Shown: one piece after another, positions 1-64,000 of the stretch | Layout of the letters: each line of letters opens with the position of its first letter | Position numbering within the stretch: the first letter of the stretch is position 1 | Origin: Octopus vulgaris | Lineage: Eukaryota | DNA: 64,000 bases | Assembly (NCBI GenBank): GCA_951406725.2 | Contig: OX597817.1 | Span: forward strand, 89,094,001-89,158,000 | Reading direction: 5' to 3' | Made by a program: the position numbers and the translations under genes | The notes under the pieces: generated by a model | The model's input: the letters and a program-made list of their open reading frames with translations, nothing else | What the model was told of the DNA's origin: nothing | The model's database searches: none

Positions 1-506
1 TGTGTGTGTGTGCGCGCGTGCGTGTGTGCGTGTATGTTTGTTTGTGTGAGCTTCTCTATAAACTTTCCGTTTGAAGGTTACATTTCTCTTATAATTGGAC
101 ATTACATCCAATTAATGGTATATTCTGGTGTTATGATATATCTTCCTTTCTCTCAAAGGATGTTACCCTCTCACCCCATATTCTCTCACTACAAATATAC
201 TATGTGTGAGTGTGTGTGTGTGCGTTCGTGCCACTATATATATATATATCCACACACACATGTATTTTTTGTACATATATGTGTGTGTGTGTACATATAT
301 ATATATATTTGAGCATGCGTGTTTATGTATGTGTATGTTAATTTATACGCGTATGCTTATATATGTGTATTTGTTTGTTTGTTTGTGTGTGTGTGTGTGG
401 GGGGGGGGTTAAGTGAGTGTTTTGTATGTTTGCATGCTTGTATGTATGTATGTATGTATGTATGAATGTATGTATGTACGTATGTATGTATGTATAATAG
501 ACTCAC

Positions 507-738
507 CGATCAAGAACGATGTAGGATCTCACGTTAACAAACATGAGGATACAGTAACACGGGCAACCCGAGGAGCGTGAAAACTCCTTTTATACTACAC
601 CTACTGTGTCCTCAAGTGATGAGACTGACGAAAGGATCGTATTTTATTATCACAGACGCGCTTCATACATCCTCCATCGCACTATCAACATTAAGCACTT
701 TCGAGATATAAATGAAAAATGGTTTGTTACTGTACAAA
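507..738 (-). other. Candidate spliced exon of a minus-strand host transcript (possible start codon at 544, MFVNVRSYIVLD...)
   Basis: Minus-strand donor CG|GTGAGT (506-501). Acceptor-like CTAATTCTTTGTTCAG ends at 739. Unique, non-repetitive sequence. No homology recognised. Confidence 0.3.
586..594 (-). promoter_or_regulatory. Possible TATA box (TATAAAAGG)
   Basis: Consensus TATA on the minus strand 50 nt upstream of an ATG and about 85 nt upstream of a GTGAGT donor. Alternative to the internal-exon reading. Confidence 0.25.
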
Positions 739-2663
739 CTGAACAAAGAATTAGTTTTTTGGTGTAGCACATTTTCGCAGACTCTACATCATTCTCTCAT
801 GTCTGTATCTCCTGAACTCCAGAACAGTGTGCAGAAGTGTCAGATATAATAGAGCTTTTCAGGGTAGTTAGAATTGTGTAACCCAAGCAGATCAATGCTG
901 ATATCTCTTTCCGCAATGGACATAATTATTCTTTTGCTAAAGTTTTTATATTAATACCACACATACATTCATATAACTTGCAGACATAAATTGGAATATA
1001 CGAAATAACATATGTAACCGCAATGTTATTTTAACAAATCACCAGCTGCCGTGATTGAAAATTTTGAGCGAGTTTACTTCTGCTTTGTTAGCAAAGGGCA
1101 AAGGTTGAAACTTTCCATGAGGTACACTTCTGGAAACTTTCCTAAGCTAATACCCACGCATGCGGACGCACACACATGCGCACAAATACACAAGTACAAA
1201 TATATATATATGTATATATACATATATACACATGTACATATATATGTTACAAACGTACGTACAAGATTACTTGCGCACGTATATACACATACAGATTCAT
1301 ACAGACACATGTATACACATACACACAGACACATATATGGATACAATATATCTGTGTGTGAGTGCGTGTGAGTGTGTTTCTGTGTGTACGTGTATGTGTG
1401 TTTGTGTGTATTTGTGTGTGCGCGCACACATTCATGTGTGTGTGTTTATGTGCGTGTGCGCGCACGTATTGTTTTTTAATTTCTCTGTGTGTACATTAAG
1501 ATCAGTTTTTTTTGTTTTTACTTCTTATTTAAAATTGTTGAATGATAGTGTATGACTTGGAACATATATTTGAGGTAGAGGTCATGTGAATTTGATTCAT
1601 TCTTAAATGCCTTTACTGTATCTCACAACGCTCATGAAATGCTGCTAGCCTCTCCTTAGTCTCTGTATTCCAAATATACCCTGAAAGAGCTGCGGTGTAT
1701 TTTTAGGTAGCAATGTTAGAACAAATAGTTGTGCTAGTGCAGGTAACTCTTCAAGAAATTCACTGTAATCTTATCTAGTTTACTGATGTGCTGCAGGTGG
1801 TGACATCTGCCCAGTAATTATTTTACGTTTGTTTTCAGTAGTATTGCATTGCGGTTATTGATGACTTTAGACATTTTTCACTCAACTGTATTTCACATTT
1901 AATGTTGTTCTTGTATGGCCGATATAGAAATGATTTCAAATGAAAGAGCAAATGATTTGCAGTGTGTGTTTATACACCAAAATTGAACTGTCAGTTATGT
2001 CATATAAAATTTCTTTTCCTAATATTTTTAGGAATGTTGTTTAGGAATGGTGTTGGTGAGAGCTTATTTTTTCTTAGTATCGGCTAGTGACAGTCCGTTG
2101 CTGTAAGCGTGATTGCACTTATCCTCTTGATGTGATGGATGGCTGGATTCCGTGTGGCTGTGCAATGAACGCTACTGAGTTCCTTGAAAGGCTCACGCGA
2201 TTTCGTGTTTATTTAATTCTGACGCCCTGGAAATATACCTTCCGAAGAGTTACTTCAAACAATACAGCTGTGGGTTTAAAGCGGAATTTCAAGAATTTTG
2301 ATGTCCCCATGGGAATTTTTGTCCATGCCTAATGATGCAGATTGCTAGGCTTGTTCCTGATCTACGAAATGGAGAGCTCTTTTAATTGAGTCAGTATGTA
2401 CAGAGATGATGGTTTCATGATTCTAAAAGTGTGAATTGGCGCGTAGCTGGCACCTCAGGATACAAAAATATTACAACATTCAAGAAATTCAACTTCCTGG
2501 ATGCCAAAAATACAATCTAAGAATTATATCAAGACCTGCCAAAAACTGACGTTAAATATATGCAAATGTATTTGCGTAGGTCTATGTGTATTTCTGCGTG
2601 CGCGCTTGTGTGTGTGTGTGTGTGTGTACACACATACACACACATATATATAATATATACACT

Positions 2664-2725
<62 letters not shown>

Positions 2726-2751
2726 CACACACATATAGGCATGTATATGTA

Positions 2752-2822
<71 letters not shown>

Positions 2823-3145
2823 GTCATATGTGGTGTATGTGTGAGTGTGGGAAGAGTACACTGCTGCTGGATAATAAATGGAATGGTCATGGCAGAAACG
2901 TCTTTCGTCATAGGTCAGTCGAACAGCGCTGATCTGGGGTTAAACAACAGCATCTTTCTCTTTGTTTCTGTTTCTTTCTTCTTGTCTCTTTCGCCCGTTA
3001 ACGCGCGTGCGGCGCGCACACACACACAACTCGCGACGTATATACGCATTGGTTTCAAATTTTGGCCAGTAATTTCGGGGGGGGGGGGGTAAGTCGATTA
3101 CAACTAGTTTTATCGACTTCGAAAGAAAGAAAGGCAAAGTCGACT

Positions 3146-3711
3146 TCTTTGAAAGAAACCAGGGAATTGAAATGCCAACTGGACAAACAATGAGAGCGAT
3201 TGAGATAGGACAGTGGTATAAATACTTGGGAATACAGGAAACAGACAAAATAAGAAATGAAGAAATGAAACAAATGAGCTGTAGGGAGTACATAAGGAGA
3301 GTAAGAAAATTATTGCAGTCAAAGCTGAATTCCAAAAATCCTATTGAAGCAATGAATTCAAGAGCAGTACCCTTAATCAGATACAGAGTTGGAATTATAG
3401 ACTGGAGCAAAAACGATATAAAGAAACTTGACAGCAAAACTAGAAAGTTGTTGATAATGTATGGAGTCTACCGACCGAAAGCTGATATCAACTGGCTGTA
3501 CTTGAGGAGAGAACAGGGTGGAAGAGGCTTAACAGCAGTAGAAGAATGTGTGCAGATGGAAAGAAAAAGCCTAGTAGAGTATTTACGGAGCAGCACAGAA
3601 AATCTACTAAAGACAGTAAATAAAGATCAGGTGCTCAAGCGCAGGAAAAAAGGACAAGAATGAAATACAAAGAAAGCATGTCAGACGGATTGAAGAGAAA
3701 CTACTGCGTGG
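3146..3711 (+). mobile_element. R4/Dong-clade non-LTR retrotransposon fragment (RT thumb region), lying between two halves of a SINE
   Basis: ORF 3172-3663 has YKYLGI...RVRKLLQSKLNSKN...IIDW...LDSKTRKLL...LYLRREQGGRGL, typical of R4/Dong RT C-terminus. SINE pieces at ~3049-3145 and ~3712-3756. Confidence 0.85.
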
Positions 3712-3810
3712 CCAATTTTGCCCGGCGTGTTAACGATTTTGTCATCTTGCCGCCTTAATAATAATAATAATAATAATAATGATGATGATGATGATGATGA
3801 TGATAATAAT

Positions 3811-3936
3811 TTCTAAAACCTGAAATTTGGGGGGAGGGGATTATTCGATTACATCGACCCTAATGTTTAACTGGTACTTATTTTATCGATTCTGAAAGGA
3901 TGAAAGGCAGAGTCGACCTCGGCGGGATTTGAACTC
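3811..3936 (-). mobile_element. SINE family A fragment
   Basis: Reverse complement of GAGTTCAAATCCCGCCGAGGTCGACTCTGCCTTTCATCCTTTC...ATAAGTACCAGTT, shared with more than 10 copies in the window. Confidence 0.85.
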
Positions 3937-4030
<94 letters not shown>

Positions 4031-4091
4031 GTAACAACAACAACAACAACAACAACAACAATAATATTAATAATAATAATAATAATAATAA
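3937..4091. repeat. (AAT)n/(AAC)n microsatellite
   Basis: Direct reading. Confidence 0.95.
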
Positions 4092-4237
4092 GAATCAGAA
4101 TCAGAAAAGTATTAGATAACTGAAAAGAACGAATAGCATGGCTGCAGGTAGTAAGCCCGCTACGCATGTAAGACTTCAGGAGCTCCAACAAAACCTATGA
4201 TAAAGAGAAAATAATGATGATGATGATGATAATAATT

Positions 4238-4485
<248 letters not shown>

Positions 4486-4487
4486 CA

Positions 4488-4555
<68 letters not shown>

Positions 4556-7315
4556 ACGTAGGAAAACAGAGCGGGATTTAGTTAGAAAACTAGACGAGGC
4601 TCTTGAGGCAGGCATCGCAACCGACGTGTTGGCGGCTAGGTTGGCCCTCGATCAACACTTTGACGCCAAACACGAAAGCTGCGTTGTCAGAGGTAAGGCG
4701 CGTTCGCTAAGCGGGGAGGGGACTAAGGCCGCTTGATGGGTCCGCATGGTGGAGGCGAAGCGTGGCAACAAAGCGACCAATCTGTCTTTGGTGGACCAGA
4801 ACGGGCGCGAGGTTTCCGAACCGAAGCAGATGTGCGGTGTTTCAGCGGCACTTTGCTCAACTGTTTGGGATGAACGGTGGCACGGACAACTGGACAGACT
4901 TCGGTGTGTACCTGGACGGCCTACCGCAACTCTCGGACAGCGAGGCGGAGTGCTGCGAAAGACCGATATCTGCCTGGGAAGTGGAGGAAGCAATGAAGAG
5001 CTGCACGAGAGGCAGATCGCCGGGTTTAGATGGTCTGCTCTACTCTACGAGCTTTACACTTCAATGCCAGACTTGTTTGCGGGCTTCTCGGCAAACGTCT
5101 ACTGCAACTGGTAACAAAACGGGAGAATTCCTGCTTTTGTTTGTCGAGGAGTGGTGGATTTTCTGAGAAAGGACCCAAACAAAGGGGGTGTTATAGGGAA
5201 CTTTAGGCCCATCACTCGGCTCAATGCAGAGTTGAAGATTTTGGCCAAGGTGCTAGCCAAGAGATTGGCGCTTGTCGTGGACAAGCAGATTGGTAAGGCG
5301 CAGACATGCGCCGTGCCGACCAGGTCGATACACGATAATCTCCATCTCATGCGCTACATCATAGAGAGGGTGGGTGACGACACTGGCGCGGGTGGGGCTT
5401 TGATCAATTTAGATCAGAGTAAAGCCTTCAATAGGGTCGACCATCGATACCTGGCAGCTGTTCTCAAGGCAGCCGGTTTGTACAGCAACATCTGCTCGGT
5501 GATACGGGTGAACGGTCACCTTTCGGAGCCGTTTGACATCTCGCGTTCGGTTCGCAAAGGATGCCCTCTCTCCTCCCTCTTGTACATATTGACTCTCGAG
5601 CCATTACTGCGCAAGTTGGAGGCTTTGAGGGGTATCCCACGTGATCTAGGAGATGGAAACAGCGTGTCTGCCTATGCCGATGACGTCTCCATGATGGTGT
5701 GCCTGTGGATCGCCACAGGCACATTGACCTGATTAGCGAGACACTAAACGAGTACGAAGCGGTGACAGGTGCAAAGATTAACGCGGAAAAGTCCGTGGGC
5801 TTGCAACTGGGCACCTGGAGAGGGAAGTCCATGCCGTCCAACAGTGTCGTAGGGCGCTGGACAGACGGACCCGTTAAACTGCTCGGGGTCTGGTTCGGTC
5901 CAGACCTCCAGGTGGATAAAAACTGGGAAGAGGTGACGAACAGGGTGGCCAATCCTCACCCAGAAATGGGCCGAGAGGAAGCTGTCACTGAAAGGTCGAG
6001 CGGAGGTGGCGAATGCGTACATCGCATCCGTCATCTATTACCGATTGACCGTCGTCCCTTGTCCCGACTGCTGGTTGGCCAAGCTGGTGCGCTTGCTCTT
6101 CGACTTTTTGTGGAAGGGTCAGGTACTACTGGTCAGGAGATCCATCTACTGTCAACGGCCGCTGAACGGAGGCCTTGGAATGCCGTGGTTACTGATGCGC
6201 AGACATGCGCTCAGGCTACGGCATCTCAAGTGTTTCCTAGACGGTGAACAGGTGTGGTCATCTTTTGTCAGACGCGACTTTCCGCAGCTCGTCTCTTTGA
6301 CAGAGTTGCAGTCTTGGATCAAACGCAGACCGAGACAGGGCGCTTGGCACCTCGAGTGCCGTCAAGCTCTCTCCGCCCTCCACCAAGCGGGCAATGCGAT
6401 CGGTGGTGGTTCCACTCTAGCGTTCTATAGAGGGTTAGTGGAAGAAAAGTTCGACGACGTTCTCGTGGAAACTCTAGGCGTTGACGATAACGAGCTAAAC
6501 AGTCTGTTCGGGAGAAATTTCGGGCCGGGGCCAATGGATAATTTCCAAAGGTCTCTCGCCTGGCAGTGCTACCGAGGGGCTCTGCCTGTTTGGGATAAAC
6601 TCTACTGGCACGGAAGTGCCGTCAGACGGGCCTGCCTGAGGTGCGCCCAGGACGATGAAACCGTTCTGCATGCACTCGTCTAGTGCCCGAGTATTGTTGA
6701 ACTATGAGTTTATGTCGAACAGCTACTGTCGCGTATAGGACGGATCCAGCTACCAGCTGAATCCATAGTGAGGATTGCCCCGCCGACCTCCTTTAACCGG
6801 GAGGGCAAGGTAGTTTTCCTTTGCCTAGTGGCTGTAGCGAAAGAGGTGATATGGTGGACCCGTTTGAAAGGGCTAAGGTCAGACACTTTCCTCTTTGGCC
6901 AAGGCCTCATCAACTTTTTCAAGTTTCACTTGAAAAGGAAGAGGAGAGTAGAGAGGGAAGTGATGTCTGGTAGCAAGTTTATTGCAAGATGGGTGAATGT
7001 CGCAAGAATGGCCAGTATGAACGGACCAATTCTGAGGATACACCTGTGAAAATTAAAAGGAAATATAAAAGGAGAAAGGGGCTCTCTACCCCCTTTTGAC
7101 CAGGCTCCCGTTGGCTTTTATGGTTTTTTCCACGAGTAACCTTTCGAAGCGCCTCCTCCTATTAAGAGTTTTAATTGTTACTTATATTTCGTTGTTATCT
7201 TGCTTTTGAACACGGACTTTTTTGAAACGGACAAAACCCTTTGTAACTTTCGTCCTGTGTTTTGTCCCTTTATGTTTTAATTGATTTTTGTTAGCCCTTG
7301 TGGCCAATAAACGAA
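4556..7315 (+). mobile_element. 5'-truncated Tx1/L1-group LINE with frameshifted ORF2 (RT plus CCHC knuckle), inserted in a (TTA)n tract
   Basis: Motifs SPGLDGL, NFRPITRLNAELKILAKVLAKRL, LDQSKAFNRV, VRKGCPLS, AYADDV, KLLGVWFG, GGLGMP, CLRC...ETVLHAL. 3'UTR with AATAAA near 7306. (TTA)n on both sides (4385-4555, 7318-7375). Confidence 0.92.
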
Positions 7316-7318
7316 TTA

Positions 7319-7375
<57 letters not shown>

Positions 7376-7513
7376 TACTTTTAATCTGCATGCTTTTGTT
7401 AAAATCACTCGCCGAGACACGTACAGTATCTTTGGGCGAGTGAAGATAAGAGATGTTACAGTATGACTGAAAGCTTGGGGAGGGGAAGTGGCAGGGGCAG
7501 TAGCGAAATATCT

Positions 7514-8625
7514 TCATGTAATACAACAGATACATTTAAATTGACAGGGTTTTCTGAGGATGTGGGCAGTACTTGTCAGCACAATATTTTGGATTTCTCT
7601 GAGACATGGTTCTCCTGGGATATTATCTATATGTTTCTGACATCCCTTTCTTATCATACCGAGGGCGTCCACAATAAAAGGAACAGTTATCACTTTAAGA
7701 TGCCACATCTTTTGTATTTCAATTTACAGACATATTTTTATCAGTAGTCTCCAAGTATTTTCTTTTCCGTCTTTAATGACTATGTCTGGTCGATTATCTT
7801 GGATCGTTCTGTCGGTGTCGACTGGAAAATCCCAGAGGATATTGACATTTTTACCTTCAACGACTGGCTCAGGATGATGTTCATACCAGTAAGAAGGAGT
7901 GCTGATTTTGTAGTGTTTACATATTTTTCAATGTAAATACTGTCCTCCCTTATCGTGGTGATCTTTGTATTCGTTTGGTGTCAGCACAGGACATCCTGAC
8001 ACGAGATGGTCTTTAGTTTCTTCAAATTTATCACAGATTCTGCATTTAGGGTCAGAACTGTTTTGAAGAACGTTAACCTGGTAGTTTTTGGTAAGCAAGA
8101 TTTGATCTTGTGCCGCCAATATGAAAGCTTCAGTCTTTGCTTTCAGTCCTGAGCTTCTCAGCCAGTGATGGGTTGTTGCTTGGTCTACATCAGCACTTCG
8201 GCTTCGAAGTATATACTATCCATGCAGAGGCTTCTGGCTCCACCGCTCCTCAATTTGTTTCTTATCATTCTTTTTTGCAGTCTGTTTGATCCATTTTGCT
8301 TTTTTTCTGTGGCAGTGGTTTCAGGTTCTTCATCTAATTCAGGATTAATGCCAACTTCCCTTGAGAATTTGTAAGCTTCCTTGACAATAAAATGTGACTT
8401 TTGCTGATTTCGTGTTTGCACGCAAGCCGCAGCATCCAGTCCTCTGTACTAGACTAGTACTTGTTCATCGCTATTGTGGAGGTCCTACAGCACAGTTCTA
8501 CCTGCATCATTCCTCTTTCCCCATTACTTCTAGGTAGGTACAAACGGTCAACGTCTGCTTTTGGGTGCTGCATTTTCTTGTCTTCCTGTCCAGGCGTTGG
8601 AGTTCTGTAAGATTCCATTTAATGA
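7514..8625 (-). mobile_element. R4/Dong-clade LINE 3' half (CCHC zinc knuckle plus restriction-like endonuclease), decayed
   Basis: Minus-strand peptides AAQDQILLTKNY...CRICDKFEETKDHLVSGCPVL, NRPDIVIKD and VPFIVDALG...TAHILRK. Truncated end abuts (TTA)n 8629-8970. Confidence 0.9.
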
Positions 8626-8628
8626 TGC

Positions 8629-8970
<342 letters not shown>

Positions 8971-9518
8971 CCTTATATGGCGAAACCAGTAGAACAATGA
9001 ACTAAATCTTTTTCCGTATTTAGGTACGGCCCGAATTCAAATTCCATTGGTTTGCTTCGAGTTAAAATCCCATTCAGGTTGACCTTGCTTTTCCTTCGGT
9101 TACCTTAAAATCAATTTCATCGGCTAAACTCCCTCATCATGTGCGGTCCATAACATTGTCATAAATCAATATTTATTTTTTTTTTGTTTCATCTATGCTT
9201 GAGTATTTGTCTGTTTGTCTGTCTGTCTGGTTGGTTTGGCTGGTTGGATGAGTGGCTGGTCGTATGGATGAGAGGTTGGATCAATGGTCGTAGAAGGCAA
9301 CTAAAGGAGTGTAAAAACATAAAGGCAATATACATAATAATGAATGACTAATGGAATTTAGCTGAATGAATTTATCTGATGCGCACAATACTAACGTGCG
9401 TGCACTCTCACACATATGCAACGCCCACACACGTACCTGAGCATACCTATACATAACCAATACAAATACGCACACGCCAAACTCTTACATATATTGTGCA
9501 TACTAAGTACATACTGGA

Positions 9519-9554
<36 letters not shown>

Positions 9555-9779
9555 CTCAGTCACTTTCCTTAGAATTAGTTAAGCACTGTAAAATGTTAGT
9601 AATTTGCAGTTATTCATTCAAGACAATTTGTAAGAACACACTTCACTTGTTCAGTTTTTCGGTCACTTTAATTTCCTACCTTCGGTTTAGGAAAAAAATG
9701 CCTTGTTTTATCTTCTCCTATGAGATTCACGTTACTCCGAGCTACTATTATATTCAAACCAACAAAATAGCCTTTAAAT

Positions 9780-10067
9780 CAGTGCTTCTTGGGGGTCCAT
9801 ATGGCCATTGGGAGTACATATGGCCTTTGGGGTCAATATGGTCATTGGGGCCCCATATAGCCTTTGGGGGTCCGGAGAAGATTTTGTTATTAAAATTTAT
9901 CTGCAATAAATTTATTATACTTCTACAATTCACAAAATATTTTCATAGTTTTTAATACAATTCCAAATAATATTTAATTTTTTAAAACATCGACTGGCTA
10001 GTAGGGTCCATCCAAGTAAAATATGAATCAAAGAGGTCCATAGGTAAAAAATGGTTGAGAAACACTG
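9780..10067. mobile_element. hAT-type MITE
   Basis: CAGTG...CACTG termini with a perfect 8-bp TSD CTTTAAAT (9772-9779, 10068-10075). Related copies at 39834 and 59608. Confidence 0.85.
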
Positions 10068-10299
10068 CTTTAAATAGTCGGTCGACCTAATAGAATCAGT
10101 AAGCAAATTTCTCTTATATCTACCTCGTTGTTTTAAACAAACTATTGATCCTTACCACGCCATCTTTCTATTGTTGCTCTTTTTCAATGCACATATCTCT
10201 TTCCGTTCCCTTTTCTTTGTTTCTTGGTTAGTGTATTAGTTTGTTAGTTAGTTACTTAGTTAATTAGTTTGATAGATAGATAAAAGCATGTGACAGTAT

Positions 10300-10331
<32 letters not shown>

Positions 10332-11277
10332 CAGATAGATAAAAGCATGTGATAGCATAAAAAAGAGGATGGTTAAATAAAAAAAAGAACTGATGGCTAT
10401 GACAGGAACACATTTGATCGCAGAAATACTTAATCAGGGCTAACCCTATGCTAAATAACAAGAGTCATAACTAGTGGTTACGCGAGTATAAAATCTCATT
10501 TTTTCCCACCAAAGATTGTGTGAAACAAGCGAAACTTTAGAACTAAATTCTGGGGCAAAATTCACGAGATATTTAAGATGCACACTGCATATAATGTTGT
10601 TCCTACTATATATAAATGTACAATTGTGCATAGATTTACGTAGCTCTATAGTGACATTTATTGAGCAATCTATAACAATTTACAAATAAAAAATATTTTG
10701 ATTACCAGGCATACTAATATATTTAAGCATACATACATACATACATACATACATACATACATACATACATACATACATACATGTGTGTGTATAACAAATA
10801 AGAGAAACAAAATAGAATTCTTGAGATTATTAATCACAACGATCGTTTCGACCCATCTTGAGATACGGATGAGATACTGGTTGTGGTGCTTCTTTTGGTG
10901 CATCAGTTTGGTGGTGAAAAAAATGAGACGAAAAAATGCTCTGAAACGGAAAAAATAAAACATTCTTAAAGAAACAGAATTACCTTTTTTTTTGAACCAG
11001 TTCATTTGTGTTCGGTCAGTTTCTGAACGTTTATCGTTCACAAACCCACAAACGAGGACATCCAAACAAATTTTCTACCATGAGGGCACTTACTAAATCA
11101 AATTTTCAATCATAAGGGCACTGGCTAAAAATTACCGTTTTTGAATTCAATAAGGTATCTGGATCGTGAAAATTTCTGAGAGTCATTGTCCTCTCGGTCA
11201 CTTTATAAATAAAAAATATTTTGATTACTAGGCATACTAATATATTTAGGCATACATACATGAAAACATACATCCAT

Positions 11278-11669
11278 ATGGAAATATGGAAGCACTCCGT
11301 CGGTTACGACGACGAGGGTTCCGGTTGATCCGAATCAACAGAACAGCCTGCTCGTGAAATTAACGTGTAAGTGGCTGAGCACTCCACAGACACGTGTACC
11401 CTTAACGTAGTTCTCGGGGATATTCAGCGTGACACAGAGAGTGACAAGGCCGGCCCTTTGAAATACAGGTACAACAGAAACAGGAAGTAAGAGTGAGAGA
11501 AAGTTGTGGTGAAAAAGTACAGCAGGGATCACCACCATCCCCTGCCGGAGCCTCGTGGAGCTTTAGGTGTTTTCACTCAATAAACACTCACAACGCCCGG
11601 TCTGGGAATCGAAACCGCGATCCTATGACCGCGAGTCCGCTGCCCTAACCACTGGGCCATTGCGACTCC
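11278..11669 (-). mobile_element. Full-length tRNA-derived SINE
   Basis: Head TGGCCCAGTGGTTAGG (A box) and GGTTTCGATTCCC (B box) on the minus strand. TSD ACATACATCCATA on both sides. Confidence 0.9.
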
Positions 11670-12268
11670 ACATACATCCATACTTACATAATACATACAT
11701 ACATGTGTGTGTATAACAAATAAGAGAAACAGAAAATAGAATTCTTGAGACTATTAATCACAACGATCGTTTCGACCCATCTTGCACCGGTCCCTCACGG
11801 ATGAGATACTGTACAACTGGTTGTGGTACATCTTTTGGTGCAGATGTCTTTCAAAAGGTACCTTGCTCAATAAACTTGGTTTCGTTTGGTTCTAGTATAT
11901 TGCATGTTATTATTTGCCTGTATCTGGTTGCATACAGTGATTCGTGGTTTGGAATGACAAAGAATGGATACAGTTACTTTTTTTTATATAGGTAATGGAC
12001 CAATATAAATAAAACACTTATATAAAATAAAAAAAAAATAAAAAAAAGATTTTGACAAGTATGCAATGAACTGATACTATTCTTACTCTGATAAAGATAT
12101 ATTAAATAAAGTCATAAAAAATGAGACAGTCTCGTAGAACACAAAAAGTACAGCGGCACTCCTGGGCGGTTAATTAGAATTATTCGAGCGGCTCGATTAT
12201 AATGTTTTATGGCTGTATACAAGAAAAAACGATCCCCACCTCATCTCTGTCTTATATATATATATAAA

Positions 12269-12465
12269 CGCCATGTTAGATCGTTAGCTCCTACACACAT
12301 TTTTTTCTCTCCTTGTTTTTTTTTCTGTGTATCTTTCTGTCGACGAGCGTAGGCTCGAAACGTAAAAGACTTGTTCTATTTCTATTCCTGAGCGCCATAC
12401 TAATACATTTGTTTGTTTGTACTCCACCTGCCTTCGTCTTTTGTTTATTTTCGTAAACCTTCCCG

Positions 12466-12467
<2 letters not shown>
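12269..12467 (+). mobile_element. (TA)n-anchored Penelope pseudo-LTR-like element, family F1
   Basis: Lies between two (TA)n tracts. Homologous to 51251-51440 (+), 55545-55708 (-), 60630-60692 (+, tail only) and 61200-61690 (-). Contains a minimal HHR. Confidence 0.75.
12332..12369 (+). ncRNA. Minimal type I hammerhead-like motif (F1, A6U core)
   Basis: TCTTT-CTGTCGA-C-GAGC gtag GCTC-GAAA-CG-TA-AAAGA. Stem I 5 bp, stem II 4 bp, palindromic ACGT stem III. Confidence 0.65.
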
Positions 12468-12518
<51 letters not shown>

Positions 12519-13055
12519 AGATAAAATTGCGTCTAGCGGCATAATGCATTAACTATATACAGTTACTACTCTACGTTGTGAATATTATAAATAGAAGAAT
12601 ACATGCTAATATGAATGTAGAAATCCCATTTACAGCGTTATTTGCTTCGAGATCCACCGTTCCATAGGAGATCTATATACACACAAACATATACATGTAA
12701 GGTATATATACAAGTATACAGATAAGTATAAGTTTGTTTGTATGTGCGTGTGTATATACGTGTGCGAATGTGTACCATTTATAGCAAGCTTTCACCGGAA
12801 AATGCTCACTTTCTACACCGGCTGAAGAAACAAATTGACACAGAAACACCTAGATGTCCTCGAAGAGTGATAAATATACCCATATATTTTCTTTACATGG
12901 CAACATTTGAGATTCATTCTCGCCATTGTATTCCACATACGCAAATGGTCATAGCCACAACAAATATCTAATTAGTTCAGTGAATAACTCGAATTAGTTA
13001 CTGAGTACTCTCAGTCAAACGAAGTAAGGATGGGCCTTTGTTACCTAGTTACCAC

Positions 13056-13155
<100 letters not shown>

Positions 13156-13299
13156 GTCTATCTATCTGCCTCTCAGTCAGTCTGTCTGTCTGTCTGCCTG
13201 TCAGTCTGCTTATGTCTGTCTGTATATCTCTGTCTGTCTGTGTGCCTGTCTGCCTATCTGTCTGTCTATCTCTATGTATGTATGAATGTATGTATGGAA

Positions 13300-13401
<102 letters not shown>

Positions 13402-13747
13402 CTGTTTATCTCTCTCTCTCTCTCTCTATCTCTGTTTATATATATATATCGATCTTACCAATCTAACAAAGGAACAGATCGAGGGGAACATAAAGAGATA
13501 GATGCATCTATGCATTACGCATTGAAAAAAAGGCATCAATAGGAAAGAGGCGTAGTAGGGGTCAATTGCTGTTGGGCTGAGTGCTGTGTTGACTGCGCAG
13601 GACAAGTTAAAGAATGTGAGTGGCTGAGACTGTGCTTTGTATCTCAACAATAACTGATGACTTGTAAGTAGAGGAGACCTTACGGCCGGTGGCAATGACC
13701 TGTCTGCATTAGTGTAAGTGTGTGTGTGTGTGTGTATGTGTGTGTGT

Positions 13748-13797
<50 letters not shown>

Positions 13798-13944
13798 ATG
13801 TATGACCGTCTTTGTATCTTTCTGCGCGTCCGAATATATGTGTGTATTTGTATGTGTGTACGTGTGTGTACACTGTACTGATTCACTACCATCCACAACT
13901 CTCTCTGTTTCTCTCTCTTACTCCTACAATACTCCACCAGGACC

Positions 13945-14241
13945 GCTGCCGCCACCAACACCAGCAGCAGCAGCAGCACCACAACCACCAAATCTTTCAC
14001 CTCAACCACTGATACAATCACCAGCACAACCATCACCACATCCATCACTACAATTATCACCACGACCATAGCCACAACCACCATTCGAACAATCACCACC
14101 ACCACCACCACCACCAGCACTACCAGCACCACCAGCACTACCATCACTAGCTCCACCACCACCAACACCACAACCAGCACCACCCACCACCAGCAGCAGC
14201 ACCACCACCAGCACCACCACCACCAACACCACCACCAGCAC

Positions 14242-14273
<32 letters not shown>

Positions 14274-14300
14274 CCACCACCACCACTAGCGCAACCATTA
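13945..14300. repeat. Degenerate (CAC/CAG)n trinucleotide repeat
   Basis: Direct reading. Confidence 0.85.
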
Positions 14301-14837
14301 CAATTGCAGTATCAACACCACCCCATCACTTCAACTACCATAAACCCCACGATACAAACCATCACAAATCTTCTCAACGCCTCCCTCAGTTCACGGCCGT
14401 CTTACTACAACCGTTTTTTCCTCCTCACCATTATTATGTTCTACCCTCTCCACCATATCTTACACTACAACCTTCAGTCATACTTCCCAACCTTTGTCAG
14501 CCCTGCAACCATTTCACCTCCACCATTCTGCCCTTACCACTGTGTCCAATAGCGCCGTCACCACCATCGTCGATGTCACCCCTCCCATTACCATCGCCGC
14601 TGCTGCCACCGCCACCGCCACCTGCGCCATCGTCAGCGCCACTACTGCTACCACCACTGCTGCTGCTGCCGCCACCGATACCACGTCGCTACGGTCACTG
14701 CCACTGCAGCCACCGCTGCCGTTACTGCCAGCCGCCACTACCATCATCGACACCACTACTATCGCTGTCGCCGGCACCTCCGCTGTCTACACGGTTACCA
14801 CCGTTTCTTGCTTGACCAACACAGTGCCCTGATTGCA

Positions 14838-14878
<41 letters not shown>

Positions 14879-15253
14879 ACCACGCATACAAACGCACACA
14901 CACACACACATACACACGCACACATAAACACATACACACAAACACAGGCACACACACACAAACACACACACTTCCCATAATGCAGTTGAATTCCCTAACG
15001 ATGCCTCGGGCCAATGATGCAGCAAGAAGAAAGCTCCTTTAGTCCCAGCACAGGAATTAGTCACAGAATTGATGACATGCACTCGGCCCTGACACCACCA
15101 CCACCACCACCCCCACCGCCCAGAACCACTCACCGTTCACCAGACAACATCTATCACTGTCTAATACAAGCCAGCTATACAACGTACACACAAAAAACTA
15201 AAGAAAAAATATGGCGACCAATTGCTTCTACAAAGACATCATTATAATACGTT

Positions 15254-15711
15254 TTCTTCTTCTTGTTCTTCTTGTTCTTGTTCTTCTTGTTCTTGTTGCT
15301 GTTGTTGTTGTTGTTGTTGTTGTTCTTCTTCTTCTTCTTCTTCTTCTTCTTCTTCTTCTTCTTCTCCTCCTCCCCTTCTTCTTCTTCTTCTTCTTCTTCT
15401 TTTTCTTCTTCTTTTTCTTCTTCTCCTTCTTCTTCTTCTTCTTCTTCCCCTCATCTCCCTCCCCCTCTTCTTCTTCTTCTTCTTCTTCTTCTTCTTCTTT
15501 TTCTTCTTCTTCTTCTTCTTCTTCTTCTTCTTCTTCTTCCCCTCATCTCCCTCCCCCTCTTCTCCTTCTTCTTCTTCTTCTTCTTCTTCTTCCCCTCATC
15601 TCCCTCCCCCTCTTCTTCTTCTTCTTCTTCTTCTTCTTCTTCTTCTTCTTCTTCTTCTTCTTCTTCCCCTCATCTCCCTCCCCCTCTTCTTCTTCTTCTT
15701 CTTCTTCTTCA
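15254..15711. repeat. (TTC)n polypyrimidine tract with repeated CCCCTCATCTCCCTCCCCCT spacers
   Basis: Spacer recurs four times (near 15447, 15539, 15592, 15666). Confidence 0.9.
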
Positions 15712-16188
15712 ACAACTAATTCGTTTTCCTCTTGCCCCTCCACTAACCCTTTCTCTTCATTATATTCTCTTCCATATTCAACCAACATTGCCTCACCGTC
15801 ACCATTATAATGACCATCACCATTACCACCACCGCCGCCGTGACCATCACCATTACCCCACCACCACCACTGCTATCACCACCCATCTCTTCCAAGACCC
15901 TTTAATTTTTCCTGCCCCATCATATTTCACCTCAGTCATCCTTCAATAACATCCCCCCTTCACCACACAACCTACTTTATATATTCACTGCATAGCGTCA
16001 CCTTCATCACTCACCTCATCCTCGCCTCTGTGCCCTCGGCAAATTCGATATTTGCACATTTGTATGTATGTATGCATGTATGTATGTATGCATGTATGTA
16101 TGCATGTATGCATGTATGTATGTATGTAGGTATGCATGTATGTATGCATGTATGCATGTATGCATGTATGTATGCATCATCTATCTAT

Positions 16189-16261
<73 letters not shown>

Positions 16262-16904
16262 GATCGATCTCTCCAGCTATCTATTTCTCTCTCTGTGCCT
16301 CTGTCTGTCTCTCTGTCTCGCTCTACCTCTATGTATGTATGTATGTATGTATGTATGTATGTATGTATGTATGCATGTATGTATGTATGTATGTATGTAT
16401 GTATGTATGTATGTATGCATGCATGCATGTATGTTTGTATACATGCTCATACATGCGCATACACTTTGCGTGTGTTTGTGTGTGAGTGTGTGCATATATA
16501 CGTGTATACGTGTGTGCATTATACGTGTATACCAGCACCACCAGCATAGGGTTCGAAAAGCTTCGTAAATTGATAAGTATTACACAAAATATATATCTAT
16601 ATATCTGCACATTTTGATATATGTTTTGATATGTGTGCAGAGGAAAGGAGTTCTCAGTGAACTAGGCAGTGTGCTGTAATAAATTCTGTTGCACAGACGG
16701 AAAAAGAAATGAAGATTTTTGGCTATATTTCCTGTAGCGTTCTTTCTTCTTGTGAAATAGAATATACTTTTATGTTCTTAGTGTACTGAGCACTCTTTTC
16801 CTGTTTTAGACATAAAGATATATTGAGATGTGCAAAAAGATAATTCGCTGATATCTCATCGTAACTTATCTTGTCTTTTCTTATCTTATCTTATCTTATC
16901 TCTC

Positions 16905-16984
<80 letters not shown>

Positions 16985-16988
<4 letters not shown>

Positions 16989-17404
16989 ATTTATTTATTG
17001 CCTACAAGGGGGCTAAACATAAAGGGGACAGACAAGGACAGACAAAGGGATTAAGTCGATTAGATCGACCCCAGTGCGTAACTGGTACTTAATTTATTAA
17101 CCCCGAAACGATGAAACGCAAAGTCGACCTCGGCGGAATTTGAACTCAGAACGTAACGGCAGACGAAATACCTATTTCTGTTTTACCCACAAGGGGCTAA
17201 ACACAGAGAGGACAAACAAGGACAGACAAACGGATTAAGTCGATTATATCGACCCCAGTGCGTAATGGTCCTTATTTAATCGACCCCGAAAAGATGAAAG
17301 GCAAAGTCGACCTCGGTGGAATTTGAACTCAGAACGTGGCGGCAGACGAAATACCGCTAAGCATTTTGCCCGGCATGCTAACGTTTCTGCCAGCTCACCG
17401 CCTT
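16985..17404 (-). mobile_element. Dimeric SINE family A
   Basis: Two tandem core units. Closely similar to 53362-53772. Confidence 0.9.
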
Positions 17405-17405
17405 T

Positions 17406-17501
<96 letters not shown>

Positions 17502-17655
17502 CATGTCTATACATGCATACATGCATACATGCACACACACACATACATACATACATACATACATACATACATACATACATACATACATACATACATACAT
17601 ACATACATGCATACATACATACATACATACATACATACATACATACATACATACA

Positions 17656-17687
<32 letters not shown>

Positions 17688-18039
17688 CATAGGCATGGTT
17701 GTGTGGTAAGAAGTTTGCTTTTCAACTATATGGTTTCGGGTGCAGTTCCATTGCGTGGTACTGTGGGCAAGTGTCTTCTACTCTAGCTTCAGGCCAACCA
17801 AATCTTTGTGAGTGAATTTGGGAGATGGAAACTGAAAGAAACTCGTTGTACATACATACATACATACATACATACATACATACATACATACATACATACA
17901 TACATGCATGCATGCATGCATACATACATACATACATACATACATACATACATACATACATACATACATACATACATGCATATATACATATGGTCATCAG
18001 AACTCTCAGCTTACAACAAACATATTGCCCACAGCACCT

Positions 18040-19125
18040 TTGCAGTGCCTGTCCTCGCGCCTACGTTTGGCCTTCTGTGTTAGTCACTACAAGAACTGAG
18101 TGAGATAGATGTTCGAACTCGCAAGCTTCTCAGTGTTACAGGAAACCTCAGCATGTAGACAGGCTATATACTTCCCATACCGTGGTCTCAAATCTGTGTT
18201 GATGTAACACTGATTGTAACACTGGAACAGCATCTGCAGCTGAGGAAAGAGACCTATAACTATCTTGCTAGAGTTTGTGACCATGAAACCAACAGCATAT
18301 CTAGGATAGCAAATGAACTTGAGGAGAGGCATGAAATAAGAACTGATATAGACCCCATCGCAAGAATCATTGCTAAAATCTATTTATCAGAACAACAGGA
18401 AACAAAAAAATAACCAGTTCACATGGGTATAAAAAAGTAAATGCACCCTTTTTAAAGCCTAGCCAGGCTCATGGGCCCGGTTTCCCGGTTTCCGTGGCGA
18501 GTGTGTTCCCCAGCTGGATGTGACGCCAGTCCATCGCAGCGTTACTCACTTTTGCCAGCTGAGTGGACTAGAGCAACGTGAAATGAAGTGTTTTGCTCAA
18601 GAACACAACGCGTCGCCCGGTCCAGGAATCGAAACCACAATCTTGCGATCATGGTGCTGACACCCTAACCACTAAGCCATCACATGGGTATATGGCACAT
18701 ATAACACAAACCATAGATAGGATTGATCATATCAACGGCTTGGCATCTGCACCGACAAGTTTATGAGATTCCATTTTGAAGGCTACACCCACGCAACCCA
18801 AGAACTAGAGATCCCCACTAGGTACCTACAACACGAAAGGCAGAAAACACAGGCAACAAATGTAGGCTGTGCAAGATCAAGACTGAAGACATCAACCACA
18901 TTATTGCCATCTGTTAGAGAATGTATTCCAGAGATTATCTTCCCATGGCTAGAATAATTTGGAGCAGGATAACTAAAAAGAGGACACCTACAAAAGAAAC
19001 TGACTATACTGAGACCGATGGGTAAAAAAATACTAGTGGAACTTGAATCCAACCGGCCAGATATCGTTGTGTGGGAACACAAACAAAAAATATGGTCTGT
19101 TGAGAAAATTAGCTGCCCCGCTGGT
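18040..19125 (+). mobile_element. Decayed R4/Dong-like LINE fragment interrupted by a SINE
   Basis: Peptides PVLAPTFGLL, KCRLCKIKTEDINHII and NRPDIVVWEHKQKIW...ISCP. Confidence 0.75.
18432..18679 (-). mobile_element. tRNA-derived SINE family C
   Basis: A and B boxes on the minus strand. TSD TCACATGGGTATA at 18419-18431 and 18680-18692. Related to 35598 and 39232. Confidence 0.88.
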
Positions 19126-19460
19126 CACGAAAGTGGTTAGAAAAATGTGACGTACTGTATTTTTTTTTTTTTTCCAAAATGCCACGGCATCAAATCTTAC
19201 AGCGATACATATGTTGCATTATCTGATGTTGTTGAATTGAGTATATCACTCAATACGTTTTCGAATCGGTACCCGTGACATGAAAAATGGGTCTTTTAAC
19301 GTTATTCTCTCTGTTAACAACTGATCATAGAACTGTATCTTCGCATGTATTTGTCTTCCAAGTGTTTTATTTACCCGGTCTAATCACGCTGATATTTCAT
19401 GACTAAAGTTTACAAATGTGATATGTTATACCCATATGTATACGTATGCATGTATATACA

Positions 19461-19515
<55 letters not shown>

Positions 19516-19586
19516 AAGCAATTAAGATTCAAGTAAATTCCAATGAATTTACTTGAATATATAAATGTCTAGAGAACTCATATGTA

Positions 19587-19677
19587 TTTTAGCTGATGAG
19601 TACGGGACACTTTTATCTGCTGCAATTTTTGCAACTTGTAATAAAGCCTGTCTTTGTATGAAACAATTGTACTAAAA
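19587..19677 (+). ncRNA. Type I hammerhead ribozyme with long stem II, inside a ~195-bp (TA)n-flanked insert (19513-19707)
   Basis: TTTTAG-CTGATGA-[GTACGGGACA...TGTCTTTGTAT]-GAAA-CAATTG-TA-CTAAAA. Canonical core, 6-bp stem I, palindromic stem III, predicted cleavage after 19671. Confidence 0.85.
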
Positions 19678-19706
19678 ACTAATCCATTCTTGTTGCTTCT
19701 TTCTCG

Positions 19707-19739
<33 letters not shown>

Positions 19740-20032
19740 ATGTATGTATGTATGTATGTATGTATGTATGTATGTATATCTCTTATCTTTCGTTTTTCAC
19801 TTGTTTGCGTCCATACTGGGGTACCAACTTGAAGAATTTTAGTCAAACTTGCTGACCTCAGTACTTATTATTTTTTCGTAAGACATGTTCCATCGGTGTC
19901 CTTTGCAGAGCTGCTCAAGGTGCCACGCAGTGGAACTGAACCCGAAACCATGTATTTGGGAGGCAAATTTCTTACCCACAGCCATAGTTAAGTTTTGAAG
20001 ATGTATTTTGAATTATATTAAGTCAATTTTAC

Positions 20033-20240
20033 CTCTTTATCAAAAAGCATGGCTGTCTGAGTTTCTTTAATGAAACAGTTAGGCTTGCTCTGTGTTTCTG
20101 TTTAACAGCTGCGGTATTATAACTGTACAAATGTAGCATAATAATTTGCCTTATACATTGAAGCAAGAACGAACGGGTTGACGAAAATTGAACTGTCTGT
20201 ATTTTATTTCCTGGACAAACCAATGAAAGGAACATCTATC
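20033..20240 (-). other. Candidate exon ending in GCC-ATG MLFDKE, preceded by a possible 131-nt intron and a 72-nt exon (20372-20443)
   Basis: Minus-strand acceptor TATTTTTAG (20241), donor GAG|GTAAAA (20032), upstream donor TTG|GTAAGT (20371). Confidence 0.3.
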
Positions 20241-20493
20241 CTAAAAATAGCAGCTGAATTTCCATCAATCCCATATTGTAATCGTAAAGAATAGAGAAGT
20301 TACACTGACATACTGTTTCTTTCGATTTTTTATTCAAATGTTTCTTGAGCAACATTTAAAAATCTACTTACCAATTGACACTTTTTACTAGACTATTCGA
20401 TGCTGATGAGGTTAAATAAAGCGAAGCATGCCCATAGTTTATACTAGGTAGTCAACAAAGATAAGACTGTGATATATGTAAATTAACTTGTAA

Positions 20494-21315
20494 AGACGGC
20501 AAGCTTACAGAATCGTTAGCACGGCTGGCAAACTGCTTAACGGCATTTCATCCGTTCCCACGTTCTAAGTTTAAATTCCGCCGAGGCCGACTATGCCTTT
20601 CATTTTTTTGGGGTTGATAAAATAAGTACCAGTTGAGCACTGGGGTTGATGTACTTACCCCACCCCGAAAATCCTTACCTTGGGCCAAAATTTGAAACCA
20701 ATATATGTAAATTAACTTGTAAAGGCGGCGAGCTGGCAGAATCGTTAGCACGCCGGGCGAGATGTTTAGCGGTATTTCGTCTGCCGCTATGTTCTGAGTT
20801 CAAATTCCGCCGAGGCCGACTTTGCCTTTCATCCTTTCGGGGTCGATATAATCGACTTAATCCGTTTGTCTGTCCTTGATCGTCTCCTCTTTGTTTGGCC
20901 CCGTGTGGTTAGTAAAGATATAGGCATTTCATCCGTTCCCACGTTCTAAGTTTAAATTCCGCCGAGGCCGGCTATGCCTTTCATTTTTTCGGGGTTGATA
21001 AAATAAGTACCAGTTGAGCACTGGGGTTGATGTACTTACCCCACCCCGAAAATCCTTACCTTGGGCCAAAATTTGAAACCAATATATGTAAATTAACTTG
21101 GGAAGGCGGTGAGTTGACAGAGTCGTTCTCGCGCCGGGCAAAATGTTTATAGGCATTCCGTCCGTCTTCACGTTCTGAGTTCAAATTCCCTCGGGGCCGA
21201 ATTTGCCTTTCATCCTTTCAGGATCGATAAAATAAGTACTAGTTTAACACTAGATTCAATGTAATCGACTAATCCCCTCCCCCGAAATTGATGGCCTTGT
21301 GCCAAAATTTGAAGC
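20494..21315 (+). mobile_element. Tandem cluster of family A SINE units
   Basis: Four core units. 20542-20720 is nearly identical to 20923-21100. Confidence 0.88.
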
Positions 21316-21528
21316 CGAGACATGAATTAACTTGAGAAATGAATTGTTGATATTTTGAAATTCTCTTTCCTTCAATTGTGAATGGTCACATATTATCTCT
21401 AAGTTCTTGTATGTTCCCTCCAGCTCAGTGCGAAATTTCAATGAATTTATCCTCTATCTTTGACAGGTTTTCGTCATCAGAAAGTGGCCATGCTGAGGCA
21501 CCGCCTTGAAAAAATGTATATGCACATA

Positions 21529-22402
21529 CAGGGTGCAGTGAATATATTGTCGTCTAAATTACGCATCAAAGGAAAATAACACTGACATCTCATTTTAACA
21601 TATATTTACCAAAATTACATAAAAATACTTTTAAATACTAAAGAGTGAATTTATTCAATAAAATTGCCATTGGATTCAACCACAGCCTCCAGACGACTTC
21701 GGAATCTCCTGCAACTCTTCTGGATGGTCTCCGTGTTTAAGTTGGTCGATGCTGCCATAATCTTTGCTTTCGGTTAATCTTTGGTGTTTCAAGGAGTTTT
21801 GTTGGTCTCTCGCTCAACTCCGCCCCATACATAATAATCAAGGAGTTTGCAGTCTGAGGAATTAGATGCCCAAATGTTAGGGATGATGTGGTCGCAGAAA
21901 TTGTCTAACAGCCATGACTGTGTTCTGCTTGTGTGGCATGGTGCAGAGTCCTGTTGCCAGACATAGGGACTTCTAGCAGGCACCCTCTCGATCCAGGGCA
22001 GCACTGCCTCCTCCAGGCATTTGTTGTAGGCCTCCGTGCTGAGTCTGAGGCTGTGTAGGAAGATGAATGGAGGCATAACGTCGCCAGTACTAGTGATCGC
22101 TCTAAACACCATGTTGTCGATTGGATGATTTTTTATCATTCTCAGTAGATGCCCTCAGTTTGCACTGTCCTCAGATTGACACCTAAACACTCTGAAATGT
22201 TCGTATTGGAGCTTCCGGCGCGAATGCCAAGCAGCACAGCATGTCGTTTCCAAATTTCTGGCAGAGCAAATTTATCATGGTGCTGTTTTTCTCAAAGACA
22301 GTGCCCAGCTGATCCTACTATATTGTATAGTCGACAAAATAAAAAACAAGCAATGCGCATGCGCGGAATTAAAAATGTCAACAATTTATACATCGCACTC
22401 TA
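21529..22402 (-). mobile_element. maT (DD37D, Bmmar1-like) Tc1/mariner transposon, internally deleted
   Basis: TA-flanked TIR CAGGGTGCAGTGAA. Transposase motifs YVWQQDSAPCHT and IW..NS.DC..LDYYVWG. Second copy at 42744-43605. Confidence 0.88.
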
Positions 22403-22409
22403 TATATAT

Positions 22410-22465
<56 letters not shown>

Positions 22466-22499
22466 TGTGTATTTGTGTCTGTGTTAACAGACATAAGAG

Positions 22500-22855
22500 A
22501 ATGACAACCGATGTTGGTGTGTTTACATCTTCCTAACTTAGCGGTTCGCCAAAAAGAGACTGATAGAATAAATATACACACCAACGTCGGTTGTCAAGCG
22601 ATGTTGGGAGGGCAAACAAAGCCACACAAACACACACGCACACACACCCGCGCACACACACATACACACACATACACACACACACATATACGACGGACTT
22701 CTTCTAGTTTCCATCTACGAAATCCATTCACAAGGCTTTGGTCAGCCCGATGCTATAGCAGAAGACACTTGCCCAAGATGCCATGCAGCGGGACTGAATC
22801 CTGAACCATATAGTTGGTAAGCAAGTTACTTACCACACAGCCACTCCTACGCCTA
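22500..22855 (-). mobile_element. SINE family B (rearranged copy)
   Basis: Shared GGCAAGTGTCTTCT...AAAGCCTTGTGA.TGGATTT.GTAGA.GGAAACT core. Other copies near 17690, 19780, 26135, 30205, 33570, 41265, 49230, 51000, 53230, 55370, 59560, 60835, 62200. Confidence 0.85.
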
Positions 22856-22868
22856 TGTATATATATAC

Positions 22869-22922
<54 letters not shown>

Positions 22923-22965
22923 AAACAAGTCAAGATAGAAAATGCTAAAATAATTTTATAAAGAA

Positions 22966-23013
22966 CATTTCAGTACCGGTTTCAGTCATTTTGAGACCTT
23001 TTCAACTGTAACG
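22966..23013 (-). ncRNA. Type I hammerhead, U3-A8 variant core (F2)
   Basis: Minus strand CGTTACAG-TTGAAAA-GGTC tcaaaat GACT-GAAA-CCGG-TA-CTGAAATG. Confidence 0.75.
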
Positions 23014-23176
23014 ATTAAATAATTAAATTTAGAAAAATTAAAAGAAAAGTTTTTTTAAAGGAATATTTGTATAGTGTTCAAATATACAAATATTCCTTTA
23101 AAAATACTTTTCTTTTAATTTTTCTAAATTTTAAAAATTAATTATTTAATTTTAATCTAAAAATTAATTATTTAAT

Positions 23177-23224
23177 CGTTACAGTTGAAAAGGTCTCAAA
23201 ATGACTGAAACCGGTACTGAAATG
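23177..23224 (+). ncRNA. Type I hammerhead, U3-A8 variant core (F2)
   Basis: CAG/CTG stem I extended by CGTT/AATG, core TTGAAAA 23185-23191, stem II GGTC/GACT, GAAA-CCGG-TA. Predicted cleavage after 23216. Confidence 0.75.
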
Positions 23225-23303
23225 TTCTTTATAAAATTATTTTAGCATTTTCTATCTTGACTTGTTTTTTCATATATATCAACTCATGTGTTCCCTTTCA
23301 TCC

Positions 23304-23400
<97 letters not shown>

Positions 23401-23650
23401 CGCACACACACACACACAAACACACACATATAGCTCATATCATAAACAAGTGATTACAGATTAAGATGTATGTAAAATATTTACATATCTACACTAGCTC
23501 GCGCACACTCACATTTGTATATGTATTATGTATGTCTGAATGTACATATGTATACACACACACATACACACATATATATACGTATGTGCATATATATTTG
23601 TATTTATAGTCATACAGATATATATATATATACATGTATTTATATGCTTT

Positions 23651-23747
<97 letters not shown>

Positions 23748-23780
23748 GTATATATATATACTTTTGCATATATATATATG

Positions 23781-23860
<80 letters not shown>

Positions 23861-24119
23861 TGAGTATTTATGTTTGTATTTATGTGTATATAGATAATTA
23901 ATTAGGTCTTCCCATTAGATGCAGGTGCACCGGTTATGCATCAATCATCTTGTGTACCGATTCCTGCAAATTTTGCGACATTCCTTGAGGACTGCAATAT
24001 CGGCACCACCATCTCCTTCGCCAAAATAACCGTTCTCTTGTTCATTGTCTAACTAAATGGCTCTAGCGTCATGGGCGGGGGAGGGAGGTGATTAATGGTA
24101 GACCGGCGGGCAAGAAGAT

Positions 24120-24440
24120 GCAGCTGCTGCTGCTGCTGCTGATAATGGTAGTGGTTCGGCGATGACGACGATGATGTCATTGACGATGGTGCTGGCAGTG
24201 ATGATAGCAATGATCACGATGATGATGGCGACGACGACGAAGATGATGAGGTTGATGACGACGACGATCATGATAATGATAGGTGTGTGTTAGTGATAAT
24301 GATGATGATGATGATGATAATGGTAGTGGTGGTGGTCATGATAATGATATTGCTGTTGACGATGATGATGATACTAAGAATGAGGATGAAGATAATTATG
24401 ATGTGTGTGTTGTAGGTGATGGCGGTGGGTATAATGTAGT
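24120..24440. repeat. Degenerate (GAT/GAC/GCT)n repeat
   Basis: Direct reading. Confidence 0.85.
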
Positions 24441-24959
24441 TGTAGTTAAAATGATGGTTGTATTATAGTAATATCGTTATTATCGTTTAGTGCCAGGTCA
24501 GCTCTGATTTAGCGGACTTATGGTAAAGGTCATTCCACCCATGACCATCCACTCATTTTTGATATATAGAAGAACATCTGACAAGGGGAAAGTGTCGTAT
24601 GCTAACGAAAAATTTAATAGTGCATAGTTGAGTCAAATTTTTATCAAGTATTTTTTGTTTATTTGTTTACCCACTCGGGGGATAGCTGTCAATGACGAGA
24701 CGCAGTGCGTCGAAATCACTTGATCTGGCAGATCCAGTACCCAAAGCAGAGGATTCTCATCTGCCAACGATATAAATATGTATGCTTTTATGCACCATGC
24801 ATCTATATGAGAGGACTTTTCACGGCGAATACCGGAGTATTCGGCATTCTAACAACATTCAAACATCCACGTTATGTTGGATGTAAAGATTACCCTTGGA
24901 TATCAATACTGTTCCTATCGATAATAATTATGTGTGTGTGTGTACGGAAGCCCACGAAG

Positions 24960-26115
24960 CCTTCTTGGTAAGGAAAATAGTTTTCATTTAATCTTGACTC
25001 TTTTTCTTTCTCAACAATATTGGTATACAAAATTCGTACCCTTACGAAAATGATAACCAAACTATGTTGAGTGATTTTCTCGTACGAGTACAAACTGGGT
25101 CACTCTGTCGCAGAAGCTCAACGGAATATCAAGCGGGCCTTTGATAATGGTTTTGCTGACATCAGAACTGTTCAGAGATGGTTCCAAAGCTCTCGTTCAG
25201 GAGATGATAGCCTTGAAAATAAACCAAGAGGTAGGGCAAAATTAGTTATTAAACGCTTTGGTTGAACAAAATCAGAACAAAGGTTCGAAAACTTTTATCA
25301 GAACTCCAAACATCTCGAACAACTGTTTTTGGACACCTACAAAAAATTGAAAAAGTCAAGAAAACAGAGAGGTTTGTTCCACATCAACTGAACGAGATTA
25401 AAAAAAAACACAGACGCCTCGAAGTGTGCTCGTTATTGTTTTCTCGACTGGGAAAAGACCATTTTTGCATCAAATCAGTACTTGTGATGAAAACTGGATA
25501 GTCTTTGGCAATAGCAGGAGAACAGGACAGTGATTAGATGCAGGAGAGTCACCTAAACACTAACCAAGCCTTACATTGTACCCTAAAATGTTAGTGGTCA
25601 CTGTATGGTGGTCTGCGAAGGGAGTTATTCATTGTTCATTTTTGCAACAAGGAAAAGCGGTAACAGCAACATCGTATTGTGAGGAAATTGATTGTATGCA
25701 TGAGAATTTGCAAAAGAAGCAACCCAGACTAGTGAGTAGAGATGGCCCAGTTTTGCTCCACAACAATGCACGTCCTCACACTCCTCAAGCTACAGTCCAA
25801 AAGTTACAAAGCCTGAATTATGAGATTTTGCAACAGCCTCCCTATTCCCCTGATATCTCTCCTACTATTCACTTATTTAAGCATTTTGAACTTTTCATAA
25901 GCAACAAAACATTCTTAAATAAAGAAGAAGTAAATGAAGCATTCGGACAGCAAAAGATGATTTTTTTTTTAAGATGGAATATATGACATGTAAAAACTTT
26001 GGGTAAACGTCATAAATGAACATGGATCATACTTTGATTAAATAAATCAGTTCTCTAACACTTCTGAAGCATTTTATTGTTACCTTTCAAACACATTTCA
26101 TGTGAAACAACCTGA
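24960..26115 (+). mobile_element. Decayed mariner (DD34D) transposon
   Basis: Peptides YEYKLGHSVAEAQRNI...TVQRWF...SLENKPRGR, FVPHQL, DENWI, VTVWWSAKGVIH, LLHNNARPHT and PPYSPDISP. Mariner-like 3' TIR ...AACAACCTGATA. The 5' limit is approximate. Confidence 0.9.
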
Positions 26116-26707
26116 TATATTAAAAACATTTAATCTTTTATCTTTTACCTGTTTCGGTCACTGGACTGCGGCCATGCTGGGGCACCACCTTGGATATTTT
26201 TTTATTCAAAGGAATCGATCCCGGTATTTATTATTTATTTAAGCCTAGCATTTATTCTATCGGTTTCTATTGCTGAACCGCTAAGCTACCGGAACGTAAA
26301 CACACAAGTGCCGGTTGTCAAATGGTGGTTGGGGAAAAACACAGACTCAAAGACACACACATACGCACTCACACACATACACATGTATATACGTCGGGCT
26401 TCATTCAGTTTCCGTCTAACAAATCCACTCACAAGGCTTTAGTCGGCCTGACGCCCAAGTTGCCACGCAGTGGGAGTGAACCTGGGACCAGGTGGCTACG
26501 AAGCAAACTTCTTACCACACAGCCACGACTGCGTCCATGTAATCATTATCTAATATAGAGCTCAATCCACCGAGTAGAATGAATATAGATTTGATTATTA
26601 TATCAAGAGGCGTCAGTCTGTTCAGAGTTTTACCCAGGATTGGAATGTTTACGACTGTCGTGAACAATCCGGTCTCGGGCTGTCAACACTTGATATAATA
26701 AACATAC

Positions 26708-26850
26708 TCACGCGCGCACAAGCACACGCCCGCGCGCGCACACAAGCACACGCCCGCGCGCGCACACAAGCACACGCCCGCGCGCGCACACAAGCACACG
26801 CCCGCGCGCGCACACAAGCACACGCCCGCGCGCGCACACAAGCACACGCA
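26708..26850. repeat. 24-bp GC-rich minisatellite (CACGCCCGCGCGCGCACACAAGCA)n, about 5 copies
   Basis: Direct reading. Confidence 0.92.
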
Positions 26851-27037
26851 CACACACATATGTATATATATACATATATATAAAATACAAAATGGGACAA
26901 GAACGCAAAACATCCGGACAGCTAGGTGATACAAAAAGGGACAACAAAACATCCAGATAGACTATACACAGAAAATAAGTACGGGTCATTCGAAGTTTTT
27001 TTTCTTCAGTCAAGCACCAGATTATCCTCGCAATTTC

Positions 27038-27100
<63 letters not shown>

Positions 27101-27105
<5 letters not shown>

Positions 27106-27731
27106 ATACAGTATACGTTCAAACACAAAAGAGATACCCGAAGAATAGGATATCTGACTCGCTAGAAAGAGCAGTTAAAACTCCAAGCCACCAATTGTTG
27201 TAATTCCGAAAGTGATTGAAAAATAAAAAACTTTTACCTTAATCCTAGACTCTGCAAGGTTTCTGCAGACTTAAATACAGACTGAAATAAGATAATTTCA
27301 GTCTATATCTAGCACTGCGTCCTCAGTAGGTTGCCAAGACTGAATCCATAGACATGGATCTATAAGTAATCAGCCACGTGTTCTATTTTTTCGAATTTAC
27401 CGCGCAGATGCGGAACTTAATCAGCACTAAATAAATAAATTGCCGATTTTCCTCCAGAATTAGCCAAAAAAACATTTTATCATTAATTAAAATCTTAGGG
27501 TAGCAAGAATATTCATCGAAAAATTCTTAGTGGTAGACCACATGGAGTTTTAACTGCTCTTTCTAGCGAGTCAGATATCCTATTCTTTGGGTATTTCTTT
27601 TGTGTTTGAACGTACACTGTATTCTTCTCTGAATAATATATAGTCTATTGACTAAATTTTCTTTCTCGCTAGACCACTGGTAACTAAGAATTTTTCGATG
27701 AATATTCTTGCTACCCTAAGATTTTAATTAA

Positions 27732-27736
<5 letters not shown>
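27101..27736. mobile_element. Head-to-head, circularly permuted HHR element (family F3)
   Basis: A (27101-27185) is inverted at 27543-27627. D (27478-27530) is inverted at 27684-27736. Flanked by (TA)n(GA)n and (TA)n. Same family at 63713-64000. Confidence 0.85.
27244..27330 (-). ncRNA. Type I hammerhead ribozyme, canonical core, GUC site (F3)
   Basis: Minus strand CCTA-CTGAGGA-cGCAG...TAGACTGAAAT/ATTTCAGTCTG...CTGCa-GAAA-CCTTGCAGAG-TC-TAGG. Near-palindromic stem III. C-A mismatch at the base of stem II. Cleavage between 27248 and 27247. Confidence 0.82.
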
Positions 27737-27801
<65 letters not shown>

Positions 27802-28340
27802 CAAAATCAAAATCAAAAGAGGCAAAATATATTTCACTGTGAGTTATATAAGGTGTGAGCATTGGAAGAATGTGCTTACATTCTTATTTAATGCACAGTG
27901 AGTCTTTGTTATATTTCAATATATATTTAAATCTGCATGTGCTTACGCGTGTGTGTATTTGTGAGTGTGTGTGTGTGTGTGTGTACTTGTGAGTGCATGT
28001 GTGCGCGCGTGCGTGTGTATGTATATATGCGCGTGTGTGTGCGTGTATGAGTGCTTAAGCGTGGCTGTGTGTGCGCGCGTATGTGTACGTGTGTACATGC
28101 ACCTAGTAATATTGTTTTTTTTTATTTTGATAATTTTAGCCTTTGAGATATTTTCTCGCCATTTAAGCTACACACAGACACACATGCACACATACACATA
28201 CGCATATATAAGTTCATACACACACTCATATATACACACACATACACACACCTGCAAACACACACACAGACACATATATATATACACAAACAAACAGAAA
28301 CACACATGCATACACACGTTTATAGACACACACACACACA

Positions 28341-28374
<34 letters not shown>

Positions 28375-28711
28375 AGTACATACACATATATAGCTGGTTA
28401 GGTCTACTGATAGATGTACCTTTCTTCTTTTGTTTTTGTTACCAAATTTCATTCTGTAAAGACTCATAGAAATATAAGCTTAAGATGAATCACATCTATG
28501 ATTGTTTTGTGGGTCAACAGATTTGATCCCCAAATTGTAGGTCAGTTCTTTTGGCATTTGTCCAAAACTTTTTATATTTTGGTACTGGGTTCTCTTAGGA
28601 ATTAGTAGACAGAATATAATCTACAGTCTGGCACATACATTCAATAAATAGATTAGATTCATTGTTTATATATGTCAATGGATTTAGACAACTAGGCGTA
28701 TACACACATCT

Positions 28712-28771
<60 letters not shown>

Positions 28772-29095
28772 ACACGCACACACGCATACACGCACACGCA
28801 TAGAGAAACACATATAATGGGAATAACTTTTCTTTAAAATATGTATTCAAAACACGACTGTATCTATATTCTAGGCTAAACTCATTTTTTTGATATTCTA
28901 TATCAAGATTTCATCATGTTTTCGTATGGTTTCTTTGCTGTTTGTTTGGAAACATCTCTGTTCCAAATAAACTGCAAGAAAATAATTTGAAAATATGATA
29001 AAAATTTGATAAAAAGTTAAATCTAGAACATAGACGTGCTTTCAATCAAAAGCTATTCACTTTACATACATAATAGATACATATCTTTATCTATG

Positions 29096-29206
<111 letters not shown>

Positions 29207-29390
29207 GTCTGTCTGTCTGTTTGTCTATCTGTCTGTGTAGCTATATATTTATTCACAAATGCATGCACATACATACATACATACAGACAGACAGACAGAC
29301 AGACATACATACATACATACTTACACGCACACACACATACGTATATACATATACATATACATATTTATATTTCATATTCATATAAACAGG

Positions 29391-29427
<37 letters not shown>

Positions 29428-29432
<5 letters not shown>

Positions 29433-29675
29433 AAACAAGTCAAGATAGAATATGCTAAAATAATTTTATAAAGAACATTTCAGTACCGGTTTCGGTCATT
29501 TTGAGACCTTTTCAACTGTAACGATTAAATAATTAAATTCAGAAAAATTAAAAGAAAAGTTTTTTTAAAGGAATATTTGTACAATGTTCACATATAAGTG
29601 GCATTTTCCTTGTTTCTGCCTTTGCCTGTCTCTCTTGTTTGCACTTGTGTGTTCGAGGTCGTTGTGAATATGAAT
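29428..29675 (-). mobile_element. Family F2 copy without fold-back, including U3-A8 HHR at 29476-29523
   Basis: Matches 22918-23085, then continues into different upstream sequence. Stem II is perfect GGTC/GACC. 3' end lies in (TA)n. Confidence 0.82.
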
Positions 29676-30119
29676 GTATATATAGATACAAACAGACATA
29701 CGAGTGGGTGTTGAGAATTTACTGGCTTTGGGTAATACAGGAGGATTAGTTAATTATGGTTCTTTTCAAAATATTCTCCTCTCAGATTCACACACTTATT
29801 GCAGCGGCCCTTCACACACTTATTGCCAGCAGGCCTTTCACGAGATCCTTCAAGCCAGGAATTTTCCAGCATCCCCTCGTGTATATATTTTCTTTTATTC
29901 TCTTATACGTTTCAGCCCTAAAGCTGTGGAAAGTATTTATGCTGTGATAGGAAATTATAAGAATGTAAATACCTTACTTCTCTCCTTTCAATATATTATG
30001 GATAAACACACACAGATATATATGTGTGTATATATACATACATGCGCATATAAATACATATATGCATACATACATAAATACATACATACACACGCACATA
30101 ATATATATATATATGTATA

Positions 30120-30164
<45 letters not shown>

Positions 30165-30539
30165 TATATATATATATGTATATATATATGTCTCTTTTAC
30201 TCTCTCTTTTACTTGTTTCAGTCATTTGACTGCGGCCATGCTGGAGCACCGCTTTTAATCGAGCAACTCGACCCGGGACTTATTCTTTGTAAGCCCAGTA
30301 CTTATTCTATCGGTCTCTTTTGCCGAACCGCTAAGTGACGGGGACATAAACACACCAGCATCGGTTGTTAAGCAATGCTAGGGGGACAAACACAAACATA
30401 CACGCACACACACATTTACATATACATACATATATACGATGGGCTTCTTTCAGTTTCCGTCTACCAAATCCACTCACAAGGCTTTGGTCGGCCCGAGGCT
30501 ATAGAAGACACTTGCCCAAGGTGCCACGCAGTGGGACTG

Positions 30540-30618
<79 letters not shown>

Positions 30619-31547
30619 CTTGGTAACGAACTGAAAGTGCTTAACACCGGATGGGTGTGTAAATAGATGGAACATCTCGTCAAATATGACGCCTTGACTT
30701 TGGCGCGCTGAGATCGGAAATTACTCTGCAGTTAATAAACTACAGCAGTTAATTTACCGGCTAGAGAACATTTTTTAAAATTTAAAATTAAATGAGGGCA
30801 GAGACTGATATTAATCAATTAAAACCAGTGGCCTAGCATATTTTAAAAAAAATCCGAAGATTGAAAATTTTATACATACAAAATTTAGAGGAATGACCAC
30901 TAATAGTGGACAGCCTGTATGCTAGATATAGACGTCAAACTCGCCATTTACCACGAAGAATGTGTTCTCAAGATTAAATTCAGCAAAACCAAAGTTTAAA
31001 AATAATACAAATGAAAATATACGAAAATAAGAAACGATTTCAATCTACGGATTTAAAAAAAAATATGCTAGGCCACTGGTTTTAATTGATTAATATCAAT
31101 TTCTACCCTTATTTAATTTTAAATAAAAAATGTTCTCTAGCCGGTAAATTAACTGCTGTAGTTTATTAACTGCAGAGTAATTTCCGATCTCAGCGCGCCA
31201 AAGTGAAGGCATTTGAAAGATACACATAATATAATTTGTGGAGCTTTATACATGCTGGATTCGGCCGAGCGCCCTGTATCTAGTTCTAGAAATTGTATTT
31301 CGTAAACGACAGCCTACGCTGACGATCTTGCAGATATACGTAAATATTAACAAGTGAAACTAATTAGTACGTAGGTAATCGTTTCTTATTTTCGTATATT
31401 TTCATTTGTATTATTTTTAAACTTTGGTTTTTGCTGAATTTTTTCTTGAGAACACATTCTTCGTGGTAAATGGCGAGTTTGATGTCTATATCTAGCATAC
31501 AGGCTGTCCACTATTAGTGGTCATTCCTCTAAATTTTGTATATGTAT
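30619..31547. mobile_element. Head-to-head permuted HHR element (family F4): A-B-A'-X-HHR-B'
   Basis: 30691-30866 is inverted at 31038-31210. 30872-31039 is inverted at 31377-31547. TA repeats at both ends. Confidence 0.85.
31313..31375 (+). ncRNA. Type I hammerhead ribozyme, canonical core (F4)
   Basis: CCTACG-CTGACGA-tCTTG...CAAGt-GAAA-CTAATTAG-TA-CGTAGG. Perfect 6-bp stem I, palindromic stem III, U-U at the base of stem II. Cleavage after 31369. Confidence 0.88.
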
Positions 31548-31553
31548 ATATAT

Positions 31554-31585
<32 letters not shown>

Positions 31586-32290
31586 TTACTTATATATATA
31601 TATATATATATATGTACGTGTGTGTGTATATATACATGCACACGTATATGAATGCATGTATGCATGTATGTATGTATGTTTCATTAAAAAGAAACTTTTC
31701 TAGATTTTAAAAATACTTCATTACTAATTTCAATACATTTAAATACGATGAACATACCGTCGTTATTGATAGCACGGGAATACTAATATTACACACATGC
31801 ACACGCGCATATATATATACACTTATACACACATATATATACACACGCACACACACAAACATACACAGATAAAAACACACACGCATACACACACGCACAC
31901 ATAATCGTATATGTATAGTTAAATATAAATATGTATATATATGCATGTATGTAAACATGTATGTATGCATGTTTGTATGTATGCATGTATGTTTCCGTAT
32001 GTGTACGTGCTTGTTGTACGTTCATGTTTGAGTCTGCATGTGTATATGTATGTGTGTGTGTGAGTGTATGTGTGTGAGTTATTTATGAATTTTGGTGTAA
32101 AAAGAGAAGATAAACAAGGAACATTAACTAGAAACTGAGAGACGTCGTACAAGAAACAGCCGATGTGTCAATGAAACTATCTTGTTTCCAACACGGATTC
32201 AACAAATGTTAATTTATTTGCCCCCAGTCTTTGTCCAACTGTGAATGTTAAATGAGGAACTGTGAAACGAAGGAAGGAGAAAGAAAGAAA

Positions 32291-32336
<46 letters not shown>

Positions 32337-33088
32337 GAGAGAGGAGAGGCAGAGGAGAGAGGAGAGGCAGAGGAGAGAGAGAGGGATTCAGAGATGGAAT
32401 GAGGAAATTATTTACAAGATGTTTAATCAGTGCGAAAAACAGACAAGACAGCAAAATCAGACTGTAAACATTCATTTGGAACTATTTATTAATTGATTAG
32501 GCATAAGTAATCAAAATAAACAAATGAAATAAGCAAATAAACAAGTAAATAAATACCTTTACCACCCCACCACCACCATCAGCACATATATGTGTATATA
32601 AATATGCATGTATGTACATAAAACAAGCATTTACACGCAGATATATACACACACATTTTACAGACAAACCTACATACACACACATACATACACACATATA
32701 TTTATGAACACATAAGCTCTCACACATGTATATACTTACATTTATGCATGCATATATATATATCCCACTTCTGACAGATAACATTAATTTTAATGACGGT
32801 GCCCCAGCATGGCCACAGCTCGTGAGTTGAAACTAGATAAAATGAAAAAATATGTCTATATGAGTTAGAGGTTAAGCAACCATCTAAGGGATAATAAATA
32901 TCCAATATAATACTGGGTGTATACCTAAGTATTTATATCCAAGTGCCTATTATTCCAGGGCAGTATCGCAATTGAATACTAGGTATGAGTGGGAGTAAAG
33001 CAGAAATTTACCCAGGATTTATAAGGTAAATAAAAAAAAAATGGAGAGGATAATCAATCGACAAATTTCAGAGTTTGAATGTTTTGGT

Positions 33089-33137
<49 letters not shown>

Positions 33138-33202
33138 AAATATATATATAATAGATAAATAAAATAAATAAATGAATAAGAATAAGTGAGAAAAAAAATA
33201 CT

Positions 33203-33256
<54 letters not shown>

Positions 33257-33367
33257 GTAGATATATATACATACATATATATGCATGCATCCATACATAC
33301 ATATACAGGGTGCAGTGAATAAACTGTCGACTAAAAGACGCTAAAATGAAAATTTACCCATCGTACA

Positions 33368-33407
<40 letters not shown>

Positions 33408-34210
33408 TCAATAGCTATTTAATGCTACTGCGTCTGCGATCCACCTATGTCACTGCTGGTGATACCATCAATTTTAAGATTTATCCTGAGATGATATGAA
33501 TAGTAGTGACATCTGATTTCAAATTTCAGAGTTTGAATGTTTTGGTGACATAGATATATATATATATATATAGGCACAGGAGTGGGTGTTTGGTAAGTAG
33601 CTTGCTTACCAGCCACATGGTTCCGGGTTCAGTCCCATTGCATGGCACCTTGGGCAAGTGTCTTCTGCTATAGCCTCGGACCGACCAAAGCCTTGTGAGT
33701 GGATTTGGTAGATGGAAACTGAAAGAAGCCTGTCGTATATATATATATATATGTGTGTGTGTGTTTGTTTGTGTGTCTGTGTTTGTCCCCCAACATCGCT
33801 TGGCAACGTTTACGTTCGGCAAAAGTGAACCAATAGAATATGTACTACGCTTACAAAGAATAAGTCCCGGGTTCGATTTGTTCGATTAAACAGCGGTGCT
33901 CCAGCATGGCCACAGTCATATGACTGAAACAAATAAAAGAATAAAAGAATATATATACAGGTTGTTCACAAAGTCTCTCTGTAGTAAGTATTTGATGGTT
34001 TTCAGGCGATTCTTGTACACTGGTCCTATACTTGCTCTCCTGAAAAAAAAAAAATTCTGGTGGTGTTAAATCAGGTGATCTTCGTGGCCAAATTCCCTTC
34101 GAAATATTCTATTCAACGAAAAACTCTTGAAGTAGCACCATGGTGATGTGCAGGATAAAAAAAAAATCATTGCGAAGATACTTTTTGAACACCCTATATA
34201 TAGGTATATA

Positions 34211-35470
34211 CAAGGGTTGGACAAAATAATGGAAAACCTAGCATTATAGTATCATAATTTTAAAAAATCTATAGAACCGTCAAAAGCTTGTTTATTTTTA
34301 TGTTTTTTTGATTTATTATTAGTGTTGCCTAATATGTTTTGCTAAAATTGCTGGGTTTTTTTTCAGATATCATCAGAAAAAGGTAATTAAAATTCATTAA
34401 AATGACAGATCTATCGTACTTTCAAAGAGATCAAATTGTTGGTGCTCGTATGGCAGGCGCTAGCATAACGAAAGCAGCCGAAATGTTTGGCGCATCAAGA
34501 AGTACTGTCTCGAAAGTAATGACAGTCTTTGAGAAAGAGGGAAAAACCTCATCGTAAAACTCCTGAAGAAAACCAAAACTTTCAGAAAGGAACCGTCGGA
34601 GTCTTACGCGAATTGTTAGAAAGGATCACAAAAGTACAGCTCCCAAATTTACTGCAGAGCTTAATGACCACCTCGAGAACCCAGTTTCCACAAAAACTGT
34701 TTGTCGGGAGTAGCACAAACCGGATTTCTCGGGAGGGCCGCGATCAGAAAACTATTACTTTCAAAAACAAACGTTGCAAAGCTTTTAGAGTGGAGTAAAA
34801 ACTTACAGAATTGATCCCTACAGCAGTGGATGAAAGTTATTTTCTCAGAAGAGTCATCCTTTACCTTATTTCCGACCCCAGGCCGGGTATACGTGTGTAG
34901 ACAGCCAACAGAAGCATTTGACCTAGAATGCCTTCTTCCGACTGTTAAATAGGGAGGAGGATCTGTGATGATATAGGAGGCTATACCTTGGAAATGTGCC
35001 GCTCCAATGGTTTCCCTTCAATGCAGAATTAATAGTCAAGACTATTTAAGCATTTTATCGGATCAAATTCATCCTATGATTGTGGAACTGTTTCCGTAGG
35101 GAAACGCAATCTTTCGGGATGATAATACATCAATTCACACAGCTAAAGTTGTTACTGAATGGTACGAGGAACTTTCTAGTGAAGTTGAACATCTTATCTG
35201 GCCACTACAATTCCAAGATCTTAATATTATTGAACATTTATGGTGCATTGTAAAAAACAAGGAGTCGATATCCTCCACCATCACTACAAGAACTGGAGAA
35301 TGTTTTAGATGAAGAATGGACAAAAATTCCTTTGGAATGAATTCAAACTTTGTAAGAGTCCATTCCTCATAGAATTCAAGATGTAATTACTGCCAAAGGT
35401 GGTCCTACCCCTTATTAAAATAAATTTGTTTGAAATTTTAAGGTGTTTCCACTATTTTGTCCAGCCCCTG
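34211..35470 (+). mobile_element. Full-length decayed Tc1-like (DD34E) transposon
   Basis: TIRs CAAGGGTTGGACAAAATA / TATTTTGTCCAGCCCCTG with TA TSD. Transposase remnants from 34402 (DQIVGARMAGAS, VIFSEESSF, IFRDDNTSIHTA, DLNIIEHLW). Confidence 0.9.
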
Positions 35471-35488
35471 TATATACATACATATATA

Positions 35489-35586
<98 letters not shown>

Positions 35587-35597
35587 CATATATAGTG

Positions 35598-35932
35598 AAG
35601 GCGCATGGCTCAGTGGTTAGAGCGTCGGGCTTACGATCGTGATATTGTGAGCTCGAATCCCGGACCGGGCTGCGTGTTGTGTTCTTGAGCAAGGCACTTT
35701 ATTTCACGTTGCTCCAGTTCACTCAGCTGTAGAAATGAGTTGCGACGTCACTGGTCCCAAGCTGTATCAACCAGTGTTATCCCTTGGATAACACTGGTGG
35801 CGTGGAGAGGGGAGGCTGGTATGCATGGGCGACTGCTGGTCTTCCATAAACAACCTCGCCCGGACTTGTGTCTAGGAGGGTAACTTTCTAGGTGCAATCC
35901 CATGGTCTGTGTCGTGACCGAAGGGGGTCTCC

Positions 35933-35935
<3 letters not shown>
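35598..35935 (+). mobile_element. tRNA-derived SINE family C
   Basis: TGGCTCAGTGGTTAGAGC A box, GAGCTCGAATCCC B box and TGTGTTCTTGAGCAAG core. Confidence 0.88.
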
Positions 35936-35980
<45 letters not shown>

Positions 35981-35985
<5 letters not shown>

Positions 35986-36392
35986 GGGCTACCACAAAGA
36001 GAGAAGATAAAAGACTGGTAACGGCTCAAAGAGCCATGGAAAGGTCAATGCTTGGTATCTCGCTGAAAGAGCACATAAGTAGCGAGATCATCAGAAAGAC
36101 GTCCGGCATGAGAGATGTCATCGCAGAGTATACACGCAGCAAGTATAGATGGGCTGGACACGTCGCCCGGCTCACCGATAATCGGTGGACGCACGCAGTT
36201 ATCGAGTGGTACCCGCGTGAGCGGAAAAGACCACCCGGAAGACCTCCACGACGGTGGAATTACGATTTCAGGAGGACGATTGGGATCACGTGGATGAGAA
36301 AGGCGCAATCCAGAGAGGAGTGGACAGCGTGCTGTGACCAGCGGTGTCAAATGGACGCCTGACGGACTGGTCGGTCAAGGTGATCAAGGTGA
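35981..36392 (+). mobile_element. RTE/BovB-clade LINE 3' end inserted in (TA)n
   Basis: Peptide AQRAMERSMLGISL...KYRWAGHVARLTDNRW...WYPRERKRPPGRPPRRW. Tandem 3' tail TCAAGGTGA x2. Confidence 0.9.
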
Positions 36393-36403
36393 TATATATA
36401 TAC

Positions 36404-36458
<55 letters not shown>

Positions 36459-36529
36459 GTACTAGTGATTGAGGAAGAAAGGGTTTCTTAGTCGGTTCAA
36501 CAAGATTTTCTCTACAGGGGTAGTGACAT

Positions 36530-37085
36530 TTATGTTATATGGAGATGTGAACCAAGTAATGTTTTCTTTTCTGTTGTATATTTCGAGTGTTCCATAAATG
36601 TAATTTTGTCATTGTAACTACTTCTGTGGAGGACATCGCTAAAATATAGCACAGCTACTGTAAAGGTTTGACTGAATACCGAAAGGCAGAAAAGTCTTCG
36701 AGATATGTTAGGAATAAGGTTGTTGATTATCTTACTAGGGTGATATGAGGGAATATGGATGTAATTCAAAAATTTGTTTGGCTTATAGCAGAGGTAAGAA
36801 AAAGTGTTAGATCAAGTGATACGTCGAAGAAGTTGACTTTTATTAGGCTGAGTTCTATATAGAATTGGAGACCTAGTTTGTTGAAAAAGCTTTGAAGGTT
36901 CTTACGAAATCTATGTGTTGATGGTTGCAGTTGTTGATAGCGAGGAGCTTGACATAACGGTGCAAACTTCCTTGACATTTGGGAAAGTATCTCTGATGTT
37001 GTGTAGGAGGTGTCGTCCGACCAGGTCACTGATCTCTACAGAATCGCTTGCACCCATGCTGATATCAAATGTGCTTTCATTAACC
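36530..37085 (-). pseudogene. Penelope-like RT fragment
   Basis: Peptides KNLQSFFNKLGLQFYIELSLIKVNFFDVSLDL and YIHIPSYHPSKIINNLIPNISRRL, matching PLE RT domain 6-7 and thumb pattern. Confidence 0.8.
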
Positions 37086-37143
37086 ACAGACCAAGGTTAT
37101 CTAACATATAAATTGAAATTAGTGCTTCTGAGATATGTATGTG

Positions 37144-37187
<44 letters not shown>

Positions 37188-37613
37188 CGTATTTACATGT
37201 ATGCTAAAACTTATGCTACAAACGCAGATTATAATGCATCATGCGATTACATTGTCGAGAACCTACTACTTACTACATCAATAATTAAGTGACCTAGCTA
37301 TCGCCAGAGCAATATTTACGCTAATCGAATTTTCCTGGTTAGTGAACAGCTTAGTTGCAGTGACTATAGATACCATTTCCCTCGAACAGAACATTGGTGG
37401 GGACCGGACGCCTGAATAAGTATTCCAAATAAGAATAAAACTGGTGACGCCTATACTCCATTCTCTATCTACGAAGAGATTGTACACATTCAGTTACACA
37501 TGGAACAACCTGAAACCTGCATTGCTTACACAGTGTATACACTATTGCAAATTTCTGCTATCAAATACACTATTTAGTGCATGAATAATCTATATTTGTG
37601 TGTGCGTGCGTAC

Positions 37614-37683
<70 letters not shown>

Positions 37684-38118
37684 ATGTACATTCTTCTTTT
37701 AGTATAGTATACCTCGAATATAAAACAAAACTATAGCCAATATCATGTAAATAGTGGGTAAACGGATTCAACTTTTTCTATCCAAAAGGGCTTTTCAGCC
37801 AAATATTCACATGCTATTGTTTATAGATTTACGTGTGTGTGTGCTTCGAGTTATACTATTCCAAAAAGGAATTATTTTACGTTCTCTCGAAAGTTCATAA
37901 AATCCTTTTGACTTCAACAATATATATATATATACATATGTATGTATGTATGTATATCTGTATATGCACACACACGTTCACACACATATATAAAAGAATA
38001 ATATAACACAAGGATGGAGGATATCCTGCAATGCACTTTACAGTAGGATAACAGGTAGTTGCCAAATAAGAACATAAGAGCACTTAAATGCATGTCACGA
38101 GATTTTACCCGAATTATA

Positions 38119-38209
<91 letters not shown>

Positions 38210-38644
38210 CAAACAGACAGACAGGCAGACAGACAAATACATATATATACACATATATGTATTAATTGTATGTAGAGTTACAAAACTCTATAGTAGTCTT
38301 TGCAATACAATTGAGAGGGAAAGAACGAAAGAAGAGAAAAGGGGAGATGGTACATCAGTGCATGAAGAATACCGATCTATAAAGGTAATTAAAGAGACAG
38401 TGGTGGACATAAACTTACCTGTGCTCTAGATTAATTACCTGTCATACACATTCACCTGGTAGGTGCAGATGGCTTGTCTTAACCAGATGACACATGCAAT
38501 GTCACGCGTTTCTCTATCTATTTAGTTATTTGTCATGTTCCTCTCTCTCCCTTTCTTTCATCTCTCTCTCTTTCTCTCCCCTTCCCGCCATTTCTAACCT
38601 CCATAAGTTTCAGTTCCTCATAGTGTTATATATATATATATATC

Positions 38645-38682
<38 letters not shown>

Positions 38683-39231
38683 CACATACATACATACATA
38701 TATATGTGTGTGTATATATATGTTTGTTGTATGTACGTATTAAGTATATATATATATATATGCTGTATGGCTGTATGTACGTATAATTGTGTGTGTATAT
38801 ATATATATATCTATATACACACACATACAGGCATACACACACACATATATATATACCTATATATATAATATATACACTTACACACACGCACGCACTCATG
38901 CGTGCTTGCGCGCGCGCACACAGACATTCACGTGTACACACCAAAGCAACTGATTAGTAGAATTGTTAGAGTACCAAATAGATTCCTTTGACGTAATCCT
39001 CTCGGCCTTCTTAGTTCAGAGTCCAAAACCTACCGAGGTCAACTTTGCTCTTTATCCTTTCGCGGTCAAATGTCCTCTTCCCGTCTCTTTCTTTTTTTAT
39101 TTTCCTGTTTACGTGACTTTCTATGTTAAAGAAATCAACTGAGGTCAGAGCTGAAGCGGGTCTAAAAATGCTATGGCACGCTGTATCTCTCGACAGCACG
39201 TCCTAGGACTCCACCAAAGATCAAGATAAAG

Positions 39232-39478
39232 TGGAGGCGTGTGACATAGTGGTTAAGGTGTTGGACTGCTGATCGTAAGACTGTGGTTTCGATTCCTGGA
39301 CTGGGCGACGCGTCGCGTTCTTGAGCAAAACCCTTCATTTCACGTTGCTCCAGTCCACTCAGCTGGCAAAAATGAGTAATCCTGTGAAGGATTGGCATCC
39401 TATCCAGGTGAGGGATATACACCATGAAACCGAGAAACTAGCCCTTATGAGTAGTTATAACTCAAGAGGGTAACTTTT
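39232..39478 (+). mobile_element. tRNA-derived SINE family C
   Basis: A and B boxes and the shared CACGTTGCTCCAGTCCACTCAGCTG core. Confidence 0.85.
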
Positions 39479-39564
39479 AAGTATACCAAATGAAATATAA
39501 AGCGGTGCAAGTCAGTTAACGTGTGAAACAGTGTATGACAAGAATGTATTTAATCGTTTCTACC

Positions 39565-39797
39565 AGCAGTGAGCTGGTAGAAACGTTTGCACGCCAGGCG
39601 AAGTGCTTAGTGGTATTTCATCTGCCGCTACGTTCTGAGTTCAAATTCCGCCGAGGCCGACTTTGCCTTTAATCCTTTCGAGGTCGATTAATTAATTACC
39701 AGTTACGCACTGGGGTCGATGTAATCGACTTAATCCTTTTGTCTGTCCTTGTTTGTCCCCTCTATGTTTAGCCCCTTGTGGGCAATAAAGAAATAAG
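39565..39797 (+). mobile_element. SINE family A
   Basis: Full head-core-tail ending GGCAATAAAGAAATAAGAA. Confidence 0.88.
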
Positions 39798-39833
39798 AAT
39801 GTGTGTAATATTTTCCAGATCAGACCTCTACAT

Positions 39834-40176
39834 TAGTAGGTATCAACCTGGGTCCATATGACTCCTGAGAATCTATATAAGATTATTTGGTGGTCTGCGC
39901 TAGCAAAATATTAAATCGGAGAACTGCAGTAGTATTTTAAGGCTCCATGAAAAATTTTGATTTAGATATATTCACTGCAAGAAACAGGTGGGTTTCCTTC
40001 TCAAACGTTTTATATAGTTCGACATACGAAAGTTAATGTGTGAAAGACAAAATAGGAATTTTGAAATAAGTTTCTATAAAACTTGTTTTTAAACATCGAA
40101 TGGCTACGGAGAGTCCACTAGACACAAATAGTAATCAAAGGGATCTTTAGATAAAAAGAATGTTTGAGAACCCCTG
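39834..40176. mobile_element. hAT-type MITE
   Basis: Degenerate TIRs. 8-bp TSD CTCTACAT/CTATACAT. Similar to 9780-10067. Confidence 0.75.
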
Positions 40177-41074
40177 CTATACATCAGCTTTGGTAGTTCA
40201 CAAAATGGTCAGTGTCCGTGACTTTTATATGTCCTTCTGGACTGGTGAGATCCGCACTGATAATGTTTACATTAACAGAAGTTGCAGTAGTTATAGCAAA
40301 AGAGACAAAAGAGCAAAAAAAAAAAAAAGCCTGTGCGAGTCAGGTATCGTAATATGCTAGTGTCTATATTTGTCAGTTGTTTTTTTTATTTATTTCGGAT
40401 GTGAACTAAGTTTTTATGTCACTGACACCAACGTATATTGATGGAGCCATGAGTAAATGAAAAAAGAGCTTCCAAGCAACAAAAAGGCATCCAGAGGTAG
40501 TTTGACTGGCTAAAAATGAGAACTATATCTCCCCCACAACCCAACTCTTCTCTCTTAAATCATTAATATGTAGAAATAGATATACTGTATCTGAGGAAAA
40601 AGACAGGATGGTCACGACCGGAGTAATCTTGATCACGGCTGTGCTTAAGCAGAGCTTTAGCTGTATATTGGTTGTGCATAAGTAAGGATTTGTACATGAC
40701 TATTTCACTTGTATTTATTGTAACTTTGAATTATTTTATTCCTGGTAGGTTGAGCTTATCTTGGACGATGATGTTAAGGCAGCTATTTTATATTTGTCAG
40801 AGACAAAGTTGCGTCTAGATCGATCGACAACACATAGAGTGATAGACGATCACGTACATGATGGAATGAACAATAAATGCCCTTATAGCAGGATCTTTCT
40901 TGGGGTTCAGAGACGCTGTAGCATTTATTCTGTATTGGCTGCTTGATCAGTATATTCTGAAGCCTGATGTGTACATATCTCGACATCTCTAAATTTTGGT
41001 AACATGTATTTCTATCAACGCAACTGCGGCAGTGTATTGTGTGCTGGCTTGATAAATCAGAAAAGGAATGTTAT

Positions 41075-41151
<77 letters not shown>

Positions 41152-41396
41152 GTGTGAGTGCATGTGTGTGTGTGTGTGTGTGTGTGTAGTATAAGTGACA
41201 ACTCTAAGAAAGCAAAAGCAAAACCAAACAGGAAGAAAAAGCAAAAAAAGTATCTTAAATATAGGCGCGGCGCGGCGTGGCTAAGTGGAACAGTCCTACT
41301 GCGTGGCATCATGGGCAAGCGTTTTCTACTATAGTCTCGGGCCGACCAAATCCTTGTGAGTGTATTTGGCAGACAGAAACTGAAAGAAGTCCGTAA

Positions 41397-41475
<79 letters not shown>

Positions 41476-42276
41476 AATATCTATCTATATCAATTTATGT
41501 CTGTGTTTGTCCCCCACCACCGCTTGACATTCGGTGTTGGTGTGTTTGCTTCCCTGCAACTTAGCGGCTCGGCAAAAGGCATCGATGGAGTAGTACCAGG
41601 TTTTTAAAAAATAAGTATTGAGGTCGATATATTCAATTAAAAAAAAATCCTCGAGGCGGTACACCAGCATGGCCGCAGTCAAATGATTGAAACAAGTAAA
41701 AGATAAAAGATATAGCAATAAATATAAATCTTATTGGAACACGAAGCGATGTTTCTCCAATTACCCTCGTGCTATAAAATATTCAGGTCATTGCATCACC
41801 AGTCGGATCTAAAAAAACCCCAAAACAAACAAGAGTCCAGAATTCATCAAAGCTTAACAACAGTCAAATTTTGAGATATAATTTGATGAAACTTCATAAC
41901 TATTCAACTCAGCTGCATTCAGTGGTAGTTACCCTGAAGAGCTCCTTAAGAAATTCAGCAAAAGCAATATTTGAAGATGCAGTTGTTGTTGAGATATTAA
42001 GAAAACAATTCCTGTAGACCATACACAGCAAGATATCATCCAGCGGATGATGCGGCTGGTTGGACTTCTTGTGTTTGGTTCGCAGAAACACAATTCACAT
42101 CTTAGTAAATATAAATTATTCCATTCTATTATTCTTCAACATCTTGGGAGTTAGTTAGTCATCATAACCACTCACTCACACTCACGTACGTACGGACGCG
42201 CGTACGTCACCCCAACATCCACACACATACAGGATTTATCAACTTCGAAATTTGCTTTGACGAATGACGATGTCTC

Positions 42277-42369
<93 letters not shown>

Positions 42370-42621
42370 GTGTTTGTCTATCTGTCTATCTGCCTGTTTG
42401 TCTATAAATATAACTTTATGTATACAAGAATACACACAGAGACACGCGCACGCGCGCACACACACACGCACGCACACACACTCACACACATACATGTATA
42501 TACGTACGTGCTCACTTACATATACATATTAATTATATGATTTGTAATTAGTAATGATCATTCTTTGTTAATGAAACGTGCACAAGATGTAACTATATAC
42601 ATACATACATACAAACACATA

Positions 42622-42672
<51 letters not shown>

Positions 42673-42743
42673 ACACACATATATACATACAAACACATGT
42701 ATACATGCATTTTTATACACGCGCACGCAAGTACACTCACATA

Positions 42744-43605
42744 CAGGGTATGATGGGTAAATTGTCGCCATTTTGCATTATTAATTTCGTGCATGCGCAT
42801 TGCTTGTTTTTGATGTTGTCGACTACACAATATAATTGGGTCAGTTGGCACCGCCTTTGAGAGAAACAGCACCATGACGCAATTCACTCTGCCAGAAATT
42901 TGCAAACGACATGCTGTACTGCTTGGCATTCACGCCGGTAGCTCCAATACGAACATTTCAGTGTTCGGTTGTCAATTTGAGGCCATCTACCGAAAATGAT
43001 AAAAATTAAACATACAGTCGACATCATGGCGTTTGGAGTGATCATTAGTGATCGCGACCTTATGCTTCCATTCATCTTCCCACACGGCCTCAGACTCAAC
43101 ACAGAGGCTTACATCAAGTGCCTGGAGTTGGTAGCACTGCCGTGGGTCGAGTGGGTGGCTGTTGAAATACCCTATGTCTGGCAACAGGACCTGCCCCATT
43201 CTACACAATCAGGAGAACCCAGTCATGGCTGTCAAACAATTTCTGCAACCACATCAGCATATCCCCAGTCCATATCCCAGACTGCAACCCCCTTGATTAT
43301 TACGTGTGGAGCGTAGTTGGGCGAGAGATCAACAAAACTCCTTGTAACACCAAAGATGAACTGAAGGCAAGGATTATGGCAGCATTCACCAACTTAAACG
43401 AGGAGAGCATCCAGAAGTGTTGCAGGAGATTCCGAAATCGACTGGAGGCCGTGGTTGAAACCAATGGCAGTTTTATTCAATAATTTACTTTTTTGTATTT
43501 CAAGATATTTTTATGTAATTTTGGTAAATATATTTGTTAAAATAAGATGTCAGTGTTATTTTCATTTTTACGTAATTTAGACGGCATTTTATTCACTGCT
43601 CCCTG
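42744..43605 (+). mobile_element. maT (DD37D) transposon, internally deleted
   Basis: TA-flanked CAGGG TIRs. Peptide PFIFPHGLRLNTEAYIKCLE...PYVWQQD. Homologous to 21529-22402. Confidence 0.88.
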
Positions 43606-44267
43606 TATAAACACTAACATGTTAAGTTCTCTGTTCCTCCAGCTTGGGAAAACAAACCTATGAGTGTATGTGTGTGTATGTATGTGTGTGTGCGTGTGTG
43701 TGCGTGTGTGATATATGTATGTGTGCATGTAAGTGTATGTGTATGTATGTGGGTTTGTGTGTTTGCGTGTGTGTGCCCGCGCATGCGTGTGTGTATGTGT
43801 GTGTGTGCGTGTGTGTGTGTGAGAAAACAAATCTATGAGTGTATGTGTGTGTGTATTTGCGTGTGTGTGCCCGCGCGTGCGTGTGTCTATGTGTGTATGT
43901 ACGCGTGTATGTGTGTGCATGTATGTATGTATGTATGCATGTATGCAAGTATGCAAGTATGCAAGTATGTATGTATGCATGTATGCATGTATGCATACAT
44001 GTATGTATGTTTGTGTATATGTATGTTTGTATGTATGTGTGTATGTATGTGAGTGCGTTATATGTGATGTAAGCATGGAACAGGTGTGTTGAATAAAAAT
44101 ATGCCATTGAGGGTTTAGCAAATGCTATTCACAACACTGATGGCATCTGTGAAAACAGACTTTGTTTTTCAGATGTGTACACACAAATATGCGTTTACAC
44201 ACACACACACACACACATGTGTACATGTATATGCATATATCCATACACACACTGATACATACATATA

Positions 44268-44330
<63 letters not shown>

Positions 44331-44411
44331 ATCTCCAGCCATATAGACCACGCACATATGCACAACTATATACATAAGTATATATTTGATTATATATCCA
44401 CACACACACAC

Positions 44412-44442
<31 letters not shown>

Positions 44443-45132
44443 CATATATACATATATACATGTGTGTGTGTGTGTGTGTGTATGTGCGTATGCGTGTGTG
44501 TGTGTGCATGTGTTTGTGTGTGTGTGTGTGTATTCACACACAACAATTTACATATTTATGTATACTTTGTGTTTTTGACACGCATTCATTCGTAATTCTT
44601 TTCCCCCTTCTCTTTTGTTCTCCCATTTGCCTCTCTCATACCCGCTTCGTACCCACAAGATGCTTATGCATCCGATATATCATTCAAAAGGAGCTGTTAG
44701 AATTGACACCCCGAACCGGGGGAATGCTCCACCCTGAGTGAAACATATGAGTAAACAGTGGAATAAACATATATATTTCCGTGTAAGCACACACACACAC
44801 ACGTACACGCACACGCGCACACACACACACTCACACGCACACACACGCACACACACACTCACACACACGCGCGCGCGCGCATACACACATACGTGCATGC
44901 AAACACACTCGCTAGCACACGGACTCCACACATACTCAAACATACACTGACATACAAACTCATAATGTATACACATACAGGAACAGGAATACTAAGGCAC
45001 ATTGAAAAACAGAAAAATAACCCCATGCCCTTACACCCACATTCCACAGACATAGGGAAGCTATATAATTTATACACAAAGGAATATATTTTGCATATAC
45101 AAACATGTGTATAATATATATATTATATATGC

Positions 45133-45163
<31 letters not shown>

Positions 45164-45281
45164 CATACGTCTAGTTGTGGTGTCCTGTACTCGCGTATAT
45201 TTATTTATATATGCATGTATATATACATGTAGATGTAGGTACGTACATATATGTTTGTATGTATGCATATATTTTATTTAT

Positions 45282-45388
<107 letters not shown>

Positions 45389-46032
45389 ACGTATGTATGT
45401 ATGTATGTGTGTGTCTGTGTGTATGCTCACACACACACATATATGTATATACATATATGTGTGTGTGTGTGTGCACGCAGTTAGGCGTAATACATATTTC
45501 ACACACTTCAACACATGCTCGCGGGCACGCACACACACACATGCATACGTATAATTGCTTGCATGCATACATCCATACGCAAATAGCTATCTATCTCTTC
45601 TCTCGTCTTTCTCCCTCCCCCTCTCTCTTTATATATATATATGTGTGTGTGTGTATGTATGTGTGTATGCGTTTGCATGTGTGTGTGAGTGTGCGTTTGT
45701 ATGTGTGTCTGTGTGTATGTACATATACATATATATGCTTCTTGCATATATGCGTCTGTACGTACACACGTACAGACATACATTTATACATAGACTGTCA
45801 CGAACAATCTGAAATACAGACACGCGCTTAGACACACAAATACAGACATCATTACATACGCTCCCACACACATACATTCACACTAACTTACATACACACA
45901 CGCACTCACACACACACACGTACACACACACACACGCATGCACACATACACACACACACACACACTCGCGCTCACAGGCGTTTATAAACACGAACATATA
46001 GAATCCCGAAAATTTATGCTATGATTAAGTGT

Positions 46033-46087
<55 letters not shown>

Positions 46088-46247
46088 GTGTGTACGTGCT
46101 TGTGTGCGTGTGGTGTGTTTGTGCGCGCGCGTGTGAGTGTGTGCGCGCGGGCACTTGCACGCCCGTCTCTTTGTTCAGCTTCCTTCCCCCCTCCCGTTCC
46201 CTCTCATTCGTGTATATATGTATGTATGTATTTATGTATGTATGTAT

Positions 46248-46280
<33 letters not shown>

Positions 46281-46447
46281 CGCACACACACATTTATTCC
46301 TAAAAATAAACATGAATTAATACATAATTTATATGCATATCATTGTATCGCTATGCATGTTTTTGTTTATACACACACTCATACACACACATATACACAC
46401 AGACGCACACACACGCACATAGTATATATACATAAATATATATACAT

Positions 46448-46489
<42 letters not shown>

Positions 46490-46807
46490 TTATATATATA
46501 CATATATACATACACCCATACACATTTACACGCGCACGATTAGGCCCCAAACATCATCTCTCATTGAAATAGTTATACAAGCATAAACCGTATGTTATAC
46601 TTCAGATAGACTTCGGTACGTTGCTGATAGCTGTTAGCTCCTAACTTTCCCTCAGGCATGCACCAACAACCTTCCAGAGTGCGAATCACTATGTGACAAT
46701 ACTATATAGCACATGTTTGCTACAAGTAATTTGTTTGTTTGTTTCACTCCTTTTTTTTTCGGTAATATTATTGTGTTTCGTGCTTCATAAACATCTTAGA
46801 CTTGACT

Positions 46808-47590
46808 AAGGCGGCGAGGTGGCGGAGACGTTAGCACGATGGACAAAATGCTTAACGGCATTTTGTCCGTCTTTACGTTCTGAGTTCCGATTCCGCCGGG
46901 GTCGACTTTGCCTTTCAAATCCTTTCGGGGTCGATAAAACAAGTAGCAGCTGATAACTGAGGTCAATGTAATCGACTTACCCCTTATCTCTGTCTTGCTG
47001 GCCTTGTAGTGGTGGTGGTGGTGGCGCCGGTGGTGACGGTGGTGGTAGTAGTGGTGGTGATGGTGGTGGTGACGGTTGTCAACATTTACAACAGCAATAA
47101 CAACAGAAACAGCAACAGCAACAACAATAACAGCGTCCCATGTATTTAGCTAAGTGATGATGTCTTGCAAGGTGGTTTGAAAGAAGGCGGCGAGCTGGCA
47201 GAAACGTTAGCACGCCGGACGAAATGCTTAGAGGTATTTCGTCCGCGCTACGTTCTGAGTTCAAGTTCCGCCGAGGTCGACTTTACCTTTTATGCTTTCG
47301 GGGTCGTTTAAATAAGTAATAGTTATGCACTGGGGTCAATATAATCGACTTAATCCCTTTGTCTGTCTTTGTTTGTCTCCTCTATATTTAGCCCCTTGTG
47401 GGCAATAAAAAAATAAGAAACGTTAGCACGCCGGGCGAAATGCCTAGCGGTATTCGTCTGTCTTTACGTTCTGAGTTCAAATTCCGCCGAGGTCGACTTT
47501 GCCTTTCATCCTTTCGGGGTCGATAAATTAAGTACCAGTTGCGTACTGGGATCGATCTAAAATTTCTGAGCTTGTGCCTAGAGTAGAAAA
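46808..47590 (+). mobile_element. Family A SINEs (46808-47007 and dimer 47184-47590) separated by (GGT)n/(CAA)n
   Basis: GGCGGCGAG.TGGC heads and conserved cores. Confidence 0.88.
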
Positions 47591-47634
47591 GGTGGTTTTA
47601 AAGGAGACAAATTTTACTTCAGCGTCTGACTCAC

Positions 47635-47665
47635 CTTAGTAAATACAATTTTTATAACGGAAATT
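47635..47665 (-). other. Candidate 31-nt internal exon
   Basis: Minus strand TTTCCCTTGGTCTCTCTATGTCTCAG|AATTTCC...ACTAAG|GTGAGT: strong acceptor and consensus donor. Confidence 0.5.
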
Positions 47666-48451
47666 CTGAGACATAGAGAGACCAAGGGAAATACGTTTAA
47701 TCTGGAAGATCTAATATTTTCCCTATCAAATTTCTGGGAAACGGGCGTAATGTTCTGAAAACAATTAAATACTTCTTTCTTTTTCATTTTATCTTACGCA
47801 ACATTAAGACGTTAGTATTGTATTTACTTTAGTAGTTTTATTTTTATTGCTGGCACAGCTTTTTTGTGTCATGAGTACATTCAATGTTTTGTTTTTCTTT
47901 TATAATCTAAGTCTTCTAATCGAGTTTATTGGATGTTGTTTGTGGTGGTGAGAGAATCTGTGAGAGTTCTCTACACATATGGGTGCAGTACTAGCAGTGT
48001 TATTCTATATATATTGTGGCATGTAAGTGCTATGGTTTTAGTTTCGCATTCGTCTGCACATTTTAAATTGCTTTCAAGGCGCCTATAATTATTTACAGGG
48101 ATCTCTATTTCTTCTAAATTCTCGTCTCTCTATCTTACAATCACATGGCTTTCCCCTATCAGATAGCATTCGTCCTACGTATGAAAACTATATATATTTA
48201 GTCATTTCTAATCATTATCCATTGCATCCACACTCATATGAAAGGATAGAATTTTTCACACCTCGAAAAATGATTTTGCTTGAAACCTCGCAAAGTGATT
48301 TCCGTAATTAAATAATCTTACACTGTAGTTAAAAATAAACCTAACTCTGACCCTGTAGTTTCACTGGGCTTTAGCTTTTACACACACACGCACACTAACA
48401 CACATATATAATATACATGTAGATATATACATATACACACCTATATATACA

Positions 48452-48507
<56 letters not shown>

Positions 48508-49320
48508 AGATAAGAAAATGGAGAAATACATCTAAATCAAATATCAATTACCAGATAATACTCAATCACATACTTTATTAAACCACCACATAAGAGACTG
48601 TAGGGTTAAACATAAAAAAGCAGAACAAATCAGTGTACATAAAAGAGTAATGTTGTATAATAAGTAGAATATATATAAAAAAGAGAATATACACACACAT
48701 ATATACGCACACAAATATACACACGTACAAAGAGAGAGTAAAAATGGAGGAGTATGAGACAGAAAGAGGAGTAAGCAGACGTATATATTTACAATAAACA
48801 AAATAAATAAATATACGCTTTACTTAGATGTATCGATCAGTACTAAAATCAATACGTAGAAAACAATAATGAAATATCTAAAAAAATGTAAAATTTTATT
48901 TCACGACATTTTCAAGCTATCAATTGCCTGGGAAGACGATAGAGTCGTAACAATGGAATAAAAGTTCTTCTGGGCATACATACATGCTGGCACGTATGCC
49001 CGCATACATACATGCATACATGCATACATAGATACACACATACATATAGATACAGACATACACGCATATACATACGTACACACACATAGGTATGCATGCA
49101 TTCATATGTGTGCATATGTAACCGTACAAATAATATATATGTATTTATGTAGTCATATATATATTATTTGCATATATTTAAATATGCATATTGTTATATA
49201 TATTTATGAATGATACAGGCATACCATCATGTGGCACTTTGGGCAAGTGTCTTCTATAGCTCGCGCCAACCAAAGCCTTGTGAGTGGATTTGGTAGACGG
49301 AAACTGAAAGAAGTCCATCG

Positions 49321-49353
<33 letters not shown>

Positions 49354-49611
49354 TTTTGTGTCTGTATTTGTTCCCCCACCATCGCTTGATAGGCGATGTT
49401 GGTGTGTTTATCTCCCCGAACTTAACGGTTCGGCAAAAGAAACCCATAGAATAAGTACTAAGCTTACAAAAAATAGGTCTTGGGGGCGATTTGTTCGACT
49501 AAAGGCGGTGCTCCAGCATGGCCGCACTAAAATGACTGAAATAAATAAAAGAATAAAAGTATACAAATACAAATACATACATACATAACAATATTCATAC
49601 ATATATGTATG

Positions 49612-49755
49612 TACACATATTATTATTTAAAGCATTTGATTCGGCCCAATGTGCCTTAAAGTTTTGTAGGTTTTTTTTACAGAATCTTAACTCCTTCAGG
49701 CTTAGTTGGGTTAGCACGGGGCCGAATCAAACTGTTTTAAATCATAGTATATGTA
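49612..49755. repeat. MITE-like inverted repeat
   Basis: TTTGATTCGGCCC (49635-49647) pairs with GGGCCGAATCAAA (49719-49731), with imperfect extension to about 35 bp per arm. Confidence 0.6.
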
Positions 49756-50304
49756 ATTCCTACTAAATGTGTTGAGTACCTCTTTCTTTCGTTTGTTTGC
49801 CCACTCGTTCTTGTACATGTAAAACTTTCCAGAAGTTTATCATATAAGTATTGTTATGTCGCACGTTTGATGCCTCTACTACTTGACTCTACTTCTGCTC
49901 TACTACTCTCTACTGCTACGCTGTTCTAGCCTGAACTCTGACGTCTAGGCTTTTCCCACTATATCTACGTATTGGGATAGCCTACTTTCGTCTCGGGGCC
50001 TCCACACAACAAGTATATATGAACATGTCTAGATATGCAAGTATATGCATGAGAGGACATACATAAAACAAAACATATAAATCTGCACATATACATACAT
50101 ACATACATACATACATACATACATACATACATACATACATACATACATACATACATACATACATACAAAAAATACCCTGTTGATGTTGTTGAAATTCCAA
50201 TGAAGGAGCATTGGATCTAGGTTATTGAAATCATCTCTTTCTCTATTGGCAAGAAATCTTGAAATAAAACTGAACAATGACATACATACTTCATACATAC
50301 ATGC

Positions 50305-50420
50305 AAAATCTTGAGGAAAACGAAAATCCTTAATTCATACGCTACAAGTGATCGCGATATCTGGGACTATAAAAATCTGCCAGACATTCTTAAGATTTAA
50401 AGGATGATGAATAAAACAAG
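50305..50420 (+). mobile_element. 3' tip of an R4-like LINE
   Basis: Peptide LQVIAISGTIKICQTFLRF followed by AATAAA. Confidence 0.45.
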
Positions 50421-51313
50421 ATGCTTTCCTTCACAACCTTGCTACCGAGTAGGTGGCTGGTCAAAATTTACTCAAAATTAGAAAACAAACACACACACCA
50501 ACACAGACACAGACACATACACACACAAACACACGCGCGCATATATGTATATGCGTGTGTGTGCGTGTGAGTGTGTGCATGAGTGTGTGTGTATATACAT
50601 ATATAAATACACATATATACATGTATATTCATGCATACATATATACAAACATATACGGACCAATATATAGTGTTGCGTATATGTATACATCATTGCCAGT
50701 ATGAAAGTTGACGGTACGCTATATAGCAATGATGCCATGACATACTGACGTGAAGTGCATGTGTAAGGCTGGTTCCATGAAACACACATGCACATACACA
50801 TGCATAAACATATATACACAAATGCACATGCGCACACATATTCATATATAAATGCTCTAATATAATTTAGCAATTACTGTTACCAATGGAAAATTCAGTT
50901 AACGATTATGGTGATTCTGTTGTTGCTGGTGATAATGACAACAACGATAATGATGATAATGGCGGCGATGATTACAACTTTAATGACAAATTTTAGTGTT
51001 TTTATCTTTTCATTGTTTCAGCCATTAGACTGCGGCCATGCTGAAGCACCGCCTCGAAGAATTTTTACTCGAACGTATCGACCCCAGTACTTATTTTTTT
51101 AAAGCTGGTACTCATTTTTCAAAGCCTGGTACATATTCTATCACCCTCTTTTTCCGATCCGCTATGTTACGGGGACGTAAAGACACCAACACCGGTTGTC
51201 AATCAGTAGTGGTAGACAAACACGGACACAGAAACACACACACGCCTTTCGCCATGATAGATCGCTAGCCACTACACATTCTTTATTTTCTCACCTTGTT
51301 TCTTTCTGTGTTC

Positions 51314-51349
51314 CTTTCTGTGGAAGAGCGTAGGCTCGAAACGTTAAAG
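51314..51349 (+). ncRNA. Minimal HHR-like motif (F1)
   Basis: CTTT-CTGTGGA-A-GAGC gtag GCTC-GAAA-CG-TT-AAAG, within the F1 copy at 51251-51440. Confidence 0.65.
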
Positions 51350-51456
51350 ACTTTTCACTTCCCGAGCGTTATACTAATACATCTGTTTCTTGTCTACACC
51401 ACTTATCTTCGTCTTTTGTTTTCTTGTGAATTCCCCCCCTATATATATATATATAC

Positions 51457-51825
51457 ACTAAAATAATAATGGTATATATAAATGATATAATTGTATAAGA
51501 GAACAAGAAAAACTCATGCTCCAACATGTAAGAATACGCCAAAAACGTTATAAAACCACCTCTAGCTCCTGCAAAAATACGGGTTGTAGATGAGCAAATG
51601 AAAACTACAAAATAAAACTCCACAGTCACTTGTGTATTGGACCAATACACAAGTGACAGTGGAGTTTTATTTTGTATCTTTCATTTGCCTGTCTACAACC
51701 CGTATTTGTGCAGGAGCTAGAGGTGGTTTTATAACGTTTTTGGCGTATTCTTACATGTTGGAGTATGATATTTTCCTGTCCCCTTATATAATCATATAAT
51801 TCATATATATAATTATTATTTTAGT
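51457..51825. repeat. 369-bp palindrome with a 1-nt spacer, next to (TA)n
   Basis: Centre ...GTGTATTGG-A-CCAATACAC... at 51641. 184-bp arms stay colinear to ACTAAAATAATAAT/ATTATTATTTTAGT. Confidence 0.92.
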
Positions 51826-51907
51826 ATTATTTAACCACATGGCTTTATAACATGTTGGCCACTTGATATCATCATTTATATGATTTTATTCTTGTTTATA
51901 TGAAGTA

Positions 51908-53183
51908 TATTATATACTACATATGCGGAAAATCGGTGTGTTTGTTTGTGGCGTTGTTAGCTAACTCCTCCTACATCGTTTTATTGATTTCGATGAAACT
52001 TGACACACGATTAGAACTCATTGCTAGAAAGCTCATGACATAATTAGATTGTTGAAAGAAGTCGATAATACGGCCCCAGGAAGGGATCTTTATATCTACC
52101 CTATATAACTAATTTTTTAAACGCCCAAGGGAAATAACCCATAGCACCAGCACAATATTTTTTAAACATTCAAGGAAAATAACCCATAGCACCTGCATTT
52201 ACAGTTGTTAGTTTTTAGCGAAGCGATCAGTATTTGATTCTCACGATCAGCAGACCTAATTCTGCATTTCACTACTCACAGTTTTCAACTGCTAAACCTT
52301 ATTATAGCACTTTCTTGTTGCATGTACACTTTCAATGCCCATAATTCCGATAATTCTGCATTTTCCAGTTTCGACAGATGAAATATTATGACAGTACATA
52401 AATGTTTGATTCCAGAACGTATTTGATAAATGTGTCCCAATACAATGAACTCATACTTTGAATGATTGAAATCCTTAAAAAATGAAACAAAACTTCCACA
52501 CCACAATTCAGTTGGGACACCATGAATCACTTATACTTATTCTACAAATCATATAATTCATACAACCTTTTCATGAAACTAATTGGGCCATCGAATTTAG
52601 AAATATTTTACAGGTTTCATCGTTTCTGTTCGATTACTTTGAATATTCATTTTTTGTGTGTCCAATTTCTAATTTTTGCAGACAATATCACTTTTATACT
52701 TTATTTGACCCGTGAGTAGAACTCATGTCTGGAAACCTCGTGACATACTGAGATTGCTGAAAAAAAATCGATATTAGGGTCTCTCCAATGGATCCTATCT
52801 ACTACATATTACTAATATTTTATTTAAATAACCCAAGGCAAATAATCCACATCACCTGCAGTTTTTAGCGAAGTGATCAATATTTGATTCTCATGAGCAG
52901 CCGACCTAAATCTGCATTTCACTACTCAGTTTTGAACTGCTAAACATTATTATTGCACTTCCTTGATTTGAATCTTAAACCTTAAAGACTTCATTCATAC
53001 ATTCCTATGCATACATACTTTTTTAAATGTCCATTACTCCGATAATTCTGCATTTAAAATTTTTTTTTACTCCACAACGTATTTGTAGTGGCAGTTATAA
53101 CGAAATTGCTTTATTATATCAGAGAAATGAGGCGTTTCAATAGAACATCTTTACCCCCGGAAATTACCGGGTACACCAGCTAG
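51908..53183 (+). mobile_element. Non-autonomous Helitron-like element with internal duplication
   Basis: 3' hairpin CCCGG/CCGGG (53156-53171) followed by CTAG|T. 5' region has GTTT repeat and GATTTCGATGAAACTTGAC. ~52011-52365 is repeated at ~52716-53055. Confidence 0.65.
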
Positions 53184-53232
<49 letters not shown>

Positions 53233-53361
53233 GCACAACAGGTGTTTTTCAGTTTCCGTCTACCGAATCCACTTACAAGGCTTTGGTCAGCCCGAGGCTA
53301 TAGTAGAAGACACTTGCCATGTAGTGGGAATGAACCCGAACCATGTGGTTGGGAAGCAAGC

Positions 53362-53772
53362 TTCTTATTTCTTTACTGCCCACAAGGGGCTAAACATAGA
53401 GGGGACAAATAACGGGATTAAGTCGATTACATCGACCCTAGTGCGTAACTGGTACTTAATTTATCGACCCCGAAAGGATGAAAGACAAAGTCGACCTCGG
53501 CGGAATTTGAACTCAGAACGTAGCGGCAGACGAAATACCTATTTCTTTATTACCCACAAGGGGCTAAACACAGAGAGGACAAACAAGGACAGACAACCGG
53601 ATTAAGTCGATTATATCGACCCCAGTGCGTAACTGGTACTTATTTAATCGACCCAGAAAGGATGAAAGGCAAAGTCGACCTCGGCGGAATTTGAACTAAG
53701 AACGTAGTGGCAGACAAAATACCTCTAAGCATTTCGCCCGGCGTGCTAACGTTTCTGCCAGCTCGCCGCCTT
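53362..53772 (-). mobile_element. Dimeric SINE family A nested in a family B SINE
   Basis: TSD-like CAAGCTTCTTA on both sides. The host SINE B resumes afterwards. Confidence 0.9.
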
Positions 53773-54439
53773 ATCACACAAGCTTCTTACCACACAACCC
53801 CACCTGCGCCTATTAACTAAGATTATCGTTTATCTGAGTAACCAAGGGTGCCAACTCCGATCTTTTCTGGGTGTAAGCTTTTATTAGTAGAAATTCAGCA
53901 AATATTTCTTACTGATTTACAGCACAGACTCAGTCGTGGCTTTTCCTCTCGTAGGGTACAGATGAGGGTTCCACAATTTCTCGTAGAACAGATGATTTGT
54001 TTATTGTAGTCAAATGCCGTGTGTTAGCTCACTCCGTCCATCCAGATGTCGAAGTGATTGTAGAGCAACGTGAAATGAATGTTTTGCTAAAAAAAAAAAA
54101 CAACGCAACGCCCGGTTCACGAATCTGCTGATCATGAGTACAAGATTTCATGCAGCCCTCATTCAGACTCAAATGTACAGAATATTACTGAGAAAGTAAA
54201 CCATGATGCAACGTTGGGAAACGCAATTATTTGGTAATTTGAGTCTCTTTCTGGCGCAGCCAAGCAATAATATTAGCTAACGCTAATGTTTCTCTTTAAC
54301 CCCCACTGAAAACACTCAAAATTCATTAATCCTTTATTCTTTTAAAAACAATCTATTAAATCGACTGCAGTATGTTACTGTTGCGTATTCCCTCGTCATC
54401 AAAAGAAGTAAATTATAAATTATAATCGATCCTCATGGC

Positions 54440-54860
54440 TTAAAGTGATATACCTAAAATGTTGGATGTCGCTTTTAGAGTTGCTATAGCATATTGATGT
54501 GAATGCTGGATGTTTTTAAAAGTAAAGGAAAGTACATTAAACGGAACATATAGCAAAATGTTTATGTGAGCGTAGAACGTTTCGTAGGAGCAACATTTGC
54601 CGAACAGTGTATTGCATGAAAATACATCATTATTAACAGAGACTATCAAGCAGCGCAGATTCAATTTTGTGTGACATTGTTGGCAAAGAAAGGATGAAGT
54701 TGTAGTCAACTATTACCATGGGAACCAGTTTATGATGAAAGCAGAGGCACAGCTTGACGAACCTAAGTGCAGCAGCTGCTTGAGGACACAAAGCTTGAAA
54801 TAAGCTGTGTTGCAGAGATGATGGAGATGATTGGTCATCGGGATCTGAGTGCGCTTGACA
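54440..54860 (+). mobile_element. Old RTE-like LINE 3' fragment
   Basis: Decayed peptide ETIKQRRFNFV*HCWQRKDEVV...LLPWEP...VQQLLEDTKL. Confidence 0.65.
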
Positions 54861-54933
54861 TGACATCTATCCGTCTATCCCTCTACATCTCTTTCTGTCT
54901 GTCTATCTATCTATTTTTCTGTTTGTCTGTCAG

Positions 54934-55010
<77 letters not shown>

Positions 55011-55644
55011 AGCTAGCTAGCTAGCTGTCTGTCTAGCCAACATAAGCATCATGTGTCTTTAGCCATCAAATCTGTTATAACAATATGTTAAATTATCGTT
55101 CTTTAACATCACCCTCTCTTCCTACCTAACTATCTCCCTCTCCCTACCCCCCTCTCTCTCTCTCTCTCTGAAGTGCTTTTTTACTCATTACCTCATTCTT
55201 TCTTTCTTTCTCTCTCGCTCATTTTATCTTTATTTGTCCATCAAGAAATTGATTGTCTTCTGATTAACCTCTCCTACTACTCCTTTTCTCTCTTTCTTTC
55301 TCACTACGCTCTAAACAAACTATTTGAGAATTTTTTTCATGTTTATTTTTAAAATGTTGTTTTAGCCGTGGATGTGGCTGTCCAGAAAGTGGTTTGTTTC
55401 CAAACCACACAGTTGTGGGTTCAGTCCCACTGCGTGGCATCTTGGGCAAGTGTTTTGTACTATAGCTCCAGGCCGATAAACAAAAAAAGCATAGTGCATG
55501 TATTTGGTAGACAGAAATTGAAAGAAAACTGTCGTTTGTCTATATATAGTGAGAATTTACAAAAAACAAAACAAAACAAAAGACGAAGACGGGTGTGTAA
55601 ACAACAAACAGATCTATTAGTTTAACGCTTGGGAAGTGAGAAAG

Positions 55645-55685
55645 TCTTTTACATTTCAAGCCTATGCCGCTCTTCGACAGAAAGG
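55645..55685 (-). ncRNA. Degenerate F1 HHR-like motif
   Basis: Minus strand CCTTT-CTGTCGA-A-GAGC ggcatag GCTT-GAAA-TG-TA-AAAGA. Confidence 0.5.
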
Positions 55686-55759
55686 AACACAGAAATAAAC
55701 AGGGAGAGTATACACACACATACACACACATATATATATACACATATACATACATACGC

Positions 55760-55792
<33 letters not shown>

Positions 55793-55817
55793 TATATACA
55801 TACGCATATATATATAT

Positions 55818-55876
<59 letters not shown>

Positions 55877-56339
55877 CACATACATAGCTAAAGTCAGTTG
55901 GGTGTGAAGTTGGGGGTACTTCCAGAGATGCACTCAGCCCGAATACTGGGCTATCAACACTATCGTGATCCAAGCCAGGGCCAGATTACTTTTGATGTAG
56001 AAAATCCAAGTTTCACGTCGATTATACTGTCATATGGTTTGGTGAAGAATAAATAATCCAATGAATAGAAGACAAAGAAAATTCTTTAACATATCCTTAA
56101 TTATAAGTTACACATGTTTCCGTACCATCTCCATTTGCAACGTCAGTTTACGCGAAAATTCTAAAACATAAATTACGTAATATTTGCAGTTTATGCAATG
56201 GAGAGGTACTTCCTGAGACTGACATCAAAGTCATGCTATTACAACAGACCTTGTTGTTATGAAAGTATCGGGAGGAAACAAAAAAGTAAAAATTAGAGGC
56301 TGGATACGTATAAAAATAGAAGGGAGAAAGGGAAGGAGG

Positions 56340-56610
56340 TGGAAGAAAACGAATAGAGGGTGAAAGAGAAGAATCAGAAGGAGAAGGAAAGGAAGAAGTA
56401 GAAGAAAAAGAAAAAAAGAAGGAAGGGAAGAAGAAGGAGGAGGAGGAGGAGAAGAAGAAGAAGAAGAAAAAGAAGAAGAAGAAGAAGAAGAAGAAGAAGA
56501 AGAAGGAAAAGAAGAAGAAGAAGAAGAAGAAGAAGAAGAAGAAAAAGAAGAAGGAAAAGAAGGAAAAGAAGAAGAAGAAGAAAAAGAAAGAAGAAGAAGA
56601 AGAAGAAGCT
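56340..56610. repeat. (GAA)n polypurine tract
   Basis: Direct reading. Confidence 0.9.
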
Positions 56611-57039
56611 GGGGCCGTGTCAACCAGTACTATCAGAGTCATTGTTACCCAGATTCGTCCGATGGAATACGATGTATTTGATCACACAGCAACATTAGTC
56701 TTCGACAACTTAAAGTGAAAATATCTATTAAATATATAACTAGATAATTCTCCGGAGTCAAAGTATGAGGATGCTAAAAATGTATGTGGTAGTGGTGGTG
56801 GGACTAAAATTTATGACCTTAAAGTGTTTCAGCACTGGGAGAGAGGTACAAGTAGTAATAGTAAAGGACGGACATACAGAAATGTACGCATAGAAACACA
56901 CACACGTTTATAGATTGGGTCCACTGCACACCACAAACGCGATCTCTAAGAAATTAGAACGTAATAAAATCGTAGAGCAACGCCCAAAATGTATGGGAAA
57001 ACCTGATGCCGGTAAGCAAGGTGTTAGATTCTCTGACCC

Positions 57040-57835
57040 ACAGCATAGAATACGAACCAAAACCTCCTTTTGCATCGAACAATCCTTTAGACACACCCGA
57101 CATTTTCTTGACAGCATTAAACAAACACTTCCCCTACACACAGATACCACAAAATCTTTAATAGACACAATGTGAAGTTATCCTACTCCACCACACCTAA
57201 TTTAGCACAAACTATAGCTACCCTAAATAACAGAAAGTCAAACTCCAGAACAGATTCAGATCCACCTAATAATCCAGACACACCTCCCTACTACAACCAG
57301 GCCCAGCACACGAGCGAGGCTAACAGGCAGCAGCAACCCACAACTCGGCACCTCTCTGAATGACTCCCGCAAAACCGGAGGCATCTAATAAGACTTCGCC
57401 TATGCAAGACCCTACAATGCTTTATAACTGTCGTGAACCTTCCATGTTTCCTCTGGACAACTAGTGCCTCAGGAGGAATGTAGTTTATAGGGGCACTGTA
57501 ACCACTGATAATAAGTCCTTCCACTACATAGGATCCACTGCTTTCCAATTTAAACGGAGATATTATAATCATGTCCACTTCTTCTAGATATTTAATAAGC
57601 TTAAATCCACATCACTGGCTGAGTTGGTTTGGGATTTAAAATTAAAGAGAGCCCCATGCATGATTTCTTGGTCTGTTGTGACGTCTGCGCTCCCCTACAC
57701 AGGAGAAGGGAGGAGTGCAACCTTTACACGGCTTTCGAGCTACTAAAAAATCAAGGTAGCATTATTAACAAAAGAAACGTAGTGTTGATACGGTTTCCGC
57801 ATAAAAACCGCAGGACCTTCGCAAAACCCAGATAG
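57040..57835 (+). pseudogene. Penelope-like linker plus GIY-YIG endonuclease remnant
   Basis: Peptides HFLDSIKQTLP..HRYHKIFNRHNVKLSYSTTPNLAQTI and ECNLYT...IINKRNVVLIRFPHKNR. Followed by (TA)n at 57945. Confidence 0.8.
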
Positions 57836-57937
57836 TTTAGTCTTCCTCCCCCATCCCGTAGGTATTTCTTTCCCCTTGGTTTATTGGTGTCTGCTACTAT
57901 CCATTTCCTACTATACCTTTCCAGGTTTTAACCCCAC

Positions 57938-57968
<31 letters not shown>

Positions 57969-58554
57969 AAGGAAAAGAAGAAAATGCTGACAAAATAATT
58001 TAAGTAAGGGAGAGTGTATTTAATTAGATGAAAGTTCTTTTTTTAAACAAAAAAAGAGAAAAATTGGGTTAGAATACAATGTTCATTTTTTGTGAATGAT
58101 TTCAGTGTATAAGAAAAAAAGTAAGTCTTTTACAGTGTTCTGTTTCGGAATAAGATATTTAGTAAAAGCGTGTAATATACAGTTTTTTGTGGAAAAGTTC
58201 AATGTCAGATTTCAGTGTAGAATAAAAAAAAGTAAGAGTTTACCGGTTGCGCATTTGTTATGCTTATCAAAAGATATTTTGAGTGAGATAGAGTTCCTTT
58301 CTGATTGATTTTTTCTCTTATCTGACTTTATGTTGGGTTTGCTGTCTCTTATATGTGAAAAAAGAGGCTCCAGAGTTGTTTAAGATTTGCTTGGTTTCGC
58401 GCCTAAAATTTCTTGTGGACAATGGTCAATACAATTTTGATTGGTCCTTGTAAAGGGGTCACGTGAATGTTTGAATGGAATTTGGTGTTGGGGTAAGAAA
58501 ATAGGCTCCAGAGATGTTAAACACCAACACCAACTTCCATTCAAACATTCACGT

Positions 58555-58621
<67 letters not shown>

Positions 58622-59607
58622 TAATAATAATTACTTTTATTATTATTATTTTTTTTCTGAGATGAGCGCAATGATGATGATAACGATGATGATGATGATG
58701 TTGATGTTGTTATCGTTATGCTGTTTTCGTTATTTTGCATTAATCTGTTGTCAATGTTAAAAAAAAATTATTAGACATTTTCATTGTCTTGTTTCCCGTG
58801 ATAGTAGAAGTAACAGTAATAGTTGCTGTTATTGTTGTTACTGGTCGATACTGATTGTAAAGGCACATGTAATTGTGGTGTTTTTGTTATTGTTGTCGTT
58901 GTTATTGTTGTGCATGTACGGTGTAAAAATTTGTTGCCGCTTTTGCCGTTTTTCTTACTGGTGTTCTCTCGCATATTGTTATTGTTACTGCTGTGTAGAC
59001 CCACCAAGTTCAGGTCAGGTCTGGTATAGTGCTGATTACTATTGCAATCATCGACTTCTTTCTGTGTTCAGTGCTGTGCAGCCACAGATAAGCTCCTGAA
59101 GAAGTCAAGTCTACAATCAGGTTTCGGTTCTCAATGGCTGTCTTTATTCTGTAAGCCTTTGCTGTTTCATTCGATACTTTGTGAGATAATCAACAATGTA
59201 TTGATAATAATCAAAAGAAGAAAACATGCTCTCTAATGCTACATGTTGTGTCACAAGTGTCATAGTTGTGAACACGGAGCAAATTTTCAACATAAAGATG
59301 AAATATTCATACATACATGAACACTCATATATACATACATTGATACCCGTATATACACGCGTTCATATACATGTACAATGATACACACACAATCTCAAAC
59401 CACTTATGTATACATATGTATATCCTTATAAATTTCCGTGGAATCTATTTCTTTCAGTCTCTTGTATACAACATTATATTATTTCTTTCCCCAGTTCTCT
59501 GCTCTCTCCCACTACACCTCTTTTTAAAAATATTTTCCTTTATCTTTTTAATTGCTAAAGCCATTGGGCTGCAGCCATGCTGGAGCACCGTCTTGACGGA
59601 TTTAGTC

Positions 59608-59841
59608 CAGTGGTTCTTAACAGTGGTCCGTATGACCCTTGGGGTGGGAAGTCCATATAAAATTTTGTTAAAAAATGATCTACACAGAATATTTCAACAA
59701 TTGTTTTTTTTATACAATTCCTGATAATATTTCATTTTAAAGTATAATAGGATTTTTTAAACATCGAATGGCCACGGGGTTCTATTCGAGTAAAGTTGGA
59801 ACCAAAGGGTCCAGAGACAGAAACTTAGTTGAGAACCGCTG
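59608..59841. mobile_element. hAT-type MITE nested in a family B SINE
   Basis: CAGTGGTTCTTAAC...GTTGAGAACCGCTG. Degenerate 8-bp TSD ATTTAGTC/CTTTTGTC. Confidence 0.78.
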
Positions 59842-60335
59842 CTTTTGTCAATCAAATCTGTACTTACCGTATAGGTTTCTTTCGCTGAATGGCTACACAA
59901 CGGGGAAATAAACAAACCAAAACTAGTTGTGAAGCGGCGGTGAGCAAATACAAGCGAACTGAAATTAACGTGCTCGCGCACACCTACACGCACAGACAAA
60001 TGCGCGCACACACACATATATCTACAGGCTTCCACACAGTTTCCGTCTGTCAAAATTCATACCCAAGACATTGATGGGTCTGAGGCAATAGTAGATGACA
60101 TTAAACCAAGGTTCTGTGTAGTGGGGTCTGAATCCGAAGCTACATATTTGCAAAGCGATGCCTGCACCTATGTACTTTCGCATATGTACGAATTCATTCG
60201 CGCATACACGCGCACATATGTGAATGTGTCACAATATCAAATATCACCACCAACATCAAAACTACATTTATGAATGAAACCACCACCAACACCTGCACCA
60301 AGTTTTTCGTCAATATATATATATATATATATAGT

Positions 60336-60369
<34 letters not shown>

Positions 60370-60393
60370 CCACACACATATATATATAAATTT

Positions 60394-60427
<34 letters not shown>

Positions 60428-60774
60428 CATACATACATATATGTATGTGTGTAAGATATTTTTTTTTACTAATACGTCTTAAGTAACAATCTTTACTCCT
60501 GTTTCACAAGCGAATGCTAGTATGTTATGAGTTAATCGTTACAAAGCCAACTGCTTAACGTCATACATGCATACATGCATATATACATACATACACACAT
60601 GCATACATACACACATACACACATATCTGTCCATGTTTGTTTGTATTCCACCTGCCTTCGTCTTTTGTCTATTTTCATAAAGCTTCCCGTTATATATATG
60701 TATATATGTATATATATACATATACATATACACACATATATACATAAACATACATACATACATACATACATACA

Positions 60775-60825
<51 letters not shown>

Positions 60826-61277
60826 CCTCCCACTCACATGGTTCGGTTCCTGTCCCGCTGCGTGGTATGTTGGCCATGTGTCTTCTACTATATCGCTTCG
60901 CGCCAATTAAAGCCTTGTGATTGGATTTGGTAGACAGAAACTGAGAGTAGCCCAATGCATGTATATGTGTAAATCTGTGTGTGTGCGCGCGCATGCGCAC
61001 GCGTTTCCATAGTATAGTCTATAATATATCTCACTTTGTCTTTCTTTCTCTCTTCCTCTTTCTCCTCTTTCTCAATACATCTCTCGCTGCCTGTCCTTCT
61101 GTCTATTGATATTTCTATAGATATAGATATCTACATATCTGCTTACCTGTGTGTGGCGTGCGTGTATATATATATATATATATTGCCTCCCACTATATAA
61201 ATATATACAAAAGACGAAGACAGGTGTGTAAACAACAAACAGGTGTATTAGTTTAACGCTCGGGAAGGTGAGAAAGT

Positions 61278-61313
61278 CTTTTACGTTTCGAGCCTACGCT
61301 CTTCGACAGAAAG
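61278..61313 (-). ncRNA. Minimal HHR-like motif (F1)
   Basis: Minus strand CTTT-CTGTCGA-A-GAGC gtag GCTC-GAAA-CG-TA-AAAG. Confidence 0.65.
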
Positions 61314-61825
61314 GAACACGAGAGAGGACAAAATAGCTTTAGTGGCTAGCGGTCAATCATGGCGATGGCCAGAGAGAGGTGGTCAAACAGGAGAACTAGA
61401 AGAAGGGGTGATAATGGAAAGTAGTGGTGATCCCAAAAACGAAGAGAGCAAAAGTGCGTATGTGTATGTAGAGCGTGTGTGTACGTGTGTGGATTGGCTG
61501 GTGACCTTGACGTGCGTTGTTAAGGTGTGTGATGATGGTATACGATACGCAACCTCACATAGCAATTTGAAGTACAAGTATTTAAGCTAGTGATATAATG
61601 TTAGTGTTATGTATTAAATACGAGAGTACTCGATGTGTTAAGTGGAAAGTTGAGGCAATCACTTAAAGCTTTGTTTTTCCACTTGTCAAACAAGAATTAC
61701 ATGTAACTGCTAGTGAAGATATCAGATTAAATATGAAATACGCGGGCGCGCGCGCACACACACACCCAACTGTTTCTATTATACATATCTATGTGTATGT
61801 ATGAGTATATCTATATTTATATCTA

Positions 61826-61906
<81 letters not shown>

Positions 61907-61944
61907 GTCTGTCTGTCTTTCTGTCTGTCTCCCTGTCTGTCTGT

Positions 61945-61985
<41 letters not shown>

Positions 61986-62161
61986 TGTCTGTATGCAAAT
62001 TATTTTTGACGGTGGAGCTAGAAGTAGATAAAGCGATAAATAAATAAGCAAATAAGTGTGTAAAATTTTAGGATAAAGATCCTTTTGAATGGAAAAATAG
62101 AAAGCTGCCCGAAGCCCATGTCAACGTAAATATTAATGTGTATATACATGCATGTATATGC

Positions 62162-62198
<37 letters not shown>

Positions 62199-62446
62199 AT
62201 GACGGCTTCTTTCAGCTTCCGTCGACCAAATCCACTCACAAGGCTTTGGCCGGCCCAAGGTGCCACACAGTAGGACTGAATATGCAACCATGTGGTTGGT
62301 AAGCAAGTTACTTAACACACAGCCATGCCTTACACACACATATATGTTTATTTATAAATATGCTTTTATGCATGCATATATACACAAACACACACACACA
62401 TGTATGCATGTGTGTGTATATATATATATATATCTGTAAATGTCGA

Positions 62447-62519
62447 TGGCCCGATAACTGAAGAGATGCCGCTTGGGTTTCCGCCCCGACATCCGAAACT
62501 GCGAGTTTTATCATGGCTA
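62447..62519 (+). ncRNA. Type I hammerhead ribozyme next to (TA)n
   Basis: TGGCC-c-GATAA-CTGAAGA-GATGCCG...CGACATC-C-GAAA-CTgcgAG-TT-TTATC-at-GGCTA. Bipartite stem I, canonical core, GUU site after 62507. Confidence 0.78.
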
Positions 62520-62703
62520 CCGAATAATTGTCACATATATTTACAGATAAATTCCACTATTTACATAATATCGAGGTCTCTTTGATTTTTTTGTTGTCTT
62601 GCCATATCTATCAATTCATATATTATATATGTATATATTTATTCATAAATATGCTTTTATGCGTGCATATATACGCAAACACACACACATGCATGTGTGT
62701 ATG

Positions 62704-62757
<54 letters not shown>

Positions 62758-62830
62758 AATAATATATGTATGCATATATACATACGTATGCATATATACA
62801 TACTTATATGTATATACTAACATCTATATG

Positions 62831-62880
<50 letters not shown>

Positions 62881-63288
62881 TATGTGGGAAAACCAGGAAA
62901 TGATCGGAGATGTGACGGGAAGAGATGCATGCGTGTGTCGAGGGGGGGATTTTCATGGGTTAGGGAAGGGGGCACTGTATGAATGAGATAGGACAACAAT
63001 GTGGTACCATTGTGTAGTATAGAAAGACGAAACTTAGGTTTGGGGAAGCGACAAGTTTTGGATTTAAAGACGGAGAATTGACAAGGCGTGTATGTGTGTA
63101 TACGTGTGATAGAGGTGGTGGTAGTAATGATGAATGAGACAGTGTGGTATGCGTGGTTTAGTGGATGTGAAATATGTCCCGGTGATGGCGCTGCTGACGC
63201 AGGTGGTGCAGTAGAGGAATAAATATGAATGGGAGTTAGAGGAAAGAAGTAAGGTATGATATATACATATGTGTGGGGATTCACATAG

Positions 63289-63334
<46 letters not shown>

Positions 63335-63712
63335 CTTTTTCTTGTTTACATATTTTGCTACTTTTTCCCTCGTTCGTCTACGTATTTCATGTTGTTTGCA
63401 CTGTATATATATATACATATGCACACATACATATTTATAAATATATATATATATATGTATATCTGTGTGTGTGTGTGTATGTGTGTGTGTATATTATTCA
63501 TTATGTATTATTTAATTGAATGCGACGCAGATCTAGCCCTTCTGATTCGCAAAATGAGCCCCCTTTAATTTTGCACAGATTGCTTTCAGTTTTGGTGTAT
63601 CAATGCAACTCTGAATTTTGATTACTTAAATTAAAGAATCTGGTGTTATTTGGAATTAAAGTTGAAAAATTTATATATATATATATATATAAATTTGAAA
63701 AATTTATATATA

Positions 63713-64000
63713 TAATTAAAATCTTAGAGTAGCAAGAATATTTATCGAAGAAATTCTTAGTTACCAGTGGTCTAGTGAGAAGGAAAAAATTAGTCAATAG
63801 ACTATATATTATTCAGAGAAGAATACAGTGTACATTCAAACAAAAACAGATACCCAAAAATAGGATATCTGACTCACTAGAAAGAGCAGTTAAACTCCAA
63901 GGTAAAAGTTTTTATTTTTCAATCACTTTCGAAATTACAACAATTAGTGAGTTGGAGTTTAACTGCTCTTTCTAGTGAGTCAGATATCCTATTATTTGGG
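63713..64000. mobile_element. Second family F3 head-to-head insertion (runs off the window end)
   Basis: (TA)n-D-E'-A, then a strand switch at ~63899 to C'-A'. Homologous to 27101-27736. Confidence 0.85.

Follow-up and report, generated by a model that had tools for sequence, protein, structure and literature searches.

The stretch of Octopus vulgaris DNA analysed here, hereafter called the window (64,000 nt, contig OX597817.1, positions 89,094,001 to 89,158,000), contains two insertions of a dispersed repeat family, F3, whose members are very probably non-LTR retrozymes, likely non-autonomous PLEs, and were probably inserted into (TA)n tracts by a PLE RT-endonuclease acting in trans.

Positions within the repeat are given on a monomer numbering in which m1 is the first base past the predicted hammerhead cut, corresponding to window position 27247 read on the minus strand. 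The first insertion, located between (AT)n(AG)n and (TA)n, is formed by a 434-nt main arm (27098..27531), whose minus strand is the sense RNA strand, and by a 195-nt inverted arm (27543..27737), sense on the plus strand. The main arm runs from m201 through the m488/m1 joint to m146, an 'early' 3' end, and the inverted arm from m61 to m255, a 'late' one. The two arms share 88 nt at 96.6% identity and 54 nt at 100%, and face each other 5' to 5' across an 11-nt spacer (27532..27542) which holds a short copy of m189-196. The left target flank (27040..27100) is made of (AT)n followed by (AG)n, the (CT)n tract adjoining the early 3' end, and the right one (27734..27801) of (TA)n. The second insertion (L186), at 63.7-64.0 kb, is 89-91% identical. 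It comprises a late arm (63698..63901, minus strand), extending from m59 to about m255-263, and an early arm (63899..64000, plus strand), which starts at m8, 7 nt off the cut, and stops at m112 in (TA)n, just outside the window edge; it contains no hammerhead, which is present at the first locus only. An earlier, sequence-only reading of the window had placed the segments of both loci at these positions. It had also stated that the 3' end of the hammerhead strand runs into (TA)n at both loci, which needs correction for the main arm, whose 3' end meets (CT)n first and (TA)n after it.

In the same reading, the segments of the two loci had been joined into a closed cycle of 486 nt with no obvious ORF, and a tandem or circular RNA of monomer length had been proposed as template. 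A search of the 2.8-Gb assembly (227 contigs) revealed both natural tandem arrays and permuted copies, which support the closed cycle and a template of this kind. In particular, a natural array of 3.0 copies (L031, G000:C4:20.84 Mb) has a period of 488 with 93% matches; the unit, measured from cut to cut, is thus 488 nt long rather than 486, with a GC content of 36%. In this array, stop-free frames reach at most 53 aa and Met-ORFs at most 28 aa, in keeping with a unit that has no obvious ORF. At one end of the array, a 15-nt unit across the hammerhead cut is repeated 3.2 times (L031:2723-2770).

The family is large. At least 1,185 candidate places were found for the main arm, 40 of which were scored, at least 1,940 for the inverted arm and at least 200 for the hammerhead region, and exact patterns matched 69 and 145 times genome-wide, versus 0 for reversed controls. 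Most copies are short and have no hammerhead, and long arrays are rare, the 3-copy array being the only one in the 40 scored places (of at least 1,185). Overall, 231 unique segments from 186 loci were mapped, 218 of which were kept (at least 80% identity and at least 40 nt) and 13 dropped. Within these query-ascertained sets the D>E junction is spanned by 110 of 218 segments, Z>D by 48 and the hammerhead cut is crossed by 103, while 30 segments are longer than one unit. More distant relatives were observed at L089, L030 and L249.

Two sister families were met in the flanks of F3 copies, with units of 506 nt (1,790 candidate places; L257-L287) and 471 nt (2,694 candidate places; L359-L388). Both are retrozyme-like, have the same anatomy as F3, and are collinear with it all round the circle (70% for the 506-nt and 78% for the 471-nt family, in lenient global alignments). 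Their hammerheads keep the core, while the stems change with pairing retained: the four stem II pairs following position 10.1-11.1 are GCAG/CUGC in F3, AAUC/GAUU in the 506-nt family and GACU/AGUC or AACU/AGUU in the 471-nt family; the first stem I pair is A-U or G-C depending on the family, and the stem III palindrome is also altered without loss of pairing. These changes point to selection on the hammerhead fold, and they indicate that the monomer is an old unit and not the product of a local deletion.

The copies might have been 5'-truncated pseudo-LTR debris of an autonomous PLE, in which a local deletion had created the cycle. Such debris would explain why most copies are short and hammerhead-less (about 200 versus about 1,900 candidate places) and why their anatomy is that of PLE ends. 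It is nevertheless very improbable, and largely refuted, since the Z>D junction recurs in 48 segments instead of being confined to the window locus, the closed cycle is kept in three families, and 148 insertion blocks reveal no shared 5' flank starting from the same monomer position and no RT ORF linked to F3. PLE protein matches were found in 6 of 246 family loci, and in 1 of 30 for the third family, all of them unlinked fragments; the flanks shared by 37 pairs of loci are other common repeats or belong to the segmental duplicate L123/L124. A retrozyme or an internally deleted PLE, as suggested from the window alone, is therefore supported, no copy running into a common RT ORF. The duplicate itself lies on C1, its two copies 52 kb apart with flanks 99.5-99.8% identical, and carries, in addition to an F3 copy, a fragment resembling a further PLE RT type.

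The hammerhead of the first locus (27244..27330, minus strand) is of type I with a long stem II, and its cut is predicted between 27248 and 27247 (GUC/UAGG). Its elements are CCUA (27330-27327), CUGAGGA (27326-27320), GAAA (27263-27260), GUC (27250-27248) and UAGG (27247-27244). The general F3 motif consists of a CCUA/UAGG stem I, CUGARGA, a 56-nt stem II insert, GAAA, a CCU-UGCA-GGG stem III and UC. Among 92 copies spanning the hammerhead, the core is intact in 82, and core and stems together in 51. Position 10.1-11.1 is paired in just 4 of the 92, the others having A.A (67) or C.A (21); A.A is found at the same place in 33/34 and 24/26 sister hammerheads. In the window copy, which has C.A there, a G>A change also breaks a stem III pair, and this mismatch probably makes it a weakened ribozyme. 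The single GUC hammerhead recognized by the sequence-only reading is thus correct in position and strand, while the term 'canonical' does not apply, given the 56-nt insert, the unpaired 10.1-11.1 and the stem III mismatch. No match to Rfam was found in the window at the gathering threshold, and around the locus just low-complexity noise appeared at E<=10. The local fold is stable (z=-3.5), with a minimum-energy structure different from the ribozyme fold. Cleavage efficiency is in doubt, judging from the 10.1-11.1 mismatch and from the 51 of 92 copies with core and stems intact; in vitro, 8 of 9 predicted Xenopus retrozymes failed to cleave, as reported in 10.64898/2026.07.22.740005, and a long helix II with an unpaired base at its 5' end has been described for PLE hammerheads (PMC4209133). 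Two further hammerhead motifs were seen in the window, at 19593 (+) and 31319 (+), one of them with a long stem II, and related motifs in L225, L065, L025, L008 and L044; the genome is rich in such families.

The mapped ends reveal how insertions are built. Two clusters of sense 3' ends are seen, an early one at m90-170 and a late one at m230-270, and no 3' end falls at the cut. A (TA)4 motif lies within 40 nt of the 3' end in 157 of 218 segments, against a background of 7.8%, and near the 5' end in 30 of 231. Adjacent arms of opposite orientation are joined 5'-5' in 76 of 76 cases, never 3'-3', with overlapping bases at 46 of the 76 junctions. Taken with the 3' ends at (TA)n, such joins give each arm the expected look of a cDNA primed from one target end. 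The two arms of a pair rarely start in the same region: when both ends could be classed, an early arm was paired to a late one in 60 of 64 F3 twins (p=4e-14), pairs with an end outside both classes (12 of 76) being left out of the test. The pairing holds in the exact-pattern (46/48) and in the hammerhead-pattern (16/20) subsets, and in the sisters (14/15 and 13/14, from sets ascertained through a late arm, 3 of 18 and 2 of 16 pairs being left out as above). Single-arm copies are equally divided, 28 being early and 29 late. Twin arms are 95.5% identical, versus 92.4% between loci, and seldom differ in subfamily variants (14 of 143 discordant, versus 34% between loci); sharing of variants indicates that they derive from one RNA or from one source locus. 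Target-site duplications are unreadable, as insertions end within (TA)n.

Inverted ends and tandem units are also features of repeats propagated at the DNA level, either satellites or MITEs with terminal inverted repeats, in which the hammerhead would be incidental. Here the inverted arms vary in length, end positions differ between the two sides, polarity is strict and hammerhead stems covary across families; polarity and covariation are taken to refute this reading, which deserves hardly any credence.

Two arms in 5'-5' arrangement are likewise the outcome of L1 twin priming, and LINEs are abundant in this genome. F3 could accordingly be pictured as the SINE-like passenger of a microsatellite-targeting LINE, inverted through twin priming of the L1 type; this is very unlikely, since F3 has no poly(A) or fixed 3' tail, its 3' ends being internal and of two classes. 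Moreover, the arms of L1 inversions are not known to copy overlapping regions, whereas such regions were copied by both F3 arms in 50 of 60 pairs, the early arm reaching further 5' in 42 of the 60. Finally, the hammerhead, the retained-intron signals and the one-sided tail are PLE traits, according to PMC8557442 and PMC4209133.

One class of early ends is associated with a specific flank: of the 13 ends lying at m143-148, 10 are followed by (CT)n, compared with 1 of the 205 remaining ends. The tract could have arisen at priming, if CUCU was copied repeatedly as by telomerase, could have been part of a compound-microsatellite target, or could have expanded afterwards. Its interposition between element and (TA)n was seen in the window (27070-27100) and at L005, L013, L014, L017, L019, L070, L073, L077 and L090.

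The 5' ends of the arms are informative about the template RNA. Among 105 arms reaching m66, 39 stop at m11-66, 13 stop at m1-10 and 53 cross the cut, of which 3 end within the next 10 nt. At m1-10 the rate of 5' ends is 2.1 per 100 nt; it is 0.40 over the 185 nt preceding the cut (p=1.4e-5) and 0.77 over m11-66 (p=0.003). In late-start arms the pile-up is weak, an exposure of 235 nt yielding 3 ends. In five copies the first base is m1 itself, and three of these lie flush with (TA)n. The accumulation just past the cut suggests hammerhead cleavage in vivo, and by the simplest reading some template RNAs would have their 5' end there; part of the accumulation could be due to stalling of the RT in stem I or to TA/AAG microhomology.

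Templates longer than one linear monomer are also required, either multimers or circles, by the 103 cut-crossing and the 30 over-unit arms. A template consisting specifically of a covalently closed 488-nt circular RNA, read round more than once by the RT, would produce such arms, and is given a probability just short of one half. Diagnostic variants agree between successive rounds of one arm (5 of 47 discordant), rare alleles are shared as well (0.93% vs 0.07%), and early arms stop more often when re-entering m260-m158 (1.14 vs 0.45 per 100 nt, 14 ends), as would be expected of a circle; retrozymes of mussel, coral and axolotl do form circles, as described in PMC7229834. On the other hand, the pile-up of ends at the cut is not expected of a circular template, which lacks a 5' end, and it extends to arms that have made over one full turn: L037 stops at m5, having copied 731 nt, and L011 at m8, having copied 609 nt, as would fit linear dimers. 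Shared variants are equally well accounted for by a young, homogeneous tandem, and the circular fold of the monomer is just modestly stable (z=-1.9). Non-diagnostic differences are more frequent between two rounds of one arm (5.7%) than between twin arms (4.1%; p=0.003), an excess that a freshly read circle would not predict, unless the copies are older. Linear multimers fit the data as well as circular RNA does. Short F3 pieces occur in assembled contigs of presumed RNA runs, which carry no information on ends, strand or circularity.

The course of events favoured here for F3, as a retrozyme mobilized by a PLE enzyme, would be the following. Transcription of tandem source loci would start at an internal promoter located upstream of the ribozyme, for which segment Z (27331..27477, minus strand) is a possible candidate, as it contains conserved CGC..GCG and TATA/CACG blocks in the three-family alignment. 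The ribozyme would cut part of the RNA, so that both monomers and incompletely cleaved multimers would begin at m1; circles might form too, at the slightly less than even probability given above. The PLE enzyme would then bind the conserved m60-m260 region, nick both (TA)n strands, and produce one cDNA at each target end. A candidate RT-binding element in this region, proposed from its conservation, is the stretch at 27554..27617 (plus strand), where the block CTGYTCTTTCTA is followed by a hairpin with family-specific complementary stems and by TGTGTTT..TACAC. One cDNA would be primed at the early internal site (m90-170) and the other at the late one (m230-270), with the help of short AT microhomology. 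Both would run toward the 5' end of the RNA, stopping at or before the cut, or passing it on uncut, multimeric or circular RNA, and would be joined through microhomology into a palindrome. Arms covering over one unit would regenerate tandem sources.

In its most far-reaching form, the proposal states that at least three intron-bearing retrozyme families, with about 6,000 candidate places in all, record the PLE reaction: each insertion would be the work of a single asymmetric complex, which uses a different fixed site for each of the two target ends, the sites being separated by about 100 nt. The RNA copied, possibly a circle, would owe its 5' end to the hammerhead. We consider this version to have an even chance of being right. 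If true, it would provide genomic evidence that retrozymes move by PLE machinery, would explain the one-sided PLE tail by obligatory early and late priming, and would mean that a hammerhead with A.A at the base of stem II cuts in vivo.

The intron of these families is predicted, its limits being m11-m191 and its length 181 nt. A splice-donor-like site, AAG/GUAAAAG, lies 10 nt past the cut in the window (27231..27239, minus strand); a predicted donor is found 10-16 nt past the cut in all three families, which also keep GGTAAA. At the other border, a branch-point-like TGACTAA, a pyrimidine tract and an AG acceptor are located at 27649..27672 (plus strand), and a branch-like TGACTA, a pyrimidine tract and an AG near m191 are present in the three families. 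A genome-wide search for a spliced copy, allowing up to 1 mismatch, gave 0 matches, and no spliced joint occurs among the matches listed in presumed-RNA contigs. The lack of spliced genomic copies leaves the intron at the level of a prediction, and is expected if the template is unspliced RNA.

With these signals, the F3 monomer looks like a PLE pseudo-LTR plus an intron-bearing 5' UTR, minus the ORF. A GIY-YIG profile, two Hydra-like protein queries, nucleotide profiles and alignments controlled by shuffling were used to look for an autonomous partner. The 110 PLE-bearing loci sampled from thousands of candidates contained no sequence homologous to the monomers (best E about 0.06-0.4). Some apparent links were discarded. 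The score of an alignment between F3 and a Neptune-like 5' UTR was also reached in 19 of 300 shuffles. In two other cases, where a sister copy lies 1.2 kb away from a Neptune-like ORF and where a Hydra-like fragment lies beside the second window locus, (TA)n and unrelated DNA separate the repeat from the PLE sequence.

PLEs potentially able to act in trans are present in the genome; the clade names used for them are provisional, being read from motifs against PMC8557442. Intact Neptune-like elements contain an ORF1 and a 781-aa RT-GIY-YIG. In a young representative (L247, L237, L238, L254) a 479-aa upstream ORF overlaps the 781-aa one, and the copy at L247 has identical 504-nt pseudo-LTRs; by eye, a minimal hammerhead-like motif was noticed in this young element over a possible splice acceptor. 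A young Hydra-like PLE forms 3.6-kb tandems with many intact 899-aa ORFs (L319, at G000:C1:119.52 Mb, and L289-L328), and features a DKT motif, RT-GIY-YIG, and long-stem-II hammerheads resembling those of F3. Based on ribozyme shape and target, the best guess for the F3 partner is a Hydra-like PLE. At 4 loci, the inverted arms of the young Hydra-like PLE also seem to have two end sites, lying about +50-65 and +210-230 from the cut.

Metazoan retrozymes were defined by Cervera and de la Pena (2020, PMC7229834), who described circles in coral, mussel and axolotl and proposed PLEs as mobilisers; vertebrate retrozymes have been linked to pseudo-LTRs in a sampling that, as described, contains no mollusc (Li et al. 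2026, bioRxiv 10.64898/2026.07.22.740005). Like the non-LTR retrozymes of metazoans, F3 is composed of protein-less head-to-tail units with one type I hammerhead, has a GC content below 50% and is accompanied by PLEs; its mismatch at the stem II base has a precedent in axolotl HHR_Amex2. Its length of 488 nt lies outside the 150-450 nt given in PMC7229834 and within the 51-972 nt of 10.64898/2026.07.22.740005. F3 differs in that its copies are mostly dispersed, truncated twin-arm palindromes rather than arrays, and in the 56-nt stem II insert, the A.A at 10.1-11.1 and the predicted retained intron; moreover, it is known here from genomic DNA, while circles were seen for the coral, mussel and axolotl elements.

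For PLEs, an inverted copy, a tail at one end, (TA)n targets and 5' UTR introns have been reported (Craig et al. 2021, PMC8557442 and preprint). F3 shares with the Hydra and Neptune elements described there an inverted 5'-truncated neighbour copy, the tail at one end and the (TA)n targets, and parallels their hammerhead in the pseudo-LTR and their 5' UTR intron signals. It differs from them in having no RT or GIY-YIG ORF, and a tail of about 100 nt versus 30-40 nt, and its sequence is not homologous to the Hydra-like and Neptune-like pseudo-LTRs that were sampled. According to the same source, the Chlamys non-autonomous elements (MRC1) are non-coding, multicopy, head-to-tail PLE derivatives, as F3 appears to be; F3 is unlike them in that MRC1-type elements resemble an identified autonomous family and most Chlamys elements have no hammerhead.

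In vitro, PLE priming involves two strands and two internal sites (Frangieh et al. 2024, PMC11167929). The element used, Poseidon PAc of Anolis, has in common with F3 two internal RT starts downstream of the hammerhead, extension of both target strands, AT-rich targets and a predicted dimer. As reported there, the PAc starts are adjacent, lie inside the ORF and show no strand difference, whereas F3 sites are about 100 nt apart, one per arm; and no RNA ends were found at the PAc cut, whereas genomic 5' ends of F3 pile up at the F3 cut.

The retrozyme class is therefore already described, and the one-sided PLE tail is already known qualitatively. Added here are a host group for which the searched literature gave no report, a ribozyme variant shared by three families, and counted evidence, obtained from genomic copies, for what appear to be paired early and late priming and RNA ends at the cut. 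No retrozyme or hammerhead report for octopus or cephalopods was found among the papers listed by literature searches, and the main text of the octopus repeat annotation (PMC13282606) mentions neither ribozymes nor retrozymes; the F3 sequence may be present, unlabelled, in the HHR file of PMC8557442 and in the repeat library of PMC13282606.

F3 is short, abundant and non-coding, which makes its ends countable. Early and late pairing in three families, together with the 5' pile-up, narrows the possible schemes to a single RNA or an asymmetric dimer, involving either strand displacement or two templates. The pairing would hence constrain how a PLE enzyme primes, and bears both on retrozyme movement and on the origin of inverted PLE insertions with a tail on one side. 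The 488-nt RNA could be used directly as substrate when PLE enzymes are assayed in vitro, and intact candidate enzymes are available in the genome.

Other repeats were noticed in the window. A further dispersed family, with a unit of about 185 nt and inverted arrangements, is found at 16985-17407, 39571-39799, 47184-47560 and 53363-53775. A broken L1/Tx1-like LINE, with RVT_1 and zf-RVT matches, extends over 4700-7050. Mariner-type transposase fragments are located at 25564-25986 and, as recognized by eye, at 21526-22484 and 42655-43608.

Follow-up and report, generated by a model that had tools for sequence, protein, structure and literature searches.

The question raised by this locus is whether the ends of an inserted repeat can record the activity of a ribozyme. 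The window, i.e. the whole stretch of 64,000 nucleotides of Octopus vulgaris DNA that was analysed, is AT-rich and packed with microsatellites and interspersed repeats. Two of these repeats, F3 and F4, carry a predicted type I hammerhead, and each has one insertion arm that begins a few nucleotides past the predicted cleavage site. The sequence-only reading of the window proposed that reverse transcription had run to the 5′ end of a self-cleaved RNA, which would be a genomic trace of ribozymes active in vivo, and that the ribozymes define the ends of the elements. Offsets are given relative to the predicted cut, and the base immediately past it is +1.

Inverted arms of two related repeats

The F4 locus is formed by two arms. 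The short, inverted arm (30691..31039, minus strand) starts at +8..+10, and its homology to the long arm stops at about +356; it aligns with the long arm in two blocks, 31039–30871 with 31377–31548 (96.5%) and 30866–30691 with 31038–31210 (92%). Its 71-nt continuation (30620..30690, minus strand) resembles the long arm in the first ~15 nt only, reaches a TA/TG microsatellite and is either a sister variant or host flank. The long arm (31038..31541, plus strand) starts at about +182, passes through an intact predicted ribozyme and ends in a TA-rich microsatellite (31541–31548). The junction reported earlier as GTA^CGTAGGT|AATCGTTTC is reproduced by the alignment: with the cut placed after 31369, base 31039 at the start of the minus arm corresponds to 31377, that is to +8, and the match continues from there. 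The arms have the dinucleotide TT in common at the head-to-head junction (31038..31039), and this 2-nt microhomology gives the start range of +8..+10.

F3 is represented by two loci. At the 27-kb locus the long arm (27098..27531, minus strand) starts at +203, also passes an intact predicted ribozyme and ends at +150 in (CT)n. It is followed by an 11-nt filler (27532..27542), 8 nt of which repeat element sequence close by in inverted orientation, and by the short arm (27543..27736, plus strand), which extends from +63 to +256 and ends in (TA)n. At the 63.9-kb locus the minus arm (63712..63901) starts at +61..+64 and ends at about +256 in a TA-rich tract, and the plus arm (63899..64000) is cut off by the end of the window. 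The second reported junction, GTC^TAGGATT|AAGGTAAAAG, is likewise correct: the F3 cut lies on the minus strand after 27248, and base 63899, where the 63.9-kb plus arm begins, corresponds to 27240 (+8), the 3-nt microhomology AAG giving a start range of +8..+11. The two arms of the 63.9-kb locus are identical at 48 of 49 aligned positions, whereas identity between this locus and the 27-kb copy is only ~90–91%, so that the F3 loci are separate insertions. The arms at 27543 and 63898–63901, with starts at +63 and +61..64, both end near +256 and may point to another favoured breakpoint. A single master copy as the source of the +63 inversion was rejected, since the loci have different partner arms and the similarity of arms is higher inside a locus than from one locus to the other.

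At both complete loci the short arm runs on into the opening sequence of the long arm, which means that the unit is circularly permuted; its size is ~486 nt in F3 and ~515 nt (about 513–515) in F4. No stop-to-stop frame of at least 110 aa is present inside either unit. F3 and F4 had been taken for unrelated families, and this view has to be given up: they align over 142 columns with a score of 51 (the best of 200 shuffles reached 42), and their TA-joined 3′ ends align with each other and are homologous. A 14-nt motif common to both repeats is present at all four expected places. The head-to-head layout with 3′ ends outward is found at all three loci, and four of the five visible outer arm ends adjoin simple repeats, the fifth reaching one after a 71-nt spacer. 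Arms joined 5′-to-5′ with short microhomology are products of Penelope-type retrotransposition, and judged from their sequence F3 and F4 look like ~490–515-nt non-autonomous Penelope-type, retrozyme-like units. Both the element type and the inverted-arm layout belong to kinds already known. One F4 and one F3 motif searched in metagenome contigs gave 0 matches each.

In the accessible parts of the reports on animal non-LTR retrozymes (Cervera & de la Pena 2020, PMC7229834; Li et al. 2026, bioRxiv 10.64898/2026.07.22.740005), these are described, in agreement with F3 and F4, as short AT-rich non-coding units with one type I hammerhead, head-to-tail joints and high copy number, and the terminal repeats of Penelope-like elements (PLEs) are proposed as their origin. 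However, they are smaller (~170–400 nt vs ~486 and ~515 nt) and form arrays, whereas in the window F3 and F4 occur as arms joined head-to-head, none of them longer than one unit. EN+ PLEs, as far as the accessible text goes (Arkhipova 2013, PMC3846280; Craig 2021, PMC8557442; Frangieh 2024, PMC11167929), share with F3 and F4 the inverted 5′-truncated arm placed head-to-head, the hammerhead upstream of alternative internal 3′ ends and the AT-rich or microsatellite targets. Unlike these elements, F3 and F4 are known here as non-coding copies devoid of an ORF for a telomerase-like RT or a GIY-YIG endonuclease, and the difference between the 3′ ends of the two arms (106–177 nt) is longer than the 30–40 bp tail of PLEs.

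Predicted hammerhead ribozymes

The F4 hammerhead (31304..31384, plus strand) is predicted to contain a stem I with a distal (31304–9/31379–84) and a proximal (31312–18/31370–76) helix, the core segments CUGACGA (31319–25) and GAAA (31356–59), a stem II and a short stem III. Its fold has a z of −1.81, with 11 of 200 shuffles equally good, and the three-helix fold is adopted when the core is kept open, at a cost of 1.0 kcal/mol. The F3 hammerhead (27241..27330, minus strand, core CUGAGGA from 27326) has in the 27-kb copy a long stem II, a 1-bp stem III and a 4-bp proximal stem I; its z is −3.63, but the minimum-energy fold of the monomer differs from the hammerhead fold. The core order of type I is present in both motifs (CUGACGA/GAAA/GUA in F4 and CUGAGGA/GAAA/GUC in F3).

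A scan for type I hammerheads on both strands gave 3 motifs in the window vs 6 in 30 Markov-shuffled windows. The Rfam search gave no match at the gathering score, and no Rfam hammerhead model matched the F4 or the F3 motif at E ≤ 5 in the scanned region 26900–31700. The conserved G10.1–C11.1 pair, which is usual but not universal, is absent from both motifs, its place at the base of stem II being taken by U.U in F4 and by C.A in F3. According to the accessible text of PMC7229834, U.U at the base of helix II is tolerated in the active axolotl hammerhead HHR_Amex2.

Variation of stem I within the F4 family can be seen in public sequencing contigs. For 4 of the 24 runs listed, contigs were aligned on F4 31040–31540 only (1156–2849 pieces per run). 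Position 31313 is A in essentially all depth in all four runs, which leaves 5 bp of the 7-bp proximal stem I of F4; the explanation of the +8 offset by a 7-bp stem I as a property of the family is thereby rejected. The stem I partners 31317 (C>T, 29–54% of depth) and 31371 (G>A, 88–91%) also vary; these variants are unphased, and both are located at CpG sites.

A third hammerhead-like element lies between TA runs at 19514–19709 (plus strand), with the core at 19593, a predicted cut after 19671, the 3′ end at about +38 and a 14-bp hairpin near the 5′ end; its fold (z −0.03) is no better than those of shuffles. A 13-mer from stem II of the F3 ribozyme (27301–27313) recurs unchanged, but in opposite sense, at 31484–31496, which is 115–127 nt downstream of the F4 cut; it may be a chance match.

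Arm starts relative to the predicted cut

Six arm starts are available at the three loci: +8..10 and +182 at the F4 locus, +63 and +203 at the 27-kb F3 locus, and +8..11 and +61..64 at the 63.9-kb F3 locus. Only two of the six are thus close to the cut. The nominal probability that at least two of six starts fall within +1..+11 is 0.006 if starts are uniform on 515 nt and 0.024 if they are uniform on 260 nt; with a two-sided window it becomes 0.024–0.085. All these values are post hoc.

The suggestion that the ribozymes define element ends is not supported by these data. Both long arms (31038–31541 and 27531–27098) run through an intact predicted ribozyme located internally, so the cut does not define the ends; moreover, four of the six starts lie elsewhere and the main F4 3′ end is located far downstream of the cut. 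The narrower part of the proposal, a stop of the reverse transcriptase linked to the ribozyme, fares better. Such a stop is plausible given the Penelope-type 5′-to-5′ arms and two +8 starts that are unlikely under a flat null, although the other four starts do not conform to it. The best explanation, to which a probability of about 0.45 can be assigned, is that F3 and F4, as related non-coding repeats of ~0.5 kb in which a type I hammerhead is predicted, likely owe their mobility to an RT of Penelope type, and that the +8 starts likely represent a minor group of cDNA ends that the ribozyme determines and not a fixed boundary.

It is quite possible, on the other hand, that the arm starts are ordinary variable 5′ truncations set by microhomology, two of which happened to land near the cut. 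The two starts were selected out of six, the two-sided P reaches 0.085, F3 and F4 are homologous, and the T/A-rich stretch past the cut provides many microhomologies of 2–3 nt. What speaks against chance is that both starts, although from independent loci, have +8 as their smallest possible offset.

The contigs bear on this alternative as well. They show presence, not absence, and the sequencing runs listed (best share of words 0.42) include none of RNA. F4 is seen in them as a high-copy repeat with head-to-tail units: the joint 31540->31042 is found in three of the four runs, each contig covering only a part of the unit. The main F4 3′ end, at 31125 and followed by (TA)n, is represented by 39, 30, 24 and 39 contigs in the four runs and lies ~270 nt past the cut; a joint end in one contig, at 31130, is 5 nt past it and is a single case. 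Among the 15 of 32 joints listed, 7 link opposite strands (+198/+59, +203/+109, +204/−95, +274/+59, −79/−35, +20/+61 and +60/+113); the head-to-head orientation is forced in three of them and assumed in the rest. In the breakpoint test that had been proposed with the original claim, none of these 14 ends, which range from −95 to +274, is called at +1..+11, as expected for chance truncations; the test is weak, since 15 of 32 joints are listed, 25 filler rows fall outside them and the alignment is poor in this very region. Indeed, between 31380 and 31430 the alignment of this copy with the family is poor and contig depth is about 5- to 60-fold below that of neighbouring bins; the sensitivity of the test is low at just the place in question. 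Up to 40 letters may be concealed per joint, and the window's own junction, which serves as the positive control, is absent from the joints listed. If one third of the ends were at +1..+11, the probability of at most one in 14 would be 0.027; if 15% were, it would be 0.36. A dominant sharp breakpoint peak just past the F4 cut is therefore somewhat disfavoured, a minor one being compatible with these counts.

The opposite-strand joint 31389–31430 is present in three of the four runs. Its end at 31389 coincides with a common one-base indel of the family and could correspond to a start anywhere in +8..+20. Family alignments break on this copy at 31428, with loose ends in 47, 30, 8 and 26 contigs. 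The clusters of F4 joint ends at +59..61 and 31054–31060 were rejected as real breakpoints, both being at alignment edges. At 31218–31229 many family contigs stop aligning and continue in a way unlike the long arm, as the short arm does; this divergence is either a sister variant or a link to a longer, possibly autonomous element.

Possible origin of the starts near the cut

In the preferred explanation, a minor class of ribozyme-set ends, cDNA would be primed at AT-rich nicks from RNA sites that lie 150–270 nt, and in one case ~356 nt, beyond the cut, and its synthesis would run toward the 5′ end of the RNA. On an uncut or re-ligated template the cDNA would pass the ribozyme and yield a long arm; the intact ribozyme in both long arms shows that such RNA gets copied and that the cut is not an obligatory end. 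In self-cleaved RNA the first 5–7 nt would stay paired in the proximal stem I, and cDNA synthesis would end at +8..+10, in the internal loop of stem I, which may be why the start is at +8 rather than at +1. The cDNA end would then be joined via 2–3 nt microhomology to a second cDNA or would fold back on itself. A ribozyme-linked stop of this minor kind is plausible from the sequence, with exact +8 starts in both F3 and F4 in its favour; against it, neither start is at +1, and the loss of 7–10 nt requires an extra step.

A precedent is provided by the HDV-like ribozyme of R2 (Eickbush 2013, PMC3774820), whose cut, according to the accessible text, makes the template's 5′ end and marks genomic 5′ junctions, the junction type correlating with the cut site. 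Slightly truncated 5′ junctions were also observed with a ribozyme-capped R2 template (accessible part of PMC11331408). However, R2 represents another ribozyme and another element class, and it is cut at or upstream of the element 5′ end, whereas the cut of F3 and F4 is internal and often read through. The accessible part of PMC11167929 describes the only reconstituted PLE system, that of the anole, which did without cleavage: ribozyme mutants inserted normally in vitro, no RNA-seq reads started or ended at the cut, and the enzyme nicked and extended both strands, starting internally. In the accessible texts searched (including PMC6765202), no study was found that maps the 5′ breakpoints of PLEs or retrozymes against the hammerhead cut site, though Fig. 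S2 of PMC11167929 may bear on it; the accessible part of PMC13282606 does not mention hammerheads. For the role of the hammerhead in PLEs, any assembly could supply in vivo evidence at little cost if its breakpoints were seen to peak just past the cut.

A more specific variant of the preferred explanation, rather unlikely at present, is that the F4 insertion keeps both processed forms of the RNA, one arm coming from the self-cleaved linear monomer (+8) and the other from one passage round the re-ligated circle. The F4 long arm measures one unit minus 4–9 nt; on a tandem unit its start lies 4–9 nt downstream of the point where its 3′ end falls, hinting at a circular template copied in one turn round the monomer. 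The chance of such a fit for at least one of the two long arms is ~0.04; this is a single case, the F3 long arm being 53 nt short of the full unit. The accessible text of PMC4209133 proposes a circular monomer as template, as well as hammerhead cleavage and circularisation in PLEs, without in vivo evidence. If the F4 insertion did keep both forms, head-to-head junctions would preserve, across the genome and in countable form, fossil traces of the cleavage and circularisation of hammerhead RNAs in the germ line.

It is improbable that the structure itself, without any cleavage, sets the +8 starts, that is, that the RT stalls on the ribozyme while this is folded but uncut (proximal stem I plus tertiary contacts) and the junction records folding only. 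In the predicted F4 fold +8..+10 is the internal loop of stem I, at the edge of the proximal helix, so that a stall there fits without a cut, and the long arms prove the use of uncut or re-ligated templates. Besides, PLE hammerheads cleave poorly in vitro (accessible part of PMC4209133), and the anole PLE mainly uses unprocessed RNA (accessible part of PMC11167929). Yet the enzyme gets past the structure in both long arms, and stronger hairpins elsewhere in the unit are not accompanied by a junction in the window.

Very unlikely is a different fixed point at about +60 (a transcription start or the landing site of a fold-back), with +8 being the partner end of a 40–55 nt fold-back loop. Self-priming has indeed been proposed for head-to-head PLE junctions (accessible text of PMC3846280). 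In F3 the starts at +61..64 and +63 belong to two independent arms, and 4 of the 14 listed F4 joint ends are called at +59..+61, but this grouping in F4 may reflect an alignment edge produced by the break at 31428. Starts are 41–53 nt apart in 4 of 10 junctions, for which the post hoc P is 0.001, but 0.19 if any distance of up to 60 nt is admitted. Moreover, a simple fold-back cannot yield the long arms, which extend beyond their partner arms. Classical twin priming from a single RNA gives arms that abut and is rejected, the arms here overlapping by 50–350 nt instead.

Several other features of the window should be mentioned. No significant homology to F3 or F4 was detected, in 5 pairs tried, for the third hammerhead-like element or for a near-perfect palindrome at 51457–51825 (184-nt arms, 90% complementary, 1 nt between them, left end in (TA)n). 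This palindrome has the appearance of a head-to-head insertion whose two arms begin at one and the same base; a ribozyme-bearing parent is absent from the window. An imperfect inverted repeat at 58461–58554 adjoins a (TAA)n run. Judged by eye from the translations, broken frames of non-LTR retrotransposons with RT-like motifs are located at 4711–7049 and 3073–3663, and mariner-like transposase fragments at 21789–22154, 25564–25986 and 42981–43316.
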